Shown piece by piece: positions 1-49,391 of a DNA stretch of 49,391 nucleotides. Origin of the DNA: Octopus bimaculoides. Its lineage: Eukaryota. The DNA lies in contig NC_068996.1 in NCBI RefSeq assembly GCF_001194135.2, positions 12,750,535 through 12,799,925 of the forward strand, in the 5' to 3' direction. A model generated the notes under the pieces. That model did no database searches. It saw only the letters and a program-made list of their open reading frames with translations, and was not told where the DNA came from. Within the stretch, counting starts at the first letter, position 1, and every line of letters begins with the position of its first letter. The translations under genes and the position numbers were made by a program.

Positions 1-105
1 AAAATAAAATAAAACAAGTGAATCTTGTTTATTTTTCACTCAGATTTTACTTATTTCAACTATATTCAATATTCTAAAATGCAGCTTTCGAACCATGTTA
101 AGTTG

Positions 106-156
<51 letters not shown>

Positions 157-442
157 GTTGTTGTTGTTATCATCATCATCGTCATCAACATCATCAAGGT
201 GAGCTGGCAGAAGCGTTAGCATGCCAGATGAAATGCTTAGTGGCATTTCATGTCTTTGTGCTCTGAGTTCAAATTCTGCGCTGAGATTGACTCTGTCTTT
301 CATCCTTTCCCGATCATTTAAACACTCACCAGTTAAGCACCGGGAAGGGGGGGGGGACTGATGCAATCAGCTGTCTCCTTCCTCCAAAATTTCATATCTT
401 GTGCCTATAGCAGAAAAAAACCTCCTCCTCCACCTCCTCCTC

Positions 443-501
<59 letters not shown>

Positions 502-606
502 TAGTTTTTAATCTACTTGTTTGGTACAATCACTTGCCGGAACAAAACCCAGCACCCTATGGCAAGTGAAGGTTAAGAGATGTTTAATGCTAAGAGATGT
601 TTGTTA

Positions 607-644
<38 letters not shown>

Positions 645-672
645 GTTATTAATATTTTTGATGTTATTGTTG

Positions 673-703
<31 letters not shown>

Positions 704-863
704 TTCCTTCCTCTCTTAATTCAACTTTCCAGCTCATATCAATTTGGCAGCTTTCTGTGAAGATGTCTTTCTCCCAACGTGATAGTTTTACACGTACACA
801 TATGTATGTGTGTGTCTCTCTATTCATCCATCTATCTCTGTCTGTCTCTATCTATCTATCTAG

Positions 864-912
<49 letters not shown>

Positions 913-1723
913 TACATATGTATATATACACACATGCACACGTACGCCCGCCCACTCACAAATAGTCTATAAAATATTCTATAAAACAATGAAAGCTGTG
1001 CACACCAACCTTTCATTCCAGAATAAATATTGATTATGAATTCCTTTAAACCAATCTAAGAAAAATTCTAAATGGTTAAAAAGAAGTAACAACCCCCCCC
1101 CCCCAAAAAAAAAAGAAGCAATGTTGCGTTAACAGAAATGCAAATGCCCTCACATACACACACACACGCACACATCCATTCACATGCATTTATCTTTTAT
1201 AAAACCTGTATCACAAGAATTGTGACGTTATGTGACAGTTATAAACATCTTTAAGCAGAGATTTGTGCTATTGGTTGTAAGATACAGGCTTAGTGTGACC
1301 TCATGGAATGGGAGTGGAGATAATGAAATATGAGGAGAGCCAATGTTACTACCGTTTTGCTGTAGAACTAAATACATTACTCTCGTCTGTTAAACTGTAT
1401 TCTGTAATTACTATAGGAGTGGCTGTGTGGTTAGATGTTTACTTCTCAGCTACATGGTTCTGAGTTCAGTCTCATTGCATGGCATCTTGGCCAATTGTCT
1501 TCTGGGCCAACCAAAGCCTTGTGAGTGAATCTGGTAGACAGAAACTACTGAAAGATGTCTGTTATTTATATATCAGTGTGTGTCAATGTTTGCCCTCTGC
1601 CACTGCTTGAAACCGGTGTTGGTATGTTTACGTCCTCATTACTTAGCGGTTCAGCAAAAAAAGCAGCATAATAATTATCAGACATAAACAGAAAAAAATA
1701 AATAAAGAAACAAATAATAGACA

Positions 1724-1884
1724 CAGGCATGGCTGTGTGGTAAGAAGCTTGCTTTCCAACCACATGATTCCAGGTTCAGTCCTACTGCATGGCACCTTGG
1801 GCAAGTGTCTTCTACTATAATGTTGGGCTGACCAAAGCCTCGTGAGTGGATTTGGTAGATGGAAAACTGAATGAATCCCATCAT

Positions 1885-1964
<80 letters not shown>

Positions 1965-2200
1965 TATATATATACGTATATATGTTTGTGTGTCTGTATT
2001 TGTCCCCTAACCATTGCTTGACAACCGATGTTGGTGTGTTTACATCCCCCATAACTTAGTGGCTCAGCTAAGAGATCGATAGAATAAGTACTAGGCTTAC
2101 AAAGAATAAGTCCTGGGGTTGATTTGTTCAACTAAAGTCGGTGCTCCAGCATGGCTGCAGTCAAATGACTGAAACAAGTAAAAGATATAAAAGAATAAAA
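1724..2200 (+). mobile_element. tRNA-derived SINE, family A (internal TA/CA microsatellite); older copy just upstream at about 1413-1670
   Basis: A-box-like TGGCTGTGTGG, B-box-like GGTTCAGTCC, body CCTTGGGCAAGTGTCTTCTACTATA, tail CAGTCAAATGACTGAAACAAGTAAAAG. Confidence 0.85.
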
Positions 2201-2766
2201 GTACTGCAGTTGATTCATTTGACTAAAATTTCTTCAAGGCGGTGCCCCAGCATGACCGCAGTCAGATGACTGAAGCAGGTAAAAGATAAAAGATAAAGAT
2301 AGGGCTGTCTCCTTATGTTATGGTTACTCATCACCCACCCCCTTCATGCTTATTAGGCCTCTCTCTTTTGCCCCTCCCCAGCTCCTGCAGACTTTCAATT
2401 GTGTTGTCCCTTTCCCTTCCCCCACTGTCTTCTGCATCCCTCTGTCTCCCCCAACTCATGGCTCCTTGCTGAGCCACCCTTCAACCCTACCCATTTTAGC
2501 TTTCTGCCTCCCTATCCCTCATTCTTCAACTCACCTTGTGCCTTGTGGGGCTACCCAGGTACTCCCATCATAATTTATCTGTCTTTGGCTGAGGACCCAA
2601 GTTGAGAACCACTGGGTTAGATTATGACATTTCATCATTAGCATCATTTAATCTTTGTTTTCTATGCTGGCTTGGGTTGGTTAGTTTGACAGGGGTTGAC
2701 CAGCTGAAGAACTGCCCAGGCTCCATGTCTGTTTTGACATAACACCATAACTATGAGGGTTTAATT

Positions 2767-3129
2767 GTTACAAGAGTATAGATCATAAGAAAAATGGAAG
2801 TAAGATGGGCAGATCATGCATTTTGCTGCAAATGGGTTGCTGGCCATGTAGTAACGGTCTATTCAGTCACCAGAGACAGAATAAGTAGATCCTTACTAAG
2901 GATCTATCTCATCCCCCCACCCCATGATGGAATTGATTATTACTAAAGCTCTCTACTAAGAATCTACCTCATTTTATCTCCTATCATGGAATAAATTGCT
3001 ACTACATGGGTAACTAATGTTTATATGTAGTGAAATGCCCCATTTGCATATCTGTTTTTGAAACGGCTGTAAGAGACTACTCTGCACACATTCTTATTTC
3101 CTATTCCTTATGATCTATACTCTTATAAC
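2767..3129. repeat. Inverted repeat (2767-2805 and 3092-3129) enclosing a decayed HHR homologous to 21650-21810
   Basis: GTTACAAGAGTATAGATCATAAG versus CTTATGATCTATACTCTTATAAC. The loop has TGGAATAAATT...GAAATGC.CCAT.TGCA.ATCT...GAAACGGCTGTAAGAG, which aligns to the 21697 copy. Confidence 0.7.
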
Positions 3130-3676
3130 AACTCAACCATTATGTTTAGATATATAGATGGCATAATATGGTGAGATACCAATTGTTTGTTTATACTTTT
3201 ATTCTATTATATATGTGTGAACTGTAAACCATCTCTACCCTGTCGTTGTTAGACAGTTATGATTACAGGTGTTGAGCAGTTGAGAGGATAAACACACACA
3301 CACACACACACACATGATGGGCTTCTATCAGTTTCCATCTACCAAATCCACTCCCAAGGCTTTGGTCAACCTGAGGCTGTTGTAGAAGACACTTATCCAA
3401 GATGTGATGTGCAAGATGATTTGGGGGAAATTTTGTTGCTATTTCAAGCAGATCATGTAATCACTTAGAGACTTTACCATTAAGTTATTAGAGTTCCAGA
3501 ATTTCCTATGAAACTTTGCAGTTGTTGTATTTTTGTTTTTCCTATTCTTGTTGTTCATGCTTTTGTTATGTTACTGTTGCTTTTGTTTTTCTTGTACTCT
3601 CCCTATCCAATCCTTGTTTTCATTTCACTTATATACACCTCCCTTTAACTTAAGTGTACACCATGTCACATCTTCA

Positions 3677-3727
<51 letters not shown>

Positions 3728-4922
3728 CCTCTCTCTCTCTCCAACTGAGGTAGCCATGTATCACCTCTACTGCAAGACACCTATTACTATCTCTGTTCAC
3801 ACTCTAACCTCTCATCACTTGGCTCAAAGCCACCTCTCTCAGTAGTGCTCCCTTCCTCAGTTGAGGGTGTCTTTTCTTGCAAGTTATTTGGTGACCTTAA
3901 TAGTTCTGATGCCACATGAAAAGCACCCGGGTACATTCTGTAACGCAGTTTGCAATTAAAAAGACATCCTGCCAGAGAAACTGTGTCAAAGGAGACAGAA
4001 GATCTTGGCACAGTCTTCTGATTTGTCAGCTTCTGTCAAGCAAAACTATCCAGCCTATGCCAGCATGAAAAGAGAACATTGATGATGCTGATGATGATGA
4101 TGATCCTGTTACTATTGTTCGTGTTGTTGTTGTTGTGGTTGCTGTATAGTTGTCATAGTTCTTCTGCTACAGGTGTTTTTTGCTGTTGTCACTGTTATCG
4201 CTGCCAATGCTGCTACCGATGCTACTGCTGCTGATTTTCCTCTTACGCCTGTTGTTGTTTTTGTTTTAATACTCTATCATGTTAAAAAGATCTTCATAAT
4301 TATTATCAGTTATATTTTCATCTTGGTATTTAAGTAATAATCTCCTTAATTACTAGTGTTGCTACTACTTGTGCTTATAATCAACACCAATCACCCTCTC
4401 TCAACTAGGAGGAGATTTATTTTTCACTCTCACCTGCTTAACACCACCAGACTCTCTTTAACACCTTCTACCCTTTAAATCTTCTCATGGGGCTTAGACA
4501 AGAGCCACATATGTTCTTTTTTCTTTTCTCTTTTTAAAAAAAAAAAAAATTTTTTTTTACATAATCCATAATGTCTATGATTTAACGCACACAGATGCAC
4601 TTTCAGGCATGCCATACAATGAATTCGAAAAGCTACGATGCTCGTAATCATAATGCGCTTGTTACCAACCATCATTATTATCACAAGGAGTAACAACCGC
4701 CACTACTGCTACTGCTACTACGACTACTGATACTACTACTACTAACTACTACTGCTGCTATTACTACCACCTTTAACTGCATCAATCTTATCAACACTGC
4801 CAAATGTATACGATTGGTGATGATGGGGCATCACACACTGTAGCAACACTAAAGAATTATTTTTTGTACCAAGTGTGTGTGTGTGTGTGTGTCTGTGTGC
4901 ATATATGTAAATAATACATTGA

Positions 4923-4975
<53 letters not shown>

Positions 4976-5196
4976 CATCATTATCATCATCATTATTTAA
5001 TGTCCTCTTTCCTTAGATTGGACAATTTGACAGGAACCGGCCAGGCAGAAGCCTGGACCATACTTCTGTGTCAGTTTTGGCATGGTTTTAATGGTTGGAT
5101 GCTCTTCCTAACACCAACCATTCTGCAGATTTATGCACACACACACACACACACACACGTAGACATATACACACTAGGATCAGAAAGTGAAAATGA

Positions 5197-5388
5197 GTGC
5201 TCAACACTGCATTGGTGGATAGATATTGTTTACTAGTGGATTAATGAGGCAATCAATGATTCATGTGAAAGCCATCTCCACTATTGTTCAAATGAACCAC
5301 AGAGGGAATGTTGATACTTATTTCTGTTTTCTATGCTGTTTTAACTCACCAATAAAGAATATTTATCCACCAATGCAGTGTTGAGCAC
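5197..5388. repeat. Inverted repeat (31-bp near-perfect arms, extendable to about 48 bp)
   Basis: GTGCTCAACACTGCATTGGTGGATAGATATT (5197-5227) versus 5358-5388, one mismatch. Confidence 0.9.
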
Positions 5389-5872
5389 ACACTGTCACTG
5401 TTCCATGTAGTAGTGTGTAGTAGTGCTTTTGGTATTCTTAAACACCAGACAAACACTAAACACAAACATGGAATCAAAACAAACCATATGAGTGTGTGTG
5501 TTTTATATATGTATATTAGATAATAAATTGTATGGTATACAACTTACAGGTAGAATATGTTCACTTTCTCAGTGTTCATTGGGTAATTTGATTAATGAAA
5601 GAGACAGAAGATGGAAGATACGAGAATGTTTATCAATCACTACAATTGTTTTGACCCATCTAGCATTGATCCCTCATGGGTGGGATACTTAACAACTGGC
5701 TTAGGAGTATCTGACAGTATAGATGTTCCTCTTTCAAGATTACAAGATGTTTCTCATTAAAATAATGACTGTTCTGCAAGGTATCTTCTCCGTTTGTGTA
5801 TAGAAAAGCAGTTAATTAAAGGATACAATTTCATTTCTATATAAGACAATAAATTTGAATGCTAATGGGTTA

Positions 5873-5913
<41 letters not shown>

Positions 5914-6681
5914 CCTTTTATCCTTGGTGGCTCCACTAGTGCAGGTGCTACTTAAAATACACCCAGTCCACACTGTAAAGTAGTTAAGCATTTGGAAGGA
6001 CATCCAGCTGTAAAAAACCATGCCAAAACTGACCTTGTCTGTGTGAGTGCTACATAGAAAGCACTCAGCTCACTCTGTCTTCTGGTTGCTGTTAGGAAGG
6101 ACATTGAGCTGTAAAATCCATGACACAGGCCCCCTCCTGGCTAGCTCCTGTCGAACTGTCCAACACATGCCAGCATGGAAAAAGGACATTAAACATTGAT
6201 GATGATGATGACGATAAAGGTGATCCTTTTGGGTTAAAAAAAAAAAAAACTATTATAGTATACTTTCCAAAGCTCTTCTGTGAGTATTGACTACCAAATG
6301 CTATCATAGAGTGGGACTTCTCTCACTGACTATACATGTAGAAATCCTTAAAGATCCACAGAGTATATACAAAAATGAATATGCTTTATTACATATCTCT
6401 ACTATTGTGTCAATGCATCATTCATTACCACTGTTTATTGCTGAAAGTTACATATATTACAAACAATATTGCATTAATATCACTCAGCAATAGTGGCTTA
6501 TGCATCTCTTCAGGTGTGTTGAGTTGAAAGCTCTGTTAGATCATATTTTAATTTTCCTCATTTTATACTTAGATTTAAATACTATCTTAAGCATTCTACA
6601 GACAAAGAGAAGAAAAACGGCATAAAAACAAAGGAAAGGAAACAAAGAATGAAGAAGTAGCATACTCATTCAGCCTTTTAA

Positions 6682-7318
6682 CCCTTTAGCATTTAAACCA
6701 GCCATATCCTGCCAAAATATTCTTCCTGTTTTATGTTGAAACTGGCCAGACCCAAGATTTCTCACCTACTCTACAATGTCATTCTAAAAATAAAACAGTC
6801 ACATGATCAAAATCGAGAAACTGTGTGATAATGCAAGAATAATTAAAAACTGTGAATAAATATAGGTGCAGGAGTGGCTGTTTGCTAAGTAGCTTACTTA
6901 CCAACCACATGGTTCCGGGTTCAGTCCCACTATGTGGCACCTTGGGCAAGTGTCTTCTACTATAGCCTCGGGCCGACCAAAGCCTTGTGAGTGGATTTGG
7001 TAGATGGAAACTGAAAGAAGCCCATCGTATATATGTATGTATGTGTGTGTATATGTTTGTGTGTCTGTGTTTGTCCCCCCCCCCCCAGCATCGCTTGACA
7101 ACTGATGCTGGTGTGTTTACGTCCCTGTAACGTTAGCAGTTCGGCAATAGAGACTAATAGAATAAGTACTAGGCTTCCAAAGAATAAGTCCTGGGGTCGA
7201 TTTCTTTGACTAAAAACCCTTCAAGGCGGTGCTCCAGCATGGCTGCAGTCAAATGACTGAAACAATTAAAACAGAAAATACACATTATATTTGACAGAGT
7301 AGTCTGAATGCTAAAGGG
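6682..7318 (+). mobile_element. piggyBac-like MITE (CCCTTTAGCATT termini) interrupted by a SINE at about 6864-7275
   Basis: TTAA|CCCTTTAGCATT ... AATGCTAAAGGG|TTAT. Related copies at about 7345-7520 (+), 17318-17445 (-), 17963-18168 (-) and 35373-35577 (+). Confidence 0.8.
6864..7275 (+). mobile_element. SINE family A, full length, nested in a MITE
   Basis: Same head, body and tail motifs as the other family A copies. Confidence 0.9.
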
Positions 7319-7525
7319 TTATACACACACATATACATATGTATATCGTTTTAGCCTTTAACCTGGCTAGATCTGGCCTCTCTCACCAGCCAACCATACA
7401 ATGTCATTCTAAGAAAATAAACAATCACATCATCGAAATACAGAAGCTGCGAGGTAATGCAAAATTAATTGAAAACAATGTGAATAAATAAGTATAACAT
7501 TTGAGAGAGTTATTTCAATGTTATG

Positions 7526-7682
7526 AAGTAGTTGTATGCTGTCAACTTAATGTGACAGTCCCATGAAGGGAATAATGCTACTGCTATTTAGCCCTAGGAA
7601 GCTGCACCGCTTCCTGTCGGCCAGCAGTAGTATTATTCCCTTCATGGGACTGTCACATTAAGTTGACAGCATACAACTACTT
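7526..7682. repeat. Inverted repeat, 60-bp arms (59/60 identical), 37-bp spacer
   Basis: 7526-7585 versus reverse complement of 7623-7682; the spacer holds a further hairpin AGGAAGC-TGCACC-GCTTCCT. Confidence 0.95.
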
Positions 7683-8582
7683 ATTGTAGGCCAGCAATGT
7701 TTGAGGTATGAAGATACGCCGTAAGGCTAAACCCCTTATGAGTGAGAAACTCGGTGTAACATCATAAACCGGCCTACTGCACTATTATATATATACATGT
7801 ATATATATATTATATTATATATACATGTATATATATATATATTATATATATACATCACTACTGCTTAAATCTCTCTGAGAGATTTAGAAATGTATTAATT
7901 CTATATTTCAGTGTTGTGTAGGGTTAAAAGTAGAGACTCTGTCTTCACCAGCTGGAAATTTAGGGAAAGTAAGAATACACATTTAAGGATAAGAATGTCA
8001 TAAAAAGATAAATTTTATCAGTTTACCATCCTGCCCACTTACCCTGTCCAATCCTTTGTAACACTTCACTTACCTTAAGTGTATGCCTCCCCACCATAAA
8101 CACCACTACCTCTCTTTGTTTTTTTTCCTTTCTTTTCCAACTGGGTTAGCCATGTATTTCCTCTATCTCTATCTGTCTGTTACACTTTTTAACCTCTCTT
8201 CAGTTGGCACAGAGCCGCCCCATTCAATACTACCCCCTCTCCCTCAGTCAAGAGGTCTTGTTTTGTTATTCTACAGGCCTGTTTACTGTCACTCATTAAG
8301 GCCACTAACTCATGGACAAATTTATGACCTTAAAGCACCATTCTATTATCTCTCTCTCTTTTTTTTTTCTTATTTATTCTTCCCTTTCTCTCTTTAGATT
8401 TTCTCACTTTCTATCTGTTTCTAAGATTTCTTTTGTCTAAGGGTTCTTTTGAGGCAGGGGGAAGGGGTTCTTATGTTCAGTCATATATGCAATATTAAAT
8501 GTGTGTCAGGACAAACATATTCTGTGCATTTTTTTGTATGCATATGAATAGTTATTTACGTTATTTACGAATAGTTATTTAT

Positions 8583-9335
8583 ATAGGTGCAGAGTGGCTG
8601 TGTGGTAAGTAGCTTGCTTACCAACCACATGGTTCCGGGTTCAGTCCCACTGCGTGGCACCTTGGGCAAGTGTCTTCTACTATAGCCTTGGGCTGACCAA
8701 AACCTTGTGAGTGGATTTGGTAGACGGAAACTAAAAGAAGCCCATCATATATATGTATATGTATATATAATAATATTAGGGATAAAATCCAAATTTACAG
8801 GTAAAAACTCAATTAAAATCAATTTATTAAAAATTAAAATTAAATTAAGTTTCACAGTATAAAATATATGTAAATATATAGTATTAGGGAAAAGACTAAA
8901 GGTGGTGCTTCAGCCTGGCCACAGTCAAATGACTGAAGCAAGTAAAAGAGTGAAAGAGAGAGAGAGAGTAGTGGCTCATTAATAGCCTGTATACATACAT
9001 ACATACATACACACATACATACATACATACATACATATGTGACAGTGGATTTTCATAGATGAGTTCATAAACCTTGGTTCTTTTCCCTAATAATATATAT
9101 ATATATATATATGTATGTGCGTGTGTATGTTTGTGTGTCTGTGTTTGTCCCCCCAACATCGCTTGACAACCAATGCTGGTGTGTTTACGTCCCCGTAACT
9201 TAGCAGTTCGGCAAAAGAGACCGATAGAATAAGTACTAGGCTTCCAAAGAATAAGTCCTGGGGTCAGTTTGCTCGACTAAAGGCGGTGCTCCAGCATGGC
9301 CACAGTCAAATGACTGAAACAAGTAAAAGAGTAAG
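8583..9335 (+). mobile_element. SINE family A split by a 340-bp complex insertion (8763-9100)
   Basis: 5' half 8583-8760, 3' half 9115-9335. Confidence 0.9.
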
Positions 9336-9735
9336 AGAGAGAGAGAGTAGTGGCTCATTAATAGCCTGTGTGTATACATACATACATACATATGTACATA
9401 ATATGAACATATGTATGTAATATGCAGGTACGTATGTAATACTATAAAAAGTTCAAGGTCTGATAGAACCCCATCTGTGTTATTGTTTATGTATGTACAT
9501 GTGTGTGTGTATGTGCGTGCGTGCATGTGTGTGTGTGGGGGGGGTGCATGTGTTTGGGTTCAAGTGCAATGCATGTGTTTAGGTTCAACATGCAAGCTGC
9601 AATATAAACAAAGGAAAGCTGGAAACAGTGTACTGCTGTGGTTTTACCCTTTTTTTATGCCACCCCACTTAAGACCACCCTTGGTTCTTTGATAGAATCT
9701 TCGTGTTTTGAAGTGATTTCATTAAAAAATGTTTA

Positions 9736-10085
9736 TTACATTTGATGGCACAAATGACACGTAAGCATATTAGATGAACCCCATTTTCTGAAGAATATAT
9801 TCAGGAAAAATTGAGCACCAAGGACAAAATGGAAAGCCCAAAATATGGGAAGGCCCAACCTCTCATGTAGGATCCAGAAAGATTTCTTGTGATATATTTT
9901 TGGAAACAANNNNNNNNNNAAGGCCCAACCTCTCATGTAGGATCCAGAAAGATTTCTTGTGATATATTTTTGGAAACAAAAAAATTGTTAGGAAGGCCCA
10001 ACCTCTCATGTAGGATCCAGAAAGGTTTTTTGTGATATATTTTTGGAAGCAAAAAAAATTATATCTTATATGCCATCAAATGTAA
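9736..10085. mobile_element. Tc1/mariner-type MITE with internal 73-bp repeats
   Basis: Perfect 15-bp TIR TTACATTTGATGGCA flanked by TA on both sides; internal unit AGGCCCAACCTCTCATGTAGGATCCAGAAAG... at 9851, 9921 and 9994. Confidence 0.8.
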
Positions 10086-10113
10086 TAATTTATGTTCTAA
10101 ACACCAGCTTAAT

Positions 10114-10512
10114 ACTCTTTACCTGTTTCAGTTATTTGACTGTGGCCATGCTGGAGCACCGCCTTTAGTCGAGCAAATCGACCCCAGGACTTATTCTTTG
10201 GACGCCTAGTACTTATTCTATTGGTTTCTTTTGCCGAACAGCTAAGTTACGGGGACGTAAACACACCAGCATCGGTTGTCAAGCAATGTTGGGGGAGGAC
10301 AAACACAGACACACACACACATACAGATATATATATACATATATACGATGGGCATCTTTCAGTTTCCGTCTTCCAAATCCACTCACAAGGCTTTGGTCGA
10401 CCCGAGGCTATAGTAGAAGACACTTGCCCAAGGTGCAACGCAGTGGGACTGAACCCAGATCCATGTGGTTGGTAAGTAAGCTACTTACCACACAGCCACT
10501 CCTGCGCCTATA
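10114..10512 (-). mobile_element. SINE family A, full length
   Basis: Reverse complement matches the + copies over head, body and tail. Confidence 0.9.
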
Positions 10513-10824
10513 CTGAGAAAGTTATTTTGATAAAATCTTCATTATTTTCAATTTATTAGAAACAGTGGTGGCAGTATATACCAAGAGAAATATGCTCCCT
10601 AATAAAAGGGTTAATAAAATAATTTGTTTGAAAATTGAAAATCATAATCCATACAGAAGCCACCTGAAGAAGCCAAAATGTTGAAACTGTAACAATCCAG
10701 ACACCACTCTGACTATACTGGTGTATTATAATGGTAATTTTTTTATCTCGGAAATTCTGGCGGAAATGTCTTTTACTATTTAATTTTTCTTTATTTCAAC
10801 TAATTTTTTAATTTTTTAACCCAG

Positions 10825-10998
10825 GCTCAGATAACAAAATCATGGAATCACTACTCGCAATAGAAGCACAGCTTGATAAACTATATGCAACACCAGATCC
10901 TGAAGTACCTGAAAACGAAGTGAAGTTTATGTCCATCGTATCAGATCTAGCTGATAGAGAATTAGTCGTTACAATTAGCTGGGCAAAACAAGTACCTG
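10825..10998 (+). CDS. ERR: Estrogen-related receptor, internal coding exon (end of hinge, LBD helices 1-3); exon may start at 10825 or 10831
   Basis: T-rich tract then ccAG|gctcAG|ataac; donor CCTG|gtaagt at 10999. Reads DNKIMESLLAIEAQLDKLYATPDPEVPENEVKFMSIVSDLADRELVVTISWAKQVPG, matching the ERR pattern NKI..LL..E....YA.PDP and DLADRELVV.I.WAK..PG. Phase 1 at both ends. Confidence 0.95.
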
Positions 10999-12124
10999 GT
11001 AAGTGATTGTCTTGAGTATTAATTATTTCATATCAATTATTCTATATAATGAACACTAACAGCACAAAACAATAATGACAAAAGAAAAAAGCTAAGGTGA
11101 AGGAGCCTCTATTTGGTTATGCTTCCTGATGTTGTATATATAATAGCCAAATCATTTTTACTGATATGATTGGCAATTTGCTATGCTTAAGAAAACCTGC
11201 TCAGCTAAGTAAAAATTGAGGCCATCATATCATGACCACACCCGCTGCAAACAATCTGTCCCTGAGAAATTTCTCTCCCCAACAACCCACCTTCCCTCCA
11301 CCCTTATTCACCACTTGCTGCACTCTTCTCCTTTCCATCCCTTACTCTCTCTTTGCACCCTTGCAAACCTACCAGCACGTTATTTGTCCCTTTTTGCTCT
11401 CTTCTGCACAGCATAACCTTCTAACACCTCCTCTCTCTATTTGTGTCCACTCGCTATATTCCTCCTCTCCTCCACCTCCCACTCTCCTTTCACAGTCTCA
11501 CAAACTCACCTACCCACTCGTCCAATCCCATCCCTGGTTCCACTTCACTTATTTACACCTCCCTATAACTTGAGTGCAGCCCTGTCACATCTTCACCATC
11601 TTCTCACTCCCTTCACTGTCTCTCCTCCACTTTAAGACACTTATTTCTTACCCTCTCTTCAACTGGCAAATAAGGAAACATGGATATTAAACAGATGATG
11701 ATGTGGTACAAAACTATTTGGGCACTGTACCTATCAGAAGAAAAATAAAAGAATTAAAAGGATTCCTTCTAGGGACAGACAATTGGCAAAAACAACAGTA
11801 GCAATAAAATACTGAATAAGGGTCTCTTTTCCAGAAGAATTGAAGGAATTTGTTGGTAAACCACCAGTTTGAAACCTTGGGACTGTCTTTGGGTTCCATC
11901 ATCATCATCATCATCATCTGTTTAATGTGCATTTTTCCTTATTTGCATGGATATTATTATGATAGATATTTTTATGACTACATGCCCTTCTGTCAACAAC
12001 CCTCACCTAAGGTAATATTTTTCGTTGGCTGGACGTGTTTTCACAGAAGACTGAAAACAATTAACATCTCTTGTTCAATGGTAAGACTTGCTTTACCTTT
12101 ACTGTGTGATGTTAAAATGAAGTA

Positions 12125-12310
12125 AAACACACACACATACACACCTAACAAGTTTCCTACAGTTTCCATCTAGCAAGTCAACTCATGGTTTTGCTCAGCC
12201 TGGGGCTATCAGAGAAGACACTTGCTCAAGATTGCACACTGTGGGACTGAACCTAGAACCATGTGTTTTGGAAGCAAGCCTCTTATCAAGCACCCATGCC
12301 TGTGCCTATA
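12125..12310 (-). mobile_element. SINE family A, diverged 5' half
   Basis: AGAAGACACTTGCTCAAG...GTGGGACTGAACC...CATGCCTGTGCCTATA. Confidence 0.75.
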
Positions 12311-13382
12311 CAAAAAAAGTTTAGAAAAAGAAAAAAGAAAAAAAAGCATGTAAAAAAACAGTGATGTTGATATTATATTATCTAATGTTGTTTATCCTCC
12401 AGCTCATCATAATAATCCTGTTTGCTTTTAATCTTCCTCTGTTTATCATAATTCCGAACATCTGGATTGTACGATTCCATTGTCTGTACAACACCAAGAT
12501 TTGGTTTCAGGAACCCCATTTTGGCTATTCATATTTGCTATCATAATCTTTTGGTCACTGCCCAATATTCATCGCCATATGTAAGGTTAGGCAGGGAATC
12601 TGAATTGAAGATAGTGATTTTGCTTTTTTTTTTTTTTTTTTTTACCAACCTTTCTTCTTGTGAAGATCAAATGCTGGTGAAGAACTGAAATTAAAGATGC
12701 AATCAACTGGATATGTGATGTCTGAGATGGAATTTAAGCCTTTCTGCTATGAAACAAATATTTTGAATTGAACATTTAATAGGTCTTTAATGAAAAAAAT
12801 GGAGAAAGTGGGAGAAGAAATCATTAATTAAGTGAATTGATTAATTAGTTTGAGATTGAACTGTACTTGACAGTTAAGTAGTAAAGCTAGAGATAGATAG
12901 AGAGAAAGAGAGAGAGTGATAGAGGATGCAGAAGAGAGAGAGAGAGTTTTGTAGTGGAGACTCTTGGAGGTTCCGATTGATTATGTAATGACTGTCTTGT
13001 ACTGAATAAACTATTTTAAAACGTGGTAGAACTACATGTAGTTCTATCATAGAATTACATGTTTACATCCTCCACTGTAACCGGAACTGAAAGACTCACT
13101 GTGATAAAGCTTCATTCCCTCTCCCTGTTGGAATTAGTCCATGTTAGAGAGGAGAGGATGTTGCCTGCCAAAGGGGGTCAAACGTGGATGGAGAAAAGAA
13201 AACAGGAAAGAGATAAAGACAAGCACTTGCGCAGACCAGGACCCCCAAACTGTTTAGACAAAGTAGGTTGGTCGTTGGAATCTGTGGAGAGTCTGACATC
13301 GACCAAGCATTCAAGTTTCCAATGTATATATACAGATAGATAGAGAGAGAGAGATACGTATATACATGCATGCATATATATA

Positions 13383-13540
13383 CTCTCTGAGTGGTTGGCG
13401 TTAGGAAGGGCATCCAGCTGTAGAAACTCCGCCAAATTTAGATTGGAGCCTGGTGTTGCCATCCGGTTTCACCAGTCCTCAGTCAAATCGTCCAACCCAT
13501 GCTAGCATGGAAAGCGGACGTTAAACGATGATGATGATGA

Positions 13541-13544
<4 letters not shown>
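13383..13544 (+). mobile_element. RTE-like retroposon 3' tail ending in (GAT)n, young copy; diverged copies at about 2630-2730 (-), 3850-4100 (+), 4985-5125 (-), 5980-6215 (+), 24100-24200 (+), 43190-43330 (-) and 45095-45250 (-)
   Basis: AGGAAGGGCATCCAGCTGTAGAAAC...CCAACCCATGCTAGCATGGAAAGCGGACGTTAAAC-(GAT)n. The RTE assignment is from recalled similarity. Confidence 0.75.
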
Positions 13545-13588
<44 letters not shown>

Positions 13589-13590
<2 letters not shown>

Positions 13591-13828
13591 AATAATAAGC
13601 AACACGGATTTCAAAAGTGATTGCAGTACGCACGTTTCATGCTACTTCAATTTATTTAAGTAATGTGAGCATTACCTTAAATGCAATATGAAGAGCAATC
13701 TTCAGCTGCACGAAAAAATGTAGAAAAAAAGACATATTACAAATGTGGCAACATATTAAAACCAAGTGGGAGAGAGCAGAGGAAGAATATATAAGTCCAT
13801 CTTGACATAGCAGGGTCTATCAGGCTAC
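13589..13828 (-). mobile_element. Probable solo pseudo-LTR of a Penelope-like element in a (TA)n tract
   Basis: 240 bp of non-repetitive sequence bounded on both sides by (TA)n and carrying the 13622-13710 HHR. Confidence 0.6.
13622..13710 (-). ncRNA. Minimal type I hammerhead ribozyme, core intact, antisense to ERR
   Basis: Minus strand: TGCAG-CTGAAGA-[TTGCT CTTCA...TGAAG TAGCAT, long hairpin]-GAAA-CGTGCG-TA-CTGCA. Helix I 5 bp, self-complementary helix III ACGTGCGT, GUA triplet; the 10.1/11.1 pair is a U.U mismatch. Confidence 0.8.
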
Positions 13829-13985
13829 ATATATATATATATATATAGCTACTGTTAAGAGCAAAGTTTATCAACAATGGAATGGCGAAAGACAGTAAAC
13901 GAAACACAAAAATAGATTAAAGATTGTGTACCTGCTCTTTCTCATGTTCATGTGTGGGCGTGTGCTTACATATATGCATTATCGT

Positions 13986-14029
<44 letters not shown>

Positions 14030-15497
14030 GCTCAATAACGTTATCTTAGATCGTAATGATAGGGGAGCTAACTCTCCGTCGCGTTTATGATATTGATATT
14101 TCTCCTGTTGATTTAAAGATAGTTTTCCATAACAGCTTATGAAACTATTCACACACGTTATATATATATATATGTGTGTGTGTGTGTAATATATGTATGT
14201 ATGTATTTTATTGTAGTACATACAAAAGCAAGAATATATATATATATAATGTACATATGACGTGTGGGAGGGGGTACAACAGAACCTGTGTACGCCTGTT
14301 TGGGTAAGAATTCGTTTGCAGCTGTGTATTCAAAAGTCTGCAAGAAGGTTTAAAGAATTGTCTAGACAGTGGCTGTTATCCTTGAAAAGCAAGAATAGAT
14401 TCATTCCTGTTCTTGAAATGACAACTTTGTAGTGAATAGACGCTGTTCATAGTTCATTTGTAATTTAATCATTCAACCGTATATTGTATGGTTCAGTGAT
14501 TAAATTGTTGCAATCTTAATTAGAATATAACATTTTTTTTTTAAATGTCTATTATATTCTAGTTTTAAAAAAAATCTGTTTTATTATTTTGTGACAATAT
14601 TTCAAACAAAATACACTTCTTACATTTCAATTAAGTTTGAAAATGATCAAGAATTTGAAGGGATTTTAGCAAAATAACTAACTTTATTCATGTAATGATA
14701 TATTAGAATCACAACCTAGTAGAAAACTTTATTTAAATATGAAACACTTCAAAGCAGGTGGCCTTATGTGAAGGAAGCAAAGAGTAGTCACTGGCTGTTT
14801 AGTATCAATAGGTTAATTGTTTTGTTTTTTGTTTTTTTTTTTGTTTTTCAGTTCCTTCTTAAACATAATTAAGAGGTTAAGTAGCCAGGTTTCTAGAATT
14901 GAATTTGTTGAGTTGATATTTTATTCATTGTATCTCCTCAAGTTTTCCATATTCTGATCAGTCTGAAGAATTTAAACCAACTTGCTGAGAGCATATAGTA
15001 TTGTGAAAATGAATATAAAAATTGTTATTAAAAATAAACAGTTAATTATAAATATATCATTATACTTTGGAACAGCCATATTGCCAGAAGGAAAACACAC
15101 ACACACACGTATATACACAACAGTCATTCACTTCAATGTTAATTCCCTGATAATATAATCAAAAACTCAACTAATCCATCTCCAGTACGTGTGTTTGTTG
15201 GAAGTATGACCCTTCCAAAATATAATAATATTGGTCTCAACATATTGTTTCAGATCAAGATTCTAGCAAAATAAATTCACAAATGAAATATTAGAAATTC
15301 AATTTTTAAGTAGAAAGTGAATAATATTGTCTTAATATCTTTTGTGTTGATTTTGTCTTTGTTTATTCACCTCTAGGACATCTTAGAGAAACCTATAATT
15401 AAAGGTGTCCCAACTGTTTCCTTTTTCTTTAAAAAAATTTTTTTTAGACATAGAATATTATCTACAATCTTTTTTTTTTCTTTTTTGTTAACTTTAA

Positions 15498-15719
15498 CCC
15501 TTTTGATACCAACCTGCCTGAAACCAATTCTGGCTCTGTAGTACAAATGTCTTGTTTTCAAAAGTTCTTAATTAAAATCTTCTACCAAACCTTAGTCACA
15601 ATTTATGTTCCAAACATTAGGTTAATGATAACTAAGTTATTTTACTAAATTCTTTGTTATATTTAAAATTAATTGAATGAATCACAGAGCATCTCAACAG
15701 GAATATGGTAACAAAAGGG
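15498..15719. mobile_element. piggyBac-like MITE
   Basis: TTAA on both sides; TIRs CCCTTTTGATACC / GGTAACAAAAGGG (12/13). Confidence 0.85.
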
Positions 15720-16208
15720 TTAAGATAGTAAGATGTAATNNNNNNNNNNNNNNNNNNNNNNNNNNNNNNNNNNNNNNNNNNNNNNNNNNNNNNNNNNNNN
15801 NNNNNNNNNNNNNNNNNNNNNNNNNNNNNNNNNNNNNNNNNNNNNNNNNNNNNNNNNNNNNNNNNNNNNNNNNNNNNNNNNNNNNNNNNNNNNNNNNNNN
15901 NNNNNNNNNNNNNNNNNNNNNNNNNNNNNNNNNNNNNNNNNNNNNNNNNNNNNNNNNNNNNNNNNNNNNNNNNNNNNNNNNNNNNNNNNNNNNNNNNNNN
16001 NNNNNNNNNNNNNNNNNNNNNNNNNNNNNNNNNNNNNNNNNNNNNNNNNNNNNNNNNNNNNNNNNNNNNNNNNNNNNNNNNNNNNNNNNNNNNNNNNNNN
16101 NNNNNNNNNNNNNNNNNNNNNNNNNNNNNNNNNNNNNNNNNNNNNNNNNNNNNNNNNNNNNNNNNNNNNNNNNNNNNNNNNNNNNNNNNNNNNNNNNNNN
16201 AGATATCA

Positions 16209-16257
16209 CAAAAACTGTTACTCAGAATTTCATGTTTACGTTCATCGGACAGTTTTG
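16209..16257 (-). ncRNA. Decayed minimal hammerhead (U4C), left arm of a palindrome
   Basis: Minus strand: CAAAACTGT-CCGATGA-ACGTAAACAT-GAAA-TTCTGAG-TA-ACAGTTTTTG; helix I 8 bp. Confidence 0.75.
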
Positions 16258-16270
16258 CTTAGAATCTAAA

Positions 16271-16320
16271 CAAAACTGTCTGACAAATGGAAAAGTGAAA
16301 CTCTGAGTAACAGTCTTTTG
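16271..16320 (+). ncRNA. Decayed minimal hammerhead (G8A), right arm of a palindrome
   Basis: CAAAACTGT-CTGACAA-ATGGAAAAGT-GAAA-CTCTGAG-TA-ACAGTCTTTTG. Confidence 0.75.
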
Positions 16321-16451
16321 TTATATTTCTGCTGCTTTTAAATAAAGCATATTACTCTACCTCTTGTATTTGAGTACTATTTTTTCCACCTTATTTCACA
16401 TTTATGTGCTTACTCTGGTATATATATATATGTTTAAGCTGGTTCCCATGC

Positions 16452-16539
16452 ATTTCCCTGAAGAGAAGATTACATTTTTAACATCGCCGATTCCAATGGA
16501 TCGTATAAATTGTAATTCTTCGAAACATATGTTGGAAAT
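16452..16539 (+). ncRNA. Minimal type I hammerhead ribozyme, intact core, sense to ERR (intronic)
   Basis: Helix I ATTTCC/GGAAAT (6 bp); CTGAAGA 16458-16464; long helix II GAAGATTACA.../...TGTAATTCTTC with G10.1:C11.1; GAAA 16522-16525; palindromic helix III ACATATGT; GUU triplet, predicted cut 16533/16534. Confidence 0.88.
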
Positions 16540-16929
16540 AAAAGTATGCAGTTAACATATGCGTTTTACTCCATTCATTAAATTTATATATACTCAAGTA
16601 CCCAAAATATCAAGGAGTATCTACCTCATAAACAGGAGTTACACCACAGTTATTTTGTGATCTTTGCTACCCTGGTATCTATTAACCAATCTATTTTGTC
16701 CAAGTTATTTATTAATTAGGAGAAAATAAATACATATAATAATATATATATATATATATTGTTTTTATTATTATTATTGTTTTTATTGTTCTCTTAGTTG
16801 AAAAATAAACTGGTAAATTGACATAATACAATGTCTGCAAGTTGATGAGTACCACATATTCCCCTCCATTTTCTTATTGCTATATATAAAGGATAATAAT
16901 ATGTAATTTTTATCATTTTTACCCATCAG

Positions 16930-17205
16930 GTTTTGCCAGTCTCCCACTTGTTGACCAGATGAATCTCTTACAACATTCATGGCTAGAGATTCTATGCCTC
17001 AATCTTGCACATCGATCCTGCCCTTACAACCACTTCTTAAAATTTGCTGAGGACTTCAAAATCGACCAAGAGCAAGCTGCAAACACATATGGTTGCTCAC
17101 CTAAAATGGACAACCTTAGTAGAAAATTGGCCAGCAAAATAACGAGTCTTGGAGTGACTAAAGAAGAGTATATATTATTGAAAGCCTTAATTCTTTGCAA
17201 TCCTG
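16930..17205 (+). CDS. ERR: Estrogen-related receptor, internal coding exon (LBD helices 4-9)
   Basis: Acceptor tttttacccatcAG|g, donor AATCCTG|gttagt. Continues the frame: (G)FASLPLVDQMNLLQHSWLEILCLNLAHRSCPYNHFLKFAEDFKIDQEQAANTYGCSPKMDNLSRKLASKITSLGVTKEEYILLKALILCNP. 276 nt, phase 1-1. Confidence 0.96.
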
Positions 17206-17485
17206 GTTAGTTTTAAATCTTTGATTTGAATGATAAAAGTTCTTTGAAATCTGATAGTTTATTTTTTGGGTTTCATTTTTAATAATGGCCACTTACTTAT
17301 TTACCCTTTAACCTTCAGATTACTCTGTCAAAGGTAATGCTTCATAGCTTTGAAATTTTTATGATGTGAATGTTTATTTTTAGAATGACATTGTAGGGTT
17401 GGTAAGAAAGGCCAGATCTAGCCAGGTTAAAGGCTAAAAGGATATATTTATGTATGCTATGCATATGTATATGTGAATGTATGTG

Positions 17486-17526
<41 letters not shown>

Positions 17527-17618
17527 GCACACAGAAACACAATTGCAGCGTGGAAGGTGTTTATAAGCCATTTAAGAAACACAAAAACCATTAGATTCGC
17601 TTCAATATTTAAATTTAA

Positions 17619-17680
17619 TTTGCCAAAGTATTTTCGTCACTTTGAGACTGCGGCCTGTTCACTGACCTGTTCACTGACAA
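17619..17680 (-). ncRNA. Hammerhead-like motif with G3:C8 core variant (left arm of 17539-17835), with 12-nt duplication
   Basis: Minus strand: TTGTCA-GTGAACA-G-GTCA-GTGAACA-G-GCCGC AGTCTCAAA GTGAC-GAAA-ATAC-TT-TGGCAAA. Confidence 0.6.
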
Positions 17681-17702
17681 AATTCCGTGATGCAGCACAA
17701 AA

Positions 17703-17751
17703 TTTTGTCAGTGAACAGGTCGCGGTCTCAAAGCAACGAAAATATTTTGGC
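17703..17751 (+). ncRNA. Hammerhead-like motif with G3:C8 core variant (right arm of 17539-17835)
   Basis: TTTTGTCA-GTGAACA-G-GTCGC GGTCTCAAA GCAAC-GAAA-ATAT-TT-TGGC; helix III palindrome AATATT; helix I GTCA/TGGC. Confidence 0.65.
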
Positions 17752-17962
17752 TTATGAAATTTAAATATTGAAGCGAATCTAATGGTTTTTGTGTGTTTTT
17801 AAATGGCTTATAAACACCTTCCACGCTGCAATTGTTTTTCTTTCAGTACATGGTCTCAGATCAGGTCACTTGCTATGCAAGTACATCTCCGTAATATGCG
17901 TGTGTGTGTGTGTATATATATGTGTTTGTGTTTGTATGTATGTATGTTATGCATATGTATAA

Positions 17963-18168
17963 CTCTTTAGCATTCAGATTTGTTTGTCATATGTGATGCT
18001 TATTTATTCACATTATTTTGAATTAATCATGCATTATTTTGTAGCTTTGGAATTTCAGTAATGTGATGTGATTGTATATTTTTACAATGACTTTGCAGGA
18101 TAGGTTTGAGAGACCAGATCTGGTCAGTTTGAACATAAATCAGATGGATTATTTTGGCTACTAAATGG
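17963..18168 (-). mobile_element. piggyBac-like MITE, diverged copy, in the last ERR intron
   Basis: Reverse complement aligns to the 6682 family; ends CTCTTTAGCATTCAG and CTAAATGG|TTAA. Confidence 0.7.
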
Positions 18169-18517
18169 TTAAATATATCAAACCATTAATCTTTTAGTAA
18201 TGATTTATATGCTACTTCAAAGAATAGTTAAAGACATTTCGTATCTCAGTTTGAGCATAGTCATCTAGTTAAGGGGTTTGCTTTGTGACCACATGCTTCT
18301 AGGTTCACTCACTGTTTGTATATTTTTAAATTTATTGAAACATAGACAGTGCATTTAACTGAAAATGCTTGATACAAAATACTCAAGTCTCTCATTCTAA
18401 TTGTTTAATTGTTTCTTTATCTATCCCACCTACTAACAAATAATTTTTGCTTTTTTTAAACCCAATATTATTTATCTGCTTTCTTACATGTTACTGTTTT
18501 TTCTTTGTGATTTCTAG

Positions 18518-18759
18518 ATGTGACTTCTGACAGTAATGGCTCAGTGAAACAACTTCAAGACAAATTCCATGATACTCTCATTGAATATGTAAAAACAAAG
18601 CACACTGGCAACATGCGTCGGTTGGGTCATCTCCTCATGCTTTTACCACACTTAACACATGTAAAACTGCTGGCAAGACAGTATTGGTTTGATGTAAAAA
18701 AGGACGGCCGCGTCATCATGCACAAGCTGTTTTTAGAGATGCTGGAAGCTGATTCTTGA
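18518..18759 (+). CDS. ERR: Estrogen-related receptor, last coding exon (LBD helices 9-12, AF-2)
   Basis: Acceptor ttttctttgtgatttctAG|at. Reads (D)VTSDSNGSVKQLQDKFHDTLIEYVKTKHTGNMRRLGHLLMLLPHLTHVKLLARQYWFDVKKDGRVIMHKLFLEMLEADS-TGA. MHKLFLEMLEA is the NR3 AF-2 motif as seen in ERRs. Confidence 0.96.
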
Positions 18760-18803
18760 TGTTGCGTAGATTATTAATGTAGCCAAGTTCACCATGAATA
18801 GTA

Positions 18804-18848
<45 letters not shown>

Positions 18849-19920
18849 NNNNNNNNNNNNNNNNNNNNNNNNNNNNNNNNNNNNNNNNNNNNNNNNNNNN
18901 NNNNNNNNNNNNNNNNNNNNNNNNNNNNNNNNNNNNNNNNNNNNNNNNNNNNNNNNNNNNNNNNNNNNNNNNNNNNNNNNNNNNNNNNNNNNNNNNNNNN
19001 NNNNNNNNNNNNNNNNNNNNNNNNNNNNNNNNNNNNNNNNNNNNNNNNNNNNNNNNNNNNNNNNNNNNNNNNNNNNNNNNNNNNNNNNNNNNNNNNNNNN
19101 NNNNNNNNNNNNNNNNNNNNNNNNNNNNNNNNNNNNNNNNNNNNNNNNNNNNNNNNNNNNNNNNNNNNNNNNNNNNNNNNNNNNNNNNNNNNNNNNNNNN
19201 NNNNNNNNNNNNNNNNNNNNNNNNNNNNNNNNNNNNNNNNNNNNNNNNNNNNNNNNNNNNNNNNNNNNNNNNNNNNNNNNNNNNNNNNNNNNNNNNNNNN
19301 NNNNNNNNNNNNNNNNNNNNNNNNNNNNNNNNNNNNNNNNNNNNNNNNNNNNNNNNNNNNNNNNNNNNNNNNNNNNNNNNNNNNNNNNNNNNNNNNNNNN
19401 NNNNNNNNNNNNNNNNNNNNNNNNNNNNNNNNNNNNNNNNNNNNNNNNNNNNNNNNNNNNNNNNNNNNNNNNNNNNNNNNNNNNNNNNNNNNNNNNNNNN
19501 NNNNNNNNNNNNNNNNNNNNNNNNNNNNNNNNNNNNNNNNNNNNNNNNNNNNNNNNNNNNNNNNNNNNNNNNNNNNNNNNNNNNNNNNNNNNNNNNNNNN
19601 NNNNNNNNNNNNNNNNNNNNNNNNNNNNNNNNNNNNNNNNNNNNNNNNNNNNNNNNNNNNNNNNNNNNNNNNNNNNNNNNNNNNNNNNNNNNNNNNNNNN
19701 NNNNNNNNNNNNNNNNNNNNNNNNNNNNNNNNNNNNNNNNNNNNNNNNNNNNNNNNNNNNNNNNNNNNNNNNNNNNNNNNNNNNNNNNNNNNNNNNGCAA
19801 AACAAAAAAAAATCAAACAAAACAACAGCAAAAAAACTTCAAAAATTTATCATTTTTTAAAAAAAAAATCTGGTAAGCTTATTATATCATTTGTTTACAT
19901 CACTGACAAAAAAAAATAAA
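18760..19920 (+). other. ERR 3' UTR, proximal part, up to a candidate AATAAA (19915-19920); true end unknown and possibly several kb further
   Basis: Follows the TGA stop. AATAAA is seen after the 18849-19796 gap, but such hexamers are common in this AT-rich DNA. Confidence 0.4.
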
Positions 19921-20613
19921 TAATAATAATTAAAGTCAAAACTCCCCAAATTCCCTGAACCCCTTCAGAACTCCAGACAACACTGGCTAACTCAGTGGAC
20001 CCTAATTGAAACATTATTAGGTGACATTTTCATTGATTTTTTTCTTTTTTAATATTTTTTTTCCCTCCATGGTTGACTGGGCAATGTTGACTGAGTGATT
20101 TAAGTTGTGTGCATTTTTTTTTTTATTTTTAGAATTTTGTAGCATGTTAACAATGGTTTCAAACCTGACCTCAGGCATTCATCATTTTTGTCTTGAGGAG
20201 AAAAATTCTGAAGTAATTTTGTAGTATTTTTTTGGTGTGTTTTATATTACATGTTCCATGTTTCTGTAGATAGCAAGAAGAAAAATAATAATAATAACGA
20301 ACTCATATTTATGGACATGCATTGTTGTTATATCAGTAAAGGGTGGAATGTAGAAATGGTAAATAATTTCAAAGTTTCAAGCCAAAACAAAGAAAAAGAA
20401 AAGAAAAACAGCCAAATGTGTGTTAGAGATATATGAATATGTGTGTGTGTGTGTATATATATATATATGTATACACACACATTCACACATACAAACATAT
20501 ATACAATCATACATTTATATGCATGTATATATGTGAATGTATGTGTAAGTATTGTTGTAAGTCCATTTTCATTCATATTATTTTATAGTATTTTATATTA
20601 TGGGTGTGTGTGC

Positions 20614-20654
<41 letters not shown>

Positions 20655-21219
20655 TACACACACACACATGCAGTTGTGTGTCTGTGTGTGTGTATAATAT
20701 AACGAATAAATTTTTTTGCCTCTTATGTGATATTTGACTGAAAAAGAAATTCATCAAAATAAGAGATTTCACATCATCTTTGTCAACTAATGTCTATTTA
20801 CCATTTTAAAAAGAATTCAAAATACTTCAAAGGTAAACACCATTTACCTTGTTCTTCTAAGATAAACACAGACAATAAGAGAAAAGAAGCATTATTAAAG
20901 TTATTAAATATAAAAAAAAAACTCATAAAAACATACACATTTTCATACATTGTCATTCTTTCTCAAACTTTCTCAACATCTCTCTTACTTTCACTTTTTC
21001 CTTTTTCTCTGTCTTTCTCAGGCACATATACATACACACATGCACACACACACACATGCAAATATAGAGAACAAAGAAAAACAATATAGCAAAGGAATAT
21101 GTCATTTCATTTTTTTTTTTTGTAGTTAAGTTTGAATACAATCCAAATTTAAAATATTAATTAAATCGTTTCATTAACATTGAAAAGAGTATGAGTGAGT
21201 TTCATTTTCACACATGTGT

Positions 21220-21263
<44 letters not shown>

Positions 21264-21336
21264 GTATGCACTCACACACACACAACTTATGAGTGTGTAT
21301 TTATATCTGTAAATCATACATACACACACACACATA

Positions 21337-21377
<41 letters not shown>

Positions 21378-21562
21378 ATATATATATTGAATAACAAAAA
21401 GTGGATGTAAATAATTGGCTTCAGCTCAAATTATGACATTTATGTATTTAGATACTGGCACAAAATGAGGGTACAGGAATTTAGACCACAAGAGTTAAGT
21501 TCAAGAACAGTTGAGGAATGTTTGTGCTGGTTGTGGTAAATTCTGGTATTCTCTTGGAACAA

Positions 21563-21898
21563 TTATACAGTAAGACTGAATTATTGGTATTGGGTAAAGC
21601 TAGTCATTGTAGAAAGAATCTGAAGCTGGGTGAGAAGAAATGTCGCCTCTGTATACCTCCTGTAACTTCCTGCTAAGGCTCTCTCTCATTCCTCCTCTGA
21701 TGATGGAATAAATTACAACTGTATTGTTGGCTGCTAACTGATTGTTTGCAGGGAAATGCACCATGTGCACATCTCTCATGAAACAGCTGTAGGAAACTAT
21801 CTGTACACTTTCCTTTATTCCTTTTTCTCATCCAGCTTTGGATTCTATCTATGACGACTAGCTTTATCAAATGTCAGTAATTTGGATTTACCATAAAA
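21563..21898. repeat. Old inverted repeat (arms about 21563-21640 and 21822-21898) enclosing the 21693 HHR
   Basis: TAAAGCTAGTCATTGTAGAAAGAATC versus GATTCTATCTATGACGACTAGCTTTA etc.; roughly 70-75% identity by eye. Confidence 0.7.
21693..21795 (+). ncRNA. Hammerhead motif with intact core but eroded helices I and II
   Basis: CTGATGA 21697-21703 ... GAAA 21780-21783, palindromic helix III ACAGCTGT, GUA triplet. Helix I TCCT/GGAA is imperfect. Confidence 0.6.
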
Positions 21899-22746
21899 CT
21901 ATACCAGAACACTAGCATATGTCATAACCATTATGAAACCCTTGTGATCTATATTCCTGTAGCAACTCAACCTTTATGTTTAAAACTATGTAAATGTCAT
22001 CATCTGATCTGATACCAGTTATTTGCCCGTTTATATACTATTAATCTAATATACACATACCTGTTCGATTGATAGACCACCTATAGCCAATTGTCGTTAG
22101 GCAGCTATGAAATCCTTGTCTTTTTAGTTGCAGTTCAAGTTGGAGTTTAGGCAGCAAGTCAACCTGAGCACTAATAGTGTATATACCTAACTTAATACCT
22201 GAATTTTACAAATTTATATATATGTGTATATATATGTATCTAATATGTACGTATATGTATATATATATATAAATATATATATATACATATGTACATATAT
22301 ATGTAATATATACATGTGTATTTAATATATATGTAATATATATATGTGTATATAATATATATGTATATGCATATATAAAATACATATATATGTATGTATA
22401 TATACAGACAGAATGCTAGAGAATACTAGAGTGAAAGAATGTGAGAGTGAAAAGAAAAAGCAGAGAGAATGAATCACATAGAATTGGTCTTAACACTGCT
22501 GCTTCTGCTTTTACAAAACTTACAATCTTATACACATTCTTATACACACGTGTGCACACACGCACGCACACATGCATGCACACATACATGTATACATACA
22601 CGCATGCACATACACACAAACAAACATTCGCACACAAGCATATTTATGTATATTCATCTAGGTGTGTGTGTGTACATAAGTATGTGTTTGTGTGTGTGTG
22701 AATACATATATGTATACTAATATGTATGCATACATATATACACACA

Positions 22747-22798
<52 letters not shown>

Positions 22799-23196
22799 NN
22801 NNNNNNNNNNNNNNNNNNNNNNNNNNNNNNNNNNNNNNNNNNNNNNNNNNNNNNNNNNNNNNNNNNNNNNNNNNNNNNNNNNNNNNNNNNNNNNNNNNNN
22901 NNNNNNNNNNNNNNNNNNNNNNNNNNNNNNNNNNNNNNNNNNNNNNNNNNNNNNNNNNNNNNNNNNNNNNNNNNNNNNNNNNNNNNNNNNNNNNNNNNNN
23001 NNNNNNNNNNNNNNNNNNNNNNNNNNNNNNNNNNNNNNNNNNNNNNNNNNNNNNNNNNNNNNNNNNNNNNNNNNNNNNNNNNNNNNNNNNNNNNNNNNNN
23101 NNNNNNNNNNNNNNNNNNNNNNNNNNNNNNNNNNNNNNNNNNNNNNNNNNNNNNNNNNNNNNNNNNNNNNNNNNNNNNNNNNNNNNNNNNNNNNNN

Positions 23197-23228
<32 letters not shown>

Positions 23229-23708
23229 AATGATGTATATATGTGTGCATGTGTGTATGTATATAGACACTCGGTAGTATTTTTTTTATTTTTTTTCTCT
23301 CTCTCTCTTTTCAACATTTAGTTTTTGGATGAGAAACTATTTGATAATTTTTACCAGTATTTTACGACAAATATCTGTGTGTAAATATATATATATATAT
23401 ATGTGTATGTCTATGTTTTATGTGTGCATAATTTGTTTGTTTTTTTTTCATGTGTATCATGGGGCATGTATGTCTGTGTGTGTGTGTGTGTTAGTGTGTA
23501 TTTGCACGCATATATAGACTAATTATACACGTGTGTATATATATATGTTTATACATGTATACATATTCACACACACACACACAGATGTATGTATATAAGT
23601 GTGATTATATATATATGTATATATATATACATGTGTGTGTATGTTTTTTATGTTTGTTTTCAAAATTAAATAGGCTTCATTGTTTTAAATTTAGTATGTG
23701 TGTGTATG

Positions 23709-23751
<43 letters not shown>

Positions 23752-24381
23752 GTATGTATATACACATATATATAATTATACAAAAAACATACAGATATAT
23801 ATATATATATATATGTATACACACAGGCAATGCACAACACACACACCTACACACACACACATATATATATAGGTAGCTATTTAGATAGATAGTTACATTT
23901 CAGACAATAACTTTGTGACTCTATGTATCGTACACACTGTTCTTATTAGCAGATGTTTTCTTGCAGCGATTTGTACATTCTGTAGGCAAATGTTATTTTT
24001 CCAAGGGGGATTTTTTTTTCTTGTTTTGTTTGTTTGTATTTTCTGTATAATCATATGTATAGGCATATGTGTAGGCGAATGTATAAATGTATGATCATAA
24101 AGAGGAGCTGACAAGCGATATATGGATAGCTTGGCTAAAGCTGTCCTACAGACCCGTCCAAAACCCATGTCGTCATGGAATTGAAGGACGTTAAATAAAA
24201 TTTAAAAAAACAAAAAAAAAACAAAGAAAAAAAAGAAAATACACCATTCAAGAATGGTATTGGTGAAGGTAGTGGCAGAGATGGTGGTGATTTAGTTGTT
24301 GTTGTTGCTGTTGTAACAGTAGTAGAGGTGATGGTGTTGGTGGCATTGACGACGATAATAATGATAGTGATGATGATGGTA

Positions 24382-24414
<33 letters not shown>

Positions 24415-24461
24415 GTGATAATGACGATGATGGTGGTGGTGATGGTGATTGTTGTTTAATG

Positions 24462-24495
<34 letters not shown>

Positions 24496-25023
24496 AAGAA
24501 GATAGATATTGGTATTTAGATGAATTACTTATTTAGCACTCACAATGAACAAATTCATACACACACATGCACACACAGAGACACACACACACACACAGAA
24601 TTAATATACTTCTTTGTATTGTATGTATTGACGTAAATTAATCCCAGAGAAGAAAAAAAAAATTGTCTTCATAGATTATAATATGAGAAAATAGAATTGA
24701 GTCATGTTTTAAATAATTTTGTATCACACTTCACTAAATGTTCTAACACTTCGCATCAGCATTTTCATCATTGCTACAATCATCACCATCATCATTGTCA
24801 TTGTCTTCTTCCTCCTTCTCATAATCATCATCATCAACATCATCATCACTGCAATTATTATTTTTCTCACCATCGTCTTCATTATCGTTATCATCATCAA
24901 CATCGTTATCATCATCATAGTCATATTTTTTAAATAAAAGTTTGTTGAATGTTGGAGACTAGAGTGACAATCAGCTTTAGGGTTTCTTTTTTTAATAACC
25001 CCTGCCCTGCTCCTTTTTATCTC

Positions 25024-25059
<36 letters not shown>

Positions 25060-25260
25060 TATTGTTGTTGTTGCTGTTATTGTTACATATAACAATTGTT
25101 AACATAAAAATTACATTGATTATCAAATATCATTGTTATTACTATTATTGAAAGCTGAATTAATTATGTCTTACTTAAATATCACTTTTCTTTTTCATTT
25201 TCTCTTTTTTTATTATTTTACTTTTTTACAAATTTTATATGTTTCAGTAGTGTCAAATTA

Positions 25261-25294
<34 letters not shown>

Positions 25295-25574
25295 ATGTTT
25301 TCACTGCACATCTCAGTCTCATGTATGTACACCCTGGGTATGTGCAGTGTTTTGGCTTGGTTTTCTATTTTTTATTGTATTTTAATATTATCCATATCAC
25401 AGACAGATCTTGTGCGTCGTTATTATTGTCATTTATTCAAATTATGCCGAGGTCAACTTTACCTTTCATCCTTTTGGGGGTCGATGAAATAAGTACCAGT
25501 TAAACACTGGGGTCGATTACATCGACTTATTCCCCCAGCCCCGAAATTGCTGGCCTTGTGCCAAAATTTGAAAC

Positions 25575-25643
<69 letters not shown>

Positions 25644-26895
25644 CANNNNNNNNNNTCATTATTATTATTATTATTGTCTTTTTGTTATCATCATTATCAT
25701 CATTGTTATCATCAACTCCATCACCACCACAATCATCATTTACTCCTCTTCACTCTTATTATCATTATTATTATTAACATTATTATTATTATTATTATTG
25801 TCATCATCGTCTTCATCATTATCATTGCAGTCTTGCCCTTGGCTACTTGCTGGTCTTAAAATAGAGTCCTAAGTCTATTTGCTCGCTGCCTTAGCATATC
25901 TTTAAACCCTTCCTCAGAATTGTTGCAATTTCATATTTAAAAAGGAGAAAAAAAAATCCTNNNNNNNNNNNNNNNNNNNNNNNNNNNNNNNNNNNNNNNN
26001 NNNNNNNNNNNNNNNNNNNNNNNNNNNNNNNNNNNNNNNNNNNNNNNNNNNNNNNNNNNNNNNNNNNNNNNNNNNNNNNNNNNNNNNNNNNNNNNNNNNN
26101 NNNNNNNNNNNNNNNNNNNNNNNNNNNNNNNNNNNNNNNNNNNNNNNNNNNNNNNNNNNNNNNNNNNNNNNNNNNNNNNNNATATATATATATATATATA
26201 TATATATAGCCGATTATTATTTTTAAACAATTATTATTATTATTATTATTATTACTACTACTACTACTACTACTACTATACTACTACTACTTTAATAACC
26301 ATTAAAGCATTTTTACAATCATGCTCCTTGTCATCACTTTCATCTCTACCATTGCTAAAGACTAGTGTTTATTTCACTAATATAGTGCTTTTTGAAATAA
26401 TTTTATCATTGCTTATCCCTCTCTACTTTTCATTATCTCCATTCTTTCCCTTTTTCTCTCTCTCTCTCTCTCTCTCTCATGTTCTATTTCTCACTTTCTT
26501 AATCTCTTCTTATAAATGTTAGAAGCTATTATTAAAATTTAACCACATTTTAGAAATCATCACTGTATGCATACATAAGTGTATGTGTATATATGTATAT
26601 ATATATACACATGCGCATGCGTGCGCATACACCCACACACACACACTTATATGTTATAGACATGAGTAGCCCACAGAAACATCCAGATGTCCTGGAAGGG
26701 CTATATAAAGTAAATATATGCATATTTTGTTTCTATGAGTATATCTGAAATTCATTTGACCCATTTCATTATTATACCTTGACTATGGTCATAGCTCCAA
26801 GTAAATTCTACATGATTGTAGAGCACTCTCAGTGCGTAAAAGCTTTGATTAGATGAATATTAAGATGTGCCTTGTGAGGTTCATGGGTGTCTAGC

Positions 26896-26929
<34 letters not shown>

Positions 26930-27913
26930 TCTTTCCATTCTAACTGGTGACAAACATAATCATTCACAAAGAACTACTAAATAAATTGGTGATGATGATG
27001 ATGATGATAATGATGATGGTAATGATGATGATGATGATGACAGTGAAGGGTAGAAGAAAGAAGGAATATCTCAGCTCCTTTATAATTTTTATTTATTTAT
27101 TTATTTAATTTTTTCAAAATACAACAAATAGGGAAACAACAGATGGATACCATCACCAAGTAATTATGAGAAAAATTGGAATCCCTTTCAATTAAATCCT
27201 TCCCATCCCCTCTTTTTTTTTTCTTTTAATAATGTAATATAATTTATATCCATGCTAGCAAAATATTTTCTTTATCCTTGTTGGAATCAGTTGATTCTTT
27301 GAATGTTTGTAGTCTATGATGATGGCAATCATTATTCATAATCATTATGCGGTTGATAATGATGATGATAGTGATGATCATGATGAATTATAGTTGAGCA
27401 AAATTATACTGCTTCATAAGGGCAATTTTTGGCTATTTTTACTGATGGTGTATTTGTCATTGTTATTGGTGATGGTAGTGGTGGCAGTGGTGGTGTTTAA
27501 TGCTAGATTGAGCAAGCATTTGTTCAAGGCCATTCTTTTCATCATTCACCATCCTCTCAGCATATCATATGTATATATATATATATATATGCATGTGTAA
27601 AATCAGGGACTAAATTGACCAATGTTTACCTTTGTCTACCCCACACTTTTTCTTCTTTCTATTTTAATTGATCCGCAGGATATATTTGGCTGCTATTTCT
27701 AGCTGTTCAAGGTACCACATGAGGGGTTCCTTTGTGAAATATATCTGTCATCATTTGGAGGTTTGAGGGTAGGGTACCAGAAAGAGAGAGAGAGAGAGAG
27801 GGGGGAAGTATTGTGTTTGTATTTGAACACAAGAGGACAAAGCTTTAATACTTGTTTTTCAAAGGCTTTAATCCTAAAATAAATCAGCCTTACTGTTGTT
27901 AAAATAATTAAAT

Positions 27914-28091
27914 AGGCATAGGAGTGGCTGTGTGGTAAGTAGCTTGCTTACCAACCACATGGTTCTGGGTTCTGTCCCACTGCGTGGCACCTTGGGCAAG
28001 TGCCTTCTACTATAGCCTCAGGCCGACCAAAGCCTTGTGAGTGGATTTGGTAGACGGAAACTGAAAGAAGCCCGTCGTATATATGTATATG

Positions 28092-28144
<53 letters not shown>

Positions 28145-28338
28145 CTATGTTTGTCCCCCTAGCATTGCTTGACAACCATTGGTGGTGTGTTTACGTCCCC
28201 GTAACTTAGTGGTTCGGCAAACAAGACCGATAGCATAAGTACTAGGCTTACAAAGAATAAGTCCTGGGGTCGATTTGCTCGACTAAAGGCGGTGCTCCAG
28301 CATGGCCGCAGTCAAATGACTGAAACAAGTAAAAGAGT
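27914..28338 (+). mobile_element. SINE family A, full length
   Basis: Complete head to tail. Confidence 0.9.
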
Positions 28339-31300
28339 ATGTGTATTTGAGCATCATGTTGAACTCTGCCCCCTCCTCCTCCTACAAATGTTGATAAATT
28401 TGGGGTATTTAATCTTTGGCTCTTGAATTCAAAGTTCTTACTGGAACTAAAAAATAATAAAAAAAAATAACAAAGAATTAGAACAAACATTACACTCATT
28501 TTCTAATGTTGTTTTGTTGTTGATGTTATTATTGGTATCATTATTGTTATTATTATTCGGAGAGTTGAGGCAGCAGACTGACAGAATCATTAGCATGCTG
28601 GGCAAAATGCTTAGTGGCATTTCGTCTGTTCAAATTCTGTTTTTCATCCTTTTGGGGGGTCAATGGAATAAGTAGCAGTTGAGCATTGGTGTTGATGTAA
28701 TTGACTTACCCACTATACTGAAATTGTTGGTCTTGTTCCAAAATTTGAAACCATTATTATTTGGAGAGTTGGCAGGAATAGCACAGTACCAGATTAAATA
28801 CTTTTACAATATTTAGTTTTGACCCTCCACTTCATGAGTTAAAACCCTGTATATAAGTGTGGAGGTTTTTATTATTTACAAAGGCTAATATAAAAATAAA
28901 TAGCAGGTAATATAATAAAATACACTAGTGGATAAGGGCAATTTTAGCTCAATCAGCCATACCCGCCACATATTCTAATAACTTAATGAAGAAAAAAAAT
29001 GCTCATTAAACACTGAGTTGGTAGAATGATTCTTAGACTAAAATTGCCTTACCATTTTTTTTGTTTTTGTTTTGTCCACCACTTCCTACATTCTTGGTTC
29101 AAATCTTGCCACCAGAGATAAAACTTTGCCTTTCTATTGTTCAAGTTGATATAATTAGTATCAGTTATCTACTGAGGGAGTAGCCTTGGTTGTAAGAGAA
29201 AGCAGTTCAATCAGCAATTTGCTTCTAGCAAATATATAAAAAAAAAAGGAAATGAAAATCATTGTTAATGTCATTACTAAGGACAGTAAGCTGACAGAAT
29301 TGTTAATGTATCAGATAAAATGTGTTATTTATTATTAGTTAGTTATAGTATTCTACATTCTGAGTCAAATCCCATCAAGTTTAATTTTGATTTTTAATAC
29401 TTTTGAGGTCTATAAAATAAAGAACCAGTCAAGTACTGGAGTTGATATTTTTTATTATACTGCTCCTTCAAATTTGGGACCTTGTGCCTATGTTAGAAAT
29501 TACTATTATTATCATTATCATTATTATGATTATTATTGTTGTTGTTGTTGTTGTTATAATTATTCTCATCATCATCATGATCATCATCAGTAACCATCTT
29601 ACACCGACACCACCACTATCACCACCATCTGGTCTTTGAGTACCTGTATCAGAATCTACTCTGTTGCAGCCATTCATCAGATCTTTGGTTTGAGAATAAT
29701 TTCTTTCCTCTCTTCTTACCATTCTTGGAGCTCTTACATTTAATAAAGACATGGTATTCTATCAATTGCAATCATTCTTCATTCACTTTCATTCAACGAC
29801 AGTAATCTGCCACCATTGTTGTTAGTGCCAGGTCAAACCTGTCAAGTACTACACAATGATCAAAGACTTTCCAGCTATGGCCACCCTGTCATTTTTTTTT
29901 TTTTATATCAGGGACTACATTATTCTATATATCTTTATTTAAGACAGTAGGCTGTGATTTGACAGCAATTTAGCTGTTATTTCAAACAGGTCTAATCACC
30001 ATGTAAGTTTTGCTCCCTTGTTGATTTGTATGGTATAATTCCCTTGTCTTTCTTTGGTGAAGTTTAGGGAGCATTCAGGGTCACCTTTTTGTTTATTGAT
30101 GTTAATGCATAACACCTGTATAAAGACTATCCATCAGCAACAACATTTACTGACTAAAGAATTACCAATCAATAAGTTTAAGAATTATTTCTTCATCTCT
30201 CATACCTGACAGTATCACTCATATTTACACTATGTATGAAGTGTAGCCAGAGTAATTCTCTCTGTCTTTGCCACTTAATATCTCTCTTACCATTTATGGC
30301 ACCTCTTAACACAAGCAGATACAGTTTGGGTAAATCTAGTGACAACTCAATATCTCTCTCACGTTTTACAGCACCTCTCACACTCGATCATGTGCAGTTT
30401 GAATAAATCTAGTTTTTTATTAGTATCTCTCACACTTAATAGCACCACTCACACTTAACACTACCACTCACACAACAGTGGCACTCACACTTGACAGCGT
30501 TACTATACTCATCCATCAGCTGATATTAGTGTAGGTGAGTGAATGTAGCAGTAGCTCCAGTAGTCTTGTTGATTACTCCTGGAATGTAGCAAATAAAAAC
30601 AATTTGAATGAGTATCTATCAGGCAGTGAATTGGCAGAATCATTAGAGAGTATTTGTTTCTGTTCTCTGCTCTCTGAGTTCAAATCCCACCACAGTCAAC
30701 TTTGCTTTTCATTCTTTCAGGGTCAATAAAAGAACCTGTTCAGGGCATTGATTTGATGAAATTGTTAATGCATTGGATGAAATACCTTGTGCTATCGGTT
30801 TTAGCTTTTTACATCCTGAATTCTTTGATGGCAAATTTAATCCATCACCCAGTTTAACACCACTATTTGACATCTTGGGGTGCCTTTAGCAGTGACCACA
30901 TCTCTGGTTTAACAATAACTTCCTCCCTTTTTAACTAATAATGTCATAGACCATGATAATATAAAGGGGCCATAGGCACTGATCTTCAATCTCCAAGTGG
31001 TAAAAGTTAAGAATTGGGTTTGGACTTGTTGATAGTGTGAGGAGAGTTGCCAGGATTTATTAATGGATACTAATCAATCCTAAACATGTAAAGACAATAT
31101 CATTTAGGTTTCTCAGTTGTCACCATCACCAACATGACTATCATCATTGTTATCATAATTAGTACGATGAGTGCCAGTGAATGTAGTTAATTAACTTTGA
31201 TAGATGTTTTATAATAATTAGATTTGGTGCTTGAAATTTTCTGAACTCATTTCAGTATGGGCTTGACTTTACAGTTCCAAAGTCAGACAAATACACCAGT

Positions 31301-32310
31301 TATACACTGGGGTTAAATCATTTGATTAAACAACTGTTTCTCCGTTACTAAGTAAAATTCTTTCTATGAAATCCTTCTCTTCCTCCTCATCCTCTTTCAT
31401 TTAAAAAAAAAAAAAAATGTTTCATTTATTTATTTTCATTGGAACCGCAGGAATGGTATTTATTATCAGCATTGCAGCAGTGCTAAATTAAATACCTTAC
31501 ATTATTTTACTTTTGTCCCTCTGTGTTCTGAGTTTAAATCCTGCCATTGGCAACTTGTTATCTTTCATGCCTCTTATGAACATCAAAATAACTACAAATC
31601 AAATACTGGGATCAAGTGGATCAGTTCAACCAATCATTGCCATTTCCTATTAATTTGTTGTCTTGTGGCAATGTACAATACCAGTACCACCACCATCATC
31701 ATCATCATCATCATTATCATCACCATCATCATTGTCGTCGTTGTCATCGTCATTGCTGTTGTAGCTGTTAAGGGTGGTGGATTGGCAGAATCATTAGAAT
31801 GCTGGACAAAATGCCTTGCTACATTTTGTTCTGATACTTTACATTCTAAGATCAAATCCTAACAAGGTCAGCTTTGCCTTTCATCTTTTAGGGGCTAATA
31901 TCACAAAGTACCAGACAAGCACTGGGGCTGATGATATCAATTAACCACAGTTCCCAAATTTCAGGTTTTCTGCCTGTATTAGAAACAATCATCATTATTA
32001 TTATTATTATTATTAGTTTTTGTTGTTTTTTTTTAATGAATTACAACACTTAAGCAAGAGTCCTAAGAGTCTTGCTTTTATGAAAGTGTCTCTGGTATTT
32101 TTCATTTTGAATAAATGGTATGAATTTTATTTATTTATTTATTTATTTACTGCAATTTCTCCAGTAAACAAAACTTTTTTTTTTTAAACCTGGGTTTAAA
32201 AATTTTAATCGAAGTAATCATTACCATGACTACCAATCATCATTATCATCGCCATCAAAATCATCATCATGATTTATAATAATAATGATAATAATGAAAA
32301 TAGTAATATA

Positions 32311-32343
<33 letters not shown>

Positions 32344-33024
32344 TGATGATGATAATGATGACAATGATGATAATAATAATAATAATAATAATAAATATTA
32401 TTCATTGATTGTCATCATGAACATTTATCACTGCAATCATCCTTTTCATCATCAAAATCCTCTTCATTGTTATTTGCATCCTCATCATTATTGTTATTAT
32501 AATAATTATTATTATTGTTGTTGTTATTGTTGTTATTGTTGTTGTTAATTGATAATTTCAACAATATACAGTTTGCCTAGTTTGATCTGGGAAAGGTAAA
32601 CTTTATGCAAAAAATAAATAAATAAATATAAAAATTTTCAAAATAAAAAAAAAATATATAAAATTTTAAAATAATAAAAAAAAAACACCGAACGGAGAAA
32701 GAAAAGAATAAATAAATGATTAAATAATTGTTTTTTCTCAAAAAAAAAAGAAAAAAAACAAAAGCAACAAACAATAGAGAGAAAAAAAGACATTGAAACT
32801 TATTAACAAATGGTTTAAGTTTTTCCCTAATTGTTATTCACTATTTTGCTATTCCGTCCTCTCTTTCTCTTCCTCTTCTTTCTCCTCCTCCTCTCTTTTT
32901 CTTCTTCATCAGCTTCATCATCACTATCATCATCATCATCATCATCTTCTTCTTCTTCTTCTTCTTCTTCTTCTTCTTCTTCTTCTTCTCATTATTATTA
33001 TTATTATTATTGTTATTATTATTA

Positions 33025-33739
33025 AGGTGGTGAGCTGGCAGAATTGGTAGCATACTGGGTGAAATTGCTTAGTGGTATTTCACCCGTCGTTACATTCTGG
33101 GTTCAAATTCTGCCGAGGTCAACTTCACCTTTCATCCTTTTAGGATCAATAAATTAAGTACCAGTAATACACTGGTGTTGATGTAATAGACTGGTCCCAT
33201 CCCATTAAATTTCAGGCATTGTACCTTTAGTAATAAGGATTATTATTATTACTGTAAGGCAAACTGGCAGGGCCGTTAAGCATGCTGTGCAAAATGCCTA
33301 GTGATATTTTGTCCATCCTTACATTTTGAATTCAAATTCTGCTAAGGTTGACTTTTCCTTTCAGGTTGATAAAATAAGTACCTATTAAACACTGGGGTCA
33401 ATGTAACTGACTTAACCTTTACCCCAAAATTGCTGGCCTTGTGCAAAAGTTTGAAACCATTATTATAATAATAATTGTTCTTATTGAGGTGGCTAGCTGG
33501 CAAAATTGTTAGCATAGAGGAAAAAACACCAGGTGGCATTTCTTCTAATTTGTATTTAAGGTGGGGAACTGGCAGAATTGGTACTGTGGCAGACAAAATG
33601 CTTAGCAGTATTTTGCTGATTTTTACATTCTGAGTTCAAATCTCACTGAGGTAGACTTTGCCTTCCATCATTTTGGGGTTGATGTAATTGACTTGTGCCC
33701 TCCTCCCAAATTTCTGGCTTTGTGCCTATAGTAGAAAAG

Positions 33740-33784
<45 letters not shown>

Positions 33785-33998
33785 AAGGTGGCAAGCTGGC
33801 CGAAACGTTAGCATGCTGGACGAAATGCTTAGCAGTATTTCATGTCTTTATGTTCTGAGTTTCAAATGCTACCAAAGTTGACTTTGCTTTTCATTCTTTT
33901 GGGGTCAATGAAATAAATACTAGTTAAGCACTGGGGTCGATGTAAGCAACTTACCTCTGAATAACTGGCTCCCCCTAAATAACTGGCTGTGTGCCAAA

Positions 33999-34056
<58 letters not shown>

Positions 34057-35240
34057 GAGGTAGTAAGCTGGTAGAAAAGTTAGACCATTAGGAAAATGCC
34101 TAGGGTTTTTTCTTCTGGCTTTTTATGTTCTGAGTTCAAATCTGATTGAGGTCAACTTTGCTTTTTATTTTTCTGGGGTCAGTGTAATGGACTTGCCCAC
34201 TCACCTCTAAAGTTGCTGACATTGTGTCAAAATTTGAAAGAATTCTTCTTCTTCTTCTCAATATATTATTATTATTATTATTAAGGTGGTAAGCCTGCAG
34301 AATCATTAGCATGCCAGGCAAAATACTTAGCATTTTGCTTATCTTTACATTCAGAGTTCAAATTGCACCGAGGTTGACTTTGCCTTTCATCCTTTCGGGG
34401 TCGATAAATTAAGTACCAGTTATGCACTGGAGTCAATGTAATTGACTTACCCATTCCCTACAACTTGCTGGCCTTGTGCCAAAATTTTAAGTCATTATTA
34501 TTATCATTATTATTATTATTATTATTATTATTCTCATTCTCCTTCTTTTCTTCCGCTTCTTCTTTCTTCTCCACTGACACGTTTAGCAAACATAGCAAAT
34601 TCTACAAATTCATCCACTTCACCAAGACAACCTTCCCACCCCAACGAACCTACCTCCATGCAGGTGAGTTAATCAAAATGATCTCCATTAGCTGCTGCTA
34701 CTACTATACTACTATTACAACCACCACTCTTACAACCAATACCACCACTACTACCGCTATTATTACTGTTGTTATTATTATTATTATTATTGTAATAGAG
34801 GATGACAAGCTGGCAGAATCGTTAGCTCACCGAGCAGAATGCTTGGCTGCATTCCATCCCTATTTACATTCTGATTTCAAATCCCACCAAGTTTGACTTT
34901 GCCTTTAATCCTTTCAGGGTTGGTAAAATAGTATCAGTCAACCATTGGGGTTGACTTAAACCCCTCCCCTTAAATTGCTAACCTTGTGTCAAAATTTGGA
35001 GGCATAATTATTATATAAGATGGTGAGTTGGTAGAACTATTAAAGCATCAGACAAAATGTGAGCATTGAAGCATTTCCCGTTATGCTCGGAGTTCAAATC
35101 CCACCAAGTGAACTTTGGCTTTCATCCATCTGGAGCTGATAAAATAAAGCACCAGTCATACACTAGGGTTGGTTATATTGACTAACCTTAACCCCTCAAG
35201 ATTGGTTGTCTTGTCTTTAAATTAAAAATAGTTGTTATTA
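33025..35240 (+). mobile_element. Head-to-tail array of about 8-9 tRNA-derived SINEs (family B) separated by (TAT)n; further + copies at about 195-415, 25430-25575, 28560-28753, 30620-30740, 31770-31990 and 44690-44916
   Basis: Recurrent AAGGTGGTGAGCTGGCAGAA...TTCTGAGTTCAAATT...GAGGTYGACTTTGCCTTTCATCCTTT...CTGGCCTTGTGCCAAAATTTGAAACC-(ATT)n. Confidence 0.9.
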
Positions 35241-35372
35241 TTATGAACTAAGTATGATAAATTTTTAGAATTGAGAGAGAGAGAACATAAAATGTTGCAA
35301 TGATGCTCCTTTACATTCTAAGTTCAAATCTTGCTTCGATCTCAACTTTATGAAATGAGTGTGAAACATTAA

Positions 35373-35577
35373 CCCTTAAGCATTTAAACTGGCCATATCA
35401 AGTTCAAATATTCTACTAGTTTTATATTCAAACTGGCCAGATTCATCCTTTCACACATACCTTACAATATCACTCTAAAAATAAAGTCACATCATCAAAA
35501 TCTCAAAGCTATGACATAATACATAATTAATTCCAAACAAGCATTACATTTGACAGAGTCATCTAGATACTGGACAG
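35373..35577 (+). mobile_element. piggyBac-like MITE, diverged copy
   Basis: TTAA|CCCTTAAGCATTTAAACTGGCC...CATTACATTTGACAGAGT...|TTAA. Confidence 0.75.
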
Positions 35578-36343
35578 TTAAACGCAATGATTTATTTAAT
35601 TGGTGTTATTTAATTACTATTATGCCTTCATCTAAGTTTCATATACAATAGGTTCTTTTAGTTTCTTTCAACCAAACCCACTCACTTGCCATGCATTGAG
35701 ATTGAACCTGAAACCCTGTGGTTGTAAGGAAACTTCTCAACTGCATAACTATGCATAGCCATTCAAAATCATTGCACTTTCAATTAAAAGAATAAAAAGA
35801 AATAGAGAATAAAAAACGATTTCATGTAAAAGGTGTCAATACTGCATCTTCATTTAAACTTTTTTTTCCTAAATTAAAGTTATTTTCTATCTATTTGATG
35901 AAAAATTAATAATGTTAGCAACATTAATTTCTATAATTTAGTGGTGAATGTGGTAGTGGTTGGTGATGGTGGTGGCAGTAAGTTCTCGTTAAACCATGTC
36001 CAGAACCTGGTTTCAATTTACAGTCAAAACACCAAATATTACGTTGCTAAATAATTCTTGGGAAATACTTGAACATCAAAACTCCCCCCCCCCCTGCTCA
36101 CACACACATACTCTCTTTCCCTTTGTCTTTATCCCTCACACACACACTTACACATACATTCTGTCTTTCTCTACCATGAACCCACAACTTCACATCTGGT
36201 TAAGCAAAAGAAATCACCATCATAATCATTACACCGTTGTTATGATTATTCTGACTAAAATCATCACTATCGTCATCATCATCATCATCATTGCCATTAT
36301 TATTATTATTATTGTCATCGTCTCATTATCATTTTCATTAATT

Positions 36344-36391
<48 letters not shown>

Positions 36392-36548
36392 GTTAGAAAA
36401 TTCCAAATCATTCATGTGTGTGATAGCTTATTTTATATATTATTTTATAATATATTTATTTATGTTATTCCTCAATGATATATGCAGTAGCAGGTAAACA
36501 CACTTTTATATCTTGGAACCATCTGTTTTATTCATGTGTATATGTATG

Positions 36549-36601
<53 letters not shown>

Positions 36602-38415
36602 NNNNNNNNNNNNNNNNNNNNNNNNNNNNNNNNNNNNNNNNNNNNNNNNNNNNNNNNNNNNNNNNNNNNNNNNNNNNNNNNNNNNNNNNNNNNNNNNNNN
36701 NNNNNNNNNNNNNNNNNNNNNNNNNNNNNNNNNNNNNNNNNNNNNNNNNNNNNNNNNNNNNNNNNNNNNNNNNNNNNNNNNNNNNNNNNNNNNNNNNNNN
36801 NNNNNNNNNNNNNNNNNNNNNNNNNNNNNNNNNNNNNNNNNNNNNNNNNNNNNNNNNNNNNNNNNNNNNNNNNNNNNNNNNNNNNNNNNNNNNNNNATAT
36901 ATATATATATAATCAGCAGAAGTTACAAAGTGTTGTCTGCTGATTAATTAAAAAGTACAAAAATATATATATACACTTATGTTTTGAGTTCTATGTTCTT
37001 GTTTGCTTTACCAAACTTCTCTCTCACTCTCTCTCTCTCACTCTCTCTCTCTCACTCTCTTTCTCCCTTCCTCTCTCTCTTCATATATATATATGTATAT
37101 ATATATACATGCATGTTTGTGTGTAGCTATATGCATGTATATTCCCCAGAGGATGTATTGCCATCATCTGTAGAGAATGTTTTGGTTCCTTTACCTTTTC
37201 CTCCTCGCTCTAACTCTATACCTTTGCAGTTATCTTTTCTCATTGTGTATGTGCATACATACGTATATATTAATATACATATATATAAATGTGTGTGAGT
37301 GTGTGTGTGAAACCCAAAATAGGCAACAAGTTTTCTTTTAAATATAGATACGTCTTACGTTGAAGTTTGACCCTTTCGTTTATAAGGATTTACCATATTC
37401 CCTCATTTGCCCTTTTAGTTTGGAACAATAACATTCCGAAATCCATTAACATTTCAACTGGAATGTCTTTGACCAAAAATCTGCAGAATCAAGCCTTGTT
37501 CTGGGTTAGGTAGGCTGTGTGCTTGTGTGGGAGTACTAGATAACAGATGATTCTGTCTATCAAACGAAACAGTTTCTAAACCTTCTGGAAATGTTACAGA
37601 CTTCTCTTCCATAATTTGCTATGCATTCGTTTTGATTTCCGTTATGTGAATTCAAAGAGACAAGCTTGGCTTTTTTTACTACATCTGTTCCACTTCTAAT
37701 ATGCATTGATATTTATTATACTGTCTTAGAGATTCTTCTTAAGATATGTATCTCTAAAACATCACCTGCAGCAGAGGTTTGGCTAAGTCTGTTATGAATA
37801 TTTTTAAAGGATTGTGAGGAAAGAATTCTGTTTTTTTTTTTTTTTAAATATTTTTTAATTCTTTTTTTTTTTAGATTCTGCATCCAATCTGATATTTGCA
37901 GATATTGCATCCACTGCAACTTCATTTAGAATATGGTAATAATAGTAGAATGTTAGAAATATATGCCTGCATGTTTGAGTACTTGCGTGTGTATATATAT
38001 ATGTAAATATGCATGTGTAAATATCATACACACACAGAGGCAAAATCTTTCCCTCCCACTCTCTCTTAATCTCTGTTTTTCTCTGTTTTCCTCACTCTAC
38101 TAACTTTCCTCTCTGTTTTACTTTCTCTCTCTTCCTGTCCTCAGTGGCATTGAATAAGAAAAGAAATTAATTAGAATTGTGAGGAAATACATGAATTTTT
38201 TTCAAACTATAAGTAATAAAATAGTAAAATTGAATGCAATGAATTTAATTTGATTGACAGGAGCTTTATTGTCCTAGAAATAATAATGAACACACTTGTT
38301 AAATGTTGTTTTACATTTTATAGATGCACACAAACACACACATGTATACATACATGTATATGATTGTGTATATATATATAGTATGCATGTGTGTAAATGA
38401 GTTCATAAATAAATT

Positions 38416-38511
38416 CTTCTTCTTCTTCTTCTTCTTCTTCTTCTTCGTCTTCTTCTTCTTCTTCTTCGTCTTCTTCTTCTTCTTCTTCTTCTTATTCTTC
38501 TTCTTCGTCTT

Positions 38512-38597
<86 letters not shown>

Positions 38598-38600
38598 TAC
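38416..38600. repeat. Compound (CTT)n-(ATT)n microsatellite; representative of dozens of (TA)n, (CA)n, (TAT)n, (CAT)n and (CT)n tracts across the window
   Basis: Read directly. Confidence 0.95.
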
Positions 38601-40317
38601 TACTTGGCCAAATTTTTAGGAAAAATAAAAATTAGACAATAAAAAAAAGCGAATGCTTTTCTTTGGAGAGGAAAAAAAAGTGGAATTTATTATTTAGAAT
38701 CCTGTAAAGGGTTGTTTAAACAAAGGATATTGAATTTTTTAATGCCACTAAGCAAATTAACTCCCTTTAAATTTTTTTCATTTTCTTTTAAATTTATTTA
38801 CAATTTACAAACTTCTTAGACATAAATTTTTGCTAGTGGAGGCCATTGTTAGAATTCATAGAATTTGGATGTTTTTACTTTATTACTAATATTTTATTAA
38901 GTTTGTAATTATACAAAGATCAATCAATATTAATAAGGGCACCTGTGTGTTGTCTATACACATGTACATTATACATGCATACATCTACACACATGCATTT
39001 ACATGTATGCATGTATATGTATATTTGTATGTATATTTATGTATATGCTAGCATGGAACACAGACGTTAAATGATGATGAATATTATATTCTAAAAAGAA
39101 TCACAGAAAGAAACAGAAATATAGATAGAATGAGTGATAAACAATAGTGGTTGTTGTCATATCAAACAATTCTTACAGCAGCCAAAAAAAAAAAAAANNN
39201 NNNNNNNNNNNNNNNNNNNNNNNNNNNNNNNNNNNNNNNNNNNNNNNNNNNNNNNNNNNNNNNNNNNNNNNNNNNNNNNNNNNNNNNNNNNNNNNNNTAT
39301 ATATATATACATATATATACACATTAGGTTCAAGGGTCATGAATTGGTTGTTATTTAGTAGGTGACACTCACTCTTCGCTTCTTTTGAACAGAGGTTAAC
39401 AAAAGAAAGGTGAACTCTAAGACTTCATCTTAGAGTTTGGTTTACTCCTGCATTTATGCATACATACACATACCTACATACATACATACATACATGCATG
39501 TGTTATGTGTGTATGTTCATATACGTTCATGCATGCATACATATATATGTGTATGCATGTATGTATATGTATATGTATCTCCGTAGTTGTGTATCAAATT
39601 TGTAAAAGATTTTTTTTTAAACCCATTCCAAGTATGTTTTTTTTCTTAAATGTTTTTTTTGTTATGTATGTTTGTTCATTTGTTTGTTTGTTTTTTTTTA
39701 AGCCTAAACAAAACAACAAAAAAAAAAAAACCAAAACAAAAAGAGCAACTGTGTGAGTTAATCACCACCTGACATTTTTTTAACATTTTTTTTTTTAATC
39801 ATATTCCAGAGTGGTTTATTGTAGAGGAAAAAAAAATTGTTTTTTTTTCAGATAGTACGGAAAGATGTGTGATAATGTTTATTATAGATGGCAGATTGTA
39901 TCATATATTATAGTAAAAAATGTTGATTTAACACTATAATAACGCGTCCTTGTTTTAATTCATTTACGTATAATGCATTGTTGTTGTAATTCCTTTGTGC
40001 AACAACATGTACACGCATAAATGCAAAGCAATTTAATTCACTTGGTGTGCATGTTGTTGCTGTTGTTGCCTTTCTTTTCACATACCAGATATATATGTTG
40101 CCATTGTCATCAGTATCATCACCATCTTCGTCATCGTAGATCATCATCATTGTCATTAACCATCGTCATTGTCAACGTTGTCATCATCATCATTATCAAC
40201 ATCAGTAATCATCGTCGTTGTCATTGTCATCATAATAATAATCATCATCATCCTTACCACCACCATCATCACTGTCATTATTGTTGTCATCTTCACAACC
40301 AACACTGCCACCATCAT

Positions 40318-40349
<32 letters not shown>

Positions 40350-41727
40350 CCACCATTGTTGACATCATCATCATCATCACCATCATNNNNNNNNNNNNNN
40401 NNNNNNNNNNNNNNNNNNNNNNNNNNNNNNNNNNNNNNNNNNNNNNNNNNNNNNNNNNNNNNNNNNNNNNNNNNNNNNNNNNNNNNNNNNNNNNNNNNNN
40501 NNNNNNNNNNNNNNNNNNNNNNNNNNNNNNNNNNNNNNNNNNNNNNNNNNNNNNNNNNNNNNNNNNNNNNNNNNNNNNNNNNNNNNNNNNNNNNNNNNNN
40601 NNNNNNNNNNNNNNNNNNNNNNNNNNNNNNNNNNNNNNNNNNNNNNNNNNNNNNNNNNNNNNNNNNNNNNNNNNNNNNNNNNNNNNNNNNNNNNNNNNNN
40701 NNNNNNNNNNNNNNNNNNNNNNNNNNNNNNNNNNNNNNNNNNNNNNNNNNNNNNNNNNNNNNNNNNNNNNNNNNNNNNNNNNNNNNNNNNNNNNNNNNNN
40801 NNNNNNNNNNNNNNNNNNNNNNNNNNNNNNNNNNNNNNNNNNNNNNNNNNNNNNNNNNNNNNNNNNNNNNNNNNNNNNNNNNNNNNNNNNNNNNNNNNNN
40901 NNNNNNNNNNNNNNNNNNNNNNNNNNNNNNNNNNNNNNNNNNNNNNNNNNNNNNNNNNNNNNNNNNNNNNNNNNNNNNNNTACATACATATATTAATATG
41001 CACACGCATACATACAGAAATGCACACATACATACATACATACTACATATGCACACACACACATGTACACGCACATGTACATACACATACATACATGAAT
41101 GCATGCATCCATCTATCAGTACATACATACGTACATACACACAAACACATACATACATATATTAATATGCACATACATACAGAAATGCACACATACATAC
41201 TACATATGCCCACACACACACATACACATACGTACATATGTACACACATACATAGAAGCAGACATGCAAAAATATCTTGTTGATGTTGTTGAAATTCCGG
41301 TTCTTTCTCTATTGGCAAGAAGTCTTGAAATAAAACTTAATAATGTCATACATACAGGCACACACACATGGGATTCTTACAGTTTTCGTCTGCTAAATCT
41401 GCTTACAGGGTTTTTGGTCAGCCTGATCAGCAGAAGACACTTGCACGAGGTGCCATGCATTGGAATTGAACCTGAAACCATGTTAGTTAGGAAGCAAGCT
41501 TCTTACCATACAGCCATGCCTCTGTGTGTGTGTGTGTGTTAGATTAATTTAGAGCTGCTGCTTCTCTTTGTGGCAACCAGGAGTTTTATATTTTTACTTT
41601 TACTGGTTGTATTAAAAAACAGAAACATGATCCTCTGGGTTTCCACAGAAGGAAGCTTCAACACAAACTGACTTACTTGCATCTTCAATATTAACAGCAA
41701 TAAATGCCAAAACTCTATAATATGTGT

Positions 41728-42862
41728 ATATAAACAAGTGTGGTTGTGTGGTAAAAAGTTTGTTTCCCAACTAAATGATTTCAGGTTCAGTCCCACTGCG
41801 TAGCACTTTGGGAAAGTGTCTTCTACTATATCCTCAGGCCTACCAAAACCTTGGGGTGATTTGGTAGACAGAAACTGAAAGAAGTAAAGGTGGTGAGCTG
41901 GCAGAATCGTTAGCATGCTGGGCGAAATGCTTAGTGGTATTTCGTCTACCGCTACGTTTTGAGTTCAAATTCCGCTGAAGTATCAGCTACGCATTGGGGT
42001 CGGTGTAATTGACTTAATTCCTTTGTCCTTGTCTGTCACCTCTATGTTTAGCCCCTTGTCGGCAATAAAGAAATAAGAAACTGAAAGAAGCCTATTGCAT
42101 GTGTGTGTATGTCTGTTTGTATGTGTCCTTCATGACCGGTGTTGGTGTGTTTACATCCCATAACATAGCAGTTCAGCAAAAAACTGATAGAATAAGTACT
42201 AGACTTGAAAAAAAAAGAAGATAATACTCACCGGGTTGATTTATTTGACTAAAATTCTTTAAGGCAGTGCCCCAGCATGGCCACATTCTGATGACTAAAA
42301 CAAGTAAAAAGTAAAAGATGTGTGTGTTTGTGTAGGCATAGCTGTGTGGTAAGAAGCTTGCTTCCCAATCACATGATTCCAGGTTCAGTCTCACTGCATG
42401 GTACCTTGGGCAAGTATCTTCTACTTTAGCTTCTATTTGCCTGCCGCTGCGTTCTGAGTTCAAATTCTGCTGAGGTCGACTTTGCCTTTCATCCTTTCGG
42501 GGTTGATTAAATAAGTACCAGTTACGCACTGGGTCGATATAATCGACTTAATCCGTTTGTCTGTCTTCATTTGTCCCCTCTGTGTGTAGCCCCTGGTGGG
42601 CAGTAAAGAAATAGGAAACTGAAAGAAGCCTTTTGAATATATGTATGTGTGTGTGTGTTTGTATTTGTGTTTGTACCCCCATCACTACTTGACAACCGTT
42701 GTTGGTGTGCTTATGTGCCCATAACCTAGCAGTTCGGCAAAAGCAACCAATAAAATAAGTACTAGACCATTAAAAAAAGTCCTGGGGTCAATTTGTTCGA
42801 ATTAAAGCCTTTTAAAGTGATGCTCCAGCATGGTCACAGTGAAATGACTGAAACAAGTAAAT
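41728..42862 (+). mobile_element. Two adjacent family A SINEs, each containing a family B SINE (41886-42075 and about 42432-42615)
   Basis: 15-bp TSD AGAAACTGAAAGAAG at 41870-41884 and 42076-42090 for the first; the second B copy ends at the same target motif. Confidence 0.85.
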
Positions 42863-43701
42863 AATACTATCTCCTTCCTCTTATTCAGACATTGTGTATT
42901 TAGGACATTATTGAATGTTTAGGACATTATTGAATGCCTCTTTTCTTTTTAAAGAAATTTGATAAAAATGATTTACCAAAGTTCAAGAGGAACAGTAATT
43001 GGAATCAGTCTCTTTGGTCTTGGTGGTCCTAGAACACTGTCCCTTTTTTCTCAGACCCAGTGAGTAAAAAGATAAAAAAGAACCCGACAGGTATCTTCAT
43101 TGTCTGTTGAATTTGTCAGGCATAACGAACCGAATAGTTATTTACTATAAGGTTAGTTTTAATTTATGCGAAAAAGATATATCATCACCATTGACATCAT
43201 CATGTGTTAATGTCTGTTTTCCATGCTGGCATGGGTTGGGAAGTTTGACAAGAGCTGGCAAGTTGGAAAATGACAGGAGCAGGCAAGTCTCCATTGTTTG
43301 CTTTGGCATGGTTTCTACAGAATCTATACTAAAAATCTTATAACTGTGAATCAAATACCCTAACTACTAAGTCACATTCCTCCTCTTTGTTATTGCGGTT
43401 GTGATTAAAGCATAATTTGGTTTTAATCCAGCTCATATGACTTCTGTTGCTATTTAAATTTCATGTTGCATAAAGGTGTTGAAACTTCGGTATCAATCAC
43501 TTCCTAGATAATTCATAAGTAGTCTAATTTGCAAGTGGCCTTTACCCATGATGCAACTCTGCTTTCAAATATTTCAGTTCATTGTTGTTATTGTCGTTGT
43601 TGTCATCATCATCATCTTCCTCCCCTTCCTCCTGCTCTCCCTCCACCTCCTTCTTTAATGTTCATTTTCCATGTTGCCACGTCTATGCATATATATATAT
43701 A

Positions 43702-44599
43702 TGAGTGATGTCAAAAGGTTTCTGGACTAGTTTTACTTAATAAAAAATAACTTAGTTTTAACATCATCTCCTTTGATATAGTCACCCTGCACAGCGATAC
43801 ACCAGTCCCAGCATTCTTACCACTTTTGGAATCTGGCCTGGAAGTCACTTTCCATAAGCAAGTCAAGGACCTTCTGCGATTTGCTCAGGATCTCGATAAT
43901 GGTGTTAAAACGGTGTCCTCTGATCAGCATTTTGATCTTGGAGAGGGGATTGAAGTCAGCGAGGAGATAGAATCTGGCAAATAGGGTGGATGCAGAAGCA
44001 ACAGCATGTTGGTTTTGGCAAGAAACTCACAAGTAAGGAGAGCTTGGTGATGGGGGTGCATTGTTGTCATGAAGAATCTAATTCTTTGCATTCCACAGAT
44101 TCGGTCACTTTTTCCTGAATGTCCTCTCTCAAACACTTCAAAACATTGCAGTAGAACTCTAGATAGATTGATAGTCTAACCCTGGAAGATAAATTCTCAG
44201 TACACAATACCACATTTCTGGGGGTGACACTCATAGCAGGTCTTCCAGATTGCTCATTGTCTTTCTCTTTCAAAGCACCTATGCCGCTTGAAACATGGTG
44301 TACGACCTGCTGCCTTGTTGCTGTAAGCAGGCTCAATGTCTCAGTAACAGACTTCTGAAGGTTAACACAAAATTTTCCATTGGCCTTTGTTCCAACTTTC
44401 AGTCCATGACAAAAATCACAGACTACAAACATACATGTGATCACAAAAACACAAATTTCACAACTTGCGAAGTAATCACAATGGTATTATTCACCAAATT
44501 GCCTCAATAAGTCACAGCTAGATCTCACTGCACACAGTTGTGTGCTGCCATCTATTGGTGTGCTACAGAACTAGTCCAGAACTTTTTGATGCCACCTTG
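43702..44599 (-). mobile_element. Decayed, internally deleted mariner (Tc1/mariner) transposon
   Basis: About 30-bp TIRs (..TCAAAAGGTTTCTGGACTAGTT / AACTAGTCCAGAAACTTTTTGA). Minus-strand remnants KFCVNLQKSVTET, SGRP, FYCNVLKCLREDI, LHDNNAP, HPPYLPD, FQKW*ECWDWCIAVQGDYIKGD, with frameshifts and stops. Confidence 0.9.
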
Positions 44600-45340
44600 T
44601 CTATGGCTTACTTCATTGTCTTTGTAAGATATGAAATATAATGTGAACATTAATGTGAGTGTGGGTAATATGGACAGACATTTAAGGCACTGAGCTGGCA
44701 GAATCATTATGGCACCAGACAATGTGTTTTGTGGCATTTTTTCTGCCTTTATGTTGTGTGTTCAAATTCTACTGAGGTTGACTTTACCTTTCATCTTTTC
44801 TGGGATGTTAAGATGTTTCTAGGATATTAAGATACGTACCAGTGGAGCATTGGAGTTGATGTAATTGACTTAACCCCTGCTCTGTAATTGCTGGCCTTGT
44901 GCCAAAATTTGAAACCAGTATGGACAGATGTTAATAAAATATGGGTGTTGTGTGTATGTGTACAGTGTGTTTTGCCCCCATGCTGTTACAAACAGTTCCC
45001 CACACATACATGCATAATACGTACATATAAAACATATATATGTACACACAGGCACATACATATGCATTCATGCATCATCAACATCACCATCATCATCATC
45101 AGCATTTGATCTGTCTTCAGTGCTGATATAGATTGGATAGTGTGATTAGATCTGACGAGCTGGAACTGCGTGTTGAGGATACAGTGTCAAATTTGGCACG
45201 GATTCTACTGCCGGATGCTCTGCATTACATAAGGGAAGGAAAATATCCATGGTTGTCAGAAGAACATACATTGAAGATACATGAAGGCGAGTGTAAGAGA
45301 TAACAGGAACCGAGGATCAGGAAGGGTCGTTGGGTAGGTT

Positions 45341-45484
45341 CAGGGCTGGACTTAGGGTTGCTGGCACCCTAGGCAAGCTAAACTTTGGCATGTACAAGCC
45401 GACGGTCGTGGAAATTTCCTTTGTCACATCCTCCTAGGTGTGCCAGGTGACTGCCTGAGGTACCAGTACCTTGAGCCAGCCCAG
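45341..45484. mobile_element. hAT-type MITE, 144 bp, perfect 8-bp TSD
   Basis: GGTAGGTT at 45333-45340 and 45485-45492; imperfect TIRs CAGGGCTGGACTTAGG / CCTTGAGCCAGCCCAG. Confidence 0.85.
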
Positions 45485-45548
45485 GGTAGGTTTATATAAG
45501 AGCGGAAGAGAAGAATAACATGCATACATAAATGCATATGTGTATGTA

Positions 45549-45643
45549 TGTAGGCAGACAGACAGGTAGGCAGAGAGACAGGTCGGCAGAAAGACAGGTC
45601 GGCAGAGAGAGAGGTCGGCAGAAAGACAGGTCGGCAGAGAGAC
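45549..45643 (+). repeat. 16-bp minisatellite GACAGGTCGGCAGA(G/A)A, about 5-6 units
   Basis: Units read directly from 45561-45640. Confidence 0.9.
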
Positions 45644-45744
45644 ATAGACAGCGGAATATGATGATACTGATAATGAATATTAATAATGTGCTTGAAGAAA
45701 AAATATCTGAAGTGATCTGCATAATAAAGTTCAAATACAATACA

Positions 45745-46123
45745 GTCTTATGTACATGTGTCTTTTATCTTTTGCTTCTTACTGGTATTCAGTCATTAGT
45801 TGTGGTCATGATGGAGCACTGCCTTGAAGAATTTTTAATCAAGGGAATTAACCCCAGTGCTTTAGTTTTTTTTAAAAATCTGGTTCTTATTCTATCAATT
45901 TATCAATTTATTTTGCTCAACCACTAGGTTATGGAGATATATAAACTCATCAATACTGGTTGTCAAGCGATGGTGGAGGACAAACACTCACACATGTATA
46001 GGACAGGCTTTGATTGGCCCGAGGCTATGGTAGAAGACAGTTGCCCAAGGTGTCACGCAGTAGGACTGCACTCAGAACCATGTGGCTGGGAAGCAAACTT
46101 CTAACCACACAGTCACGCCTGCG

Positions 46124-46128
<5 letters not shown>
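45745..46128 (-). mobile_element. SINE family A, diverged; other minus fragments at about 3290-3410, 41355-41522 and 48735-48915
   Basis: Reverse-complement head, body and tail motifs. Confidence 0.75.
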
Positions 46129-46157
<29 letters not shown>

Positions 46158-46677
46158 TGAGTTGAAAGACTTCGGTCAGTTGTTTGACCCTAGCACTCAC
46201 TTAGGCTAAGCAAACTTAATGATCACAAATAACTATTCCAATTCCGTCCATATATATATCAGGATTACAGAGTTATTTCCCTTGTAGACTGTATAAAGCT
46301 ACTTACCCTGGGAGTCATTCAATTGCAAGATATAGAGACTAATTTCTCTTCGAATCATACGTTTTTGCTTTAGAAGAGAACGAACGTTTCTATGTATAAT
46401 ATAGTAGCGATTTTATCACATAGGAAAAAATACCAGATGGTCACGGTTGGAACATCTCTGATCAATATTTTACTCAATCACAACAGAACTGGGATTAAAT
46501 AACAGCAAGAATAATTGTAGCAAAACACTTTCGATTTCGAAGTTTCGCATTTATGGTTTCTTAGCCATTTTATATTCTCCTATTCATTATACTTTTCAAA
46601 AAATATTAAGCAACGGAATGGAAAGAACTAAGGACTACAACTACGAATTGAAATTCTCGGAGTAGCTTTGACAATAC

Positions 46678-46717
<40 letters not shown>

Positions 46718-46988
46718 TTGTATGCACATAATCTGGGAGAAATAGCATCTAAGTCTCCTTGAAATTACTCATCTTGATTTGTAAAAGAATGTTTAAATTG
46801 GAAAGTCATCATTTCTAGCCATCACCACCAGTAGCAGACTGTGCACTTAACAAGAGATAGTTGCATCCATGGTATGAATCTGTGTTATTGGACATACCTA
46901 ATGTTAGTTTCATCAGCCATACTCCTCTGTGCTGGCTTAGGGCATGCTTCAAGATAATATCAATTTTGGAGTTTTCTTGCTCTTAAAT

Positions 46989-47335
46989 CAGTGGTTCTCA
47001 ACCAGGGTCTATATGGCCCCTGAAGGTCTATATAAGAGTTTTGGGGGACCATGTAAGAGAACAGTAAATTGGGGATCCACATTAGTATTTTAAGGGCCCC
47101 TGAAAATTTCTTGCTTTAGATGTATGTATTGGTATGCATTGTAAGAAACAGGTTTCTTTCTCTAACATTTTATATAGTTCAGCCTACACAAGTGATTGTT
47201 TGATAAACAAAATAGGAATTTTGTAAGAAGTTTCAATAAAACTAGTTTTTAAACGTCGAATGGCTATGGGGGTCCACCAGAATAAAATAGTAATCAAAGG
47301 GGTCCATAAATTAAAAAAATGGTTGAGAACCCCTG
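46989..47335. mobile_element. hAT (Charlie-like) MITE
   Basis: TIRs CAGTGGTTCTCAACC / GGTTGAGAACCCCTG; degenerate 8-bp flanks TCTTAAAT / TCCAAGAT. Confidence 0.8.
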
Positions 47336-47461
47336 TCCAAGATTGATTGCTTTCACTGCAAGTAAAAGAAATTGATCTACTCTTTAAAAAAATCTATTTA
47401 ACTCATAGATGGGATACTGACAGGTACTACCATTCCATATCAGATTGAACCTGGGAGTAAA

Positions 47462-47815
47462 AAAGGGTAAAGGGTAAAGACCCCACCCCCACAACCTTGG
47501 TCATGAATGACCATGGGATTGCACCGAGAAAGTTCTCCTCAGAAGCACAGAAGTCTAGGCAAGGTTGCTAATGGAAGACCAGCAGTTGCCCATGCATACC
47601 AGCTTCCTATCTCCACATCCAAGGGAAAGGCAAAGGCTGATACAAAGGCTTGGCACCAGCGATGTCGCAACTCATTTCTACAGATGAATGAACTGGAACA
47701 GTGTGAAATAAAGTGTCTTGCTCAAGAAGACAACACACAACCTGGTCTGGGAATTTTAACTCACTACTTCATAATTGTGAGCCCGACACCTTAACCACTG
47801 AACCATGCACCTTAA
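47462..47815 (-). mobile_element. tRNA-derived SINE, family C
   Basis: Minus strand GGTGCATGGTTCAGTGGTTAAGG...GAGTTAAAATTCCC...TTGAGCAAGACACTTT..., ending in TTTACCCTTTACCC. Confidence 0.75.
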
Positions 47816-47950
47816 TTGCCGTTACCTGGGAGTAATGATAATTAAATAGTGACTTCACTCTCCACACAACTCCAGAACTTCCAAACTGGAGCCTCGACAC
47901 CAAATGCAAGACAACAGGGTATGACATTAAACCTAATTTTTGATGATGAT

Positions 47951-47983
<33 letters not shown>

Positions 47984-48348
47984 AAATGGAATGGTCATAG
48001 TAGGAATGCTGTTAATTATAGTTGAGCTTAGTTAGGGATGATTGGGGGTAAATATCAACATCACTAACTGACTAACTGATTACAAGTAATTTCAAACACC
48101 ATTATTATGAGAATAACAAAAAAAAAAAAAGAAAAAAAGAAAAGCTATTTCTGAAATTATAATATAGGTATTTATCGTTTCTTGTTTAATCCTAGATCAA
48201 TCTTACGATAAAAGGCTTTCCAAATGTCATATTTTTATTCAAACAAGATACATCTTGGTTCACATTATTTGTTATGTCTTTTCAAGTTTTAAGGTACTGT
48301 TGCTGAATATCTCACAACATCAACACGAGATATTTAGCAACGATACTT

Positions 48349-48684
48349 TGGAGTAAAGATTGTTTGCCAACATAACATGGCAGTCCTGGTTTAGGATGAA
48401 TGTTGCTGTAATTTAGCCCCAGGAGACATCGTCTCCAGCTGGCTATGCAACATGATCTGTGTCCTTATATTTTCTGTGCTGATGAAGGGAAATAACCTAG
48501 AAATTGCGATACACAGATATTGTTTTGAGCTGAGTGGGGGTGCTAGATTCCCTTGTTCGAAAATATAAGGACACAGATCATGTCATATAACCAGCTGGAG
48601 ACGATATCTCCTGGGGCTAAATTACAGCAACATTCGTCCTAAGCCAGGACTGCCATGTTATGTTGGCAAACAATCTTTACTCCA
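48349..48684. mobile_element. Fold-back element, 126-bp arms (119/126 identical), 84-bp loop containing an HHR
   Basis: Arms 48349-48474 and 48559-48684 aligned by hand; seven differences, all transitions. No clean TSD. Confidence 0.92.
48473..48517 (+). ncRNA. Minimal type I hammerhead in the loop of a fold-back element
   Basis: TCTGTG-CTGATGA-AGGGAAATAACCTA-GAAA-TTGCGA-TA-CACAGA. Helix I 6 bp; helix III ATTGCGAT is one change from the palindrome ATCGCGAT; base of helix II is imperfect. Confidence 0.75.
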
Positions 48685-48956
48685 TTATCAAAGTAATTCA
48701 GTATTTGAACAGTTTCTGCTATCAAAGAAAAGGCTGAATTAATAACATTACCTCAAAGGGTTTTAGTTGAACAAATTGACCTCAAGACTTTTTCCTTTAG
48801 CCTTGTACTTATTCTATCTGTCATTTTAGGTGAACTGCTGAATTACGGGGATATAAACATACCAACACCAGTTGTGAAGTGGTGATGGAGAACAAACACA
48901 GGCACAAAGATGCACACACACACACATATAACATATATATATATATATATATATAT

Positions 48957-49391
48957 TATGAGGATAATAACAAAATGCTTAGTCCTACCAACCATAATTT
49001 TAACCAGCAAATAGAATGCAGCAGTAATGATGTTGTGGTTCTAACAGAAGTTGATGATGAGCTCGACTCCAATGAAAATAATAGGAATCAGAGATCTAGA
49101 ATAATTCTAACTGATAGCACATCAAGAAACGAGTTAGGTAATGATGGAAATGATCAATATATACCTAATAGTAGAATTGAGGAATCGACAAATAATATTA
49201 GTGTAAATAATTGTAATAATAATAATAGAGTTTTTAGAAATAATATAGGTGGGGTTGTTAGCACCACCTTGTGCAACTGCAGAAATAAGTCCCATTGTCC
49301 TTTATTAGGAATTTGTTGCACCCGTAACGTAGTGTGCAGATGCATTATTAGTACAATAACCGAGAATTATATTTACATAGGATGTAGTATT
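48957..49391 (+). mobile_element. 5'-truncated Penelope-like retroelement fragment: linker plus N-terminal half of GIY-YIG endonuclease, open to the window end
   Basis: Stop-free frame starting right after (TA)n: ...EDNNKMLSPTNHN...(Asn-rich)...LCNCRNKSHCPLLGICCTRNVVCRCIISTITENYIYIGCSI. CxCx5CPLxGxC followed by VV(Y>C)...YIG is the PLE endonuclease pattern. Missed by the ORF track because there is no stop in the window. Confidence 0.85.

What the first reader, a model, noticed from the sequence alone, without database searches (positions are those of the whole stretch)
16452..16539. Core-perfect hammerhead ribozyme in sense orientation 390 nt upstream of an ERR coding exon
Every conserved position is present, with G10.1:C11.1, a 6-bp helix I, an extended helix II and palindromic ACAUAUGU helix III. 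The predicted cut is after GUU at 16533. No inverted partner is evident nearby to sequester it. Established: minimal PLE HHRs cleave weakly as monomers and well as dimers, U17 is a permitted but slower site, and intronic self-cleaving ribozymes exist in animal genes (amniote intronic HHRs, the CPEB3 HDV-like ribozyme). Inference: this motif could cut nascent ERR pre-mRNA, possibly depending on transcript concentration via trans-dimerisation, and so tune ERR output or splicing.
Basis: partly seen in the sequence, partly recalled or inferred. Interest (0 to 1): 0.85.

Follow-up and report, generated by a model that had tools for sequence, protein, structure and literature searches.

The report
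Lone hammerhead ribozyme motif in ERR intron
The sequence really does contain every letter and helix of a hammerhead self-cutting RNA, in the sense strand of an intron of an estrogen-related-receptor gene. It is a single copy of the dimer-dependent kind that animal retroelements scatter through genomes, and nothing found here shows that it cuts or regulates the gene.

Summary
Observation confirmed. Window 16452-16539 (+) reads as a complete type-I hammerhead: 6-bp helix I, core CUGAAGA, G10.1:C11.1, a 5+5-bp helix II with one bulged U and a 36-nt distal insert, GAA, palindromic ACAUAUGU helix III, and U17 with the cut at 16533/16534. It lies in the sense strand of a 5.9-kb intron, 391 nt before an ERR ligand-binding-domain exon.

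It is the only descriptor hit in the window. Chance gives about 8e-4 such hits per window, or 1e-5 with the G:C pair. That is still about 45 per 2.7-Gb genome without the G:C requirement.

Nothing supports function. No Rfam hammerhead family matches, even at E<=10. The fold is no more stable than shuffles (z=-0.3). With native flanks, helices I and III have probability <=0.06, and the active fold is about 2.5 kcal/mol above the MFE. No second copy, reverse transcriptase or endonuclease remnant lies nearby. No relative with an alignable intron could be reached.

Published single copies with such short helix III cleave weakly or not at all. Slow intronic hammerheads do not block splicing.

Best reading: a solitary retroelement-type hammerhead relic. 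Rivals: a chance motif, or a domesticated ribozyme. Low to moderate interest.

The parts
16452..16457 (+). Helix I, 5' strand (AUUUCC, positions 2.6-2.1)
   Evidence: Pairs with 16534-16539 over 6 bp. Pair probability is 0.57-0.96 in the isolated 88-mer but <=0.06 with >=50 nt of flank.
16458..16464 (+). Core strand C3 U4 G5 A6 A7 G8 A9 (CUGAAGA)
   Evidence: Read directly. It is the only CUGANGA in the window that sits in a three-helix context.
16465..16521 (+). Helix II. G10.1:C11.1 plus 4 bp, a bulged U at 16516, 5 more bp, then a 36-nt distal insert with a 6-bp inner hairpin
   Evidence: Pairs are listed. This is the only element that stays stable in every context (probability 0.7-1.0). 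It is much longer than the 4-8 bp helix II of described metazoan HHRs (PMC4209133).
16522..16524 (+). Core G12 A13 A14
   Evidence: Read directly.
16525..16532 (+). Helix III. Self-complementary ACAUAUGU, from A15.1 to U16.1
   Evidence: Zero-loop palindrome. Within one molecule it forms only 2 bp plus an AUAU loop, with probability 0.45 isolated and <=0.03 in context. ACATATGT occurs 10 times in the window, so the palindrome is partly a by-product of (TA)n-rich sequence.
16533..16534 (+). U17 and G1.1. The predicted scissile bond is 16533/16534 (triplet GUU)
   Evidence: Read directly. No cleavage data exist.
16534..16539 (+). Helix I, 3' strand (GGAAAU)
16447..16451 (+). Possible closing stem of helix I. 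CAUGC pairs with GUAUG at 16544-16548 beyond an AAAA bulge at 16540-16543
   Evidence: Appears in the HHR-constrained fold. By my estimate about 0.3 would arise by chance given the freedom in loop size, so this is weak evidence.
16419..16435 (+). Upstream (TA)n run. It is a predicted competitor for the helix III strand and a possible insertion-target microsatellite
   Evidence: 16426-16435 pairs with 16523-16532 in the MFE of the flanked sequence. (TA)n runs at 16419-16431 and 16742-16759 bracket a 310-nt, 30.6% GC segment. Only 4% of the window lies in such an interval.
10999..16929 (+). The ERR intron that holds the motif (includes the N gap 15740-16200)
   Evidence: Upstream exon found by tblastn at 10824-10998, with donor GT at 10999. 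Acceptor AG is at 16928-16929.
16930..17206 (+). ERR ligand-binding-domain exon downstream of the motif
18518..18759 (+). Last ERR coding exon, with the stop codon

Best explanation
This is a solitary type-I hammerhead motif of the kind carried by animal retroelements (non-LTR retrozymes and Penelope-like elements). It was left in the sense strand of an ERR intron, probably by an old insertion into (TA)n-rich sequence.

Shown: the complete core, three helices, the G10.1:C11.1 pair, a 6-bp helix I and a short palindromic helix III.

Inferred mechanism: like its relatives, it can reach an active shape only when two copies pair their ACAUAUGU strands into a shared helix III. Only one copy is present, the helix II is oversized, and the flanks compete for the helix I and III strands. 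It is therefore expected to be inactive or a very slow cleaver of ERR pre-mRNA, a passenger with no demonstrated effect on ERR output.
For: - Motif and coordinates were read directly, and it is the only descriptor hit in the window.
- It is unlikely by chance per window: 0 of 1500 shuffles, 0 of 539 decoy cores at (5,4,2) or better, 7.7e-4 per Markov window, and 1.2e-5 with the G:C pair.
- It carries hallmarks that PMC4209133 lists as arguing against random motifs: G10.1-C11.1 and a palindromic 15.2-16.2/loop 3.
- It also has the canonical metazoan type-I layout: 6-bp helix I and a 1-2-bp helix III with a small palindromic loop.
- Cephalopod genomes hold Penelope elements, and the giant squid has 235 Rfam Hammerhead_1 loci (PMC6962438). 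Most such motifs occur as single dispersed copies (PMC4209133).
- The motif sits in a 310-nt, 31% GC segment between two (TA)n runs. This fits retrozyme monomers of about 300 bp and under 45% GC (PMC7229834). PLE clades also show an insertion bias for microsatellites, which is (TA)n in Naiads (PMC8557442).
- Inactivity is inferred from four results. There is no second copy. The isolated fold has z=-0.3. Helix I and III probability is <=0.06 in context, and the active fold is +2.5 kcal/mol. Single copies of such HHRs cleave poorly (PMC4209133, PMC7229834).
Against: - No related copy was found anywhere. The window has none. An ORF read across the motif has no homologue in two protein libraries. 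A metagenome pattern scan gave only 3 chance matches. None of these resources seems to hold a close cephalopod genome, so family membership is untested.
- No RT or GIY-YIG remnant appears in the 20 N-free ORFs >=90 aa that were scanned, or in the three sense frames of 13300-15739.
- No Rfam hammerhead family matches even at E<=10.
- Helix II, at 10 bp plus a 36-nt insert, is atypical.
- The unpaired nucleotide between A9 and G10.1 that typifies PLE min-HHRs is absent.
- The 300-nt unit is not unusually structured (z=-1.46).
Confidence: 0.5

Rival explanations
1. Chance motif. AT-rich, microsatellite-laden intronic sequence happens to spell the 11 core letters in a context that can be drawn as three helices. 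There is no ribozyme ancestry and no activity.
For: - Genome-wide, the Markov rate of 7.7e-4 per window at the candidate's helix lengths means about 45 such hits in a 2.7-Gb genome. How many windows the first stage read is unknown.
- The fold is no more stable than shuffles (z=-0.3).
- Rfam does not match.
- The long helix II spacing is what chance hits tend to have.
- The palindrome ACATATGT occurs 10 times in the window, against about 1.7 expected from base composition by my estimate.
- GAAGAGAAGA is a low-complexity duplication.
- No family member was found.
Against: - With G10.1:C11.1 required, the rate falls to 1.2e-5 per window, under 1 per genome.
- Decoy cores on the real sequence gave nothing at (5,4,2) or better.
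- The 6-bp helix I and palindromic helix III match the known metazoan architecture (PMC4209133).
- Real HHR motifs number hundreds to thousands in many animal genomes, so the prior for a real one per window exceeds the chance rate.
Confidence: 0.3
2. Domesticated intronic ribozyme. The motif cleaves nascent ERR pre-mRNA, perhaps through trans-dimerisation of nascent transcripts, and so modulates splicing or output, as proposed for the amniote RECK, CTCL and DTNB intronic hammerheads.
For: - It lies in the sense strand, in an intron, 391 nt from a coding exon.
- The core is intact.
- The predicted homodimer is 11.8 kcal/mol more stable than two monomers, a nominal Kd of about 5 nM under 1 M salt parameters. 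Local dimerisation at a transcription site is therefore not thermodynamically absurd.
- There is precedent for domesticated intronic HHRs (PMC6155905).
Against: - No conservation evidence exists.
- No tertiary loop-loop contacts are recognisable. Helix III is unstable and the site is GUU.
- Competing intramolecular folds are predicted.
- The amniote intronic HHRs are ultraconserved (PMC6155905), and from my own recollection they cleave well as monomers. Neither is shown here.
- Slow hammerhead cleavage inside an intron left splicing unaffected in vivo (PMC2995048, citing Dye 2006 and Fong 2009).
- In Xenopus genomes, retrozymes are depleted from introns and exons (bioRxiv 10.64898/2026.07.22.740005), which suggests such insertions are tolerated rather than recruited.
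Confidence: 0.08
3. Edge of a tandem retrozyme array hidden by the assembly gap. Further copies lie in the 461-N gap (15740-16200), 250 nt upstream, so that read-through transcripts could form active dimers in cis.
For: - Repeats often cause gaps in assemblies, and tandem or complex PLE insertions are noted to break short-read assemblies (PMC8557442).
- The gap lies within one monomer length of the motif.
Against: - The sequence on either side of the gap shows no similarity to the motif-bearing segment.
- The stretch between the gap and the motif holds an unrelated foldback hairpin.
Confidence: 0.07

Closest known systems
Canonical metazoan type-I hammerheads of non-LTR retrozymes and satellite repeats (newt/axolotl satellite 2, mussel and coral retrozymes; PMC7229834, PMC4209133)
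   Same: Type-I topology, with the open ends in helix I. A 6-bp helix I. A 1-2-bp helix III capped by a small palindromic loop, which implies action as a dimer. G10.1:C11.1. A low-GC unit of about 300 nt.
   Different: A single copy rather than a tandem array. Helix II is 10 bp with a bulge and a 36-nt insert, not 4 bp with a short loop. No recognisable loop 1/loop 2 contacts. No Rfam match. No circRNA or expression evidence.
Minimal hammerheads in the pseudo-LTRs of Penelope-like elements (Cervera and de la Pena 2014, PMC4209133)
   Same: Longer than usual helix II. A bulged nucleotide in mid helix II and a short palindromic helix III, as in the Drosophila virilis variant. G10.1:C11.1. Mostly found as dispersed single motifs. 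Poor activity as single copies.
   Different: No RT or GIY-YIG ORF or remnant nearby. No unpaired nucleotide between A9 and G10.1. Helix I is 6 bp rather than 4-5 bp (2 bp in the D. virilis variant).
Ultraconserved intronic hammerheads of amniotes (HH9 in RECK, HH10 in CTCL, also DTNB; PMC6155905)
   Same: A sense-strand type-I hammerhead inside an intron of a protein-coding gene, thought to derive from retroelement HHRs.
   Different: Those are conserved across classes of vertebrates and have conserved tertiary contacts (PMC6155905). From my own recollection they also have a stable helix III and cleave as monomers. None of this is shown here.
CPEB3 HDV-like intronic ribozyme
   Same: A self-cleaving motif in an intron of a regulatory gene.
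   Different: A different ribozyme class. It is conserved in mammals and has demonstrated, slow cleavage.

Membership tests
Hammerhead ribozyme (type I) | Conserved core: C3 U4 G5 A6 N7 G8 A9, G12 A13 A14, A15.1-U16.1, H17 | tested here: met
   Read directly. Descriptor hit.
Hammerhead ribozyme (type I) | Three helices radiating from the core, open at helix I | tested here: inconclusive
   They form in the MFE of the isolated 88-mer. However z=-0.3, and with flanks helices I and III have probability <=0.06 and the HHR fold is +2.5 kcal/mol.
Hammerhead ribozyme (type I) | Match to a curated covariance model (Rfam Hammerhead_1 and relatives) | tested here: not met
   No hit at gathering score in the window. 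No hammerhead family at E<=10 in 16300-16700.
Hammerhead ribozyme (type I) | Site-specific self-cleavage giving 2',3'-cyclic phosphate and 5'-OH ends | not testable with these tools
   Needs in vitro transcription or end mapping.
Hammerhead ribozyme (type I) | Loop 1/loop 2 tertiary contacts needed for fast cleavage at physiological Mg2+ | tested here: inconclusive
   No canonical loops. There is only a possible AAAA bulge after 6 bp of helix I and a bulged U after 5 bp of helix II. No sequence match to known contact motifs.
PLE pseudo-LTR min-HHR | Lies in a repeat that flanks an RT plus GIY-YIG ORF, or a truncated remnant of one | tested here: not met
   No RT or GIY-YIG Pfam hit in the 20 N-free ORFs >=90 aa scanned across the window, nor in the sense frames of 13300-15739. 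Heavily decayed remnants could escape.
PLE pseudo-LTR min-HHR | Unpaired nucleotide between A9 and G10.1 | tested here: not met
   A9 (16464) is followed directly by G10.1 (16465), which pairs with C11.1 (16521).
PLE pseudo-LTR min-HHR | G10.1-C11.1 pair and palindromic 15.2-16.2/loop 3 | tested here: met
PLE pseudo-LTR min-HHR | Member of a genome-wide consensus family with covariation | not testable with these tools
   No close cephalopod genome turned up in any collection searched. Indirect attempts found nothing.
Non-LTR retrozyme | Tandem repeats of about 170-400 bp, each with a type-I HHR | tested here: not met
   Single copy in the window. The 461-N gap 250 nt upstream leaves a small loophole.
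Non-LTR retrozyme | Low-GC unit of about 300 nt | tested here: inconclusive
   A 310-nt, 30.6% GC segment lies between (TA)n runs. The whole window is 34% GC, so this does not discriminate.
Domesticated intronic hammerhead (amniote HH9/HH10 type) | Sense strand of an intron of a conserved gene | tested here: met
   ERR exons on the + strand at 10824-10998, 16930-17206 and 18518-18759.
Domesticated intronic hammerhead (amniote HH9/HH10 type) | Conservation at the orthologous intron across species | tested here: inconclusive
   The closest relative reachable (L001) shares only the last exon at 78% nt, and its contig does not reach this intron. More distant orthologous-exon contigs L005-L009 have no motif above chance and no intron similarity. 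Sister octopods were not available.

The most novel reading that the evidence does not exclude
The motif is a retroelement-derived hammerhead domesticated in a cephalopod nuclear-receptor gene. It would be conserved in octopod ERR introns. It would cleave nascent pre-mRNA when transcripts are dense enough at the locus to dimerise through the ACAUAUGU palindrome, so that ERR output would respond to its own transcription rate.
Probability: 0.06. Interest if true: 0.75.

Novelty: new member of a known kind. Interest (0 to 1): 0.3.

Why it matters
If it is only a solo relic, it is one more of the hundreds to thousands of hammerhead motifs that retroelements have spread through animal genomes, and it has no special consequence. 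It would matter only if it proved to be conserved and active. It would then be the first invertebrate counterpart of the amniote intronic hammerheads, sitting in a metabolic master-regulator gene, and would give a concrete case of concentration-dependent (dimer-gated) self-cleavage in gene control.

Tried and rejected
- Rfam scans at gathering score and at E<=10: no hammerhead family. The whole-window E-value scan listed only microsatellite-driven false miRNA matches among the 150 best of 240.
- Second copy or tandem partner in the window, by blastn and descriptor: none.
- Orthologous intron. The ERR exon peptide found only exon-sized ORFs from unannotated contigs. The best, L001, shares just the last exon at 78% nt. 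The window's own exon ORF is not on record. Four more orthologous-exon contigs from more distant molluscs gave only chance-level relaxed hits and no intron similarity.
- Repeat family through translated ORFs. The 63-aa ORF across the motif has no homologue in the word-indexed or the exhaustive library.
- Metagenome DNA pattern scan: 3 unrelated chance matches.
- Penelope-like element remnants: no RT or GIY-YIG.
- tRNA-derived SINE head: no tRNA.
- Retrozyme-like compact fold of the 300-nt unit: z=-1.46, not significant.
- The (TA)n bracketing, taken as a target-site signature, is suggestive only. There are 50 such runs in 46 kb, and 4% of positions are bracketed in the same way.

Full report
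**1. What is in the sequence**

Window 16452-16539 (+) reads AUUUCC-CUGAAGA-[G AAGA UUACA ... UGUAA (U) UCUU C]-GAA-ACAUAUGU-U^GGAAAU. Mapped to hammerhead numbering, every conserved position is present.
- Core: C3 U4 G5 A6 A7 G8 A9 (16458-16464) and G12 A13 A14 (16522-16524).
- A15.1 (16525) pairs with U16.1 (16532), and U17 is at 16533.
- The scissile bond would be 16533/16534.
- G10.1 (16465) pairs with C11.1 (16521).
- Helix I is 6 bp.
- Helix II is 5 bp, a bulged U at 16516, 5 more bp, and a 36-nt distal insert with its own 6-bp hairpin.
- Helix III is the self-complementary octamer ACAUAUGU. Within one molecule it can form only 2 bp closed by AUAU.
- A possible closing stem for helix I (16447-16451 with 16544-16548, beyond an AAAA bulge) appears in the constrained fold. 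Given the freedom in loop size, it is not statistically notable.

**2. Genomic setting**

The motif lies in the sense strand of an ERR gene.
- Exons on the + strand are 10824-10998, 16930-17206 and 18518-18759 with the stop codon.
- The encoded ligand-binding domain matches ERR-gamma structures at E=2.8e-31, against about 1e-16 for RXR.
- The host intron is 10999-16929. The motif ends 391 nt before the acceptor.
- The window is a draft assembly with nine N runs. One of them (15740-16200) lies 250 nt upstream of the motif.

**3. Is it more than chance?**

A descriptor requiring the core letters and three helices finds exactly this one site on both strands.
- 1500 dinucleotide shuffles gave 0.025, 0.005 and 0 hits per window at helix thresholds (4,3,2), (5,4,2) and (6,5,2).
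- 539 decoy cores (permuted core letters) run on the real sequence gave 7 relaxed hits and none at (5,4,2) or better.
- 85,800 Markov-simulated windows gave 7.7e-4 per window at the candidate's level, and 1.2e-5 when G10.1:C11.1 is also required.

For this window the motif is therefore not a chance expectation. Over a genome of about 2.7 Gb, roughly 45 chance hits are expected at that level without the G:C pair, and under 1 with it. The palindrome is less remarkable than a Markov null suggests: ACATATGT occurs 10 times in the window because (TA)n-derived sequence is everywhere.

**4. Does it look functional?**

- No Rfam family reaches gathering score in the window.
- No hammerhead family appears even at E<=10 in 16300-16700.
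- The isolated 88-mer does fold into the three-way junction, but at -13.6 kcal/mol it is no more stable than shuffles (z=-0.3).
- With 50-200 nt of native flank, the pair probabilities of helices I and III fall to <=0.06. The hammerhead-constrained fold is 2.5-2.6 kcal/mol above the MFE.
- Two competitors account for this. The (UA)n run at 16426-16435 pairs with 16523-16532. The duplicated GAAGA|GAAGA lets core G5-A9 pair with the UCUUC strand of helix II.
- A homodimer is predicted to be 11.8 kcal/mol more stable than two monomers, a nominal Kd of about 5 nM under 1 M salt parameters. Dimerisation is physically plausible but needs a second molecule, because the window holds no second copy.

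**5. Ancestry**

I looked for signs of a retroelement.
- No RT or GIY-YIG domain appears in the 20 N-free ORFs >=90 aa that were scanned, or in the sense frames of the 2.4 kb before the gap.
- There is no tRNA-like head.
- The 300-nt unit has no unusually compact fold (z=-1.46).
- The motif does sit in a 310-nt, 30.6% GC segment bracketed by (TA)n runs at 16419-16431 and 16742-16759. This fits retrozyme monomers of about 300 bp and low GC (PMC7229834), and the microsatellite insertion bias of PLE clades, which is (TA)n in Naiads (PMC8557442). With 50 (TA)n runs in 46 kb, 4% of positions are bracketed in the same way, so this is only a hint.

Family membership could not be tested, because no close cephalopod genome turned up in any collection searched.
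- An ORF read across the motif has no homologue in either protein library.
- A metagenome pattern scan gave three unrelated matches.

**6. Conservation**

- The ERR exon peptide retrieved only exon-sized ORFs from unannotated contigs.
- The closest one (L001, 96% aa) shares just the last exon at 78% nucleotide identity and no intron sequence.
- Contigs with the orthologous downstream exon from more distant molluscs (L005-L009) carry no motif above chance, and nothing similar to the intron.
- The decisive comparison with sister octopods could not be run.

**7. What the literature says**

- Canonical metazoan type-I hammerheads have a 6-bp helix I, a 4-bp helix II, and a 1-2-bp helix III with a small palindromic loop. 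They act as dimers.
- PLE min-HHRs have longer helix II, G10.1-C11.1 and palindromic 15.2-16.2. They mostly occur as dispersed single motifs, and a single motif showed no detectable cleavage (PMC4209133).
- Axolotl HHRs in monomeric repeats cleave only 6-22% in an hour, whereas dimeric constructs cleave efficiently (PMC7229834).
- Cephalopods carry Penelope elements, and the giant squid has 235 Rfam Hammerhead_1 loci (PMC6962438).
- Domesticated intronic hammerheads in amniotes are ultraconserved (PMC6155905).
- An intron cut by a slow hammerhead is still spliced normally, while only a fast ribozyme aborts processing (PMC2995048, citing Dye 2006 and Fong 2009).
- In Xenopus genomes, retrozymes are depleted from introns (bioRxiv 10.64898/2026.07.22.740005).

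**8. Verdict**

In detail: this is a core-complete, sense-strand hammerhead motif of the dimer-dependent metazoan type.
- Best explanation (about 0.5): a solitary relic of a retroelement-borne hammerhead, inactive or very slow as a single copy, and a passenger in the ERR intron.
- Chance motif: about 0.3.
- Hidden tandem array in the assembly gap: about 0.07.
- Domesticated regulator of ERR: about 0.08.

The regulatory reading has no support yet, and it faces the splicing-tolerance data. It is cheap to test by comparing octopod introns and by monomer-versus-dimer cleavage assays.

Noticed in passing
window 16205-16322: A 118-nt near-perfect foldback hairpin (arms 16210-16263 and 16265-16318, 81% complementary). 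RNA MFE is -54.4 kcal/mol and z=-10.8 against shuffles. It is a single copy in the window and abuts the N gap, in the same ERR intron, about 130 nt upstream of the hammerhead motif. It could be a MITE or foldback element, or a hairpin-RNA precursor.
   Followed up: partly
window 10824-10998, 16930-17206, 18518-18759 (+): Three consecutive ligand-binding-domain exons of an ERR (NR3B) gene, with GT-AG boundaries. No 100% identical or annotated cephalopod ERR protein was returned by the protein search.
   Followed up: partly
whole window, e.g. 865-909, 13543-13588, 17490-17523, 20434-20677, 23197-23871, 36553-36601: Very dense (TA)n and (CA)n microsatellites: 50 (TA)>=5 runs in 46 kb. They produce about 240 sub-threshold false matches to microRNA families (mir-297, mir-466, mir-3149 and others) in an E-value Rfam scan.
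   Followed up: yes
window 9910-9919, 15740-16200, 18849-19796, 22799-23196, 25646-25655, 25961-26181, 36602-36896, 39198-39297, 40387-40980: Nine N runs (3,037 N in all) mark this as a gapped draft assembly. Several abut (TA)n runs, so repeat content next to the gaps is unknown.
   Followed up: no
window 16460-16469: Tandem duplication GAAGA|GAAGA spans the core/helix II boundary. It gives the UCUUC strand two registers, one of which buries core positions G5-A9.
   Followed up: yes
L001 (ENA ERZ21867824 ctg5556l) 1499-1774: A contig in an ENA metagenome-type assembly encodes the last ERR exon at 96% amino-acid and 78% nucleotide identity to the window. It presumably comes from another cephalopod present in that sample.
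   Followed up: partly
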